In this document: positions 1 to 64,000 of the stretch, piece after piece | How positions within the stretch are numbered: position 1 is the first letter of the stretch | Layout: each line of letters opens with the position of its first letter | Source: Oikopleura dioica | Lineage: Eukaryota > Animalia > Chordata | Assembly: GCA_907165135.1 (NCBI GenBank) | Contig: OU015569.1 | Coordinates: forward strand, 9,052,001-9,116,000 | Reading direction: 5' to 3' | DNA length: 64,000 bases | Program-made: the position numbers and the translations under genes | The notes under the pieces: model-generated | Told to the model about the DNA's origin: nothing | The model's input: only the letters and a program-made list of their open reading frames with translations | Databases searched by the model: none

Positions 1-743
<743 letters not shown>

Positions 744-1322
744 ACGAGATTCACTCAAAATCTTGTTGAAGGATAAAGTGAAGGTGCCACAGGCGAATCA
801 GGGAAGCATCCGAAAGACTGTTACGACTACGGCTGATAGCGACGAAGACGATTGGTTCGGAGACGATTAAGTTACAAGCTTGGCGAGTAGCCCGCTGCTC
901 GCAAACATCGAATGGAATATAAACTCGAAGAAACTGCACCTATTCACAACCTAGCATAATGTTACTGTTGCCCATCATGTTTCCTATTTCTCTCCACTAT
1001 TTGAACTCAAGGTCGTGCCTTAATTCTTCTTTCATTTTCCTTTCTCCCCTCTCTCTATTGAACCTCCCACTTTCCCTCATCGAAAGGTGCATCTCTTCCT
1101 CTTAATATTAATCTATCTTCACACATAGCATCAAAGTCGATTTCCTATTTATATTACTCACATCTGTTCTCTGAAAATCTTCTTGTCTCGTTATGAAACA
1201 AACGAACTTCTGATGAACAACCTTAGGTTACATAAAATAAATAGAATTTGGGAATTATCAAAGATGTCTTATTCAGTCGATTCATGCATGTTTATTTGCT
1301 CAAGGCATTTTAAAGGACAGTC

Positions 1323-1709
1323 TTACAAAAGGCCGGACGTGGTAGTGCTTCCGGGAGAGGTATCCGCTCTTCCGATCTTTAATCTGAGGGTATCTTTTCG
1401 CTGGATTCTGCGTACCGCTTGCGCAAACGTCACCATTGTATAGTCGAATCCATTGGCCTCGTAAATTTGATCACCGACTTTCAGGCCTCCTATTTCTGCT
1501 GCACTTCCAGGCTCAATTTTGATTATGTAGACTCCCTTATCACTTCAATGTTGAGTTAGAAAGAAGAGTTTCTTCAATTTTCATTACCCATTTTTGGAGT
1601 ACGGATTTTGAGCAGGATCCTTGTCGATTCCACCGAAAATTTCAATTCCGAACTTCCCATTTTGTTTGTTTATCTCGTACTCCCAGCAAGCCACCTCAAA
1701 AGCGCTCAT
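1323..1709 (-). CDS. TAX1BP3: Single-PDZ protein TAX1BP3/TIP-1-like
   Basis: Two exons: MSAFEVACWEYEINKQNGKFGIEIFGGIDKDPAQNPYSKNG and DKGVYIIKIEPGSAAEIGGLKVGDQIYEANGFDYTMVTFAQAVRRI. These match the TIP-1 pattern GGGIDQDPSQNPF...DKGIYVT...GDKIMQVNGWDMTMVT. Confidence 0.85.
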
Positions 1710-2304
1710 TTTCGTTTGTTCGATTACTCTTATTTTCAAAAACGTAAAGAGGGAAGATTTCTTTCCGCCAAGTTGGGCTTTATAGCGCGGACCGTGAGTC
1801 ACCCGCTATTAGAATTGCCTCATGTGAATCATGCGCTATAGTAGGTCGTAGAGACGTGCCAGTTTTAACAACTATCAGAGAACTAGGCCAAACGTTTCTT
1901 TTTTATTTTTGGGGACACCATCACAGATAAGGTAATATATTTCACTTTCAGCATTTTAATTATAACCATAAAATTAATCAATCGACTTGGTTGATCGAGA
2001 ACACCTTCGAAGTTTTCGATCGATCGAAAATTTTTTATCCATTATTGTCTTTCCAAAAAGCGCGCAATGACACTCCCATATTCGAACTTTTGCAATTTGT
2101 CTATAAAAAACCGTGGAAATTGTCCCTTTTCACGAGCGATAAATCTTGCCTAGAGTAAATACTACCTGCCTTTTCGATTTTTCTCGAAAATCACGAGTCT
2201 TTCGGTATAAAAGTTTAAAGACCCCGCATGGATGTAATTTATGCATCCAGTGTTATACAAAAATTACGAAATTTGCGTCTTTAGAACTGTCTTGACTGGC
2301 TCGG

Positions 2305-2931
2305 ATGGACGAACAACAGCAAGCCGTAAAAGATGAGGCATCAGAAGTCGCCTGGTACGTAGCTTGTTACAAAAACATTATCAACCGGGATTTAGGTGGA
2401 TGCGATGGCTCGCCACAGTTGCCGGTGTTATCGGTGGTATCACTGCCTGTTTTGGTGGATTCTTTGGGCTTTTCAAGGGCGCCATCAGCCTTGATGCGGT
2501 GGAATTTATAGGCTATGCAATTATGCTTTTCCTAGGCTTTCTCATTTTCGTGATGGAGGGTACGGACAGCTCCTTTTACTAAAAAAACTATTTAATTCTT
2601 TCAGCTACTTTTGTTTGCCGCCCAGTCACATTTGCTCAACCGATAATCCAAAGAATGGACCGAGTGAGATTTTGGCATCGTGGAGCAATCTACTGCGGGT
2701 ATTTAATATTTACTGTCACTTTTAGTAACGAGATTTAGCCTTTCGATGATTTCTTACATGATGCTCGCTAGCAACTCGCCTTTTGGCAGCTTAGGCTCAA
2801 TAATCGTTCCTTTCGCTACTGGCGTTTTATATGGATTAATGGCGCTTGGCCGAAAAGCTGATCGAGATCAGATGCTCGCCAACGCTGCCCGAAGTGACAA
2901 CTATCAGCAGTTTGAGAATGAAGAACCCTAA
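2305..2931 (+). CDS. CACFD1: Calcium channel flower homolog
   Basis: Spliced product WMRWLATVAGVIGG...FAQPIIQRMDRVRFWHRGAIYCG...FATGVLYGLMALGRK matches the Flower motifs RWLCRLSGVLG and FATGVLYGLSALGKK. Confidence 0.85.
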
Positions 2932-3552
2932 AGTACTCAAGCTAAAAGATTGTTTCTCTACTGATGCTCTTTTCAGGCTCTTCTCGTGCCGTACTTATTC
3001 CAGATGTTACCTTAAATCGACGAAAATGCTCAAAACTTTGCAAAGTTATATTCATCAAATCTACTGCAATATCGTTTTTCTACTTAGTCCATTTTGCAAT
3101 CCATTTCCATTCAACGTCATTATCAGAGATCTTACCGTCCGAGACTGGACTTTATTTTCACCGCTTACACGGACAAATTTCTTCAAGCAACTGTTGCTAT
3201 GTCGTTTCTAATCGTTCTTTTATATTCTATATAATTCAAAGTTATTCAACACCTGTTATTTCTTTGTTCTAATTTAACATGAATAAAAATATCCGAGTAC
3301 AGAAAACTCCGGTGGAATAGTCCGTCAGTAAGAACAAAACACGGACGATTCGACCTTGAAGATTTCGCAAAATACTTTCCCTTTCCCGAGTCAGTACTGT
3401 CGTTAGCGATGTGAGAGCGCCATTCTGACTTTATAGCGTTTGCACAGGCACATAAAATTTTCATTTTATACGCTTAAAACAAGCTTCTAATAAGTATAAA
3501 ATGAAACGTCGAGCTCGAAGTGATCAGTTCGAGCAAAAATCGAAATCAAAAA

Positions 3553-4666
3553 ATGAAGCTTGTCGCCGGAATCATCGCTGCCGCCTCCGCCTCTCAGGAG
3601 CTCTTCCAAGAATGGAAAGAGGAGCATGAGGTCGAATACGCTTCTCAGGTTGAGGAGGTTTCCCGATACAACGTCTGGATGAAGAACAAGGTAATTGAAC
3701 GCACTTAGTGAACATGTTTCATTTGAATATTTAAGGCTTTCGTCGACGAGCACATGGCTGCGTACGAAGCCGGTGAGAAGACCTTCACCGTCGGCATGAA
3801 CAAATTCGCCGATCTCACCAGCGAGGAATTCGCCGAGCTCTACCTCGCCAAGGTCCAGGATCTCTCTGGCCCACACCCACCAATGTGCACCGATTCCAGT
3901 GTCGCCGCAAACTCGACGATGCCAGCTAGCGCTGACTGGCGAACTGGTAATTGAACGCACTTTGTCAATATGATTCATTTGATTATTAAAGCCAACCCAC
4001 CAGTTGTCACTCCCGTCAAGGACCAAGGACAGTGCGGCTCATGCTGGGCTTTCTCAACCATCGCTTCCCTTGAGTCCCAGTGGGCTCTTGCCGGAAACGC
4101 CCTTACCTCTCTCTCCGAGCAGCAGCTCGTTGATTGCTCGATGAACTGGGGTAACTACGGATGCTCGGGTGGTCTTATGACCCAGGGATTCACATACATT
4201 CACGACAACAAAGGCGTCGACACTGAGGCCTCATACCCATACACCGCCGAGGACGGTAAATGCGTTTTCAACCCCGCTAACGTTGGAACCAGCCTTTCAT
4301 CCTGCTACAACATCGCCTCTGGTGATGAGGGCGCTCTCGCCAACGCTGTTCAGATGATCGGCCCTATCTCCGTTGCTATTGACGCTTCGCACATGAGCTT
4401 CCAGCTTTACACTTCCGGAGTTTACTACGAGCCCAACTGCTCCAGCCAGTTCCTTGACCACGGTGTCACTGCTGTCGGATACGGAACCTCCAATGGCGAT
4501 GACTTTTTATCGTCAAGAACAGCTGGTCTGCCACCTGGGGTGACAACGGTTACATCATGATGTCTCGAAACAAGAACAACAACGTCAGTAAAAATTTCTC
4601 CGTTCATCGTATTATTTCCATTTTTAGTGTGGTATCGCCACCTCCGCTTCCTACCCCCAGCTTTAA
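3553..4666 (+). CDS. CTSL: Cathepsin L-like papain cysteine protease; 1-nt frameshift at 4504-4508 in this sequence
   Basis: Signal peptide, I29 propeptide ([13 protein letters not shown]), [11 protein letters not shown] and [17 protein letters not shown]...[21 protein letters not shown] continues in the -1 frame after a T5 run. Introns at 3691-3735, 3947-3991 and about 4584-4627. Confidence 0.92.
3691..3991 (+). repeat. Pair of homologous 45-nt introns (3691-3735 and 3947-3991)
   Basis: gtaattgaacgcacttagtgaacatgtttcatttgaatatttaag versus gtaattgaacgcactttgtcaatatgattcatttgattattaaag: 39/45 identical, no gaps. Confidence 0.95.
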
Positions 4667-4792
4667 GCGAAGGCTCTGTATTATAACCAGACTGGGTATT
4701 TTCCATACCCAAATTCACTGTTCTTCTTTCTTTCTTTCAAATGCAAATAAATTGTCAAAAGACGATAAAAAATCTTAAAAAATTCTCATAGA

Positions 4793-6099
4793 ATGGTTTT
4801 TCCTCAGACATCAGTTCCTTCGCATTATATAACGGCTTCGGTGTATGATGGTGTCATTTCAGGTAACCGAAAGACCTCTTCAGTCACACTTGAAATGTCG
4901 TTTTAAAGCAGGCATTAAGACGTTATGAAAGCATGCCGGGACGCGTTCATTGAGGAAGGTTACGATGAAGCAAGTCTGTTAGACGTCAAGCGTCTTTGGA
5001 CGCGAAAACTCGCCGAAACCAAAGCGGTTACTCGACAACCTGGTCGCCAATCTCAGCAGCAGGTTGTCCGTCAACCTCAACAAATTGTGCGACAGCCTCA
5101 ACAAGGTTTTTACTTCTGTCATTATTTATTTTTCTAGTTTCAGTCTATATACAACGACAAGTCAGTCAAGATGGCCGACCGATTCAGCGTAGACAATTCA
5201 CTAGCAACGGGCAACCAGTTCAATACGTTCAATATAGAAGTAACCAGTCCCCAAATGTACAACAGTCGCCCCAACCGCAGCGCATCTATGTTCAAAGGCC
5301 TCAACAAGTTCAGGAACCGCTCATTAATTCCAAGAAATAAGAGACCCACCCTTCAATGAATACGAGAAAAGAGCCTGTTTGAGACTCAATACATAGTTCA
5401 ACAACGTCCTCAACATTCCCAGCAGCAGCGACAGCCGCAGCAACAGAGAATCATAGTTCAAAATAACCGTGCCCAGAACCTATCCCCTGGTCCAAGCCAC
5501 CGGGCTAGTCCAAACAGCAACCACGTTCATCAACTCGATGGAACAAGTGATGATAAACTTGAACTGGAATCAGAAGTCACCCCAGCTCCATCAATCGAAG
5601 TTCCCGAAACAAAATCAGCTCCTGCAAATCCACCTCCTATTCCTACAACACTTCCAGAATCTATCAGATCGCTGTTAGACGAAGATAGCGAAATTATTAT
5701 CCAAATAGATGGCGTCGGCGATGATGTATCCTCAGGATCCTTGAGCTCATCTTCAAGTGACGATCCTGATTCTGACAGTAAGTTTCATTTTGGAGATTAC
5801 AGCTCAGTTTTCATTAAGCCGAACATGTCGACGAACCCGCTCTAAATTCTGACGATAATTGTCCCAGTCCCGGCGTCGATGAAACCTTTGATTGTGGTAA
5901 GCAATTTTACGTCCTTTTATGAATTCGGCCCTTTTATTCTTAACTGATTTTCATTTTTTAAGAAAACATCCTTGTATGCAAGTACGATAAAATCACGCGA
6001 AACAAAAATCAATGGAAAATGCAAATAAAAGAAGGCATCATGAACATCAAAGGATACGATCATGTCTTCTGGAAAGCATTGGGCGACACACCGTGGTAA
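4793..6099 (+). CDS. GTF2A1: Transcription factor IIA large subunit (alpha/beta precursor)
   Basis: N-terminal VYDGVIS-DVMKACRDAFIEEGYDEASLLDVKRLWTRKL, a Q/P-rich linker, and C-terminal ENILVCKYDKITRNKNQWKMQIKEGIMNIKGYDHVFWKALGDTPW*, the typical TFIIA beta end. Confidence 0.9.
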
Positions 6100-6809
6100 A
6101 CTTTTGCCACATCATCTTTACAGGAATTTCAACATGCTGAACCTTGAGAAAGCTTTCTTTTTAGAACAAAGATAGAAAAAATTGCTCCCTATATATATAT
6201 CATCATAAAACTATTTCGGATCTGTTCTCCACCGTAATAAATACTCGCTTCAACTGCCGAAAAGAAATTAGAATCTTCTTTTTTCTAGAGCTTGTTCTTA
6301 TTCATTAACTACATCTCTTCTGGAGGGTACATACGGTATGTAACATACCGTATTTTACATACGCCTTTATCTTTGATTTCGTCCCAATAATTAAACTTTC
6401 TTGTGATGCTATTCAATGGTTTTTATACTGTGAAGTAACGATTGAAATCCAGAGTCAGCGTCTCCTGATCTGGACAAAGTTGAGACGCACAAGAGTTTGG
6501 CTGCGCACACACTTGTACCGCGCTTCTGTGCGCGCGTAGATTGAGCATCAGTAGGTCAGAGAATGACACATATGAAGAGGAATTTTCAGAAAAGTTTGGC
6601 CTCCTTATTCTGCGGGATAACACGGACCGGATATGCATAAAGGATGCAATCAGCTATTCTTTGCTATTTATGAGTCACTACTGAGTCATATTCTTAGTCT
6701 GAGGCAATTATCGCCACGTGAAAATAAGTTTCGCTTGTTATTTATTATTATTATGCATTTTGGTCGCATGGAAAAACGTAAAAATGTTTTTTAGAGTGAG
6801 TATCGCGCG

Positions 6810-9800
6810 ATGGAGAAAATTAGAGAGATTTGTGTTGACCTGCTCAACCCCGAGAAGGCTGCTGCGGCCACCGCGCGAATGAAGGCAAGCAATCTACGGT
6901 TTCTGCTGCTAACTGTTCTTTAGGAAATTAAGAATGACAAAAGCTTGCTTCCCAATCTGATGCAGCTTACCCTATCGGACCATGACGCCTCGGTTCGCCA
7001 AATGGCGGCTGTTCTCCTGCGAAAAGATATCGCACGAAAGGTTCGATCAGGCAGTCTCCTTCGAAAGTAAAATTGAGTTAAGTTTTCCACTCTTCAAGCC
7101 AACGAACAAAATGCAATTCGGGAACACATGCTGCAATCACTGACAACTGAAGAAGTCGCCTCTGTTTGGTCTGCAGTTGCTGAGGTTAGATTCATTTCTC
7201 AATCAAGAACATAAATATTTTTAGATTTGCTCTGGTATCCTCAGAAAGAACAATGAGTGGCCGGATTTCTTCAACCTCGTTCAGCAAGCTTGTGAATCGC
7301 AACCTGCGAAAGGAGCAGAACTTCTTGCGCGTATGGCGACCTCCGCACCAGCTGTAGTCCGAGAAAAGACCACGCAAGCTAAATGCCTCGAGCTCATCGG
7401 CAGCTGTCTTAACAACAATGAAGCAACTTCTCTCCACCAAGCTCTACGTGCGCTCGGCGCCATTTTGACGGAGCTCGATGAGTCTAACCAAGCCGCCGCC
7501 AAATCTCTTTTGCAAAAATCTGTGGGTGCTGTCCAGTGCATCGCTGAAGCTGGTGAAGGTGATTGGGCTGCGGAAGGTTTCGAAGTCTTCCAGTCTGCTC
7601 TCGACTGTCCAGTCAGTCTTCTTAACGCAGATGCTCTCAAAGATCTTTCTACATGGGCTGCTCAAGTCTTCGGAACTGGTGATGCAGGTGAGTTAACGGG
7701 GATGTAGATAAAATAAAAATCTTTGTGCGATAGATCCCGCTCTTCGATGCTGTGCGGGTAACTTCTTGACACAGGCTGTGTCCGCAAAGTCGAAGTTTAT
7801 TAAAAAGAAAAAAATGACACAAGATCTTATGCATCTTTGCTTCCCTATTCTCATGGAAGATGAAGAGGACGAAGATGACGAAGAAGAAGATACTCCTCGA
7901 TCGATCGCTCTTCAACTTCTTGATACTATTTCAATCAAGCTTCCCAACACAGAAGTTTTGGGCGTTATCATGGAGTTTGCGACTCGTGCGTCTCAAGGTA
8001 AAAATGATGCTGTGAAAACGATTGACAGTTTTATCTTGAATAGGTCAAGCTCATCAGAAGCGTGCTGCCTTATCAGCTCTGGCGGTCATCTGCGAAGGGT
8101 GCGCAAGCCCTCTTATCGAGGCTGGTCACGTCGAGTCCCTTGTAACCTTCGCTTGTGAGTCCCTTCAGAGCGATAACCCAGCTCTTCGAGGTGCAGCCCT
8201 CTACGCTTTGGGCCAGTTCGCCGAACAGATGGTTGGAGCAATGACCGAATTTGCGCCTAGAGTTCTGCAGCTCGTTACTGGACTCTTGGAAAACTCGCCG
8301 GATGATCTCATGAAAGTACGTGTATTCAAAAGATTCTTTTGATGTTGACGTGTTTGATTTTTGATTTTCATTTATTCGCAAGATTTTTCGACCTATACAC
8401 TGTATAGTATACAGGTTTTCTTCAGGCGGACTACGGAAAGATCTCGCGAATAAATGAAAATCAAAAATATTCGATAGATGTCTAGGGCCTAGACTCTAGG
8501 CAAAGTATTTTGATTTGGTTTGTGGTCACGCTTATTCTTCAGCACAGTCAATTGGAAAAAGGTCTCTATTGCATCGAACAGCTTGCTGAAACGCTCGATG
8601 AAGATCAGATCGAGAGCCTTCTTCCATCCCTTATGAGCTCGATGCATCGATTCATGCAAATGGGTAATTCTGACAAATGTCAAGTCGCTACTCTTGCTGT
8701 ATCTGCTCTTGGAGTTATCATCGCCTGTGCCGAAAATGTTATCGGCCCTCATCTTCATAACTGCATCTCTATGCTTGAAGGCCTTTTGCCCAAATCCGCG
8801 GCCGCTACTGCCGAAGACACTCCTGAAAACATCATGCTCCAAGCTTCTGCCTTGGACACTCTTGCCACCCTTGCTTCAGCCGCTGGTGAATCTTTCGTTC
8901 CAATGGCTGCCGACTCTCTCTCACTTGCTGGACAGCTCGTTTCTGCTGAAACTGACCCTGATATTCGACGTGCTGCCCTCAACCTTTCTTGCTCGGTTGT
9001 CTCCCTTCCAAACTCCCCTCCACAGCTTCTCGAAGCTGTTCCTCGAATCCTCGAATGTTTGATGGAGACTCTCAAGTCCACTGAAGGCATCGGTGTCAAG
9101 ATGATTGGTGATGACGATAACGAAGTCTCTGCTGCTTTCGAGGCTGAGGACATCGATGATGATATCGAAGACGGCGACGACGGTGAAGAGATTGAACACT
9201 TCACCATTGAAAACTCCTACATGGAAGAGAAGCATACCGCGCTCTCCAGCATCATTCGCATGGCGCAGAAAATTCCCGAACAGCTCGCGAATGCCAGCAC
9301 TGAACTCTATAACGAGTGCAAGAGCTTAACCGACTTTGTTAACGAAGATGTTCGTAAATTCGCTTGTGCTGCTCTTATTCACCTTGGCCATGCCATGTTC
9401 AAGGTTTCTGGTAATGAAGCTGCTCTCGTCGAGGCTGTTACTAAAGGAATTGACACAATCGGAACCGATGCTGATCACGGGTGTGCCCTTCTCATCATGG
9501 CTGAAATCTCGGAGGTTCTTGACACTTACAAGAAACCCATCGAGACGAAACGAATCTTGGAAACTGTCCGAATGGCCATGATGGGCGAACTCATCTGCAT
9601 GATGGGTAAGTGACCGCTATTAATCTTTCGTATTAATTGAACTTAGATGATGATGACGAAGAAGATTCTGGTGTCAAGCTTGATGAAGAAGCCTCAGGTA
9701 ACTAACTCTTACTACTCCAAGGCGATGTATTTAAAATAATTTTAGAAATCGAGCGTGAAATTCTCGACGGAGCTGGAGAGCTTCTCGTCGCTGTTGCCGC

Positions 9801-10609
9801 TGTTGATCCTCAAGGCGTTATCACCGAGGGTCTTGCGGACATTTTGCCGGCTGCTGCAGCTCTGATGAAGAAGCCCGATTCCGGTTCTAAAGCGTGTGCC
9901 ATCGGTATCCTCGGTGATATGTTCGACACCCTCGGCTCCAACTGTGCCGAAGGCTTCGTCAAGCAGCTGCTTCCAGTTTTCATGAGATTTACGTCATCCG
10001 AAGATGATAACATCCGCAACAACTCTGTTTATGGTGTTGGTGTCCTCGTCGCTACCTCTGGCGAGACTGGCATCTCTATGATTCCAGAAGCTCTCAAATC
10101 CCTTCCACTCAACGAGTCCAAAAATATGCAAGTTAGAGTAAGTCATCATCGTCTTTTGCATATTTTTCAAAGGTCTTTTAAGGACAATGTGACTGGCGCT
10201 ATTGCCAGAATGCTCTATGCTGGACACGCTGAAACTCGTGCTGCGTATTCCTCTCAATTCTTGGCCCGTCTTCCATTGACAGAAGATCACACCGAATGGC
10301 GAATGACCTTGGAGGTTATCGAAAAACTTCTCACTGAAGGAAACCAGGAAGTTCTTGGACGACTTCAAGAACTTGCTGGGCACTGTTTGAACTCTGTCAA
10401 CAACTTGAATCCAGAGATTACCTCTGACAAAAAGACCATTTTGAAAATCGGACAGGTGAGATATAGCTTCCCCTTCAAAGGATCTTGTCATAATTTAGTT
10501 TATGTCACAACTATCTGGAGCTGATCCGAATATGTTTGCTGAGCTCAAAAAGAGCTCGCCTGAAAAAGTCTGGAATAAGATTGTGAAAGTCAACACTAAA
10601 ATCAACTGA
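6810..10609 (+). CDS. IPO4: Importin-4-like karyopherin beta (HEAT repeats)
   Basis: IBN_N-like VRQMAAVLLRK, acidic loops (MEDEEDEDDEEEDTPRSIALQLLDTISIKLP; NSYMEEKHTAL) and EDDNIRNNSVYGVG, all typical of importin-4. About 11 short introns; the first is GC-AG (6885-6923). Confidence 0.85.
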
Positions 10610-10990
10610 TTCTATCCCGAAGATGTACTCACAAATACTCACTAGCGTAGTTGCTTACGCCAGCCACAAACTGTTTCTATTTTTCTTCATTTATGTGCAA
10701 AACCAGTTACCAACCTGTAAGTCCGATCCCCAGAATGCTCAACAGATATTGAACAAGTGGGCTTTGCGAGTGAAAAACGAGTTTTAACTATTGAGCGTAA
10801 ACACATGTTTTCTTTTGTATGTCAGTTCAAACCTAGTTATTTCACCCTCAAAGTCCAAATAAGAAGGAACCGTCAACCAAAGATGTTCAGCTGCAACAGT
10901 CATCCCTAAGTAATTTATTCAATAAATTAACACTTATGTGGAAAAGGAAAATATATTCAAAATAGTCATTGACCAGTTGTGGTAAATGAC

Positions 10991-13050
10991 TTATGTGCGT
11001 TGTTGATTTTTTACAGGATAATGCATTTCGTTGGCTTTACTTTCTTGAAGCTGTGTTTGTTCACGGCGAGCTCATAGCTATTACGTCGACTATCCTTTTT
11101 CTTCGATAAGGCTGATCGGCGTATGCTGGCAGAAACTTGGTTGATATAACGGATGATTGCTACTACCATTAGATCTTTCTTTCGGATACATAAACTCTCA
11201 TATGTCTGTAGTTAGTGAGCTTTGGTTTCCGCTCCTAAGAGACCAATGACGGAAGTTAAGCTCATTCCAAGAACAAGACCAGCAGCCCCGCCAACATCAG
11301 ATAGAAACTGCTCGGGCCCGTAGTCTGGAACTTTCGGTAGAGGGTGCGAAATAAATAATTCAAAATCAATTTTTCTGATGTGAAGTATTTCTGCTCGCTC
11401 CTTCCTCGTGAACTGTTCCACGGACTTCGGCTAGATACACGACAGCTGCGGACATGTTCTCGACATTGATACGTGAGCTTCGAACTATCTTCGCCGCATC
11501 TTTATAATTTCCATACTGAACAATTTCGCCTTTTGGCTGACGCTCTTCGCAAGCACTCATGCACCCGCATTGCCCATAATCAAACATTTTACTTGGATAC
11601 GGTTCAATATTATACTTCATAAAGAAGCTTTCGAAATTTTGAACCATGAATAAGGCGTGATACGCAGACAGCGTGCTCTAATAAAGTACACGCTGGATGA
11701 CTCGGGGCTGAAGTAAATTGGATCGAGTATTCTTTCTTGATTTCAATATCTTACTATAATGAGACGTCGATAAATATCTCGGCATACACCCGCAAACGCC
11801 AGATATCGTTTTTGCCAAGCACTCATTCAGACACTCCAAATGGTTTAGTTACAGTTCAAGTCAGAAGTTTTGACTCAAAACTATTATAAGCCAATCTAAA
11901 CCATTCCTGATGCTCGGTATATGTAGGGTAGTAATCTAACCAGTTTTTTGTCTTTTTACCAACACACTTAGAATAAGGAGCTCCGAGCTTCTTCAACTTG
12001 AGCTGCAAGATGGAGACCCTAAAATATTAGAAGAAGCTTCTATGAGTCTTGCAATTACATCGGAACTGCTCCCGGCGGCATTGAGATTGAATACAGCTCG
12101 TCAAGTGTCCCTTCAGTAGGGTCAGAATAGTAGAGTGTGAGTCCGGCGAGAAAGTGGTACCAACCAATTGAAGAATCTTATTAATTCAGTAAAATTTCAA
12201 CATAAGCTTTCACCTGATTGATTGTAGCCAATAACGACTGACAAGGACGCTTTTCTCCCTATCGATGTTTTCTTCTCAATTTTCGCCATATCCGGATTAA
12301 ACTTAAAATGTTCAATGTCGACTCTAAGGAAAATTTCTTTTACTTGCATGCACTTTCCATAGCGCGTGAAACCATTTGTCCAAGAGCTTATACATCCTCT
12401 TGTCATGTAACGACAGCCAAGGAGAGCAAACTCCGCTTTCTTAGGATTCAAAATTTCATAAATTTTCATTCGACATTGAGACGAAGTAAATCCATTTCAT
12501 GAGTATTTTCGATAAATTCATCGTAACTAATATTGCTTAGTATGACGCTGTCATTCTTTTCCCCACTTGGAGTAGCTTTGTCGATATACGATCCGGTATA
12601 TAGTTCGGATATCAGATGAATGTTCACGTGTGGATACTTTTCTTTAATTTTTCTATGGATATCTGAGATTTGAACAATGTGGTAGTCGAATACCTTCTAC
12701 TGTGCATTCCGTTTATGCAGATCGTCACCTTCGGGAAACGAACATGCTCCTCCCTATTCAAGCTCGGTTTGACTGAACATGGATAGCTGAAGTATTTATC
12801 GGCATTTAGAATAATCTATTCCCAGTTTTACGTCGTTGACATAGAAGTCTTTAATAATTATTGAACTGTAAAACCATAGCATGTACGTAGTATGAATAAT
12901 TCCAACAATAATCATACACAGCCAAAACGCTCGTCGAGCCCCATGAACTCGCTTTTCAAAAATATAGCCACAACTTCCAGGCGCCGCAAAGTTTCGGTAA
13001 TGATCCAAATATTCAATCGGTTTGCATTCATCTCTTTTGCTATAACTCGT
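10991..13050 (-). CDS. DEG/ENaC/ASIC family sodium channel (start not resolved)
   Basis: TM1 RRAFWLCMIIVGII, GCYMTRG-like finger region, FTRYGKC motif, Cys-rich thumb (CGCMSACEE) and TM2 EQFLSDVGGAAGLVLGMSLTSVI with a GxS filter. Confidence 0.85.
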
Positions 13051-13371
13051 TAAATCAGTTCTCTACTAAAATAAATACCAGTCTAACTTGTTTTCGATGA
13101 CAGTCATGATATGGAAAAACTTTTCCTTCACACAGCCGGAGTGAGTGAACCGCTGGAATCAATAAGTTACCAAAAGTGTCGAATTTTTAATCATTTTTTC
13201 GGGTTTAATACAGTTTACCTGCAGATTGCAAGAAATCATGTGGAAGATGTCAGAGTTACAGTGATGTGCAGACTGTCAATTCGTTCGTTCTTTATGAAAG
13301 TAGTTTATTACCAAATAAGATTTTTTGTTATCATGCAGATAAAATATATTTCAACTATCAAATTGTGGTTA

Positions 13372-14620
13372 TTAGCTGCCATCGAAGAAGTTTTCTTTCT
13401 GCTCGTCATAATAGCTTCTTAGCTCTTGAAGGGCCTTTCTTTGGTTCTCTTCGTTAACAATGCTCAGCTCAGGATAAATGCAGTTCCATGCGATGAGAAT
13501 GGCGGTGACAATGGCGAAAACTTAATCTTATTTTGAATAACATTTTAAGCCAGATTTAATTACCAATAATGCAAATCTTCCAAACACAGTCTTCCCATGG
13601 CTTCCGTTTGAAATTCTTCAATGTAAGAAATCCAAAAGTAAGCCCCACAAATGCTCCGCCAAGATGAGCCGCGTAGCTAACTTGTCCCAAACTTTGATTC
13701 ACGTATCGCTGGTATGTCTCATAGACGTCAAAAGTAACATATATTCCTACAGGAAGGAAACGCAAAAGAAAGCCGAACCAGTGCATGTGATCCAAGTTGA
13801 GCATAATATTAGAAAAGCTTGCGAGGATCAAGCAGTAATCTCCGCCAGAACATCCAAGAAGAAGCGTGTTCGTGTTAACGATTCCTGACAGTAATGCACC
13901 AAAGATAACGCTTCAATGGATCAAATCCAGTTTAGACTAGTCCATACTTTTGCTGTTATCAATTTGATATTTGACCCGTTTCCAACTGTGTAAATTATGG
14001 CGATGCGGGTAGTTCCATGAACCATTTCAAGGGGGATTCCGATCAGCAGTTGCATGATGATATTTCCAAGAAGATGAGGAAGTCCGGCATGCAAGTACTG
14101 ATAAGTGAAGAAACGCCAAATTTCGTCACGTTCGTCAGGGTCAAATATTAATGGCGATTTGATCATTTACCACTTTAGTCGGAGAAGCTCTTGAAAAGAA
14201 GAATAATCCTTGTAGTACTCGCAAAAAATCGCAATCTGCAAGATACTAAGATCTTGTTATAAATCAATTATTAGCAACTAATCAACCTTGATCCAAGAAT
14301 AAAAATCGGGAAGGAGCCGGTTCCTTCGTCACAATTGGGAAGACAACTGTATCGTTGATAATAGTACTCATAGTCATCTTCGTTCATTCCAACGATTCTT
14401 CCCGCTGTTTTTGACATCGACTGCTCGAATATTTGTTTTCTTGTTCGAGGTTGTATTTCTCGAACAATCGACTCATCGTTTCTCTGGTTCTGTTCAAGAT
14501 CATCGCTATTTTTGTCCCTATGAGGCGGTCTTTCTTTATGTTCCGAAACAATTTTTCTACTTGCGTTCCCGTTTGAAATATTTATCAAGAACAAATCTTT
14601 CAGCATCGATCTCTTGCATT
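13372..14620 (-). CDS. Rhomboid intramembrane serine protease (RHBDL-like); start approximate
   Basis: EIWRFFTYQYLHAGLPHLLGN, catalytic GCSGG and SYAAHLGG after splicing; stop at 13372-13374. Confidence 0.88.
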
Positions 14621-14762
14621 TCCATATTTTTTATAAATGCAAAAATACTAGAACTATTCGTCACACCCCACTTGAAGGATTATCACATGAACAGTATTTT
14701 GATGCTCTTTATAACTTGATTAATGAATTAAAATGTAAAGGAAATATTTATTCACAGGATAA

Positions 14763-15823
14763 TTATGAAAGGTTCTTCTTTTGGTATTCCATTGATATTT
14801 TGTGCAAGTTAGACTCCACTCGTTTCAACCGATGAGTCCACTGAACATGCCATTTTATGATGTTGCACTCGCCAACACGTCCATGAATGAGTTCTTCCAT
14901 TCTTGCTGCCCACTCCGTAGTATTCGTGATTCCTGATTCTGCAGTACTGATAACGTTTTCGCCGCCACCTTTCTCCTGAATGCACCGCTTGAGACTTTGA
15001 TTTTGGATCTTGGTGCCGCAAATATGACGTATAAGACGGTTTATGTCTTGAACCATCGAACTGAATACATAACTACAGATGAAAATACGCTCAAAGTACC
15101 GTATAATCCAGCGACTTGGATCAACGCCCACTTCAGCGAGAATCTTTTCAATTGACCCGCCAAAGTACTGTATACAAAGTTTCTTCGGAAACGAGGATGC
15201 CTTCGATGTCGAAAGTGCTTCCTCGACTTTGAAAAATTCAATATCATCAAAAGTGTCTTCGATTTCAAAGAAGAGCATCTCGGGTGCATGCTCGAAGGAA
15301 GCAATTTGGGCCTCGGAAAATTGCTTCTCACTTTCGTTTTCAGAGAAACATCTATATCCAACTCCTTTGAATTCTTTTGTGACTATTATATTGGCACATT
15401 GTTCGGAAGGAGTACAAGAGTGTGTTCCGGCGAAGCATTCGTTGATGTCATGGCAAGTGTAGCCGTAAAAAATCATTCCAGGAGGGCATTTGCATCTTTT
15501 TCAAGGTTTATGCAAAAAAGAAACAGGAAAACACAATTTACAGATCGATACCTTATCCTGTAAGTACCTCGCTCGTTTTTGCATTGAGTTGATTCGTCAC
15601 ATGCGTGTATATTTTCAGTGCACTCATCTATGTCAAGACACCTTCTCCTTGTGCTGGCTTTTCGACAGAAATCTTCAATTTCATATTATACCTATCTATA
15701 GTTCTTCTTTATGCAAAAATTCTCTGAGTTAAAGCCTGTCTCTGATAGAAAAAAGCCTTTTGGACACGTTCTTCGAGCCAAGGCCAGCGAGAAAAATGAA
15801 ATTCGCACAATTTTCAGCCGCAT
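14763..15823 (-). CDS. Secreted protein with two calcium-binding EGF-like domains and an unrecognised C-terminal region
   Basis: Signal-like MRLKIVRISFFSLALA, then CLDIDECTENIHACDESTQCKNERGTY-CKCPPG and TCHDINECFAGTHSCTPSEQCAN. The last exon is the 237-aa ORF 14763-15476. Confidence 0.7.
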
Positions 15824-16257
15824 AAAGACCGTTATTAGACACGACTTTGTCTTGTCCCGCGTTTTAAGGCGGTCTCAACGACCTTGAAGAACATGATGTT
15901 GGAAAAGGGCGCCCAGGTCATGTTTAGAACACCTCTGGTCTTATGAGATTGGTTAGAAGAGCATAAATGGAATTTGAGGAAAAGTGAAATTTTACGGTTT
16001 TTTCTGGCCGAAGAAAATGATTAGCCGCTTGTTTAAGGTGTTACGTCTGGGAAAACGAGTGATCGAGAAAAGAGTTATGAACCCATTTGACTTGAATTAT
16101 ATTTGAGCAATCAATAAAACCGCCTTTTCAGATTGAAGATCGAGGGAAATGTCCCGCAAAGACATCAATGGGCGCCTCTTCCGGCCAAAACTTCACTTAT
16201 GCTATTTAATAAAATACAACTACTTTCATCGTTCATTAAAGCGTCTAGCATTCTAAA

Positions 16258-18552
16258 ATGACCACCAAAAAGCGAGGAAAGAGAGAAGAGGTTCTGTACT
16301 CTCCAGAAGACGTCCCACCATGGTACATGTGCATCTTGCTTGGCATGCAGCATTTTCTAACCTGCTTAGGCGGCACAGTTTCAATTCCTCTCATATTAGG
16401 AAAAGTTCAATTTCAATAAAAAAAGTAGATAAATTGCTCAACAGACAATTGAGGGTTTAACACAGACGAACTTTTTGAAGCACCAGCTTTCTGTCTTGGA
16501 AATGACAATGAAAGCAACCTGGTAAAATCGTATCTAATGTCGACTCTATTTGTTGGGAGTGGAATCTGTACCATGATCCAAGCTACTTTTGGAAATAGGT
16601 TACCCATTCTTCAAGGAGGCACATTTAGTTTTCTGACGCCCACGTTTGTCCTCATGGGAACTGCACTTTTCAACGTAATCATTTTCGATAAAAATGATCA
16701 TTTATCAGATTCTAGTGCGACAATGTAAAGCCTCTCTCATGCGTCGACAAGACAGAGACGAATATTATGAGTTCAACACTTTTTGATTTTGAAGGGATGA
16801 AATGCTGTGAAATCGAAACTGGATGCGAAGAACTTTTCAATAATCCAGCGATAAATGAGACCTCTGCGATGAAGTATTTCCGGGACGTTGACAACGATGG
16901 CAATCCGACGATTGTTTCTTTTGAGAGAGTATGGCAACGCCGTGTACGAGAAGTTCAGGGTGCCATTATAACCGCTTCTCTGGTAGAGCTATTCCTCGGC
17001 GCCACAGGGCTAATCGGCGTTGTATTGACATTCATATCGCCACTCGCCATTGCTCCCGTCATCACTCTCGTCGGCCTAACACTTTATGTTCCAGCGATAG
17101 AACACGCAGAAGTCAACTGGCCAATCGCTATTTTGTCATTCATCCTCGTCACTTTGTTCAGTCAATACCTTGGGAAAGTTCAGTGGCGGATCCCTTATAT
17201 CAAAAACAAAAAACTTGCCTGGACAAAGTTTCCCGTTTTTGAAGTCTTTCCTGTTCTTCTTGGTATGAGCTTTCGGCAAAAAAGGGAGTAACAACGCTGA
17301 TTTTAGGTCTAATAATTTCATGGGGCATATGTGGAATTCTAACTGCTGCTGCTAATAATAATCCTAGCATGACAAAGGTAACCTGATATTGAATCAAATT
17401 TACATGATATCGAAAAGCTTAACGATCCGACTCATTTCTGGTACCAAGCAAGGACCGATATCAAAGCACAAGTTATTGGAGATGCTCCTTGGTTCAGGTA
17501 CGCACTTCAAAAGTTCCAATATCTATCAATGCGATTAGATTTGTGTATCCATTCCAATGGGGAGCTCCGTCTTTTTCCGCTGCCGGTACTGTTGGTCTAT
17601 TGTCAGGCGTGTTCGCTGGCATGCTGGAGTCAATCGGCGACTACTATGCTGCAGCGGATATTGCTAATATACCTCCACCACCTGTACATGCAATCAATAG
17701 AGGTTGACTCAAATTGTTATTTTTAACATAAAAATGTGAAGGGATAATGATGGAAGGAATCGCATGTGTCATCGCTGGCTCTCTCGGATCTGGAAATGGG
17801 ACAACAACTTATTCAGAAAACATTGCAACCCTAAGAATTACAAAATGTGCATCGCGGTGTATGATTCAAACTGCCGCTTTGATTTTATTTATTCTCGGCT
17901 TCTTTGGAAAATTCACTGCTTTCTTCACAACGTTACCTGAACCAGTTATTGGCGGACTTTACTTTGTCATGTTTGGGCTCATTTCTGGTGTCGGAATATC
18001 GAACTTGAAATATGTGGACTTGGGATCATCAAGAAATGTATTCGTCTTTGGGTTTTCAATATTCCTAGGACTTGCCTTGCCGTTTTGGTCAGAGCGCCAT
18101 CCCAACTCTATCAACACTGGATCGACCGGTCTCGATCAGGTAAAATAAGAATAAACTGCCGAATTCAAATTGTGCAGTATTCTATCATACATTCAGGTCA
18201 TTGTTGTTCTTATGTCCACTGCACCGTTCGTCGCAGGAGTTGCTGCTATCCTGCTCGATAACACTATTCCCGGAACTCGGCAAGAAAGAGGATTAGCATC
18301 GTGGAATTCCTCTGCGGAATTTAAGGTTTTTAAGTTGAATTCGATTGTCATAAAAGATTGATTAAGGATGAGGATTTTCAAGTTTATGACATTCCATGGC
18401 TCAGATTCATAACAAATATCAGCTGGATGAGACACATCCCTATTTCTCCTGCATATCAGCCAAAACCTTCTGTTTGGCCAAGAAAAGTCTGTCCTTGCTC
18501 TCAAAAAGATGAAGACGTTGAAGAATGCATAACGAATAAAACCTCACTTTAA
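16258..18552 (+). CDS. SLC23/NAT family nucleobase-ascorbate transporter
   Basis: [41 protein letters not shown] and NAT-signature region [16 protein letters not shown]. Glu rather than Pro at the first signature position suggests nucleobase rather than ascorbate specificity (inference). Confidence 0.9.
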
Positions 18553-18716
18553 AAGATACTTCACCACACGCTACATGGATTCAAAATATAACTGGCCTTT
18601 TTCTACGAAGCTATATCAAGTTTATTTCTGTAGAATTCTTTAATATGGATGTTTTCGTGACGGGTGGTAGGTTTCCCCTTTGACGAAATCGCGCAAATCC
18701 TTGAAAATCGCAAGTT

Positions 18717-19739
18717 TCATAGATAGGTTAATTTAAAATTTACCCTGAAATGGGGATATCGTTGAATCTTCCGCGGGAACGCACTGCCGTCCCATTTTCG
18801 CATGTATTGGCAGCAATAACTTTTCTTCTTGTGAGCGTCTAGAGCGCCGATCTTCTTGAAGAAAGCGTACAGTCGTTTATTCTCGCTCACCCAGTGCGGC
18901 AGATTCGGATACTTTGGATCGCGGTTGCGCGTTTCTGGAATCGCTTCTAATCTTCGTCGATAGCGGCAGTAGTAACGTCGAGGATTGAGATTTTCTGTGA
19001 CGAAGCGAAACGTTGATTCTCTTTGGTAGAAATAATGAAATGCGTAAATCAACAGTTATAGCAAGAATTTCAACCCTTAGCCAAAACAATCATCAAAGGA
19101 AGGCCTATTATGAACTATTTTTCGGAAGTTGTAATAATAGTCTTTCTCCTGTTCAGTAAAGATCATCTGAGGAATTGGCTCAAGGCGAGGATCCGCTTTT
19201 TGAATTCGACCACCATTTATTTTCCCATTTTCGATCATCGAGTGCTGCGTTCCACTGCTTGTCGGAAACTGTTCCCAAAGCGCAACATCTTATTTAGATC
19301 TACACCTCTCATTATTATTCAATTTGCTAAAGATTGTGATTCCTGTCCTCTATACTTCCAAATATTTTCCATCCGCTGTTGATTCTCGTCGGTATTAACG
19401 GCAAGTCGACGCAAGATCCACTTCATCTTCTCCTCCTTCATCCCTTCCTCATTTTCCTCGTTATTGTTGTCGCCACCGAAAAAGTCATCTTCCGAAGAAA
19501 TGACTCTGGACAAACTCATATTTTCCAACTCCGCGGAGAGAATTTCAGCGTAAAGAATGCCATCGTCCTGAGAACGCGAGAATGTTAGGACTATCTACAG
19601 TAGGCTACGTATATCTGGTCATCAACGCGACAGATAGCATAAAATTCTCTTGAGTTACCTTTGGGGCATTTTCCTCATCAGCGGTCTCTGCAATTCGAAA
19701 ATTAGAATCCTCGGCGGATTTAAAATTTGGTACCGCCAT
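18717..19739 (-). CDS. Hypothetical protein (multi-exon, no recognised domain)
   Basis: Exons MAVPNFKSAEDSNFRIAETADEENAPK, DDGILYAEILSAELENMS... and ...RNRDPKYPNLPHWVSENKRLY... linked by plausible GT-AG introns. Confidence 0.45.
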
Positions 19740-20349
19740 TTTAAAATTGTAAATAAATTTTCTGAGTTGTGCCCGTTTAGGCCCGAGTCAAAGCGATTCT
19801 ACGACCCGAAAGAGAAGAAGCATCTACGCCGAGATTTCATGAAAGCTCCTGGTTGAAAATGAGTTTTCAAATCTATTTCTGTCGAAATACTGCTTTCTGT
19901 TATAATTCTGCATGAACGATAAGGTTAGACTGCTATTCTGCGCACTATGCAAGAACAAAACAATTTTCACTACTTTAGTCCAATAACCGGTAGTTTTATT
20001 GATGGAAAGTTGTGGAAATGTACGTATTCAACAAGTAAGGTATTATATAGGTGTTTATAATAATAATGAAGAAATTCGTCAGCAGAGTACTAAAATAGTA
20101 AACGATAAGAGAAGTAGGGATCATATGAGAATGGAGATAGGCCACCGATAAGAGTTTTGAAGAGCGATAACCGGTAATCCTGAAGGTCATCTTTCTGAAT
20201 GTTAGATGCGGATAGGTAAGAGTGTGTTCTTGAAGGTCGTCGGCACAGAGCATGGTTTGTTCTTACAAGCGAGAAGAAGCGTATCCTTTGGTAATAAAAA
20301 TGTATCCGTTACAGTAATGGCACACAGAATTAGATGATTGCCACGTAGT

Positions 20350-23300
20350 TTAATGAAGAAGTTTCTGGGTTAGAGTAATTGACACACCATTTCTTTGATG
20401 TAGTCTTTGTTCTTATTTATGTACTTTCGGGTGTCCCACATCAGCTAAAACGATTGCTAGATTTGGCTTGAAGCAGTTAGATTACCTGGAAAAGTTTTGT
20501 GTTGTCGGTCTCGTCTAGCTGAATATCCGCAGACATTTGTGGATTCAGACGATAATAAGCAGTCCCGAGTGCGTCGCAGAACGATTGAGCTCGACGCTTG
20601 AAACGCATTTGTTAAATTTGGGGAACGATAAAAACGATCTTACCACAACCCATCTGTCGCATTCGCAAACCGTATCGACGAACATTTTGGCTAATTCGAC
20701 CGTCGCCGTCAGTGATTTGTAAGCTTCAAGAGCATTCGTCGGCCAAATTCTGTCTGTAGCACGGCTTTTCACTACAGGTTGGTTGCCAGTGCCAAGAGAG
20801 ACAACGATTTTAATGGATTCTTTGCCAGTGTCGTCGGACTCAGGGGTTTTATTGTACTCATTCACTTCGCGGATGATTTCAACGAGTGCGTCAATTGTTG
20901 GATTGTTGGCGGCGAGACCTCCGTCGAGGAAACGCCCCATTGCGGGGAAGAATGTAGGGGCTGCTCCAGTGCAACGCGCCGCTAAATTAGCTGTAAATAT
21001 TAATTATACACCGTTTCTTACCTTTCCAGACTTCGTCATTTCTATGCTCGATCGTTGGTTCAAACTTGTGCTCTCCATCTGTCGTTTTTGGGAGAAAGTT
21101 GTCAACTTTGCCAGCTGGAATAAAATTCCTAAACCAGAAAAGCTCCGCTGGCTGACGATCAGCAAGCATCGAGGTAACGAGAACGCGGGGCTCGTTGATA
21201 TCGAGCATTTTTTGTTGTCCGTAAAGTTCTTGTAAGGCAGATTCCAAAGGCGCTTCGTGATAAGGACGCTTCCCATGAAAACAGTCATCTTTTAGCTTTT
21301 GCGAGGATAAGAATGGCTCATAAAGATTTTCTAATTGGAATGATACCCTTTAGATAATTATAGCATCGCAAACATCAATCGAAACGAACTTTATCCGCTC
21401 CTTGAGGTAGAATCGTTGAATATCTGTTGCTCGATATTTTTGCATGAGACCGAGGGCGGCCATTCCTCCAGTTGAAGTTCCCACAAGATAATCGAAGAGC
21501 GTATGTATTGGCCGTCCGGCTTCTTGCTCGATTGCAATCAGAAGCTGCGTCAGAACAAGTCCCCGAATTCCACCACCATCCAATGATAGAATACGCAAGT
21601 TTTTCCGCAAATTATGTCGGCTCGATTTTGCTTCCTTGAGATCTTCTATTTCATCCATCGATTTGGCACGAAGGGGTGCTATAAAATGGACGGAGAAAGG
21701 CTTCTATTTAGTTTTGATTGTCTAATATATGATATATTTTAGATCTTATGCACTTTTCCCATCGTTTCCTTCATGAGCTGACACCGACGATTTGACAGAA
21801 CGACAGGATTCGCTTCGACTTACAGTAAGAGAGTACGAGTTATTGTGATTTATATCTCCAGACGATGAATTAATGTTCGACGGATGGAGAAACTCCTTTT
21901 CTTTGGCTTTCTGTGGAATGGGGGACTCTGGTTCGACGACCATCGCACCGACTTCGTGTAAGGCAACTAGAATTTCTTCTTTTGAGCTTTCTTTTGATTC
22001 AAGCGCGACAAGTCCTGGAGTCTTTTTGTCATCATTTTTCATTTGGTAGTTAGCGCCGAATAATATCAAAGCCTAAAGGTCTAATTAGTTCTTATTTTCA
22101 ACTAATGAAAGGTTACCTTGATAAGCTGGAGATTTCCCGAAAGAACCGCAAAGTGAAGAGGAGTATTTCCGTTTTCTCCGACTGCATTGACATCGGCACT
22201 ATGCAAAACGAGCTCATATGCTGCTTCTGTTCTTTGTTTTTTGATCATGACATGGAGCGGCGTTGATTTATCCGCAGATACAGCATTTACTAAGGCACCC
22301 TTTTTCGTTAGAAGTCGTATGTCTTCCTAAAATGGAGAGTAAGCATTGCAAAATAATGTATGAAAACCTTTGTCCTGGACCAGTGAAGAGGCGTTCCACC
22401 ATATTTTTCATCACACGCGTTGATTTCATCATCGTCGTATGAAAGAACTTTGTCTAATAGATCTACTCTTCTTTTTTCGTCACCGTTAGCATGCTTGAGA
22501 ACTACTCCCCAGTAACAATTTTAGGGTAGGGTGGGTTGCGTCATTTCAGCGCTGCGCTCCCGGTACAATACCTACCACACCGCCCGCAGCAAGCGCCTTT
22601 CTCAAAAAGCGCAATCTCTATTGGATTTTACGCTCGCTGCGGGCGGTGTGGTAGGTATTGTACCGGGAGCGCAGCGCTGAAATGACGCAACCCATCCTAC
22701 CCTAAAATTGTTACACGGGAGTAGATGAGCCAGTCTACCAGTCGCACTTGAAACGCAAGGCTGAGCTCCAGCATCAAGAAGACCATGAAAGAACTTATCT
22801 TTGCCTTCGATTGTGGCCTTGTGCAGCGGGTTTTGACCTTCATTATTCAAAATATTCATTGCCGGGTCGGGTCGTTCGATCGGAGCTTCATCTATTAGGT
22901 ACTGGAACCATGGATAGCCCTCGTCTGGGTCTCTGAATTATTCTGTGACTCTTGTGAGTGTTTATGATCAGCTACCTTAGAATGTAGTGATAAATCGTGC
23001 ATCCCTCCGAATCCTGAGCAGTAGTTTTTGCGCCAATTGCAAGTAAATGTTCGAACATCTCTCGTTTATTCTGAGCAACTGCAAGATGTAGTGGAGTTCT
23101 TCCCAAAGAATCGCCATCACCGTAATCTAACCGTTTCGTTGGAGGCGAGTTTACTGAAATTTTACGTTGATTCAATTTGAAAAGAATTCAAGCTTACCGG
23201 ATAAAACAGCTTTAATAGAAACATCCACAGCAATATGAGCAGAACTCCAGCCTTGTTCTTTTCGTGCAGAATTTAAAACAAGTTGAACAACTCCCGCATT

Positions 23301-23784
23301 ATAAAGACTTTGAATGTCCAACTCGTAGAGAATAAGTGCCAAGCGAGAGAACTCGTTGAGAGCTTCGGTTTCTTTCTGCAATGGAAGACGGAAGAATCTG
23401 ATTACTTGCTTTGTCGCTTGTCTGAGTATCGGTGAGAACTCTTGACTAAAATATAATTTTCAATATATCTTATATAATATATTTTAATTATTCTCAAACT
23501 GAATTTTTTGCAGTTCTCACTATCCTTGGATTTTGAAGATACGCGTCGAACCATTTCTCAGACTTTATAAGATGAATGTGTTTAAATGACTCGATAACAA
23601 TTTCTTTCTTCTCAGTTTGACTGTTTTTTATATTCAAGAAAGTTTCGTATTCTCTAGTTCCAAGTTCATAGGCAGTATACGGCTGATTAATAAGTTCTTG
23701 CACAGCAAGCACACTTCTCTGAGCAACTTGTGTCAGACCATCAGTAACATCTTGCCGTATTGAGTCGAATGTCTTTTTTAACAT
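20350..23784 (-). CDS. PLA2G6: Calcium-independent phospholipase A2 (ankyrin repeats plus patatin domain)
   Basis: Ankyrin repeats ([17 protein letters not shown]), [15 protein letters not shown] nucleophile and [12 protein letters not shown] catalytic Asp motif. Confidence 0.9.
22505..22721. mobile_element. 217-bp foldback MITE with TA target duplication (Tc1/mariner-type ends), in a PLA2G6 intron
   Basis: About 85-bp near-perfect inverted arms: TA|CTCCCCAGTAACAATTTTAGGGTAGG ... CCTACCCTAAAATTGTTACACGGGAG|TA. Removing it restores a ~57-nt GT-AG intron. Confidence 0.85.
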
Positions 23785-23969
23785 TTTCGAAATATCGAAT
23801 TCGAACGTCTCTCAAACTCATCAAATCACTAAAAAAAAGTTTCTAATATTTTAATTTTCCCATTTTCACTTGATCGAAACGAGAGACTCAAACTCCGCTC
23901 CGTGATTGGCCGGTTTGAAATAATTGGAATTTATTTTTCGGCGACCTGGTTAAGATTTATTTTCATATA

Positions 23970-24130
23970 CAGTGGGTTGCGCAGTTGGTTGCCCCTTTGT
24001 GATTGCAGCTTTGGTTGCCCCTTTGCCCGCGCTTTTTCTATTGTTCCTTTCTAGACTCGCTCAAAGTGATTGCAGGATTGGTTGCCCCTTCACCCGCTCT
24101 TTAGGGGGCAACTACCTGCGCAACCCACTG
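23970..24130. mobile_element. 161-bp Tc1/mariner-type MITE upstream of PLA2G6
   Basis: TA|CAGTGGGTTGCGCAG ... CTGCGCAACCCACTG|TA, with three internal TTGGTTGCCCCTT repeats. Confidence 0.8.
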
Positions 24131-24235
24131 TACATCAATCATATATTGACAATATCGTTTACTGTAATGTCAAATTGTAACTAAAAGAAAAAAAAAATAA
24201 TAAAGATGTCAGTTGATAGTTGCAAGAATTAGAAG

Positions 24236-26152
24236 CTACATCTTTTGATGTTTGTCTGTCGTTGTCGTAGGTTTCGGTCTTCGCGATTTTCTCATCGATT
24301 CTGAAAGAGTGTTGCCAGCGATTTGTTGATGCGTTTGTGTTTCCCGTGGTGCAGCCTCAAGTTTTTGTCTAGATAAGAAGTTTATTTTTGGTCATACTAC
24401 TTAATAAACTTTTTCAAATATGCGATTTCTTCCTTAAGTCGTTCGTTTTGGTCATTTAATAAATCACGAAATTTTTCGGTTTGCTCGTGGGCCGTCTTCA
24501 GATGATTATATTCCTTCCTCAAATGGTCTCTTTCATCTTTGTATCGTTTCGAATTTTCTTTTTCGGACGCCAGTTCATCGTATTTCTTATCAAGCCGATC
24601 ATGTATGTTTTTTAGCTCATCTTTGTATGCTTTTTCACTGCCCCTTGCATTCTCCTTGAGATCTGTAAATTTATTTCTAAGCTCATCTCTTTCCTCTTTG
24701 TATCGTTTAAGTGAATCCATTAAAGTAGATTGCGCCTCGATCTGCTTATAAGCTTCTCTTAACTGATCTTGACAGTCAATTAACTCATGCTCAGCTGATG
24801 TTTTCGAAGATTCAATCATCAGAATTTTTTCAGTAGCATTCGATTGATCTTGCTTCAGCGAATCAATCTCGCCTGATTGCTGGCGAATAATTTCAACTAA
24901 TTCATCGACTCGTTCGTTTAATTTTTTCGTTTCATTCTTATTAAAGTTTTCAAACATTAACATATACTAGTTGTCATTAAAATGAAACCTTTAAAACTTT
25001 CCTTAGCGACAAAAATTTGTCTTTCCTTATCTTTTAATTCTTCTTTGTCTGATCTAACTGCGAGGCTCTTCTGGGTGCTCTCCCTCTTTAGTGATTCGAT
25101 CCCATCCATCAGATTTTGGAAAGCGTTCTGCATAGATGCTTGGCATTTATCAAAAGTATCCATAGCGTAAGAAGATGTTTGCTCGGTTGATATCACTTCG
25201 ATAGGCGAAAATCTAAGACTGCATTAGTACCAACGATTAAATATTATGTCTTCATATGAAATAAAAACCTCACCTTGAATCATATTCTTGATTATATGTC
25301 GGAACATCCTCTGGTCTTTTTTCAGACGGTTTATTATTTTTTGCGCTTAATTTCAATGTAAAGCAAATAAAATCTTCAGAAATTAATACCTTGAGTGATT
25401 ATTCTTCATTGTTTTCAAAACAGTATCATGCTGGCGTGTATTTTCAATAGGACCGGGGGGACATTGATCCGTATAATTTCCATTTATGTAACTAAATTGT
25501 CCTTCTTCAAAATTCTTTTTGATTTCAAAATTTTTGTGATTTAATATCAAAATTCTTCGGATTTGAAAGGTCAGCATTGTTATCTTTATGTTTCTGGAAT
25601 TTTTGAAAGTTCCTTGCTAGGATATTTCAGTTGATCAGGTGAAGGATTTGAAAAATGAATTGAAGGGTTATCATTAGAATAATCTTCATCTTTTGAGTTC
25701 GCAGTTCCCTCGTCCTTTGAATTAAATGTATCTAAAGGTGGGTACATTTTGTCCTCAGGTTGTGTCGGAGGATTTTTCACCTTATTCCCCTTACTGGAAT
25801 CAAAGGAATCATTTGGTATTCCAGTCCTCGATTTATTATTTTTATTCATGCTTCTGTCAATATCATGAGAATGGCGACCAAAATCATCATAGGTAAGAAA
25901 TTGCTTGCATTTTGTTGATAAACACGAGAAGACGAGTCTAGATATATCATTTTCGATTCTCTGGAGCGCTTTCGATCCCCTTTTGATGTTTGCGGAACAC
26001 TTAGAGACCGAACAAATTGAATCTGGGTAATTTTCGGGAAGACAGGCATCACAGAATCGTCGTCTACACTCCTCCGCTTGTCGCAATGATTGTACGTATT
26101 TCGGGATAAAATGAACATATAATGATCTCGGAATGTGCCTTAAATGTCCCAT
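24236..26152 (-). CDS. Protein with a degenerate RING plus zinc-finger N-terminus and a long coiled coil
   Basis: CRRRFCDACL...CSVSKC and FSCLSTKCKQFLTYDDFGRHSH, then heptad-rich exons (ORFs 24397-24963 and 24957-25196). Confidence 0.6.
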
Positions 26153-26609
26153 AGCTCTTATGACTATAAAGATCAATAATAAAATAATATGTAATGATCA
26201 AAAATACGATATTTGAAAGATGATAGTCGGATATTTCAATTATATTTACCCGCATTTTACACACGTATTTTTGAAAGTACTCTCTTTTTGATCGATCAAA
26301 AATTTTTTCGGAATTCCTTTCTCGTGCTCTCGGCCCGCCATTGCAGAATGAAGCAGATAAATATCAAGACTGGGCATTTTCCCTTTTGCACGACGCAGTG
26401 CAAACATTTGTGTTTGACTTAGAGGTGTTGTATTTAAACATGATATTGCTTTTTTTAATGCGTTTTCCTATCAATATAATAAACATTTTATTATTATAAT
26501 TACATTATTATTTCCTTTTTTAAATGTCTTTTTTATCAAAATTGTTTATTTTACATCAATGAGCAGTGAAAAATGAGTAGCAAGAAAAAATTAAATCTGA
26601 GACATCTTA

Positions 26610-29463
26610 CTAAAAGCATGGAGTTGCACCAAAAGACATGAAACCCTCTTCACACTCGCAAACTTTTCAAGGTTATCCCGAATATATTGTTTTATTATCT
26701 TAAAAGCTATTTAACCTGTTCCTTCAGCTCCATATTGAACAATACATTTTCCATGATCACCACATTCCTTTGAGCAAGTCTGCTTATATTGATGCAAATT
26801 ATTATTTTTTGAAGTATTGAGGAAGTCCTGATTCAGAGAATAGATAGGACTGTTTTTGTTGATTCTTAAAGTCGTTGTTTGGGCAGTTGTCGAGAGTTTT
26901 GATGAAATCGGTTCTTTCGGAACGATTGGGTCCCATAGGGGTCGATCAACCTCAATCACTTTCGGTATTCCTTTTACACAAGCTGCGAACGATTGAAGAT
27001 ATTGAGCGTCACTATCACAAATGCAATTGTTCCAAGATCCTCCAATGTGTGTTGAGCTAAAAGATAAAATAGATGATAATTTTGAAATCATCTTACATCT
27101 CGCATCTTCCATATCCACAAGCATCCTCGTCAAAACAGTCCTCACCCTTTCTACGTAAGTGCATCTCAGTATTAATAATATCATCCATGTCTGTCCATTT
27201 CAGTGTTTCAAGTTGCTCAACAGCTTCAGCACCAGGCGCAAAATAAACTATTTCAAATACTCCATAAGACATAAGATGAAAGCGATTAACCTGCTGATGA
27301 TGGAATTTCAAAGAAGCCAATTGACCATCGTGAATTAATAGAATCGTAAAAAATCTTGATTGGTTGATCTTCTTGGAATTTTCGTAGCTTGTTTGTTTCT
27401 TCATCATAATGATATTCACCATTAAATTCGTTATTTATAGCTCCAGTAAGTAAGTAAATTGGCTTCTTATCTTCAATCGGTCTTTCTGTTGTTGTGACAA
27501 TCGTCGTAGTGAAAGTTGTCTCAATTTGAGATTTGGATACTACGCAGACAAACTTATCATCGACTGAAGGTTCCGTGTTATCCATGCAGTTGCACCTATC
27601 CGGGTCTCCTTTGAAATCAAAATGAAAACATCCATATTTGCAGGTATCATCTGATCGCTGGCACTTGGGTTTTATCTGGCACTCGTTTAAAATTTCGACT
27701 TCTCCATCTGCACATTTCGATGTATTTGCAGACGTTGTTTGTGCTATTTGAGGCTAGAAATTCACTCCATACATTGATAATTTTTAAAGAAGATAAGAAA
27801 AAAATTATTTCAAAGTAGGTGAATAAATTTTCGAAGCCATAGCCATTGTCGTTGTCTCTTCTGGTTTAACATCATCTCTCTCGACATACGCAGCGGGATC
27901 TTTGCAATATTGGACTTGATCAACATTACACTCTTCCCACTCAACGAACTTGTCATCATCGCTTTTTACGTAGCACCAAGGGCCAGACTCGTCTCCAGTT
28001 GGATTTCGACAGAAATTGTGATCTGTTTCAAGGATTTAAAAAAAGCTTATGAGTTGTTTTTTACAACTTTCATCTTTTATCCTCTGCCCATAGGTTGATT
28101 GAAAACTACAGTGAAAAGTTGTTCGATAATGCTTTCAGTGTATCTCTGAGAATTATCATCCCAACGAAGACACCTTTTTCCAGATTTTGTCCAATTTCGA
28201 TCACCTTTGTACCAACACTCGCCTGGCATCGATGGTCTTCAAATCGTTTTTCAAGAGATAGGAGCTTGAAGTTCAAGCCTTGAACAGATAATATTTTAAA
28301 AACGGTTCCTGAGAGGTGGTAAGGGAGCTGGATTCGGGTCGGTAACGGCAATTGTAGATGTCGTTGGCAGAGGCGTTGTCGTCGCTACTGTGGTTGTCGC
28401 TGGTGTAAGTGAACATTTCAAAGAATCCAAAAAATATCCATCGGGACATTCGCAGTCCACTAGTCTATCATCAATATCCCAACGGCACCAGCTATCGTCA
28501 CCACACGTGCAGGGCTCCTTCTCTTTGACTTCGCAGATTTTGACACCCCCAACTGCATCTTTAGTGAGACGCGCATTCTTCCTGAGTTTAGAACATTTTC
28601 ATGCTAAAGACGGTTTTTCGCTTTGTTGTAAACCAGCCTTGGGGTCACATGAGCATTCTAATTTGAGATCATCATCGTATTTGCATTTTCCATATCCGCA
28701 ATTATCTCCTGGATGGCATTCATCATTATACTAGATAAGAAATCATAATTATTTATTGACTCTTATCACTTACTGGCTCATCAATAGTTGCTCGGTTCAT
28801 ACAGACACCCTGATGCAAGACAGCTTCTTCGTCACAATTGCAAATGCTTTTGAAGTTCTCGTAATCACATCGAGGCCATTGACACTCTCCTAGGTGATGT
28901 GCGTCACACGTGCACTCAGTGCAAGTTGGAATATCGCATTCATCGAACTTTTCTAATTGTTTGGCAGTTATTCTAGACAGATACGCTAATGTACTGAATT
29001 AGATGCCTCATCAGAATTTACGATTGGGTTGACCCTTCACGGCAATAATCACTTCATGTCTAGGGCTTGCCAAACGTTCCTTATCGTCACTTGTATAACA
29101 CCAGGGTGTGTCCCCATGTGGATTTCGGCTGAAATCGGGGCTAAGTATTCAGCAATTCTCAAACTTTATAAATTAAAACTATCAGCCCGTATCAATAGTT
29201 GTGAGAGGTTTCGTCTGCATAAATTCTTTCGTGAAATTTCCAGAAGTCGCATTCAGCTCCTTATAACCAGATATTTTAACAGCTCCCGAATAAAAAAAAA
29301 GATCGGGCGAATTCACCAGTGACTCCGGATAGACACCTGATTTTGTAGTGCTCCATTTTCCGTTGTAGATTGTGCCATTTCTGTGACAACAAACATCGAC
29401 AGGATCACTCTCTGAAATCGGCAAGGCCTTGACGCCCACCAAAAGAATCGGGGAGAGCTTCAT
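26610..29463 (-). CDS. Secreted kringle plus multiple EGF-like/Cys-rich modules with Thr-rich linkers
   Basis: Signal peptide MKLSPILLVGVKA; kringle YNGKWSTTKS-GAECDFW...NYCRNPHGDTPWCYT...FDECDIPTC; repeated CGYGKC, CGDHGKC and CECPDGY modules; TTTT spacers; stop at 26610-26612. Confidence 0.75.
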
Positions 29464-29886
29464 CGAGCTTTCCTCTCGTTAACTGCTCAATAAAATCTCT
29501 ACTATGATCTCTGGACCTTGCAAATAGGTCGACAAAGCGAGGTGCGTGCCTAAGCGCCTCGATACTTGGGCGGTCCCCTATTCGCGCTTGTGGAATTAGC
29601 ACTACCAGATTACTAATTCCAGAGTATTATTATTCAAGCGCTGGCGCCTAATTAAGGCAAAAGAGAAAGTGCTCCTTCTAAATAATAAAAGGCAATTATA
29701 TCAAAAACCGAAAAATATAATCAGTATCGAAGAACATATTAATAGAGGAAGTCATCGATCACAAATTCAAGTGCCTTAGAGTTTCACCTTTGACGATTGG
29801 TACAGACCCCACTGATAGTATTCAGCGCAGAAGTGATAACACGCAAGCTCGCACAAATGTACAGAATCTAAGCAAAAAGGCGAAAG

Positions 29887-31353
29887 ATGTCAGAAAAAAA
29901 TCTCAAGATCACAATTAGAAAAACACCGAGTAAAAGTGATGATTCCTCGTCCCTTTCTTCCTCGACCGAAAATGCAATCTGGGAGGACCTGCAGGTATAA
30001 CTTATTTTTCATCTTTTCTGTTACAAAAAAAAAATTAAGCAATTCCAGAGTGGATCGCCATCTGCTTTTTCGATGGGTGGAGAATATTCGCCGATAACAA
30101 CGACCCCTCCTCCGGTTCGTAGTCTGGCTGATCTGAGAAATATGTTTTCAACGCTTTCCTTTGCTGCTCCCTGTGCTGACTGAAGGGTATCCGATATAAA
30201 ATTACTTTTTCCAACTTCTAGTTTCTCGTTACCCTTGACAAGTGAAAGTTCTTCATTCAAACTTGCTCAAATAGAAGGTAGACTTTTTCCGAAAACTCAT
30301 ACCATCCTTTTTGTAGGAGAAAATGAAGATCTAAAGAAATTAATAAACGAACTAAAACAAGAGAATAGAGATACAAATGACAGACTCGTGGAGATCAAAC
30401 AAGAATTGGAAAAAGAAAGAAGGAATAATATGCGTTTGGCACACAAATTCGAGCAAGATTTCGAGTTTCACAAGCAGCAGATAGTCAACGACTGCGGAAG
30501 GCACATTGAAGAACTGCAAGAAGAACACCGCGAGCACATCAGAAATATCGAACGCAAATTAAATACGGACCAAAGAAAAGTTTTTATTATTGAAGATTTG
30601 ACACGAGTCATGATTTTAAAGTGCAATAATCAAAAACCTTTATTGAAAACTATTGAAAGCAAAATATTTTTGCTGCTTCTGAAACAAAGAAGCTTCATGC
30701 CGAAATCGCGGACTTGACCAAAGATAAGCGCGATCTTACTTATGAAAACTCTTTGCTGAGAATAAGACTGAAGGCAAAGAGAGCCCCGAAGGAAAGTTCA
30801 TATTTAAAAACCCTCTAAAAACTTGATGAACTCATAAACCTTGTGAATGAACTCATTTATGAACGAATAAAAGGAAATATTGATATCGGGCAATTTCGTG
30901 ACAGCGATGCAGCAAAAAGCTATCCCAGGTTTGTTTCTATCGATAATAAAATAGTCGCTAAAGCTCAATTTCAAGGGTACTATGAGCTTGATGAAGATAT
31001 TTGTCATGAAACTATGGAGTACAGGCCTGCATATAAACGTCGTGAACTAGCTCAGGTTAGAAAACAAGCGGAGTCAGTGCATGATTATATCTTTGTCCAA
31101 GGGTCACCGGATTTGGCTGGTTTATAACAAGAACGACCGAGTTTGGAATTTCCAACCGACGAAAAAATTATTTTCTTCTGTATCTTTAATATTCATACGA
31201 TCAAGAGCCGTCTTTCCCACACTGATCTCGAGTGAAGCTGTTAAAATGGCCTCAAATGGACAAACCGGTTGGACAAAAATACCGCTTGATATCAAGCAAT
31301 CGCCGACTGCTGTCGAGATACCCATTCATATTGACGACGGTAGTGTCAATTGA
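29887..31353 (+). CDS. Hypothetical coiled-coil protein
   Basis: MSEKNLKITIRK first exon and a heptad-rich exon ENEDLKKLINELKQENRD...; exon structure only partly resolved. Confidence 0.5.
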
Positions 31354-31714
31354 GTTTCATTTTATTAACGAAAAAATTAAGAGTTATCAGAAGATGATGA
31401 CAAAGTTCCCGTCGTACTACTAGATGTCTAGAATCTAATCATATGAAGTTCTAAACTGTCAAACAAAAACTTGAATCAATAAATTTATTTTTTGAATATT
31501 TTTAATTACAGTAGCTACAGGTTATCGCCAGATTTTTTAAGGTTAGGGTCGCTCTTATCAGAAATCTATAAACTTTTGAGACTATTTTTCGATATTTTTT
31601 CGAGTTATAGAAATTCTCATCTATGTCTTCAATAATCAAGATGTTTAAAAGTTTCGGGTTTCTGAGCAAGGATCTAGTCGAGAGTTGTCGTTGCTTGAGT
31701 TCTTGGACATCAAG

Positions 31715-33560
31715 TTCGAACACTCGACTCCATTCGGTTCCTATAATCAAATATAACAAAGCGAAAAAGGAGCGGCACTACATTATACTGCGTAAGCTGC
31801 GAACATTCTGTTGGAAATGTTGGAGTCACACAAACACGATCTATTCCAGGTGCGGGACTTACTCCTTCTCTTTGTCCCCTGCGACTTCTTATAGATCCAG
31901 TTGAGTGGGAACCTAAAGGTCTTTTAATCTCCCTGCAGCAAATATGTACTTGTTGGTCGCCTGTCCATACCAGCAGGACGTCGTATTTTTTGGTTAATGA
32001 CCATGCAAAGCTTTTGTCGGAATTGCGTCGAAAGGAATGAATAGATAAACGGGTTCAGTACAGAGTTTGCCGCGCATCCGAGATTAGCAAAGTCCAAAAT
32101 AAACTTGAATTGCTGTTAGGAAGAATAGCTAAAATTGCTGATGACCTGCCACGTGTGAGCACCAGGAGTAATGTTCCAAACTTGGCACATGTTTCGAATG
32201 TGAAATGGCGTCCAACAGAAAATGAACGTAATCACTGTGCAGGTTATATGTAGCTTGAGAAATAAGCGACTATGAATTTGCGTAAGACCTGTCCTAATAT
32301 AAGAACAATTTTGGTGACTTTTTGATCTCGCGCTGACGCTTTCTTCGAACGGCTACGGCGACTTCCAGTTATACTTTTTGATGTTTTTCGCCCGGCGCGT
32401 ATTGAGATCATGATTATATTCGTGTAGCAGTAGATAATTACAATCAAGGGGATAACGTAGCCCAAGATGAATAGAACGCACAAATACTATGCAGAATAAT
32501 TAAGAAAGTAGCGGCTCAGAGCTATTGACTGCAGAAAGACTTACCTGGCTGAAGTGATTGCTGATGGGACAAAAATTTGATTTATACAGCTCATCGTCGA
32601 TTTCCCTCCAGCAGTAGTCCCTCCACGTCTCTTCTGAAATCATTTTATTCTTACTGAGAACAGGAAAGTTCGAGCTTTCGAAATAGACAATGAAGTACCA
32701 GAAATCAAAGTTAATTTGAATCACATTTTGGTTAGTGTTACAAATGTGCATTCCTCGCGAATATAGCTAGTTCTATTCACTGTCTCCATATTGAGTCAAT
32801 CTCTATGAGGCAGGGCTTTCGTTTATACCTTGCGTCTCATTTGTGAGAGTATATTCTGGCAGCTTGCATTCCGATATCTTGCGCTCCTCTTCGGTCTGGC
32901 ACAAGGAGCATTGGTGTGAATCTAGCGATATCGAGGCTGACCAATCCAGACGACATTCGTTGTTGACAAACTTCGAATGAATGATTGAAGGAACGGCTAG
33001 AAGAGTTGACCAAATGGATTCGTGTTCTGAGATTACCGAGAAATATGGAGATCGACCAAACGCATATCGTCACAATGGCGACGTAGCTTGGATGGTTTCG
33101 CGCTTTTTTTAATGGCTGCATTGTGTCCGGCGGCATTATCAAGATGAACCTGTCAACTGAAAGCATCACGAGGAAGAATACGCTCACAAAAAGATTTATG
33201 TTCGTAGCAGCGTTATGAAAGATGCATCCAAAGCGACCGTATCTCCAACATCCATGAAAAAGTCTTAGTTTGGCTGGTCGATTGACTTAGAAGGGAACTA
33301 ATTCAAGTGTCGTGTAGCCATTCCTAACGTCAATTTTAAAAGGTAAAATCGCCAGTTGAATTGTATCAGCTGCACAAAGGCTCAAAATGAACGAATTCGA
33401 AGCACTTTTGCGTTTGTTTTTGCAGTGCTCATCCCACAGGACGTACAGAATGATCAGATTCGAGAAGATACCGAGAGCGCAGAAGAATGCATAAGTCCCA
33501 ACAATGGGTACTACTCCGTGATCTCTACGATGTTCACATTGAAATTGAGATGCGGTGAAA
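31715..33560 (-). CDS. Class A peptide GPCR (somatostatin/opioid/allatostatin-receptor-like); termini approximate
   Basis: GIFSNLIILYV (TM1), ILSLCAAD (TM2), VMLSVDRF (TM3), FILGYVIPLIVIIYCY (TM5), FIFCWTPFH (TM6) and NSVLNPFIY (TM7). Confidence 0.85.
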
Positions 33561-33789
33561 GTGATCACAACTATCCTTGATTTTTATCGTACTCAGTGTC
33601 TGATCCCGGTTCTTTATTTTCTTTCGCTTGAATTAGCAAATAATCAGAATCATCTTAGAACCAGTTCCTGACCAAATGGACGGACAATGCGAAACACTCC
33701 CATTATACTAAAATAGTTTTACAAAGTCACATATGCCATCGTTTGAGAATGTAATATAGAATGATAAGTGCGGGCTGTCTCAGAACATA

Positions 33790-34253
33790 GTAAAAAATGC
33801 CTAAATCTGCAAAATGTCTCGATACTCGCGCAAATTTTGCTTCAACCAATGCTATCTGCTCATCCCCATATTTAGACATTCATCAGTAAATATGATCGTA
33901 ACGGATTCAAACAGTAACGTAAAAAAATCGTATACTTGATACCTCCGATGAAAGATTCGTTGGCTAATTATTATTGAAATTAAAATTTTTCTCAGTGCAT
34001 TCGAAAAATAATCCTTCATAAATTTGAACATACTTGTAGTAGCATTTGCATAATATTGTCCGAGATAAGTTCTGGCGAGTCCGTGACATCGAGAATAGGC
34101 TCTTCTAGCTTCTTATTCTTTCTGAACCACTCGCAGACAAGCACACGCTCGGATAGCTCTTAACTAAGTTAAGATGAATCGTTTATTGCCTTTCGAACCT
34201 TGAAACTCTTCGAGTGGAAGAATGTTCCTGCTTTTAACCGTTGTGCTTTCCAT
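33790..34253 (-). CDS. Possible small hypothetical gene, or upstream exons of the GPCR
   Basis: Phase-compatible exons MESTTVKSRNILPLEEFQ and ELSERVLVCEWFRKNKKLEEPILD...; no domain recognised. Confidence 0.3.
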
Positions 34254-36008
34254 ATTCTTTTTCAGTCATCGGTCTGCCTAAAATCGTTGATGAAATAGTC
34301 GCTTTGTTGATAAGTTTAAAATCTTTTTTCCTTTAAATTAAGAGGTTTATGATCAAATGGGATTATTAATGTAACATATGGAGAAAATCATGGCGTCCAC
34401 ATTTAGGACATTTAGAAACGTTCTTCAAAATTAGCTATTGTGAAAATTAAGCCCGTTATTTTTAAATAAATGCGGCTATTTTTTCTTTGCCGTCGTACGG
34501 TCTAAGACGCTACTTTCTGTTCCGGCTTGGGATGTCACTTGAGCGCATTATTTACGGTAGGCTGAGAATGTACAAATCGTCAGTGAACTGGCGGGATAAT
34601 CCGCAAAGTGTTTACTGGTTGACGTTTTGAAATAGTATTACTAAATATTACTGAATAGGCAAGAATCCGCTTCAAAGAGGATCAAACGGGCCGACCTGGA
34701 TGCTAAAATGCGCCGTCCATCTGTCCAGATCATCGTTTTATTTCTAAACATGATCACTAACCGTGATTAGATGCGTTCTCAAAAGTATTTCTTCCAAAAA
34801 AGAAAACGGCTATTTGATTCACTAGTAAGAGTTCTCAGTGAATGACGCAAGTAACATGTAAAGTGCCTCTACGGTATTGATTAAATTATTCTTACAACAC
34901 CGTACCTTATGCGAGCATGTTAAAATGCATAAGTAGCCTAATTTGTAGAAAAAATGAACTTGGGCTTCTTTTTCGAAGGCAATTGCTCGCTAAGAAGGTC
35001 ACTTATTGCTCATCGATCAGCCTTCAAGGTCGCAACTTTCGCTGAAAATTATCAGAGCTACTTTGACGAGGCGTTTGTTCAACGATTTTCGGAGCCTATT
35101 TGGTCGAATCAGAAAATGAAACCCTTCAATAGACGTATTGTTTAACCTTTAATGGCACGTTGAAATTTTAATTGCGATTATCAATAACTTACAGTAATTC
35201 CAAGCTAAATCCTCAGTAAAATCGCGTTTATCAATCAAAAACTAGAATCTAGTTTTCACACAATAGAAGTTTCTGAATTAAGATTTGCTGATCTCTCGTA
35301 TTCAACATTATTTTCTATCATAAGTTATGGTGCATAAGTTTCATAAATATTTCAACTCTTAACGCTTCAACCTTTTCTTGGATGCGTCAACACAAATATC
35401 AACCGTGATATTATTCAACCTTTTTTACTTGAGATTTTATCTTAGTCTAACAAATGTTTCCTAAATCGAAAAAAGTATAATGATCATTTATACAAATTTT
35501 CAACGACAAAAATTGACAAAATGCATAATGCATTTAATTTAAAAAACGGGCGTTGGCTTTACCTGCTTGTAAAAGAAGTCTTCTTGGTTCTGTCGAGCTC
35601 TTGAAAATAAGGAACAGATTTGCGTAGAAGATGACAGTATATCGATAGCTGTTTGAAATTCTCACGCCGCGAGTCAGACTAAAAAGAAGAAGGGAAATTG
35701 AGCGAGAAAACGCCACCGCGCGGCAGAGTTTTTTCTTAGAATCATTTTTTAACTTGAAATCAATAGTACGCTTATTAAAACACCTTTATTGAGCTAATTA
35801 TGAGCAAGTCAGGGGCATTGCGACAATAACCGATCTACTCCTTTATAATTTATGCGTCAGTTTGGACAGTACTAAATGAGCACCCAACATTGCCGTTCGC
35901 GCACATTTATGAGGTCACAGAGTTCTTTTTTCTCGGGTTGAAATTTTCTAGATCTTATTCTGCATTTTATTTAGAAAGAAAATAAAAGTTTAGTTTTTAA
36001 GTGAAAAC

Positions 36009-37742
36009 ATGGATCCACCGTCTCAAAGTTCGGATTGCGATTTCATCGAGCTTCAGGAATGTGTTCTACTGAATCAATCAATATTAACATCTTAGCAAGA
36101 AAGTCTTTACTTTGGAAGAGTTTCTGTGACATCGGCAAACGAAATATACAGACGTTTGTATTTTACAACGTCAGATTATGTTGAATTCGATGTCGCCTTA
36201 TTTTGAGCCTGGTCGGATCAGAAAATAGGTTCTTTGGATAATTTTTCCTAAATATGGATGCATTTATAAGCTTCCCGACTTTTCGGAAACTTCTCCCGGC
36301 GATGAACAGGACAATGTCTCTTCTTCGAGTCCAGATGGCAAAGGAAGGGCTCATTTGATTCCTAAGTCTTGACGTATTCGCCATATGATTCGGCTCTTTA
36401 TTACGCCCATTAAGAAGACAGTAACTCAACTACAAATGAATACGAAGATGTCGTTGTGATTTCAGGTTGACTGTAATTGATTCTTTTTCTTGCAACTTTC
36501 ACAAGATATCGGACAGTACGTTGAAATACCTGTTGTCGATGAGGATGTCTCGGACAGCACACCCGAAGATGGAGCAGAAGAGGCAAAAACAGAAGATACC
36601 TTGACTAAAAGTGCCGAAGAAGAAATATCCTACCGAAGACACCCGAATCCAATGCTACCGTGAAAGTTTTAATCAACAATTAACTTAATTATACTGAAAA
36701 ATTCTACGCATCGTTCAGTCGAAACATGAATTTTAGCAAATGATTGAACTTAAATATCAGTTTAAAATTGAGATCGAAGATCCAGTAGCTAGAAGACGAA
36801 GACGGCGACAGCAAAAAGCGCTCACCCTAGTCGATGAAATTTCGCTCTTCAACCCTTCAAATCTCCGCGAAACTCGCACGAAGGAATCTTTAAATATTGT
36901 TTCTTTATTTCTAAGTTAAAAAAGAGCGATATGTCTTCTTTTTCCTGAAATTTAATAGAGCTCAACAAATTCGTCAACCGTGCAGTTGACAATTATCAAA
37001 TTTTCGGAGTTACCAATACGAAATTTAAAGCCAAAAAGGTCCGCGACACTCTTCCCGACAACGAAAGTAAGTTGTTTATTAGAAAAGGGGTGGAAATGCT
37101 CGATGAGTAAGCTTCGCTCGTACGGTATTTTAATTTCCTCGCTAACCGAGTTAGAATGACGAAACCGGATCAGCTCGCGGCTCAGCGTGCTCAGCAGCAA
37201 GGCTCAACAATCAAACGATTGAAACTTGCTCACACAACAACTATCGTTCTGTTATTCTAAGCTACTTGAACCGAGATTAAACTGTCTTACAGTATTCCGT
37301 GGCAATCTACTAGTTACAAAAATATAAGCATTTGCTCTGTTTTGAAAATATTTCTAGCGATCCAGCGTGAGCAGCAAATCTTTAAAGTAATCGAAGAAAA
37401 AGACTGGCACACGTTTTTGAACATGGTTGAGGTAATTTGATAAACATACAGTTACTTTCTTGGTCTAGATAATGCGCTATTCGATACTGTTTTAGTCCCT
37501 TGAATTCGGAGAGGATGCTGCTCTTGTTCGCCACAGAAAAACAACTATCTTTATGCCTTATCGTTCACCATCTCCGGAGAAAGAGGTGAACTCACACTAC
37601 ATGCTCTTTCCTAATTAACGTTCATTATTAGGAGCCGCTTTATCCGACGCAATCAATGCTGGATCGTCGCCGAACGCAGAATATTGCTTTTATGCGAGGC
37701 TTTGGCGGAACCTACGGCAACCCCTTTGGTGGTGGATTCTAG
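36009..37742 (+). CDS. Hypothetical multi-exon protein with an acidic region and a short thymosin/WH2-like motif
   Basis: Exons include DIGQYVEIPVVDEDVSD..., ARRRRRQQKALTLVDEISLFNPSNLRETRT and a final ...GFGGTYGNPFGGGF*. Confidence 0.5.
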
Positions 37743-38053
37743 TTATTTGTAGTTTATCCGAAATAAAAATGACAACAATAAAAACATGTGTCTCCGTTTT
37801 AAATCTAAGAAATGAAATTCGCAACTTGAACTCAAAATAGCTTTATCCAAGGTCAATTTGCTTCGTCGCGAATAATGTGAATCCGCAAGAGTGGGCATTT
37901 TGAAACGGTTTAGATTGTGAAATTCTATCCACGAGTCCATCTGGTGGCTAGTTGATAAGACCAGCCACATCTCAGGTTCATTTGAAGAGCTTAAAACACT
38001 CAGACCTGGCGAGAAAAGAAACCCAGAAAATGCCCTATTTATTTTCTACAAAA

Positions 38054-39415
38054 ATGTTTTTTCTGCTGCTTGCTCTAGGAAAAGTTTGAGAGAATATTAC
38101 GAAAAATTCAAGAGTTATCGATTCTTTCTTGTATTTAAGTTCTGCTGAAAGTATCAAATATTTTCGAAATTCCAAAAAGTACATGAAATATCGGGTAATC
38201 AAGAATTGGTCAGTCTTTTTCCTGACGATTACGAAGATTACCAGGATAATAGGGCGATGGGAAGAGACAATCTACTTGCAAGAACATCGTATACATATTT
38301 GCAGCAAGATCTTAACCTCTCTACCGATCACTTTCGCAAAATCGTTTTCACTGATTTCTCGGAGTGCATTGTTATTAATGAAGATGAAGCGGTAATTATC
38401 CAAGGAAATACAAGAGAATTGTAATTTTTAAGATTAAATACCGATACCACTGCAACGAAGGCGTCTTCACTGTGGAAGTAGCTGCGTAAGTTATATAAAC
38501 TAGTGTGATATTTTTTGTTCAAAAATAAATTCAGATGCACACAACTGCAAAATAAATGGGTCATCCGATTCGACGCCTTGGATCGTTTAGGTGGCTGTAT
38601 TAACGTTATTGAGCATAACGAGCACAAGAGTATCGTAACTCAGGTAAACAACGAGAAATATTCCTCGAGGCACTCAATAACATCTGCTGTAGGTTGGCAA
38701 ATGTGGAACAAAATACCGCAAAGAAAACGGCTGGATATTCATCACGAATCAGCTGCATATTTTTCGATCGGTTGATGATCAAGCGCAGGATCACAACGGT
38801 TACAATTTGACATGCGCGTACGAAGAGATTTTAGAATTCGAATACGACCTTAGCGGAGTTAATGAGGAAGGCTCATTCAACGATGTTACTGTCAACTTTT
38901 TCGAATCCTCGAATTTTCTGAATCCACTCCCATCTTTGAACTTCGAAATAGGCGAGGAAGTATTCTTCTCCTTCACCTGGAATGAAAATAATAATCTTCT
39001 CAACTACGCAATCAGTCGATGTGCCTTGAAAGACAAGAAGCTAAAGAAAAATTTTCCCTTTCTTGAAGGGGTAAGCATATTGCATTGGAAAAAGAAATGG
39101 ACTTCGTTTTAGGGTTGCGTTAACTCGCTCGTCGGAGCTAATCGCTACAATGACTATCTTCTGTCTACTTCTGAGCAGCAGCGCTTCAGTTTCGTCGCCT
39201 TTACGTTCCCCGACAGTGACAACCAACTCACTCTAGCGTGTCAGGAAAAGGCTAACACAGAAACTAAAAGTGCCCCAAAAATTTTATATGAGCCTACAAA
39301 AAACTATTTAGAAAGATTCATCTCTAGTCCTGCTAAGATAAATTACTGCTTGAAAACGGAGGAGACGTGTGGAATCGGTCCACGAACATGCAATACTGGA
39401 TATCTCATTCCATGA
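38054..39415 (+). CDS. Secreted zona pellucida (ZP)-domain protein
   Basis: Signal-like MFFLLLALG; ZP-like FDLTCAYEE, EIGEEVFFSFTW, YAISRCAL, FLEG-GCVN and RFSFVAFTFPDSDNQLTLAC; no transmembrane anchor seen. Confidence 0.7.
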
Positions 39416-39794
39416 AGACCCGGCTAGCACCGTAGACGAAAATTTCAACGCGAAATGTTTCGTGATGTCTGTATAGTAATCGTAATAAATGTAATTGCCT
39501 TTCGTAAATGAAAATGCACCTGCAAACTCAGAGAAGCTAAAGAGGAGACAAGACTTTTCTTGTGTTCCTTTTTTCCAATTGAAATGACCCAACATAACTG
39601 AGATTTATTCCTTCTGAGGGAATCGGAACGTGAAGAAAAAAGAGTGAATTTATATAAGTAAAGGCAGTGAAGAAGAAACAAGGGTCATTCTTCGGAAGGG
39701 TCATAGTCTTGGCGGGGTAAGGGACGACGTTGAGCCTTGATCAAATCTTGACCTTTGTGAAAGTGCTCGAAATAGTTACAATGAGTTCCGGAAG

Positions 39795-42700
39795 TTACTT
39801 CTTTCCCCGCTTTTTTCGTCTAAAAAGAGCAAATTAGAAGCGTTCCAAGAGATGTTCTTACGATTTTGTTGATCGCTTAGAAGATGCGGGAGCCTGCTGC
39901 GTCTCTTCAGCTGGCTCTTCGTTGTCCGGGAGCTGTGGTGGGAGTTGTGGTGGGGGTCTGTGGAATCCAATCCAGATTAAGTAAGAGGGGTAGTCATGGC
40001 GGGGCGCTCCAAAACTTGCCCCAGAAAATCCAGGTTCTTCTTTAGGCCCTCGTGGAGGTGGTGGATCGTCCTCGTCATTTGCTGTCCGCGTCCTTGCTGG
40101 TGATTTTGAGGTGCCCGCTCGTGAGCGTTTCGGTTTCTTTGGAGATGGCTCGCTTTTTGTGGGAGATGCTCGTCCAGATGATGAGCTCTTGTCTGAAGCG
40201 CCGTTTTTAGATGCCGCTTTCTTCGTGCCTTTCTTCGTAGACTTTTTCTTGGCGGATTTCTTGGCCGTCGTTCTTTTCGTGACCTTATTTGTGTTATTCG
40301 TCCGTCTGTACGTTGGAGGTGTGTAAACTAAAAAACCGTTAATTCTGGTCAATATTGCGTATTCACTTTTTGGCGTGCTAGCGGCGCGTCGAGAGTAACG
40401 AAGGTTGAGTACTCTGTGAACTTCAAAGGCGTAGGCATAACTGGCTAGTTCTTCTTCAGAGACTGCAGCTTTCGCGCGACGCTTGCGTTTTTTACTTGCT
40501 ACAGGCTTTGGTAACTCTGCGTCGTTAGTCATGTCTATGACATCATCGACATCCGGTTCTTTTTCACTAAATTTGAATTGTTATGAGTAAAAATTTAAAA
40601 CTGATGTCGAAAATTGAGTACTTACGGGATAGGAACGTCGTTTTCTATATTTTCGTTATCTCCGTTATTTTCTTCCTCGGCATCATTTCTTATTGGGCTA
40701 TTACTTGCTTTAGCTCCAGCGTTTTCTTCTCCATCCTCCTCGTCTTCTTCTTCGGACAAATCAAACAGATTCGTTCGCAGATCATTGTAGTTAGCGTCTG
40801 TTTTGTCCACAGCGCTGATTTCTAACGAGACGTCTTCCATCTGAGTTGCACCATCATTGTCAATGGCAGACGAGTTGGCAGTTTCGCTGCTGATATCTGG
40901 TAGGCCATCTAAAGTTTCATCAACAGAGAGCAAACTACTGGTATTTGGAGTAGTAACAGTGTCTACTGTATCAGAATGACCAGTATCGTCTGCGTAAAGA
41001 GGAGCGAAATCTCCATTATTACTCCTCGTCCTCCCAGTATCGTTTTCTTCGTCATCGCTGTCCTCAGCAGCGCTTATATCTTCAAGGCCGTTAAAAACAC
41101 CGTTAATAGGTTCTGGCATTGATTCTGTCTCGTTGGACTCATCGACATTGTTTACAGCTTCTAGAAAGTCGGCAGTTTCGGTATCAGCTGAGTTTGTGTC
41201 TTCTGGCTCTCCGTTAGTTTCGGCGTCACCATTGACAAACGAATCTGTTGGTTCACTCTCGTCCAGATCTTCTTCTTGTCCTTCCTCTTCGACTTGTGAA
41301 TCATCCTCGATTTCATCCTCCAAGTCTTCTTCCACAGCCTCTTCAATAAGTTCCTCATTTAGATCGTCCTCGTCTTGTGAGATGACTTCTTCCTCGACTT
41401 CCTCGGACTCTGGTTCAGTTTTGACTCCCTTTTCAGGCTCTCTCACTTCTAGACCTTTGAGTCGTCTGTAAGCAAGGAAGGAGTCTTTTGATGATCCAAG
41501 ATAGCCGTTCTCTTCCGGTGATCCAAATATATTCACAGGCTCTCTATCAGGAACGTTGGCAAGCTTGTCGAAGTATCTCCTGGTAGCATACTTGTAATTG
41601 TAAACATCAACAGGCGACCACCAAGAATCCAAGCATCGGTGCAAGTACCTTTTAATTTGCCTGAACAACAAAATTAAAATAACGATCAAAAACGCGATTA
41701 TGATACACAAATTAACTCTTGTACTTAACCCGTTAACAGGGTGGTCGATTTTGCATACATTTTTGCCTGTCGATGATTGAGTGAAATCAAGGATCCGAGG
41801 TTGTGATAGGCTACCCGTTTCCACGCGTGCAGGTCAGACCTGCACGCTCCTGTTAACGGGTTAAGTACTTAAGTAAGTACTGCTTACTTCTCATTGAGCA
41901 TCCACTTTCGCATGGCATAGATGGTGTAGACGCCACAATCGTACTCGTTGAACTGCTGTGGAGAACTCTGGTGGTAGTAACGGAAGGGTAGGAATTTTTG
42001 GAAGCGGTTTGGGCCGTTCTTCAGACACTCGTCGCAAGGCCAGGGACGGTTCATCATTCCCCTAGTGGCTCGATCACAAACAAGTTTCCTGGGTCGCCGA
42101 CCATTTAAAATTTGCAGACCGTTGTCGGTTCTTATAAGCAGCCCTCGTTTTAGTAGATCCAGGTGAGTATCTTTGAGATCTGGGTTGTCTTCGTCTAAAT
42201 ATGAGCACTGGTAAAAATTCTCGACGAAAAGTTAGATACAACGAGTTGAGAGTGATCAGGCAAATAAATTTCGAAATTTTGGCGAAAATAGGGGGCGTGA
42301 AGCGAAAGCGAACTTCAGGGGTTGTCATTTTCGGGGGCGGAAGCGAAATTTTCGATTCGCTGTCGCTTCGCTTTTGGTGAAAATCGCCAAGCGAATAAAT
42401 ATGCCTGAGAGTGATGTCTTACCTAGAAACATCCCTGTTAAAAGCTCACAAGCTAATTCGCACTTTTGAATCCAATCCGACTTTGTAAGTGAGCACAAGT
42501 GATAGATCACTGGTTCTGATTCGTAGGGAGCGAACTGCGAGTACCGATTCGTGTCGATTCTTTCGTTTTCCAATAAATTGTATCTCTCTGCGAATTCCTC
42601 ACTCACGTCAGAGGGTGTGCCACCATTACCGTCAGGATTCACTGGCTGAAGTAATGTTAGCATGACAAGAAAAGATTTATATGTATTCATTATACTCAGT

Positions 42701-44084
42701 TCGAAAGAAACTTACCATATTAAAGACTTCCGTCGTTGGATCAGGATCAACGAGCCGCTCAACTGTCTTCCACGGGTTAACAACAACAATGAGACTCCAG
42801 TGTGCATCTTGATTGACAGGCAGAAAAAGATACTTTCTTCTGAGCGGGTTAAACTTTTTCTGTGCCTCTATTCTCTGAAATATTCTTTTGTCAAAAGAAT
42901 CAAGCTAACAACTCGAACCTTTTTATTGCGTCGTGGCCATATAAGATGTTTCACCGCTTCGTATCTGTTTGCTGGGTGTTGTATATGTCCACCAGGGCTT
43001 CGACGAAGTCTATGAATCGACGTCCAAACATACGTCGGAAGGATGTAGCACAGATCTTTATTTTCATCGCTCAGTTGGTCTGAAGTATATGAGCAATTGG
43101 ATATTGAGTATAAACTAATAACTTACCGATTTCTTTTAGAATAAGAGCTTCCATATCGTCATCACTTAACCAAAATTCCTTCAGTGGTTCTAAAAGCAGC
43201 AGCAATAGGAAGAAATTCTACTGTGCGGACTTACGCATGCCAGCCTCTCGTAGACGATCTTTCGTTGGTAGCAGCATCTTTGCTCTGGCTTTTTCATAGT
43301 CGAGCTCGTAAGAACCGAAATATGGGTCTTTTTTCTTTCCGAATATTTTTGTGAGCTAGAATTTTATCAATTTTGCGTTAAGTTGACTCAATCGTACCGC
43401 TGTTGGTGGCCTAGCCGCGAGACCATGTGGCTCGCGTGGTGTATCCACCATTCTGAATGATAGCAGGTAATGAAGTTATCTTTCAATATCAAGTAAGTTG
43501 TGATAAATTGTTCGGTGAATAAGCGAGAGTTGAACCTCGTATATTTAACTGCGTCAAAGGAGCTTTTAGGAATGTTATATTGCTTCGAATATAACAATGC
43601 AGATAAATGTAGAATTAACGCACTCGATTGAGTTGCGCCCGGTCGGTTGTTGCGTATCTATTCATTGCCGCCCCTGCTCTACACTGGGCGACGCGCAGTT
43701 GCCGAAGCTAGCACAACTCAAACGTTTTGTCCGTTTTTGGCTGATAACTGGAAGTTAACTGTAAATGAAAGGGGGAGGGGTCTTCCGAGGGTCTTCTCCT
43801 TTCATGCATTATTGGAGGCTGTAAATTATGGGAGTACCCTAAGACCAAGGGCGGTGAAAGGGGTACATAAAATGAGTATGTCCATCAAACCGTCCATTAG
43901 CCGGAAAAAGGCTTTGATAAATTGATTGATAACCAGGAAATTCATTTGCAGGAACTCCTACTATTTCTCCGTTTCTGAAGATTTTATATCTTTTATCCGG
44001 GTATTTCCGAATATCAAAGTAAGGACCCAAGTGCTCTATCATAGAAACACCACGAGGGGAATTCGCAGGTCGAGGTTCCGTCAT
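39795..44084 (-). CDS. Ulp/SENP (peptidase C48) SUMO-protease-like protein with an acidic, SIM-containing and basic C-terminal tail
   Basis: Spliced motifs WLSDDDM, YLFLPVNQDAHWSLIVVVNP, IYHLCSL and PQQFNEYDCGVY, followed by a ~300-aa acidic region, the SIM DDVIDMT and a Lys-rich KKSAKKKSTKK stretch. Confidence 0.8.
41729..41860. mobile_element. 132-bp piggyBac-type MITE in a Ulp/SENP intron
   Basis: TTAA|CCCGTTAACAGG ... CCTGTTAACGGG|TTAA, with an internal perfect hairpin CGTGCAGGTC-A-GACCTGCACG. Confidence 0.85.
42257..42407. mobile_element. 151-bp hAT-type MITE in a Ulp/SENP intron
   Basis: 8-bp TSD AGAGTGAT at 42249-42256 and 42408-42415; termini CAGGCA...TGCCTG. Removing it restores a ~44-nt intron. 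Confidence 0.8.
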
Positions 44085-45021
44085 TTTGATCTAGGAATGA
44101 GAAATTATAATTTTGAGATTAAAATATCAATGATGATTTTTAAGCAGTGAGCGAGAACAATGTTCTCTGAAAATGACATATTCTTATTCCTGTGGCTATG
44201 ATACCTTAAACTTGCACGCGATAATAATTTTAACGGGGCATTTGGTTCTCACGAAAAGAACATTTTTCTTATCGCATGAAGTCGAGGTAAAAAAAGCGCC
44301 AAGAATAAGACGAAATTGTCAATGTAAATTAAATAGAAAAATTCTTAGGCCAAGGGGTTTCTATTGGCGCAAAGGTGGTAGGGGTTTTATATCAAGAGAA
44401 AGGAGAACAATTAAATAGGGCAAAGGATGGCAAAGAAGTATGAACTAAAGGAGTATATAACTGAGTGATATAAGTGTAGAAAGTGAGTATGGATAAAGGG
44501 GAGTTGAACTAAGAACTTGAACTTAAGGAGAGGAGGAAATTAAAATAATGTTTCCTAAGGAGTAAATGGATACGCAATATTTTAAGCAAAATAACGGCGA
44601 AAGTTAAACTTCGAACGTGAACCTTAGGAACTCATTCGAAATTGAAAAGAGCGATTTCACTCTAAGGAATGTCAAAGTAATCAAGGTTTCCTGATAAAAG
44701 AAAGATGTAGCAAGAAAGCGAGGAGCATTCACCGCGAGCTAGCACGGGCGTAAAATAGCACAAGCTGCCTTACTGTGTAAATGAGACGAGAAAGATGTTC
44801 AGGAGTGGTTAGACAAATATAAAAGAGGACATTCACAAAGAGAATTAAAAGAGCAATTTTGTTTTGGCTTTGAGTAGCGTTGATAGGCTAGTTCTATCCA
44901 AGAGGTATTCGAATTTTTAGACGTGGCTAGCTAGCGTGCGCAATCATGCACTACACTAGTACAGTAGATAAAAGATGGACGGAAAGGGCCGTGGTCTTAA
45001 CGCTAGCGCCAGGCGAATTTA

Positions 45022-45554
45022 AACAGGTTTTTTTTAACGTTGCACATAATTTGTGGAGCGTTTTTGATGGTGTTAGAGTTGAGATATTTCAATTCTCTCT
45101 TTTGCACCTTATTTAGGAGGGTCTGTATTATGTTAAATAAGCTTTTCGTGTCGGCACCATCACTGGTGGTGGAGTAATCACGACATCCAAAATACACAAA
45201 AATCATGCGAAAAAATCTTGATGACGTCATTACTCCACCACCAACCTTGGTGCTGGCACCAAAAACTATCAGGATTATTTCGTATACATGTAGAAAACGT
45301 CCCTGTATGATAAAAAAGCATATCTGGTGCTTTTAAGGACTTTTCAAATTTTCTTCCACCATTCATACTTTGCCGCGAATTCCCAATTAATGACGTCATT
45401 ACTCCACCACCAGTGATGCTGCCGACACCAAAAGCTTATTTAACATACTACAGACCCTCCCCTACATGGTGCAAGAGAGATAACCAAAATAGCTCAACTC
45501 TAACCCGCGGAAAAATGCTCCACAAAAATGGTGCAACGTTAAAAAAAACCTGTT
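45022..45554. mobile_element. 533-bp foldback element, probable TTA TSD, directly after the CDK-inhibitor stop codon
   Basis: About 160-bp inverted arms (45022-45180 and 45395-45554), roughly 80-85% identical by eye; TTA|AACAGGTTTTTTTT ... AAAAAAAACCTGTT|TTA; internal TGACGTCATTACTCCACCACC repeats. Confidence 0.85.
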
Positions 45555-45561
45555 TTAGTCT

Positions 45562-46215
45562 TCAGGCGAAGGTGAAAAGATCTTCGGTGTTGCTAGATCG
45601 AGTGCGCATTCCAACCATCGAGCGCGTGTTGTAAGCATGAGCACCACCCATGACTCGGATTTTTTTCGGACTGGAGTCTTTGCTGAATTACAACCTTCTA
45701 TGGCCGTTCAAATGCAAAAACGACTTACGTTCTTTTTATAATCACGTAAGGGTCGACGGGAGCTTTCACAGGGGACTTCTTTATCGGCGTTTTGTGCACT
45801 TTATTGTCCAAAGATCTTGCCGCCTAAAAAAGTCTGTAACAGAGTGTCGCTTTCGTGATGTCTTACTCTCGTGCTAATTGCCTTCTTATTTCTAGGGGTC
45901 GATGGCATCAGACGCTTCGCTCGCTGGGCTTTCTTCGAGCGATAAAATCTAGGCACATGCTTTGCAGCTACGGGCTCCCAGCTATACTGAGAGTCAGGTG
46001 CATCAGCCGAAGAGAGAGGCCGATCAGCGGCGAAATCGTAGCCCCACCGAGCCGAGGCTTCTTGGATCTCCTCTTAATTCGTTCATTTCAATCAACAACA
46101 ACTTGCGATACTTACTTTTCTCGAGTTGACGAAAATCGCCATCAATGCGTTCTGAGCATCTGCTTCCAAAAAGTGATCTTCTAGCGCCACGCTTGGGGCT
46201 TCCCGCCGACTTCAT
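45562..46215 (-). CDS. Cip/Kip family cyclin-dependent kinase inhibitor
   Basis: CDI domain ARRSLFG...EASARWGYDFAADRPL...YSWEPV...VPRFY aligns to p27 CRNLFG...KWNFDFQNHKPL...YEWQEV...LPEFY; four exons with GT-AG introns. Confidence 0.88.
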
Positions 46216-46483
46216 TTTCTAAAGAGTCAAAATATGTGAGTTTGTTCATTGAAGGTAGGATAAAAATTTCGAATAAAATCAAAGTTTAAGAAATATCAGA
46301 TAGGTAAGTGAAAATAAATAGTTGATTGTTACAGAAAATTTAACATCAAAAGTTTTAACACAATCAAAAGAAGAGATAAAAAACAGGGTACATGATCGAG
46401 TGCTAAAGGCACTTTAAAACACAGGGAATGAATGTTTGTAAATTGGTAAAAATTCTATGAACAGGAGGAGACATCATTCCGTC

Positions 46484-47451
46484 TCAACATGGGAAAGAAC
46501 CGCGGAAAAGCCCGTCAGGAGTTTGATCGCCGTAGATCGCATTGAGTTTAATTGATCACTAATTCGACTCGAATCGGATTCAGACTCGTCGCTTTTGCCG
46601 CAGCCATCTTTATCAAAGAGGAGCACCGCCAAGTCACCGAAGGAGTGTTCTAGTTCCTCGCGTGTTAACTCCCTCTTTTCTTTCCGCGAGGGCGTCGTGT
46701 CCGAGTTGTCTTAATTCATAAATGAGATTTCGATTTATTCATATAAAGCCTATAAAAAAACATGTCCACTAAACTTTTCATCTCTTAATTACGAGGGGTC
46801 ATTACCGTAGTTAAGCTCAAAGCGTTCATCTCTGGAATAACTGGGCTCGTCTTCTTGTGAAGCAGAAAGCGGAGAGTTCTGATAAGTTGAATTTAATCGG
46901 CTTGTAGCGCCATCGAACGATTCGCGAAGATTGAGCTCAGCACTTGATAAGTCATCCATAGTTTGATACCATTTCCAAAGACTGCCACTCTCACGGCCTG
47001 AAACGAAATGTAAGCATTTTGAAGAAACGGCGAACGCCGTGGGAAGCAATGCGTTTTCGTCTTCTCAACTAATTTGATGCATTCTCAGCTAACGAAACAG
47101 GAATGATTTTAGGAATTACCGTCATCGACTGCCTGTTTTCTATTTCTGAACTGCGTTTTCAAGTTTTGTAGCTTGGCAGCCAGTTGCTCTCGCTCGTAAG
47201 TTCCGTCGCCGTCCAGTCCGCACCTTCTATTCATCTCATCCGCCACCTGAACCATGATTGCATCAAAAAACAGAAACAAGTTTACCTCTTGGAAAGATCC
47301 TTTTCCCAGCCGACCTGAACTGAGCATTCGATTTTGAAGAACGAACTTGTAGCAGTCGAGGAGTATTTCGACGTGGGCGTCGGGCATGCGCCCTCTTCTT
47401 TCGGATCCTAAATTTTTCGGATAGAATCACTCTTTCTCGCGAGGAACTCAT
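46484..47451 (-). CDS. Myb/SANT-like (trihelix/MADF-type) DNA-binding protein, copy B; start uncertain
   Basis: HVEILLDCY...VADEMNRR...TYEREQLAAKLQNLKTQF...SLWKWYQTMDDL. Confidence 0.65.
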
Positions 47452-47527
47452 AATAATGCTACGTTTGTGTGTTACTAAAAGACCTGATCTGCAGAATACA
47501 ATTTGTTGGTGTTTGTTAACTTAAAAG

Positions 47528-48988
47528 TCAAATAGAAGGCGACCCTTTTTTCGCTTGATTCAGGTCTAGCAGACATACTTGCGCATCAGTGCGTCTGGGG
47601 TCGGCAACCCATCTTTCAAACAAAAGATGGGAAAGGGAAAGATGGGTTTTCCGAAAGATGGGAATGGTGGGAAAGATGGGTTCAAAAGATGGGAAAGATG
47701 GGTTACAGAAAAGATGGGAAAGGTGGGTCACAAAGATGGGAATGTTGGGTCCCAAAGATGGGAATGATGGGTTTTAAAAAACGGAAAAATTTGTTTTCCA
47801 GAAAATGAGCGACAAATTTAATTTCATTCAAGGGCAAAACCCATTTTTCCCATCTTTCCCATCTTTTGCAAACCCAACTTTCCCATCTTTCAGACCAAAA
47901 GATGGGTGAGGGAAAAAGGGCAAAAACCCATCTTTCCCACCTTTCCCCTAACCCACCTTTCCCATCATTCCCATCTTTGAAAGATGGGTCGCCGACCCCA
48001 GCAGTGCGTGATGATCGAATTCTGCTAGCTTGAGTTCACAAAATACAACTTCCTTGGCGGAATTTACCTGGCAAGGAACCGTTCGCCGACGGATACGTGC
48101 TTGTCTGCTTTTTGTCGAGATCGAAGAGACTGGCGTCGACTTGGGAAGCGTCAATGAACCGCTCGCGTTCGCCCTTTCCTCCGCTACTTTCCGCATTTTC
48201 GTCCGTGCCAGAAGCGATTTTAACCTCGCGCTGTCCTCCTGAGAATAACTTCTTCTCCGGCGGCTCTAGGCTCTCCGATTCCGTTTGGTTTCTTTTCAGC
48301 TGAATAAAATGCTCAGTTCTTGGAATAAAACTTGTGGAATGAAAAGTTCCTGCGATTTTTAGTTCCGGTCTGCTAGTCACTGGAGCTTATTTTGCACAGG
48401 CTTTACCTTTCGATGAATTCCGTCGATAGATGGGATCATCACTTGTGAAACTTGTGCAAAGGTAACTGTGGCTGCATTTACTCTGCGTAAAGTAACTACG
48501 TCTCTGACAGTAACGTACTTTTTCGGACAGGCGTTTCATCTGCTTTTTCCAGCGCCAGGAGGAAGGGAGTCCGTTTCTTTCCTCTTTTTCGATTTCCCTT
48601 TTGAAGCTAGAAACGAGCAGCGAAATGCGATCGACGACCTGGTCCGCTTTGAGTTCGTGCTCCAGCTGCAACTCTGCGCTGAGCAATTTCGCCGCCTAAA
48701 CTACTCTTTCAGAAGATCACTCGACAGAAATGGATGGAGCGCGAAATTTCCAGCACCGAAATTCAAAACTTGACGAAATTTCCGACTTCCAACCTTTCCA
48801 TGGTCAACGTCGCCTTGCTCGGCTTGAGCAGCTAGAATCCTCAGCAACGCTTCGGTCTTGTCTTTCGTCCAGAACTTCTGGAAGGTCTCGCGTTTGTGCC
48901 GCGCCGAGAACGCTGTTCCGTCTTCGTCGAGTTCCTGTTTCTTGGAAGAGTCGAGCAGAGTCTCTTCTATTCCGCTTACTTCTTCCAT
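47528..48988 (-). CDS. Myb/SANT-like DNA-binding protein, copy A; last exon interrupted by a hAT MITE
   Basis: FWTKDKTEALLRIL...AAKLLSAEL...QVVDRISLLVSSFKREIEK...SSWRWKKQMKRL. The last exon reads ASRIRSSRTDAQVCLLDLNQAKKGSPSI* only if the MITE is removed. Confidence 0.65.
47595..48001. mobile_element. 407-bp hAT (Charlie-like) MITE
   Basis: 8-bp TSD CAGTGCGT (47587-47594 and 48002-48009); TIR CTGGGGTCGGC(A/G)ACCCATCTTTCAAA; opposing subterminal arrays of AAAGATGGG/CCCATCTTT. Confidence 0.92.
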
Positions 48989-49490
48989 TTTGAAGGAGAG
49001 CTTCTGGAGTCGGGCGACTTCTCTTGGAAAGACGGGCGCTGTTTGATTCTAGCGCAGGCTTTATTTACATGGGCGCGAGGGTGTTTATAAGTTGAATGTT
49101 GCGCCAAGCTGCCTTTCATTTTTCGTTCACCTACGAGCAAGGAGCTTCGAAAACTTTCGGAAATCTGATCATTTTTGGACGAATGGCGCGCACAACCAAA
49201 ATGCGCGGCGACCAATCGAAAGCCTTGCTCGGGGCACAAATGGAGCACGTACTGGCGCGTAGTAGCGCTCTTCTCACGTACCAACTCGCCCCAATCCAAA
49301 AAGGTTGAGAAAAAGGAAAAATCACTTCCCGCCGCGCAAACAGCAGTTCCACTTCTCTCTTTGCTTTCTCACATTCGCCGAGTGGAAGGGAGGTTCGCGT
49401 CTTGTGAACTAGCCCCGCTTAGGTGGCGACAAACAGCACAGAAGTAGTCATGCTTGAACGGACATCCTCGGGAATATCATCTCCGAATAG
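48976..49490 (-). CDS. Possible small hypothetical gene between RNF4-like and Myb-like A
   Basis: Cys-containing exon candidates (FCAVCRH; ELVREKSATTRQYVLHLCPEQG); structure unresolved. Confidence 0.35.
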
Positions 49491-49673
49491 TCCCTTACTC
49501 TTTCTTTAGTAACATGGCGTTTTTGAAAATACTTTATTGTCTAACACAGAATCTGACTTAAGACTAAAAACGAAGGCAGTTGACGCTGCTGTAGTGATGC
49601 TGAGGGTGAATAGGATTTAATGAGATTTAGAAAAAAGACGCAGAAAATATCCAAAAATGTGTCAGGAAAAAAA

Positions 49674-51090
49674 TTACACAAAGAGTTCGATCAACTGCCG
49701 AAGGGAGTATTTCTTTCGGCACTTGGGGCAATGGTTGACGACTTGGTTCGGGCCCGGCATTCTTCCGTACACGGAGCATGCAGCCATCTCCAGACACGGC
49801 CTGCAAAACGGATGTCCGCAGGGAGTCGTCACTATCTAAAAAGAAGCGAAATTGAAAAGAAACTTTGAGCAAAAAAAATACCTTTTTGCCGCTGCTTCTG
49901 ATTTCGGCCATCGTTTCCATGCAAATGTTGCAGGAGAAGCCAATGTCTGCTGGTGGCGGCGGAGGAGCGTTCCTTGAATCGGGCTGGTTCGTCAGCGGAA
50001 TCAGTTCTTTCAGAACTATCTTTGGTCGCTTTCTAGCTGCTTTCACGGGTGCTTTCGGACTCGGTTCTAAAATTGATTGATGAATTACCCAAATCCGTCC
50101 AAAAGAAGAAAACGGCATGAAAATAAAATACTATTGATTGTTCGTTACTTCATAATCGAGTTTGAAAATCTCGAGCAAAAAATGAGCGAATTTGACACGG
50201 TTCTTACTTTGCTGAGGAAGGTCAGTACTGGCACTGCTCATCGATAAATGAGGGTTAAATAGAGTTCGAGGAAGATAACCCCCGAAAACGTGAACCCCGC
50301 TTATATGACTTCGAAACGCTCTCGATGAAAATAGAAGCTCTTTTTTAACTTACTTACGAAAGAAAAAGAACTAATTTCGAAGCCCGTTTCTAAAATAATT
50401 CCAAAACGTACTTTTTTGCGGCTCGTTCTGTCGACCGCCGTTAGCAGCAGGAGCACGGTCTTCTTCTTCATCGCTGTCGTCGATCGAAATGACGGTTTGG
50501 CTGAGGCTCGGGCGCTTTTTCGCTCGTTGATTCTTGTTATTGGTATTTGTAAGGTCGACGCAAACGGGCAGTTCTCCTGATTCTTCCGAGTCGGAAATGC
50601 TAAAAAGAAAAATTAGTTTAAACGAGCGACACTAAAGAGAAAAAATACCAAATTATGCCTGAGGAGTTTGCCGAGGAGTTGCACGAGGAGGTGGAGGGAC
50701 TGTCAATTGCGTCCAGGTCCAGGATTTGCTTTTTGTTTACTTTCGTTCTGTTCCTTGCGGAAACTGATTTGGTTGCCATTTGACGAGGTTGTTCTACTGG
50801 CGGAACAACTTCTGCTTCATCTAAATCGATTGGCAATTGACAATTGTTGAAGAATAAAAAAGGGAAAGATCGAGTAGCGTCACCTTCGCTAGAGTAAAAA
50901 AGAGCGGCTTAATCTCATGGTCGTAATGTTTGCCAAATTATTGTTCATTTGTTAAAAGAGCGCGCTAGAGAAGCCGAGATAATTCAGACAAACCTTGAGA
51001 AACTGGAGCAGCGGCGGCGATCTGTTCCGACTGCGGTTGTTCGGATTGAGAAGATGCTTCCAGAGATCTTCGTTGCGAGCGTGTTCGCAT
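49674..51090 (-). CDS. RNF4: RNF4-like SUMO-targeted ubiquitin ligase (tandem SIMs plus C-terminal RING)
   Basis: First exon MRTRSQRR; SIM-like ILDLD, VCVDLT and VISIDDSDEEED; C-terminal C3HC4 RING CNICME...TPCGHPFCRPC...CPKCRKK...IELFV*. Confidence 0.8.
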
Positions 51091-51539
51091 CTGTTCCTCT
51101 TCGTTTGGAAACGCGACTAGAAATCCGTTAAATTCGTAGAATTTGAAGAGAAAGAGAAGCGGATCTTTCGCTGATCGAATATGAGGTGAAGGTGCACTAA
51201 AAATCTACTCCCAGTCCAGATTAATTCCACAACGAAACCCATCACTATTAATTTAACCTTCGTTTAGCATTTCCGTTATAGAATCGCTCATTTCTTCTAT
51301 ATTTATCTGATTCATGCTACCTTATCATATTCTCATCGAACATACAAATTCAAGAAATTTAATTCTAGAAAGTCAAAATCTCTTTGAAACAAAGCTTACC
51401 TTTATTCTTCGATTCTTCTTTGCTGAGAGAGAGAGTCTACAAGCTAGTAATTGTAGATTTACTAAAGTTAATCTTCTATTTGTTCTCTAGAATCTCTAGT
51501 TGTTGCTCGCTTTAGTTTCGCTTTTTTTCGATTTTCTGG

Positions 51540-51640
51540 AAAAGGCGCGTTTTGCGCTTTGCTCAAGTCGAGCGCTAATGGCCAAGAGCGCGCTAGGCCA
51601 ATCGCGCGCCGCTCGAAGCCAACTCCAATTGACCTTCCCT
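51540..51640 (-). promoter_or_regulatory. Candidate promoter of the RNF4-like gene cluster
   Basis: GC-rich island with CCAAT/ATTGG boxes and GCGCGC/GGCGCG E2F-like sites, upstream of a 5'UTR exon ending AAAG|GTAAGC at about 51400. Confidence 0.4.
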
Positions 51641-52435
51641 TTTCCTTTTCCCTGAGAACATTCACACTATCTACAGAACAATTTTGCCACTAGTGTCCCT
51701 GCAATTAGCTTTTTCTTGAAATCTTAAAATTTTCTATATAATTTATTTAACTTACGAAGTACCTAATTCATTAACCAGCTAAGGATAATCTCTTCCGTAG
51801 TTACTGTAAATTCAATTGTAAACTCTGTCTTTTGCTTTGTTCATCGCCCATTTTTCCTTCGTCTATTCAAAGTCTGAATTTCAGACTCTGAAACCTCCCA
51901 AAAAAGACCTCGGCTTTTATTGACTTGAGCTCGCGATTTCGAGCCGTTTCGAGCCAAACCGCTGTTTTGCAAAAATTAGAAAATTCAAAATAAGTTATAT
52001 CCGAACACATCGGATTTTCAAATGAAATGATTTGATTCGCTGCTTTGGAAAAACTAACGACTCGAATTTTCACTTTTCGTTTTTACGAAGTCGAGTTTCG
52101 GAGACAAAAGAGATCATCTTTGAAACGAACAAAAGAGCGCTTTTCTTTTTGATAGATTTTAGATTTTGAACTTTGACGAATTCAAATTTGAGTAAAGAAA
52201 GAAGCATGAATACGCTTCCAATGAATGCCATTTTTCGACTGCGCAAATATTTGCGAATTTCTATCTGCGATGGGCGTTGAAAAAAACTAAAACCAACATT
52301 TCCATTTCAGAGACAGTTTTTTGCCAAATTACTCTACAGAAAGCGACACATTCGTTGAACACGGTTTCAAAATTATTTTTAAAAAACAGTACTCATTTTG
52401 CCAACTTTTCAATTTCCATGTTTTCGCTTCTTAGA

Positions 52436-55400
52436 ATGTTTCGTCTGACATCTCGAGCGAGCAGCAGATCAGCTTGTAGTTCGGTCGAAGCGCGACTTGA
52501 AAAGCTCAAGGGAGGATCGGTCGACTTCCAAGTCAACAAGAACATCGGTTACATCAGGTTCTTAGACAACCCCTTTTTCAGTCTTTTCAATTGCTTTCGA
52601 TTCAGGATTAACAACCCGAAGAAATTCAACGCTCTCACTGGCAGGAATGGGTTCGAACGAAGAATTCTGCTCTGGAAGAAATTAAAAAATGGAACCCGAA
52701 AAGTATGATGCTCGATTTGGCGCGAGTACTCGACGAGGTGGACAAATTCGACGGAACTGGCATCGTCCTCACTGGAGAAGGAAAAGCATTTTGTGCTGGA
52801 TCCGACTTAAGAAACGGTTTCTAGGGCAGTCGAATCAGCCAACCCACCGGGCAGTTGATATTTTTTTTTTTTTTGCTTTATTGAAGATGAATTTCGCGGT
52901 AGAATTTTTTAATCCGATTTTATTCACAACGGTTTTTCCATTATTTTCAAATCGAGTAAATTTATTTATCCGTTTCTCAGTTTTTATTTAAAAAAATGGG
53001 ATTATCACAAAAAACACTCCCTTAAAATGAAACTACTCGGCACTAGTCTAGGCAGTCGATTTTCACGTGAGCTTGAATAATTACGTACTAGCCCTGATTT
53101 AGCACAGTTACTATTTTCAGAGTCAATTTTTGTAGAACTGATCTAGCAGCGCAAAAACGGCTAAAATGAAACCTTTTGTAAAGTTGCCTTTCGGAATTCG
53201 GGCAAGGCTTCGAAAGTTCATCCCTTGCGAATCTTTTTATTAAGTACCCCAGAAGATGGCGTTAAAATGGCTCAATTTATGCATGCGGCAACGAATCGGT
53301 TGTATTCGAATGACAATCAACTCACAGTTTCTTTTATTAATGGTCCAGCATTCGGGGGCGGCTCTGAGTTAGCGACAGGGAACGTTTGGATAGAGTCGAG
53401 TACCTCCCTGGAACTCGACCAGACATAAGACAAAAACATTAACGCGAAAATAGAGAAGGCAACTTTTCCGAAACGCCCCAACAGCCACCGATTTGAGAAT
53501 AGCCGCTCCAGAAGCAAAGGTTTCATTTAACGTTCGATTAAAACATCTTTGAAAACTGATGCTTTAGTTGGCCACTGTTCACAAGAACCTCGCCCTTCAG
53601 GAGCGAATCTCAATTTTCGAAATTTTCGTGTGTTTTTATATCCCTTTTTTCGTGGAATCAGTTAATAATTGTAGTTATCTTTGTTTACAATTAATGACGG
53701 CGCAAGAATAAGCTTAGACTGTCTTGTCTGCCCTCTTCTGAATTCATTTAGGCAAGAGTGAGACTATCAGCAGACACTCGGATATTAAACCGCGCCAGAC
53801 ATTTTTCTTTCTCCGGCGAATTAGAAATGTTGCATCGGAGTGTTCGGTAGAGATTCGTGTTCACAGCCAGGCTGGGCTGGTGCTACTCGTCTTGTTAGGT
53901 TCCGTGTTCAATCATTAATGATTCAGTCAGCCACTTAGAAACACTGACTTGGAGCTTGATGAATTATACATTTTCTAAATTGAATTTTTCTTTAGTTAAG
54001 AGTATTTCACCGATCAACAAGTCAGCCTGATCGACAGAAAGAGAGCTCAGCTATGAATCATGATTAACAGGCTGGTCGGCGCTCAGAACGCGCTATACAT
54101 GCTCAGCACCGCCAAAGTCTTCAACGCACAGGAATTAGTTGATATTGGCTTTTGTGTCCCAGAGATTATCGAAGATATTGAAGTCAAGGATTAAATTATG
54201 TTTTTCCAATGACCCGAAAGGCTTTCTAGAATCGATTTAGTTTTCTTGGAGGGCTACTCTGTTCGTTCTTTTTTTACTGTTCTCTCACGGGCTCTACTTG
54301 TCGCAAAGGTATTTAATTATAAATCAACTTTCGAGTTCATAGCCTAGCGCCGGGCTGGATCATATTTTAGTCACGGCCAATTTCAATAAGGAATCCAAAT
54401 TCCAAATCCTAACCCCCCATGTTTTTGTGCTCGTTGGAAAGAGCGTAAAAAGTTACGTCAGAAAAAAATAGTTTTAGAGGCTGAGTCATCATTGATGACG
54501 TCATGGCGGCTGGTTGAAGTTCCAAAAGTCCCAAAAGTTTGATACGCTCTCATTTTTTTTTCCACAAATGGAAAATTTGAGTTCAATACTGGAAAATGAT
54601 CGCCTTGACCTACTCTAGGTGAAGAGCTATATATGAAATATCCAACTCTAGAAAAAAAATTTTTTTTTTCGATTTTTTCAAAATTTCAACCTAAAAATGT
54701 TGAATTGCAATAGAATACTTCCAAATAATGAAATAAAGCATTTAAATTTGTTTCCTGGTCACAAAAATGATCATTCAAGGTCATCCGGGGTCATTTGAGG
54801 TCACAAATCAAAATAAAATTTTGCGCATTTTTGACTTTTTAACAAAAAATGCGCGCAAAAATCTAGGTAAGAGTATTTATTCAAGTGGGTGAAACTCGGC
54901 CTGATTGCCGGAGATTTCGTAGGAAACGCATTTTGAACAGAAGTCTGCAGCAGAGAAGAGACAAGAATCGCATAAATCTGGACAGACAGTATTGCTTATA
55001 TTATACAAGTAGTAGCTGCCGGATCGCTTTTCTTCGACCTTTGCCTTGATCATACGGATACTTCTTTGTCCAGTAATTATTTTCGATCCGTCGCTGCCCT
55101 TTTTCGAAAGCTTTCCCATATTCATAAAGAGATTGTCATGTACCATCATAATGCGCAAGTCTGTTGGAAGCGGGATATGAGCAAAGCAATGAAAGATGCC
55201 ATTCGGATCGACCATGTTAGCAGTCAGTCGTTCACCGAGAGAAGGAAGATAATCGCCGAGGCCAATAGCAGGAATACATTTCCCATTGAGCTCGTCGCGC
55301 TTCATCATTGTTTTCGCATGCCCTCCAACACCATCGATCTTCGATCAAGTTCAATAAATAGAGGAATGTGTTGATCCCTTACCGTGCTTTTCCCGTGGCG

Positions 55401-58400
55401 ACTTTGTTTGAAAACTTTGCATACGGGAAGGCCCCATCCATCCTCGTCAGACACATCAGAAAGTACTTTCCACGATCGATAATCCTACATATGATGTAAA
55501 CAAACTGCGCCGAATTCTTCATTACGCGCAAAATTATAATTTTGCGCAGATTTTTATTCTGCGCAAATTTTTGAATAACAAAACTTACGACAGCCTGGTC
55601 GCTCATGAGAATCGCACGTTCGTAGCCCTCGAAAACTTCATTGTCCTCGATGTATTTTAAGCATTTCTGGAAGTGAAGCTTTACAATATGTCCGCCCTTT
55701 TTCGAATAAGCATTGCTGTCGTCTTTCCAATACATCAAGCAGGAATTGAATCTTCTTCTCGTTAGTTTACCATCGAGCATAAAATATCCCCAAATGGTGA
55801 AACAATGGATGACAAGCTCGTCGTTGTTACCGCGAAGCGCGTTCTAAAAAATCATAATTTTGCGCAAAGATGGAGGGCGAATTCACATTTTGGGTGACCG
55901 TTCCACCAGTTTTCCCGGCACTGTATTCTCCACTGAAATCGCATTCACAGATCAAAGCGGTTGGAGGATGGATTATTCCGCGTCTCAATTTTGTGCAAAG
56001 ATGGCCTGTATGTCGCGTCTCATTATGATGAAAAAGATCGTTCTTGCAACGTTGCGCAGCCTCAATCAGTAGTTCCTGAAATCGAATAAAATTTTGCGCA
56101 TTTTTTCATTACAAACTTTTGCGGAAAGTGTTTTGGTTTGCGCAATGTTTTTGAGAATTCTCCTCTCATTGTCTCTTTTCCTTGCAAGATCAGCCATCAC
56201 TTTGACATAAAACTTCGGCAAGACATCGGTTGACGTGTCTTCCATGATGTCTTTGATCTTCTTATATTTTTCTGAAAGCGCAACGTTGATTTCGGCTTTT
56301 GAGTTGGGACCATGAGAGCAGCTAAATTTTGCGCAAGCATCATCGAACACTCCTAATGAAGGATACAGCGGATCGTCACAGCCTTTAACCTCCATGAGGA
56401 ATACGATGACTTCCTCAATTGAAAGATTGCGTTCCGTGATCTTCAGAAGGAATAAGAGATCGGCAACTTAAAATCAATTATGGAAATTTTGCTTAAAAAT
56501 TCAATATCTTTACCTCTAGACAATGTGTTTCGCAAAGAAAAACAGGGTGCGCATAAGCACGAATATTCATCTTTGACTTTTGGTTCAACAAAAAGAGGCG
56601 GAATGAGCTGTTTGAACTGAAATGCAGAGATTTGAGGCTTTCCGTCTCTGCATCTCTCCTTGTTGAATTCTTCGCAAAGCAAAGAGAATTTGTTGTGCGC
56701 TAACCTCCGATCGCAGCGAAATTTCTTTTTGACAGGCTTTGAATAATTTTGCGCATTTCCTGGCTCTTCCGCTTCTGCTCCCGGCTCGTCTTCCGCAAGG
56801 TTTTGCCGCTCATCTTCTGGCTCTTCATGCGCAAAATTTTGCGCGTCTTCATCCAACGCCTCATCCTCTGGCTCTCTTTGCGCAAAATTTTGCGCGTAAT
56901 CATCGATCGGCTCATCTTCTGGCTCTCTTTGAGCAAAATTTTGCGCGTCTTCATCGAGCGGCGGTTGATTGTTCTCGTCGTTGTTGTCATCGGCTTCTTC
57001 TGGACTTGCAACTTCAAACTGTACTACTGAGTAAAGCTTGTGGTTTTCTTCTGACATGAAGACGCGAAAGAAGTTTTCCGATGTTTTCTTCCGGAGACGC
57101 TGCTCATAGAACTCAAATATATCCGTCTCCGGCGCTTCATCGGAGTGGAAATATAAGTACTGAAGGACAGAAGAGATATCTTCATCGGTGACTCCGCGCA
57201 TTATTTTTCCGTGTTGGTCTGCTTCTTCATCGGCAATTTCATATATCTGTTTTTCTTTCAGAAGAAGCGCCTCTTCGATGTGATGAACTGTCATGGTCTG
57301 AGGATGTTTTGGCTCTTTAAAAGGCTCTGATAGATTATTGAAGAATTTAACGAATCGGTTTTGAGTTTTTCGATCAACGCCAAACATGAATGACTCGGGA
57401 AGCACGCACGCTAAAGCTTGAATTTTCATCTTGTGGGGGATGTGGAACCAATGTTGCGCAAAATTTGAGTTGAAGCTGTTCTCCGGGACTTCACTTTTTC
57501 GTTCGTTGTAAATAGCTAACATTGCTTTGCTCAGTTCTGCTGAAGCTTCGCCGAATTCCTTGTCCTTAATTTTGCGCATTCGTTTCACCATGTTCTCAAT
57601 CGACTCCCGAGTTTCATTTAAGCTTTCTTCGCGAGCATATTCGTCATCAGAAGGATCACTCGGCTTAGAGACACTCGACCCATCTGTTGATTGTGAGCTG
57701 TTTGTTGAGGAACTCTGATGACCAGCGTCATGATCAATTTCGACTCCTAAGTTAATTTTGAATTTCTGAGACTCCGAAAAATCGCTGTAACAAAAATTTT
57801 GCGCGTTTTAAAAAAATGCGCAAAGTTTTCAGTTTACCTTCCAGTCCGTCGCGAAGGCTCTGTTGGGACTCAGCTTGCTCTTGCGAATTTCTTTTGCTTT
57901 CTTCTATAATTTCTGTTGCCGGATCACAGAAAAGATAGTGAAGAAGAAGCTCATCGGAATCCTTGAAATTCTTTTCAGCGCAAAACGAGCAGTCAGGACC
58001 AAGTTGAAACGACGCGTGATTCTCTAACACTTGCTTCTTCGAATGGACTTCCTCCAATCTGCCGAAGATATCAGCAACTGCGATGCATTGATTGTAGTGT
58101 GTTCTGACTCTTAATTTTCGCGCACGAGTGACTTTCTCTTTAGAACTTCCTATGTTATCGTTGCATAAAAAGCATTTATGATAGAGCCTTGTGGATTTGT
58201 TTATGTCCCGATGAAGAGTAAATTTTCTCAGCGACTCATCATTTTCAAAAGGGTATTCAAGCATTCTATAACATTTTAATAACTATCTCTGATAATTAAA
58301 TAACAGAATAAAAATATAAAAAGGAAAAATAAATTTGCGCAAAATTTTCTCTGTCGAATTGTCCTCAATAGTGATCTGACTCTTCGAAATGCGAGCAATG

Positions 58401-59335
58401 TCCGCTCTTATCAGCGCGCATTATTGGTCGGCGGCTTGCGCAAAATGAATCATCAGGTTTCGCCTGGAGCAAAGCATAAATCTACCCCGAGAAATGCGCA
58501 GAATTTCTCAAAAATAGAAAAATGCGCAAAATTTTATTTTGATTTGTGACCTCAAATGACCCCGGATGACCTTAAATGATCTAGAGTTTGATCTTTCATA
58601 TATAGCTCTTCACCTAGAGTAGGTCAAGGCGATCATTTTCCAGTATTGAACTCAAATTTTCCATTTGTGGAAAAAAAATGAGAGCGTATCAAACTTTTGG
58701 GACTTTTGGAACTTCAACCAGCCGCCATGACGTCATCAATGATGACTCAGCCTCTAAAACTATTTTTTTCTGACGTAACTTTTTCCGCTCTTTCCAACGA
58801 GCACAAAAACATGGGGGGTTAGGATTTGGAATTTGGATTCCTTATTGAAATTGGCCCACAGAATCGAAATAAAGTACATCACGTGATAGACAGTATTGAC
58901 GTAACATCTATCTAGAGAAGCAACACTTTTAATCCTAAAATCCAGAATGGTCAGAAAGACACTTGTCTTCAGTGGATAGGGAAGGGGTCTCCGAGTCTGA
59001 TACTTTTATTTTGACTTTAGCTGGATAATTAATGAAGCCGTTAGTTATTGCAGACTCTCATTAGAAATGTTATTCGTGTGATGAAGTCTAATGCCAGAAA
59101 TGCTGTTACGGTGGGCTGGCTACTCACTGATGAAATAATAATTTATTTAGCTTTCCCTTGATGATGCATTTGGCGAAGAAAAGGGAAAGGGGAGTGAATT
59201 TTATTGCATTTTGCATTTGCGCTAGACGAGAAAATTTCACGACCACGATTCAAGAGAAACTTTGGCAGACTTATTGGACAGCCAGCAAACGTAGAAGCGA
59301 TCGCTGCCTTGAAAAGAAAACTCGAGAGGGATTGA
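52436..59335 (+). CDS. ECHDC1: Ethylmalonyl-CoA decarboxylase / enoyl-CoA hydratase domain protein 1
   Basis: NNPKKFNALTGSMMLDL, FCAGSDL, GPAFGGGSELATATDLRIA and VHKNLALQPGWAGATRLV. After the transposon the gene continues CLQWIGK / NVIRVMKS / LSLDDAFGEEK / RNFGRLIGQPANVEAIA, matching the ECHDC1 end GGPANLEAIA. Confidence 0.8.
54375..54652 (+). repeat. Left terminal inverted repeat
   Basis: Reverse complement of 58580-58856. A further segment at about 54768-54830 pairs with about 58518-58581. Confidence 0.95.
54877..58264 (-). CDS. 1005-aa DDD transposase (Sola-like) with two N-terminal C2HC zinc fingers
   Basis: Exons 57838-58264, 56514-57746, 56117-56466, 55887-56075, 55589-55843, 55383-55484 and 54877-55338 (3018 nt); six GT-AG introns, all phases compatible, no internal stop. 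Motifs: FKQLIPP...SCLCAPC, ECDFSGEY, ILMSDQAVDYRS and SRHGKSTIDGVGGHAK. Confidence 0.85.
56790..56965 (-). repeat. Coding tandem repeat (~51 nt unit, about 3.5 copies) in the transposase
   Basis: Encodes (P/A)LDEDAQNFAQREPEDE-like units; each unit contains GCGCAAAATTTTGCGC or a close variant. Confidence 0.85.
58580..58856 (-). repeat. Right terminal inverted repeat
   Basis: Reverse complement of 54375-54652. Confidence 0.95.
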
Positions 59336-59427
59336 CTGTTCGTTTCTGTTTGATTTTGCGACTGAAAACGCTCCGATTCTAACGCGTTTCTTATTTAGAT
59401 GTACTGAGACTAAAGAAAAGGAACAAA

Positions 59428-62405
59428 ATGGATCGTGAAGAAAACACTTTATTAACGCCTCTCAACACAGCGAAGCCCGCTCTTGTGCCTGGTAAATGAT
59501 CGGAATAAAAACAAGAAGCATTTATAGCGGATTTAGGTCTCTCCGCACATGGACTTTCCGCATTCAACCCATTTGGCATTTCCTCGTTGACAGAAAGGAC
59601 GCTCTCCTCTGATTTGGGCTTGATGAATGGCACCAGTGCTTACTCGCCGTCTAGTTCGCCCAGTCCCTCCAATGCCATCGGCGCAAGCTGGCCAAAGCAC
59701 AGGCAATCGCCCCAGAGTGTCCCACCGCGAGATCTTTTCACCAGTAAAAGCTCCACTCTTCCATGGGCCAGCCCTGTCCCACCTAATCATCATGATTTAA
59801 ACGGGACTACAGGAATGCGATGAAAGAACAATTAGTAGCTAATATGATAATATTGTTCGTTGAATGGAAGTTCATTATTTTTCTAATCGTCTAAAAAGGA
59901 CAGTTTGAAGCGCCCCTACCGCAGACCCCGCAGACGCTTGATATGATCGTTCTTCAACTAGAAAAATTTGGAATTCGTCTGACTCCTGAGCAGAAAATGT
60001 TGAAAGAACAATATGGGAAACGCGCTGCCGAATCTTTCAAGCATCACTCGCCCATGTCGCCAACTCTCGGCGAGTCTAGTTTCCTTGCTCCAAACTTGAA
60101 GCACATGGCAAGTCGATTTGATATATCCCCTATCTCGTATACTCAAGTATTAATGAACTTTAAACATAGAAATAGACAACGAATGTTTAGAACAACAAGA
60201 GCGACGGAGAAAGTATGTCAGTATTTCCTTCTGCACACGATTTTGACGGCTTTTCAAATGGCAACACATCTTATTCTGCTCCTGTCGAGAAACGAGGCAA
60301 ATCATCGTGGGATTCGGGGACTTCTTCTTCGATAGGGTCGCCCAACTCCAATCGCCCGGTTAAGCCAATTGGACCGATGAGTAACCGGCCAGCTGGATCT
60401 GGCTTTCCCTCACCCGGTTCTATTGGCCAGGATCGGCCGAAGCAAAAGCATGATCAATGGGGACTGAATATGGCAGATGAAGGGAGCACAGGCAAGCTTA
60501 CCGCATCATCAATCGCTAACTGCCGATTTTAGAAGATTTGTCGAATGTGAATTTCATCGGCGACAATTTACGACGCCGAGTAGAAAGCTTACTCGCTTCA
60601 GACGATCCGGATGAACTTGATTTCACGGAAGACATAAAAGACGCGAAGAAAAGACTTTCGGAACAAAAGTGGAATATCGAAAACTACGGTGCTGCTCGAG
60701 AATCGCCGCCTTCTACGACGCCACCATATCATCATCCACCACCTCCAAAAACTTTGAAGGATGTTATCGCCTCTAATAATACCGCATCATCTGAAAAACG
60801 TAACTTACATCTTTGCTCAATTCCTTTGCTAATTTTTTTAGCCTCTCCTGCTATTAAAGCCGACTCGAGAGAGAAGATCGCCGCCACCGTTGCTGAGCTT
60901 TCTCGTCGCGATTCTAGCGATCACCTTCAAGGCCACGAACTCATCCAGGCCGAGCAGACTGGAATTTTAAACGAAAAACTTGCGCAGGGCTTTAAATTCG
61001 CAAGAATTTGCTCTGTCTGTTTCCTTCAACGAAGGGTATTCACTTTCAAGGGAAAAGCGCTTGACTATCTTCTCGTAGGTTGGATTTGATGGATTCGACC
61101 ATCTCCCTCCTCCTGGACATCAGTGCGCGAAGAATGTCTTAGTTGTCCGCTCTAATGACTCTAAAATTTGGAAACGCGTGCGTAATATGCCTCATCATAT
61201 AGATTATCGTGGTCCTTTTCTTCTTTGCAGACACATATCACAGGTAGACGATTATGGCAGCTGCAGTGTCTCAGGGAGCCGCGTTTTAGAACGAGGCGTG
61301 TCCATATAACGACGCTTGTACATTTTGCTATAACGAAGAAGAGAAAGAAATTTGGTCTTATGAACGACGCGGCCTTTTCAACCGAACTCGTCTCTTCACC
61401 GACCCCGTTGTGGATCCTATCGCTCATTTCCTCCGCCAATACAGTGGCTTCTTCTTCACCTGCAACGGTTCACATCTCGACGATCCTAGTGCCTGTAATT
61501 GTACCGAAGAAACGGTAAGAACAAAAGGGAAAACGCAAACATTTAATTAATTGGTATAGCTCTACTATCAGTCAAATATGGGTCAGCGGCCAAATATCAT
61601 TCGGGACACACCCGATGGTAAAACTATGGAACTTTGTCGCTACTCGAGCACAAATAGATGTAACCGCGGCGATCACTGTTATTTTGCGCACAGGTACAAA
61701 CAAGCTACTGCAGCAGTGGATTTCCATGAACGATAAATTCAGTATGGTCGAATTGGATGCGTGGAGAATTTTCGTATCACACGGAGTTTTGCCTGATGAG
61801 ATTTTAGCCACCGCAAACAGCCTTCAGTCGCCCAATTCGGGCTCCCCTGCTCCCTTTTCTTCTACCTTTAATTTCAAGCACAAGTGGATCTGTTCGAGCT
61901 GCCACAAAAACGGGCAAACTGTAGAACGAAAAGGTAAAGCGCGCACAACTTCGGCCGATGATTTAAATTTTAGGAAAAACTAATTACTGTTCTCTTCCAC
62001 GAAATTCTCACAGTTGGAGGGACCCCTTATTATACGTCTATATTGGTAAGAAGCCGTAAACTTACGCTTGTCGGACACCTTTATTTCAGAAAAATGGTCG
62101 CTAGTGAGAGATTTATTAACGGTGTTCAATAAAAATAATGCAAATTTACCTTCCACATTCGTCGTTTGTAAAAATATTCGCGATAAAAGTCGGTGTGATT
62201 ATGGGTAAGTCCAGAGCGTTCCCTTCTTTCATGCTTACTTTTCTGTTCAGGGAAGTTTGTCAATTTTCGCATTCTGATGAAGAGTGCAAAGTTTGGAATT
62301 ATATGAAAGAAAACAATAGTAAGTGCAGTTTCAACAGAACCTGTCTAACCGTCTGTTTTAGTCAAAGGACTCAAAGATTTATATAAAAAAGTATCGAAGG
62401 TGTGA
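59428..62405 (+). CDS. ZC3H7A/B (RoXaN)-like CCCH zinc-finger RNA-binding protein; termini approximate
   Basis: CPYNDACTFCYNEEEKEIWSYERRGLFNRTRLF, CRYSSTNRCNRGDHCYFAHSMVELDAW, FNFKHKWICSSCHKNGQ and CDYGEVCQFSHSDEECKVWNYMKENN mirror the ZC3H7 repeat organisation. Confidence 0.8.
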
Positions 62406-63679
62406 GTGCCGCAAAATTATTATTCTACCACAAAATTTACCCCTCTTCATTGGTCTCCTCTCCTTCTCCAAGCCCTTCAATTAAGAAGGGCTGACTGGAA
62501 CTGTGCGAGTGCCTTCCCAACTTGATCATACTTGCTGCTCCTTCTTTCCGTTTCTTCCCAAGTCTCCACCAACAGTGCACTCACCTTCTTTGGGAACTGA
62601 GCACCGTTTCTCTCAATCTTTGGTCAGCTTACTAATATCAAAATCCTTCTCGCGGAGGAAACTCACTTCTTCTGCCCCATTTTTCTCTGATTTTAAAATT
62701 ATTAATAAATGAAATTATTATTTTAAGTATTTTTTTATTGCTATGAAAACAAACCTCGATTTGTCTGAAAAAATTATTCTGTATGAAACCCATTTCTTAT
62801 AGAAGTATCTCACATCGTAATTAATGCATCCTGAGTCTACAATTATATCTACTCGTAGATTTTAGAATTAAAAACTGCATCTCAAGTGCGACGAACAAAA
62901 TATTTAACTCTGAAGCGAGTAAAAGCAATCACTGACGCCTTTTACGTTCGAAAGTCACCGTTTTAGATTTCACGGCGAAACTTAGTTGATTGAAGTTCTC
63001 GTTTCTATTTGTGTTTGAGTCAAAATATCCAAGTGCCTTTTAATTAGATTCCCTAATTAGTAAATTTCATCAGCAATTGTTTTAAGTTGTCCTTTTCTCT
63101 TTTGTCAGATTGGACCATTCATTCTCCCGATTCTCCGCAAATTCCCGAACAAAAAGTATTAAGCTACTTACAGAACTAGTGCTGTTCGTATTTTTTTACT
63201 CTGCTCACTCCTCTAACGTTCATTCCTCCTATACATCGTATCGAAGCCACGTGAGTTCAATTATATGTTTTATTGTGGCCAGCAAAAAGTATTTACTGAA
63301 ATTTGTTTACGAATAAAAAATGAACCAAAAATGGAAGCATAGGAGCTTTTTTTTATCAAAATAGACTCTCTACATATTTCTCTAGTCCGCATCTTGGTTA
63401 TGCACGAATTTATCACCATATTAGCAGCGGATAGTTAGATCCTAATCATACCATTAGTATTAGGCAGGTGCTGTGGCGTATTTCTTACAATCTGATTGCC
63501 TCTCAGCGGGATACCGCTGTATAAACTGTCAGTTTGGTACGAAGGAATGCGAGTAAAATTACATTTTTCGAAAGAATGCCGAGAAAAAAACGCACAAGCA
63601 AAGCAATAGTAATTAAAGATGAATTCGAAGAGAAGCCAAATGGTAAAACTAAAACGAAGACAAAGATTTAAATCTCTGT

Positions 63680-64000
63680 TCAGGCAGATCGAAGAAGAAA
63701 CGAGTAGAGCCTCCCCCTCCTGATCTGGACTTCGAAAGATGTTGGAGACAACCATTTGCTCTCTTCAAAAATGAAGTTGAACGGCTCGGACGGGAAGTTG
63801 GTGCCTCCGAAGAACAAAAACTCCGCTTGATGACGAACTGTAGAGACGAATGCCAACGAACGATTATGCGGATCACCGAAAAGAACAGACGAGAACTCTG
63901 TCAATATGTGACTGGCAAAGAGAACCTAAGAAAGTATGAAAGAGTTGAGTAGCACAATTTTATTTTTCGATTCAGGTTCAAGGCGACTTTCTCCGAAGAC
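63680..64000 (-). CDS. 3' end of a hypothetical gene (runs off the window)
   Basis: Open exon VLFASHILTEFSSVLFGDPHNRS...LLRSA* preceded by a pyrimidine-AG acceptor. Confidence 0.35.

Follow-up and report, generated by a model that had tools for sequence, protein, structure and literature searches.

The window analysed here, 64,000 nt of the compact chordate genome of Oikopleura dioica (contig OU015569.1), carries a 4.5-kb terminal inverted repeat (TIR) transposon at positions 54375-58856, whose features are collected in Table 1. When its two TIR arms (278 and 277 nt) were aligned, three mismatches and one single-base indel were found, for an identity of ~98.5%. The A/T-rich stretch confined to the left arm was either gained there or lost from the right arm, and beyond it the inverted repeat resumes for a further 86 nt, giving a TIR length of ~340 nt with the inner part included. 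Within the 64-kb window the terminal 22-mer has no occurrence apart from those at the element's two ends, 0 being expected by chance. A search of JGI metagenome contigs with a 19-mer of the terminus did not find the exact element end; the 11 matches were chance matches, none of them extendable.

Read across its boundaries (marked by slashes), the element is joined to its left flank as ...AGTCAC/GGCCAATT..., i.e. AGTCAC/GGCC, and to its right flank as ...AATTGGCC/CACAGAATC, i.e. GGCC/CACAGA. The identical 3-bp CAC copies of the target-site duplication (TSD) are the sole direct repeat compatible with these ends, and shifting the boundary by one base yields no 2-bp or 4-bp alternative. This TSD length is read from one copy, that of the present element; the contigs of four relatives (L001, L002, L004 and L005) stop within their TIRs, so that no TSD can be read from them. 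The expected empty site is AGTCACAGAATC.

The element lies antisense within a predicted 4724-nt intron of a plus-strand gene, which measures 239 nt once the element and one TSD copy are subtracted. Single upstream exons of this host gene match the crotonase family ECH_1 in Pfam (best E 5.5e-5, below the Pfam cut-off), suggesting a crotonase-family, ECHDC1-like gene. A preliminary description of this stretch had reported a structurally intact, intron-bearing TIR transposon antisense inside a host intron, with near-identical ~278-bp TIRs and a 3-bp CAC duplication, and the ends, reading frame and position found here agree with it. It had also named the host ECHDC1 and put the growth of the intron at ~280 nt to ~4.76 kb; the antisense position and the enlargement stand, the figures being close to ours, and the gene name is reduced to ECHDC1-like.

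Table 1. Positions in the window of the transposon, its gene and the host intron
Feature	Positions	Strand	Description
Host intron holding the element	54330..59053	+	donor AAG/GTATTT, acceptor TTGCAG/, phase 0 on both sides, predicted
TSD, left copy	54372..54374		CAC, flank reading
Left TIR	54375..54652	+	278 nt, terminus GGCCAATTTCAATAAGG
A/T-rich stretch, left arm only	~54651..54768		~118 nt, from aligning both arms
Inner continuation of inverted repeat, left arm	54769..54854	+	pairs with 58496-58581, 90%
Exon 7	54877..55338	-	aa 853-1005 and stop TAA (54879-54877)
Exon 6	55383..55484	-	aa 819-852, ends ...RHGKST
Exon 5	55589..55843	-	aa 734-818; D815 (55600-55598) in LMSDQAV, second catalytic D
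Exon 4	55887..56075	-	aa 671-733; D716 (55940-55938) in CECDFSGEY, first catalytic D
Exon 3	56117..56466	-	aa 554-670; Cys-rich linker, kept in relatives
Exon 2	56514..57746	-	aa 143-553; Ser/acidic N-terminal region, acidic repeats, CLCAPC at aa 539
Tandem repeat within exon 2	56772..56960	-	3-4 units of 51 nt
Exon 1	57838..58264	-	aa 1-142, ATG at 58264; two C2HC zinc-finger-like motifs
Inner continuation of inverted repeat, right arm	58496..58581	-	pairs with 54769-54854
Right TIR	58580..58856	-	277 nt
TSD, right copy	58857..58859		CAC, flank reading

Transposase gene and protein

Seven minus-strand exons, separated by six GT-AG introns of 91, 47, 41, 43, 104 and 44 nt (introns 1-6), encode a stop-free protein of exactly 1005 aa. 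The two C-x2-C...H-x3-C fingers occupy aa 31-60 and aa 92-113, and the 51-nt units of exon 2 encode acidic repeats of the DEDAQNFAQREPEDE type, with GCGCAAAATTTTGCGC in each unit. The putative catalytic triad consists of D716, D815 and D854 (spacing D-99-D-39-D) within the blocks CDFSGEYS ... MSDQAVDYRS ... RHGKSTID. D854 (55335-55333) is encoded by exon 7, in HGKST/IDGVGG, as is a C-terminal Cys cluster of the form C-x3-C-x2-C-x8-C-x2-C. The C/DxxH signature of hAT, P, MuDR and Kolobok as well as of Dada (PMC9587614) is absent from the 38 residues that separate D815 from D854. An AATAAA overlaps the transposase stop codon. A 995-aa model with a different intron 4 was dropped, and the 1005-aa model fits the relatives. 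An AlphaFold2 model of P0009:372-750, built from a shallow 11-row alignment, was unusable (pLDDT 38.8); the RNase H fold is therefore proposed from the order of the motifs.

The spliced protein of L004, a marine metagenome relative, is colinear with that of the element at 28% identity over 529 aa (E 5e-61), and the alignment is gap-free at five exon junctions, which validates the gene model. Both proteins keep D1, D2, D3, CxCxxC, RHGKS and the Cys cluster at the C-terminus. A further relative, P0005, runs without an intron through the exon 6 junction, and the fragment P0001 is 62% identical to the exon 2 product. Across 626 codons, L002 and L004 differ with a dN/dS of 0.14; this sister lineage is under purifying selection.

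Beyond these sequences the family is sparse. Word-indexed protein searches with exon 2, the L002 ORF region 372-630 and profile A2 recovered same-family fragments only, ~8 in all with those from HMMER included. An exhaustive HMMER search of 1.84 billion representatives with the 85-aa exon 5, which carries D2, gave only P0004-P0006 and low-complexity noise, and no sea-urchin or Hydra Sola2-type protein was among the results; this suggests a great distance from Sola2, albeit with a short query. No match was obtained in Pfam for any transposase exon or relatives' ORF, in NCBIfam for the protein, or in a PDB sequence search. The same was true of tblastn against plasmids, both with the catalytic core and with an approximate Sola2-type peptide, and of related-locus searches of viral and genome collections where the alignment was accepted.

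Comparison with Sola2 and other superfamilies

Printed Sola2 sequences share three catalytic blocks with the element in the same order: DF..Y, SD.A..[FY][KR]S and HGKS.[IV]D. Sola2_DFa-2 reads LMDFKENIAL ... FFWSDGAKHFKS ... QYHGKSDVD, and Sola2-1_HM has GDFAENYT at the first block. The resulting pairs are DFKEN/DFAENY against DFSGEY, SDGAKHFKS against SDQAVDYRS, and HGKSDVD against HGKSTID; these are short blocks from the supplements of two papers, compared by eye and carrying no significant alignment score. Regular expressions covering both block sets, drawn up once the data had been seen, had 0 matches in 378,484 background residues. The members compared were Sola2-1_HM from Hydra, and Sola2_DFa-2 and PPa-1 from dictyostelids (Bao et al. 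2009; Bao & Jurka 2013, PMC3627910). The likeness extends to one large transposase (888 aa in Sola2_DFa-2 and 1005 aa in the element), a C-x2-C upstream of the core, and a compact DDD core with D1 in DF.EN/GEY, D2 in [ST]D.A..[FY][KR]S and D3 in HGKS.[VI]D, the spacing of Sola2_DFa-2 being D-87-D-43-D.

In contrast, Sola2 is described with 4-bp, AT-rich TSDs of the AWWT type, and dictyostelid Sola2 with TIRs of 12-22 nt and GA... termini, namely GAATATTT or GAGG (PMC3627910), whereas the element has the GC-containing CAC, TIRs of 278 nt and a GGCC terminus. Its gene also differs in having six introns, and its identity to Sola2 is too low for HMMER to link the two. The preliminary description had proposed a Sola-like transposase of 1005 aa, uninterrupted across seven phase-compatible exons, with a TSD unlike the 4 bp of Sola. 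Translation of the spliced model reproduces this protein, and the two C2HC fingers, the CxC motif, CDFS, SDQAVDY and HGKSTIDGVGG that it listed were all located; the Sola likeness is borne out at motif level, and the departure in TSD length holds for the single copy examined.

Two further systems were compared. In Sola3 (Sola3-1_HM; C. remanei CRE_08425), SDNAS.Y resembles the relatives' ADNASEY with an equal D-to-Y distance, NEPCRGK resembles KEPRHGK, and a conserved Q and [LV]H occur in the second strand, whereas the D1 block is KDYCQKV/MDWSQKV as opposed to CDFSGEY in the element. PIF/Harbinger shares a 3-bp TSD and G-rich termini with the element but differs in target (TWA instead of CAC); its domains DDE_Tnp_4 and Plant_tran had no Pfam match on any exon, and a second Myb-like ORF, which is a PIF/Harbinger trait, was not seen in the element.

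Discussion

The element is probably (about 0.7) an autonomous, structurally intact cut-and-paste transposon of a very rare, strongly diverged Sola lineage, nearest to Sola2.

The most serious alternative, though unlikely, is that it is an intact-looking but immobile single-copy relic, unexpressed, not spliced in the way the model predicts or catalytically inactive, and retained as fixed intron filler. A frame of 1005 codons that is open through all exons with every conserved residue kept, together with the near-identity of the TIRs and the perfect TSD, argues against such a relic, while the presence of one copy in the window, the failure to find its exact terminus in the JGI metagenome contigs and the 118-nt subterminal indel between the arms are what would be expected of it.

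Less probable is a DDD lineage with the rank of its own superfamily, in which the Sola2-like blocks would reflect remote ancestry or local convergence. Against this, Sola is itself defined as a collection of groups that share extremely little identity with one another, and the element agrees with Sola2_DFa-2 in three multi-residue blocks, in the upstream C-x2-C and in the spacing. A separate rank would suit the lack of any significant match beyond the ~8 same-family fragments, and the TSD length, TIR length and termini unlike those of described Sola2. The D2 and HGK blocks are also about as near to Sola3 as to Sola2 (SDNASSY and NEPCRGK in Sola3-1_HM), and Repbase takes PSI-BLAST convergence as its superfamily criterion (PMC4455052).

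Placement in the Zator/ISAzo13 (TP36) clade and not in Sola would explain the CAC duplication, since both groups have 3-bp TSDs (PMC10045372), and would make that TSD and the GG terminus superfamily-typical, but it is very improbable, the language-model lead towards it having been rejected by a profile-profile test. That lead came from the ESM Atlas, where the core was nearest to eukaryotic DUF7869 clusters (score 0.92, 186 of 256 features; a lead only); DUF7869 (PF25273) had no HMM match at E up to 10, and a query with the C-terminal exon gave nothing (0.57). With DUF7869 left out, PF07592 (DDE_Tnp_ISAZ013) made up 85 of the 100 nearest named clusters, and one DUF7869 cluster also bears PF07592, but the scores were just 0.60-0.66, which is lead level. 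At E up to 10, hmmscan gave neither PF07592 nor an NCBIfam ISAzo13 match, and in a local hhalign comparison the family profile and one built from six genuine ISAzo13 transposases, identified by annotation, paired with a probability of 0.2-0.4% (P 0.14-0.33). The likeness lies in this weak proximity, in a catalytic core that is compact and lacks an insertion domain, and in a D-D-D/E spacing of ~93 and 43 against 99 and 39 in the element. ISAzo13 differs in its motifs (DTKKKE, DGGGSN, SKWNKIEH) and in a third catalytic residue that is E and not D, and the printed Zator-1_HM core (QDDKARVP, VDGGPDEN, ATNAPGRSAF) has only the catalytic D's in common with the element.

On the favoured reading, the transposase of the element would run from the N-terminal fingers through a linker rich in Cys and a compact RNase H-like core to the C-terminal Cys cluster. 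The two C2HC motifs would bind DNA at the TIR, and the AATTTTGCGC repeats may be the target of this N-terminal region. Judging from DDD/E transposases, the enzyme would bind the long TIRs, excise the element and insert it at a staggered cut, with a 3-bp stagger producing the CAC duplication. Insertion antisense in the host intron would have enlarged it from ~240 nt to ~4.7 kb. The element may, as the preliminary description proposed, be recent, still active and of an undescribed Sola-related lineage, and its gene and the host intron would be spliced as predicted.

Sola ranks with the least studied transposon superfamilies of eukaryotes; our searches turned up no solved structure and no report of an active element. 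Coming from a compact chordate genome, this complete and seemingly undamaged Sola2-like element could be a candidate should a Sola transposase be assayed for function for the first time. TSD length is usually constant within a superfamily, so a Sola2-like case with 3 bp would be a natural experiment on the cleavage stagger, if more copies agree. We suggest, tentatively and as somewhat less than an even chance, that appendicularians hold a distinct, still-mobile Sola2-related clade in which the stagger has shifted from 4 to 3 bp and the TIRs reach several hundred bases. If such a 3-bp clade is real, comparing its core with those of the 4-bp Sola2 enzymes would reveal the residues that set the stagger. 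For the host, the locus illustrates how a single insertion can expand an intron of ~240 nt to 4.7 kb in a genome whose introns are very small.

Terminal repeats and target-site duplication

The aligned outer TIR arms differ by three mismatches and one single-base indel. Another 86 nt of inner inverted repeat lies beyond an A/T-rich stretch that splits the left arm and is missing from the right; either a small insertion in the left arm or a deletion in the right one may explain it. Within the 64-kb window the terminal 22-mer GGCCAATTTCAATAAGGAATCC is confined to the two ends of the element, with a chance expectation of none. The left flank reads AGTCAC before GGCC..., and the right end reads ...GGCC followed by CACAGAATC. 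Because of these flanking bases, CAC is a perfect 3-bp direct repeat, and shifting the boundary by one base gives neither a 2-bp nor a 4-bp alternative. The duplication length is read from one copy, and a three-base match has a chance probability of 1/64. The long, near-identical TIRs and CAC duplication of the preliminary description were thus borne out, and the unusual 3-bp CAC target signature is real for the copy examined. Contigs of relatives stop within their TIRs, and the element terminus had no matches above chance in JGI metagenome contigs.

Both TIRs carry GAGTCATCATTGATGACGTCATGG, in which the palindrome TGACGTCA (CRE-like) adjoins TGAGTCA (AP-1-like). The 10-mer AATTTTGCGC is present in 17 copies (both strands) in the 4.5-kb element versus 0 in the remaining 59.5 kb of the window, and TGCGCAAAA in 13 copies inside versus 1 outside. 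These copies sit in subterminal regions, introns and coding exons; one possibility is that they are putative transposase binding sites. TGCGCA occurs six times in L018, the closest of the relative fragments (1.2 kb), and almost never in the distant L004 lineage.

Coordinates of features in and around the element (window positions)
Feature	Position	Strand	Length
Host exon pair (...EDIEVK and next)	54188-54250	plus	
Left outer TIR arm	54375-54652		278 nt
GAGTCATCATTGATGACGTCATGG, left TIR	54480-54510		
A/T-rich stretch	54651-54768		118 nt
Exon 7	55338-54877	minus	
Exon 6	55484-55383	minus	
Exon 5	55843-55589	minus	
Exon 4	56075-55887	minus	
Exon 3	56466-56117	minus	
Exon 2	57746-56514	minus	
51-nt units in exon 2	56772-56960	minus	
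Exon 1	58264-57838	minus	
Right outer TIR arm	58580-58856		277 nt
GAGTCATCATTGATGACGTCATGG, right TIR	58722-58752		

Gene model and relatives

Minus-strand open segments can be joined via six GT-AG introns (91, 47, 41, 43, 104 and 44 nt), and the seven exons spliced in silico give 1005 aa with no stop. A 995-aa model with a different intron 4 was ruled out by comparison with relatives. A related gene was found on five marine-metagenome contigs (L001, L002, L003, L004 and L005), reached via the protein fragments P0005, P0009 and P0010. The spliced protein of L004 (898 aa) aligned to that of the element with 28% identity over 529 aa (E 5e-61), crossing five exon junctions and ungapped at each. 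One relative has no intron at the intron 5 site, and in another an intron sits 15 codons downstream of intron 4; such partly different placement is as expected if the exonic reading is real. The predicted gene model, as first described with its uninterrupted 1005-aa frame, is validated by homology, the proteins of relatives agreeing with it.

The C2HC fingers, CxC motif and acidic motifs (CDFS, SDQAVDY, HGKSTIDGVGG) noted previously were all confirmed. Common to the element and the L004 lineage are a C-x2-C-x13-H-x3-C finger, C-x-C-x2-C, the acidic blocks CDFS/VDFS (D716), SDQA/ADNA (D815) and RHGKS.[IV]D (D854), and a C-terminal C-x3-C-x2-C cluster. Since the AlphaFold model had a pLDDT of 38.8, too low for use, we infer an RNase H-like core with no insertion domain from the order of strands and helices, which fits it (hydrophobic strand, D, two strands, helix, strand, D, helix, strand, HGKS.D). 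Between L002 and L004 dN/dS was 0.14 (626 codons); therefore, the transposase of the family has been under purifying selection.

Intron positions differ in every lineage pair compared, and one sub-lineage (L005:2700-3100, L003:460-620) has an extra intron right after the first catalytic block, following EVDF. Contigs L001, L002 and L004 (5.7-5.9 kb) each represent one related element with TIRs of at least 353 nt. Upstream they carry an additional 200-aa ORF containing a C-x2-C motif; this ORF is probably exon 1. The gene is followed downstream by arrays of short inverted repeats of the TTTGAGAAATTTT type. In exon 2 of the element, three to four tandem 51-nt units, each containing the palindrome GCGCAAAATTTTGCGC, encode acidic DEDAQNFAQREPEDE-type repeats; this block is missing from the relative P0001.

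Affinities of the transposase

No match to the protein or its relatives was found in Pfam, NCBIfam or PDB sequences. In word-indexed searches covering 5.8 billion proteins, and in an exhaustive HMMER run against 1.84 billion representatives queried with the 85-aa exon 5 alone, the sole matches were eight fragments belonging to this same small family. Every one came from a marine metagenome or a Logan assembly, and the element's own gene was absent from both collections. As judged from these collections, the transposase family is rare and isolated.

Catalytic blocks were compared with the RNase H cores of Majorek et al. 2014 (PMC3985635, supplementary file 5).

Catalytic blocks of reference transposases (PMC3985635)
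Protein	D1	Second strand	D2	Before D3
Sola2-1_HM	GDFAENYT	SLHP	TDGCAGQYKN	FFATSHG
Sola3-1_HM	KDYCQKVL		SDNASSYHGN	NEPCRGKD
Sola1-1_AP	FDLEKVLT		SDNCGGQNRN	ERGHTQS
Zator-1_HM	QDDKARVP		VDGGPDEN	ATNAPGRSAF

The element reads CECDFSGEYS ... LMSDQAVDYRS ... RHGKSTID (D-99-D-39-D), and Sola2_DFa-2 reads LMDFKENIAL ... FFWSDGAKHFKS ... QYHGKSDVD (D-87-D-43-D; Bao and Jurka 2013, PMC3627910, supplementary file 3). The three Sola2 blocks match those of the element at several residues each, ungapped and in identical order, and both proteins have an upstream C-x2-C. The D2 and HGK blocks of Sola3 are about as similar to the element's as those of Sola2, whereas Sola1 and Zator have hardly anything in common with it except the catalytic aspartates. 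Regular expressions spanning both block sets, designed post hoc, had 0 matches in 378,484 background residues. The protein is supported as Sola2-like at the motif level, where the earlier Sola-type reading holds with Sola2 as the closest group. The ends depart from described Sola2 elements, which have 4-bp AT-rich duplications (AWWT, ATAT...), 12-22-bp TIRs and termini starting GA (PMC3627910); Sola1 duplications are AWWT as well (PMC3845634). In the one copy here the duplication is CAC, the TIRs are 278 nt and the terminus is GGCC.

Kinship with Zator or its bacterial kin ISAzo13, both of which have 3-bp duplications (PMC10045372), would account for these "atypical" ends, and the relationship was therefore tested. 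The nearest ESM Atlas entries to the P0009 core were eukaryotic DUF7869 clusters (0.92, 186/256 features) and, with these removed, bacterial PF07592 (ISAzo13/TP36; 0.60-0.66). ISAzo13 transposase genes were retrieved from plasmids with a short peptide bait and identified by annotation, and local profiles were built. Comparison with the element's family using hhalign left a Zator/ISAzo13 identity unsupported (probability 0.2-0.4%, P 0.14-0.33).

Insertion in the host gene

The best of the ECH_1 (crotonase) matches to upstream plus-strand exons has E 5.5e-5, and each falls under the whole-protein cut-off of Pfam. On the downstream side the exons read ...NVIRVMKSNARNAVT and ...GQPANVEAIAALKRK, which we take to resemble the ECHDC1 C-terminus; a 44-aa host exon had no match in PDB. 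The frame-keeping reading of the host intron has its donor at 54330 and acceptor at 59053, phase 0 on both sides, and predicts a host intron length of 4724 nt, shrinking to 239 nt when the element is removed. Stop codons interrupt all three frames of the empty-site sequence; therefore, the element lies within an intron, in antisense orientation relative to the host gene, as had been proposed. Farther upstream, no frame-keeping GT-AG intron joins the host exon ending ...EDIEVK to the next (.FLEGYSVRS..., phase 1); the intron between them may be non-canonical.

A recent, possibly active element would be consistent with the unbroken reading frame, the near identity of the TIRs and the exact duplication.

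Follow-up and report, generated by a model that had tools for sequence, protein, structure and literature searches.

The question raised by this locus is what a short palindromic word is doing when it recurs some twenty times along a single transposase gene. The locus lies in a 64,000-nt stretch of Oikopleura dioica DNA (hereafter the window), and the genome searched was that of O. dioica OKI2018_I69. An initial annotation of the window had described roughly 20 copies of a TGCGC(A)AAA motif saturating a transposon at 54800-58530, and had offered two explanations: the copies are binding sites for the transposase, or the motif seeded the introns and a protein repeat of the gene. In the analysis described here, the word is enriched and selected relative to neutral nulls, its positions turn over, it is absent from the mobile ends, and it is shared across transposon families.

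The element and its transposase gene

The transposon is larger than the span originally assigned to it. Its ends, read directly, together with the inverted repeats and the target-site duplication, place it at 54375-58856 on the minus strand (4482 bp), with GGCC...GGCC termini and a 3-bp duplication, CAC; its interior occurs only once in the genome. An inverted-repeat search delimited two nested pairs of arms to which no strand is assigned. The outer terminal repeat (~280 bp) has a left arm at 54375-54652, with neither TGCGCA nor GCGC, and a right arm at 58580-58856, with no TGCGCA. Its identity to those of the paralogues L042 and L043 is 70-78%, and it is common to the transposon and to ~576-bp MITEs, seven copies of which have the same termini as the transposon; the 3-bp duplication is perfect in six of the seven and imperfect in copy L012 (CCT/CCA). 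The seven MITE copies (4031 bp) contain no TGCGCA. In the inner repeat, the left arm (54769-54854) has three GGTCA half-sites at a 10-bp period and, after them, the first motif pair, a core at 54822 with a near-core at 54853; the right arm (58496-58581) mirrors this arrangement with cores at 58495 and 58523.

Transposons of the Sola superfamily generate 4-bp target-site duplications, and those of the Zator/ISAzo13-like superfamily generate 3-bp duplications. The 3-bp duplications of this copy and of six of seven MITEs, along with TTT at L043, do not fit Sola; the element, its MITEs and L043 share the duplication length of the Zator/ISAzo13-like superfamily. Pfam searches with every exon and with the open frames of the paralogues, at E up to 10, returned nothing usable and no DDE_Tnp_ISAZ013 (PF07592), and language-model comparison of the transposase provided leads only, to DUF7869 and PF07592 clusters. 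Residues 600-869 of P0004 fold with a weak resemblance to RNase H-like integrase cores (Foldseek, best E 2.7e-3), in an AlphaFold model that was built from a fragment alignment and is poor (mean pLDDT 50.7). A full HMMER search found only 9 relatives, and a word search gave one match each for the exon 2 and P0004 queries.

The transposase gene, modeled from open frames and GT-AG borders, occupies 54877-58264 on the minus strand and contains 15 TGCGCA cores. Its seven predicted exons (58264-57838, 57784-56514, 56466-56117, 56075-55887, 55843-55589, 55484-55383 and 55338-54877) align to L042, L043, L052 and L053, and the exon 1/2 junction of the model is 1 nt out of frame. Exon 1 encodes two Cx2C...Hx3C motifs, and the L042 paralogue has a weak match to zf-C2HC5 (E = 0.0055). 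On the same strand, the 5' flank (promoter and/or 5' UTR, 58265-58581) carries four cores at 58336, 58437, 58495 and 58523, while the 3' flank (54769-54876) carries the core at 54822 and the near-core at 54853; an AATAAA overlaps the stop codon.

Number and placement of the sites

The core of the motif is the palindrome TGCGCA, usually TTGCGCA(A), with the consensus AATTTTGCGCAAAATT. The window has 26 exact copies of TTTTGCGC/GCGCAAAA: 54769-58581 contains 20 (at 54819, 54853, 55526, 55540, 55858, 56092, 56327, 56747, 56829, 56837, 56880, 56888, 56939, 57456, 57570, 57797, 57978, 58337, 58438 and 58524) and the other 59.5 kb contains 6. The saturation first noted by eye is stronger than claimed, and the word is indeed sparse elsewhere; of the positions first listed, those at 55560, 57817 and 58495 are one-mismatch variants with the TGCGCA core intact. 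The hexamer itself occurs 20 times inside the same interval versus 12 in the remaining 59.5 kb, AATTTTGCGC 17 times versus none in the rest of the window, and the 11-mer AATTTTGCGCA, with at most one mismatch on both strands, 25 times versus once elsewhere in the window. Fold enrichment inside versus outside ranges from 25 to >500, and the TGCGCA word tops the k-mer ranking at k = 6, 7 and 8; GCGC alone is enriched 4-fold within the transposon.

When only the inner element was shuffled, with dinucleotides preserved, 1.56 copies of TGCGCA were expected (maximum 7) against the 20 observed, 0.59 against 20 for the 8-mer and 0.07 against 17 for the 10-mer. Under 2000 codon-preserving shuffles of the coding sequence, the 10 observed 8-mers compare with 2.0 expected and a maximum of 7. 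The excess survives removal of the 51-bp repeat described below (TGCGCA 8 versus 1.84, 8-mer 5 versus 1.0, P<=0.0002), so that enrichment over the codon-preserving null, which the initial annotation had left to be checked, holds. The exonic copies occupy all three reading frames and exceed synonymous shuffles, in agreement with the dual code that had been proposed for this DNA. Fifteen of the 20 cores fall between the start and stop codons and none in the outermost 278 bp of either end; density is 15 per kb in introns, 12 in the gene flanks and 3.3 in exons. The motif is often paired, and the flanks of the sites show no strand asymmetry with respect to transcription (14 versus 12, p = 0.85; 19 versus 25).

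Four of the six introns, all on the minus strand, contain the core, as originally reported. Intron 1 (57785-57837, 53 nt) has a core at 57817 and an inverted near-core, TTTTGCGCG, at 57797. Intron 2 (56467-56513, 47 nt) holds a degenerate copy only; intact copies are found in this intron of the relatives L042, L043 and L052. The core of intron 3 (56076-56116, 41 nt), at 56095, sits in 26 nt with 92% complementarity to the sequence at 58513-58538 in the right end, and intron 4 (55844-55886, 43 nt) has one full TTTGCGCAAAA site at 55861. Intron 5 (55485-55588, 104 nt) has cores at 55543 and 55560, a near-core at 55526 and a GGCGCA (55506-55516), and shows a tandem period of 17. Intron 6 (55339-55382, 44 nt) has no motif and is missing in the paralogues L042 and L043.

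The idea that the motif seeded these introns is not supported. Their GT-AG borders are ordinary and the motif occupies a central position, at a distance from either splice site that varies, and the set of motif-bearing introns is not the same from paralogue to paralogue. Intron 2 interrupts the identical codon, in the identical phase, in family C, a group of the same superfamily whose gene bodies are motif-free and which also has short introns near the positions of introns 3 and 4. Nor is there support for seeding of the AQNFA protein repeat. This acidic repeat (56808-56962, minus strand, exon 2) consists of 3.0 tandem copies of a 51-bp unit, each with GCGCAAAATTTTGCGC, degenerate in the third; the 16-bp palindrome recognized earlier is present twice, with one degenerate copy. 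The repeat, a tandem triplication specific to this lineage that every relative lacks (an alignment gap at exon 2 residues ~257-306/353), accounts for 6 of the 20 TTTTGCGC/GCGCAAAA copies.

Relatives keep the number of sites, not their positions

Saturation is also seen in two paralogues (~45% amino-acid identity), in two contigs from other samples and in a hAT-like gene family. The codon-preserving test gave 7 sites versus 2.1 expected in L042, 10 versus 2.2 in L043 and 5 versus 0.6 in the hAT-like gene. Conservation among family copies, another check set by the initial annotation, is found for the number of exonic sites and not for their places: each gene has 7-10, of which 0-1 are common to this gene and its ~45%-identical paralogues and 7-9 are private to the gene. 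The closer relatives L052 and L053 have four of five exonic sites in common. The exonic sites lie in aligned, ungapped codons, and the differences between paralogues are substitutions, not insertions. By manual tally over six genes, ~20 of 26 introns contain a core, with ~0.3 expected.

The hAT-like genes (L058/L066 and L067) are unrelated to this family and have dissimilar N-terminal regions, yet show the same saturation; the label hAT-like, for L058, is based solely on a C-terminal SAEIERNFS-type signature read by eye. A 108-bp x 9.4 array with the palindrome in each unit lies 0.2-1.2 kb upstream of the ATG in the hAT-like element. Family C comprises three ~97%-identical copies with a similar N-terminal finger region, as judged by reading of P0004. 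L068 likewise has no gene-body motif, and its enriched k-mers are those of a (GACTC)n microsatellite. Motif-free lineages of both superfamilies are present in the same genome, indicating that the array is not required for the survival of such elements. In a distant relative from another sample (L049/L050), the introns and 3' flank carry a palindrome of another sequence, and relatives from other samples carry a different word, GTCTGATT...AATCAGAC, at corresponding places; a factor co-evolving with the element and a different host fit the L049/L050 palindrome equally.

Genome-wide, one-half of the paired sites and 10 of the 22 triple clusters fall in the few saturated loci. An LTR-like family with a triple TGCGCA is also present in the genome. 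Scanning metagenomes for the 16-bp palindrome gave 120 contigs, apparently unrelated chance matches, the densest of them high-GC and none saturated. A search of a paper library yielded no relevant paper linking Oikopleura with TGCGCA; the O. dioica CAGE paper describes TCTAGA, a TFAP4-like motif, ACCATAA and E2F1 binding, and TGCGCA is not among its motifs.

Readers of the array and known parallels

The data presented above have led us to favor, as about an even proposition, a reading of the sequence in which selection maintains, on the transposase gene, an array of sites bound by a dimeric DNA-binding factor; this factor would more probably come from the host than be the transposase of the element. 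The inner 3.8 kb, comprising the transposase transcription unit and adjacent flanks, carries a dense array of one palindromic site. Each copy would be a docking point at which a single dimeric, sequence-specific protein sits on double-stranded DNA, and the docked protein would influence how the transposase gene is expressed or packaged in chromatin, not how the transposon ends are recognized. Selection would hold the number of sites high, not their positions. Sites fill the scarce free space available, namely the flanks and the central parts of ~45-nt introns, and exonic sites are written through synonymous or tolerated codons and, once, through the threefold tandem repeat that encodes an acidic linker. 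Recognition of the duplex as a symmetric site would agree with the missing strand asymmetry of the site flanks. That a protein binds these sites, what it is, and whether it activates or restrains the gene, we infer. A host factor is the more probable because an unrelated transposase family uses the same word.

The binding-site interpretation of the initial annotation stands in part: the sites are non-random, under selection, palindromic and often paired, as for a dimeric protein. Its assignment of them to the transposase itself, bound through the N-terminal C2HC-type finger region for transpososome assembly along the element or for autoregulation, we consider improbable, and a use of the sites in transpososome assembly finds no support. 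The motif pairs placed symmetrically in both arms of the inner inverted repeat, the 26-nt near-copy of end sequence in intron 3, the paired Cx2C...Hx3C motifs of exon 1 with the weak zf-C2HC5 match of L042, and the other palindromes shared by introns and flanks of distant relatives, as if the site co-evolves with a protein of the element, all point toward it. However, the outer repeats, which are conserved among paralogues, and at least seven MITE copies that have transposed lack the site; an unrelated hAT-like family, dissimilar in its N-terminal region, is saturated with the word too; and the three copies of family C, with a similar finger region on the reading of P0004, have no motif.

All sites lie in or near the transcribed region, which makes an RNA-level role possible, and since TGCGCA is palindromic, UGCGCA appears in the transcript either way. 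Such a word could be bound by an RNA-binding protein or base-pair inside an intron, and so govern how transposase pre-mRNA is spliced, exported or stabilized. The density peak in introns, followed by flanks, and the placement of nearly all sites between the inner repeats would suit this, as would the folding of introns with at least two copies better than shuffles (intron 1, a hairpin, z = -2.7; intron 5, z = -2.8). We nevertheless think it unlikely: introns with a single site are unfolded (intron 3, z = +1.4; intron 4, z = +1.3; introns 2, 3, 4 and 6 span +0.1 to +1.4, against about -2.7 for introns 1 and 5), the distance from site to splice site is variable, the flanks lack sense/antisense asymmetry, and an Rfam search found no matching family. 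Moreover, transcription is unlikely for the 108-bp array, which reaches 1.2 kb upstream of the ATG in the hAT-like element, and for the core at 54822, past the AATAAA. Very unlikely, in our estimate, is an array with no function, produced by composition, tandem duplication, gene conversion or insertion of palindromic fragments and inherited by descent. The single 51-bp triplication that supplies six of the 20 exact 8-mers, the 17-bp tandem pattern of intron 5 and the enrichment of GCGC itself would be expected from such processes, but the excess persists without the repeat and under both dinucleotide- and codon-preserving shuffles, exonic sites in ungapped codons differ by substitution rather than insertion, density is maintained at a protein identity (~45%) that leaves neutral sites saturated, and the motif arose independently in an unrelated family.

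As to the identity of a host factor reading the array, sequence alone nominates a C/EBP-type bZIP dimer or an E2F-like factor as candidates. The canonical E2F site (TTTSGCGC, with C or G in fourth position) was rejected, as the inner element contains TTTCGCGC once and TTTGGCGC not at all versus 20 TTTTGCGC. The canonical C/EBP-type bZIP site is TTGCGCAA (PMC9630826, PMC6144830). This full octamer is present at 53 of 114 sites over the saturated genes and at 7 of the 20 cores in this element, and the other sites mostly keep one half-site. Like the C/EBP site, the word is palindromic, as for a homodimer; unlike it, the consensus here (AATTTTGCGCAAAATT) has longer T and A runs. The host genome has 29 matches to the bZIP_2 profile (PF07716), the best at 65.8 bits, which identify proteins at the bZIP level and not the C/EBP subfamily. 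We know of no role for C/EBP in transposon control.

In its widest and more tentative form, which we rate somewhat short of even, the proposal is that unrelated Oikopleura transposons convergently wrote one gene-body-wide word, at synonymous sites, in introns and along the flanks of their transposase genes, read by one dimeric factor licensing or restraining transposase expression. If true, transposon and host would meet at a new kind of regulatory interface, where selection acts on how densely sites cover the entire transcription unit. If one factor reads the array, it would provide a simple handle on DNA-transposon expression or the single-copy state in one of the most compact animal genomes, testable through sequence changes alone. 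The array would then also be a clear natural example of synonymous and intronic selection in a transposase gene for a DNA-level signal, reached independently by two transposon superfamilies. Motif density also flags Oikopleura transposase genes missed by Pfam.

Non-canonical introns derived from MITEs in Fritillaria borealis, and appendicularian hairpin introns or introners (PMC11282704), come from the same host animal group and likewise have intronic inverted-repeat sequence related to transposon ends. An origin of this kind is not favored here: the introns have canonical GT-AG borders with a central repeat and no border duplication, and intron 2 is shared with motif-free family C. Periodic An/Tn clusters (PATCs) in the introns of C. 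elegans germline genes protect against germline silencing. Like them, the present array would be intronic sequence along the gene body that selection keeps for germline expression, through a DNA-level effect, and not for splicing; PATCs are phased A/T tracts without a core word, and the array here is built from a defined CpG-containing palindrome that also occupies exons and flanks.

Subterminal transposase-binding repeats, such as the AAACGG hexamers of Ac/Ds, the 12-bp TnpA motifs of En/Spm and the IR/DR of Sleeping Beauty, are limited to the terminal few hundred bp, kept by non-autonomous derivatives, and family-specific. The array shares with them many short motif copies in both orientations, some inside inverted repeats at both ends, and differs in that the outermost 278 bp and the MITEs are motif-free, the gene body contains most copies, and the word recurs in an unrelated family. 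The array has sequence features of a homotypic cluster of transcription-factor sites, with copy number above the composition null, a symmetric site, and a number that is kept while positions turn over. In Drosophila, gypsy carries ~12 sites for Su(Hw), a host zinc-finger protein, in ~350 bp of its 5' untranslated region; the host factor binds, and expression and chromatin are affected, not integration chemistry. In both cases a transposable element bears a dense array of one short site for one DNA-binding protein, a protein whose binding is putative here; unlike the gypsy array, the one described here spans the whole transposase gene, with nearly every intron and synonymous exon positions, and consists of a 6-16-bp palindrome found in two unrelated DNA-transposon families.

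The element and its transposase gene

The initial annotation had placed the transposon at 54800–58530, which proves to be only the inner part of a DNA transposon spanning 54375–58856. Outer inverted repeats (54375–54652 and 58580–58856) enclose inner ones (54769–54854 and 58496–58581), with a 116-bp insert on the left side only, and the GGCC...GGCC termini are flanked by a 3-bp duplication, CAC. The coding interior is single-copy in the genome searched (a 64.28-Mb assembly of 19 contigs), and ~576-bp MITEs consisting of the outer repeats alone are dispersed across it; six of the seven MITE copies examined carry a perfect 3-bp duplication. A Pfam search of the gene's exons gave no match. Language-model neighbours of the transposase point to the DUF7869 and DDE_Tnp_ISAZ013 clusters, and the sole confident part of a weak structure model resembles RNase H-like integrase cores with marginal scores. 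The 3-bp duplication presumably fits Zator rather than Sola.

The transposase gene is modelled as seven exons on the minus strand, which were searched one at a time and could be aligned with both paralogues and contigs from other samples; the NCBI name of one relative is Oidioi.mRNA.OKI2018_I69.chr2.g6907. This copy has a 1-base phase mismatch at the exon 1/2 junction (57784–57838), where exon 1 ends in phase 1 and exon 2 continues in a phase needing two bases. The mismatch is not seen in the paralogue L042; it reflects either a genuine defect in this one copy or a homopolymer error in the long-read assembly.

Other repeats were seen near the ends. Both inner inverted repeats contain three GGTCA half-sites with an exact 10-bp period (AGGTCA/GGGTCA/AGGTCA; 54778–54805 and 58545–58572) that are not present in the MITEs and could be either the actual inner sites of the transposase or a direct repeat of nuclear-receptor type. 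Direct repeats of TTCAACCC(T)n within the long inverted repeats of L042 (L042:5411–5600 and 9206–9393) differ from TGCGCA and may serve in end binding. The hexamer TCTAGA, which is the male-specific core promoter element in O. dioica (PMC6389100), occurs at 58580–58585, ~317 nt ahead of the transposase start codon, and is mirrored at 54647–54652; with 18 copies in the 64-kb window, it is not significant by itself.

Motif saturation and site turnover

The motif saturation first noticed by eye is borne out by counts within the inner element (54769–58581) versus the remaining 59.5 kb of the window: TTTTGCGC/GCGCAAAA occurs 20 times versus 6, AATTTTGCGC 17 versus 0, and AATTTTGCGCA with at most one mismatch 25 versus 1. 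These words have the palindromic hexamer TGCGCA as their core (20 copies inside, 12 outside), and the symmetrised consensus of the sites is AATTTTGCGCAAAATT. Dinucleotide-preserving shuffles of the inner element alone predict 1.56 TGCGCA (maximum 7) against the 20 observed, 0.59 copies of the 8-mer and 0.07 of the 10-mer. Density per kb is ~15 in introns, 12 in flanks, 3.3 in exons and 0.2 in the rest of the window; as originally described, the core occurs in four of the six introns (I1, I3, I4 and I5) and is degenerate in I2, with none in I6. Synonymous-codon shuffling of the transposase coding sequence, the null proposed with the initial annotation, leaves an exonic excess (8-mer, 10 versus 2.0) that persists without the AQNFA-encoding repeat of 51 bp × 3 (TGCGCA, 8 versus 1.84; 8-mer, 5 versus 1.0; P ≤ 0.0002). 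All three reading frames are used by the motif (AQN, MRKI, CAKF).

The saturation recurs in related elements. Two paralogues of ~45% amino-acid identity with homologous outer inverted repeats, L042 on contig C5 and L043 on contig C3, are also saturated, with 17 and 22 sites at ≤1 mismatch, TGCGCAA as the top 7-mer in both, and the motif in introns 1, 2, 4 and 5 plus both flanks. The motif is also present in two short contigs from other samples (protein identity 62–75%): L052 has it in intron 2, L053 in intron 5 and the 3' flank. The element shares 0–1 exonic sites with the 45% paralogues, against 7–9 private ones per gene, and the private sites differ by substitutions in aligned codons without insertions; against the closer relatives, four of five coincide. 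Exonic sites exceed each paralogue's own codon null (L042, 7 versus 2.1; L043, 10 versus 2.2). Since positions are rarely shared yet each gene stands above its codon null, the pattern is that of selection on site number with positional turnover.

Related and unrelated transposons

The terminal repeats of family C, motif-free transposons of the same superfamily (27% identity), contain repeated motifs; none was found in its gene or introns. Intron 2 matches the element's in codon and phase, so at least this intron is independent of the motif, and short introns also lie near the I3 and I4 positions. Family C is present in three copies (about 97% identity) and every motif-laden transposase gene examined is single-copy, a sample too small for correlation. 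A distant relative from other samples, L049/L050, is nearest to family C (38%); its palindrome is another one, GTCTGATTCAAATCAGAC, which recurs with variants in two introns and the 3' flank (L049:520–800 and 1740–1840) and in no exon. A TARA relative, L054 (29–157 and 1550–1690), contains an inverted repeat of ~25 bp in an intron of ~230 nt; this repeat has the 9-mer TGCAAGCTA in common with a second inverted repeat, located in the 5' region. These findings keep alive the idea of a lineage- or host-specific factor. The 3' flank of L054 has three direct repeats of CCATACGATTCGCCCATAG.

TGCGCA also saturates a family that is hAT-like by its C-terminal signature only and has no DNA or protein similarity to the element. 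Its member L058/L066, on contig C4, contains 26 TGCGCA, with the core in six of seven introns, five exonic sites versus 0.6 in the codon null, and a 108-bp × 9.4 tandem array upstream of the ATG (L058:1846–2857; G000:C4:1313345–1314356), each unit with TTTTTGCGCAAAATTTT. A paralogue at 37% identity, L067, contains 16. The family has its own subterminal repeats, of TTCGC type. Of the 22 paired sites in the genome, 11 lie in these few saturated loci, as do 10 of the 22 triple clusters; the remainder are mostly in small repeat families. One repeat family has three TGCGCA in 67 bp (G000:C1:976695/979217, C5:9717429/9719963, C3:247243/254328 and others); two of its copies are separated by ~2.5 kb at two or more places, resembling terminal repeats of another element, and it may be a third transposon type with the word. 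An intergenic stretch (L060:1200–2000; G000:C1:480700–481500) with a small, apparently host gene downstream is dense in CGCAAAA, CCGCAAAA and TGCGCAAAA variants.

Candidate factors

Binding of the transposase along the element, the mechanism originally suggested, is only partly supported: the array is non-random and selected, but the copies are quite unlikely to be end-binding sites of the element's own transposase. The outer 278 bp of either end, which are conserved across paralogues, lack TGCGCA, and so do seven MITE copies; family C, of the same superfamily, lacks the motif in gene and introns, and the unrelated hAT-like family is equally saturated. An RNA-level role is also quite unlikely. 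The palindromic core yields UGCGCA in the transcript whatever the site orientation, so mixed orientation alone cannot separate DNA from RNA recognition. Duplex DNA is favoured by T-run/A-run flanks unbiased relative to the sense strand, by the lack of a fixed distance to either splice site, by RNA folding of single-site introns no better than that of shuffles, and by the hAT-like upstream array and site 54822 past AATAAA, which are probably outside the transcript.

We give roughly even credence to a selected, gene-body-wide array, common to two transposon superfamilies, of sites that would be bound by a dimeric DNA-binding factor, probably a host protein. No description of such an array was found in the searchable literature. 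C/EBP-type bZIP and E2F proteins are leads only as binders. The motif word differs by one base from the E2F consensus, but no enrichment of canonical E2F words was found in the element. The full octamer TTGCGCAA, present in 53 of 114 sites of saturated genes, is the canonical C/EBP bZIP site (PMC9630826), and the genome has many bZIP_2 profile matches.
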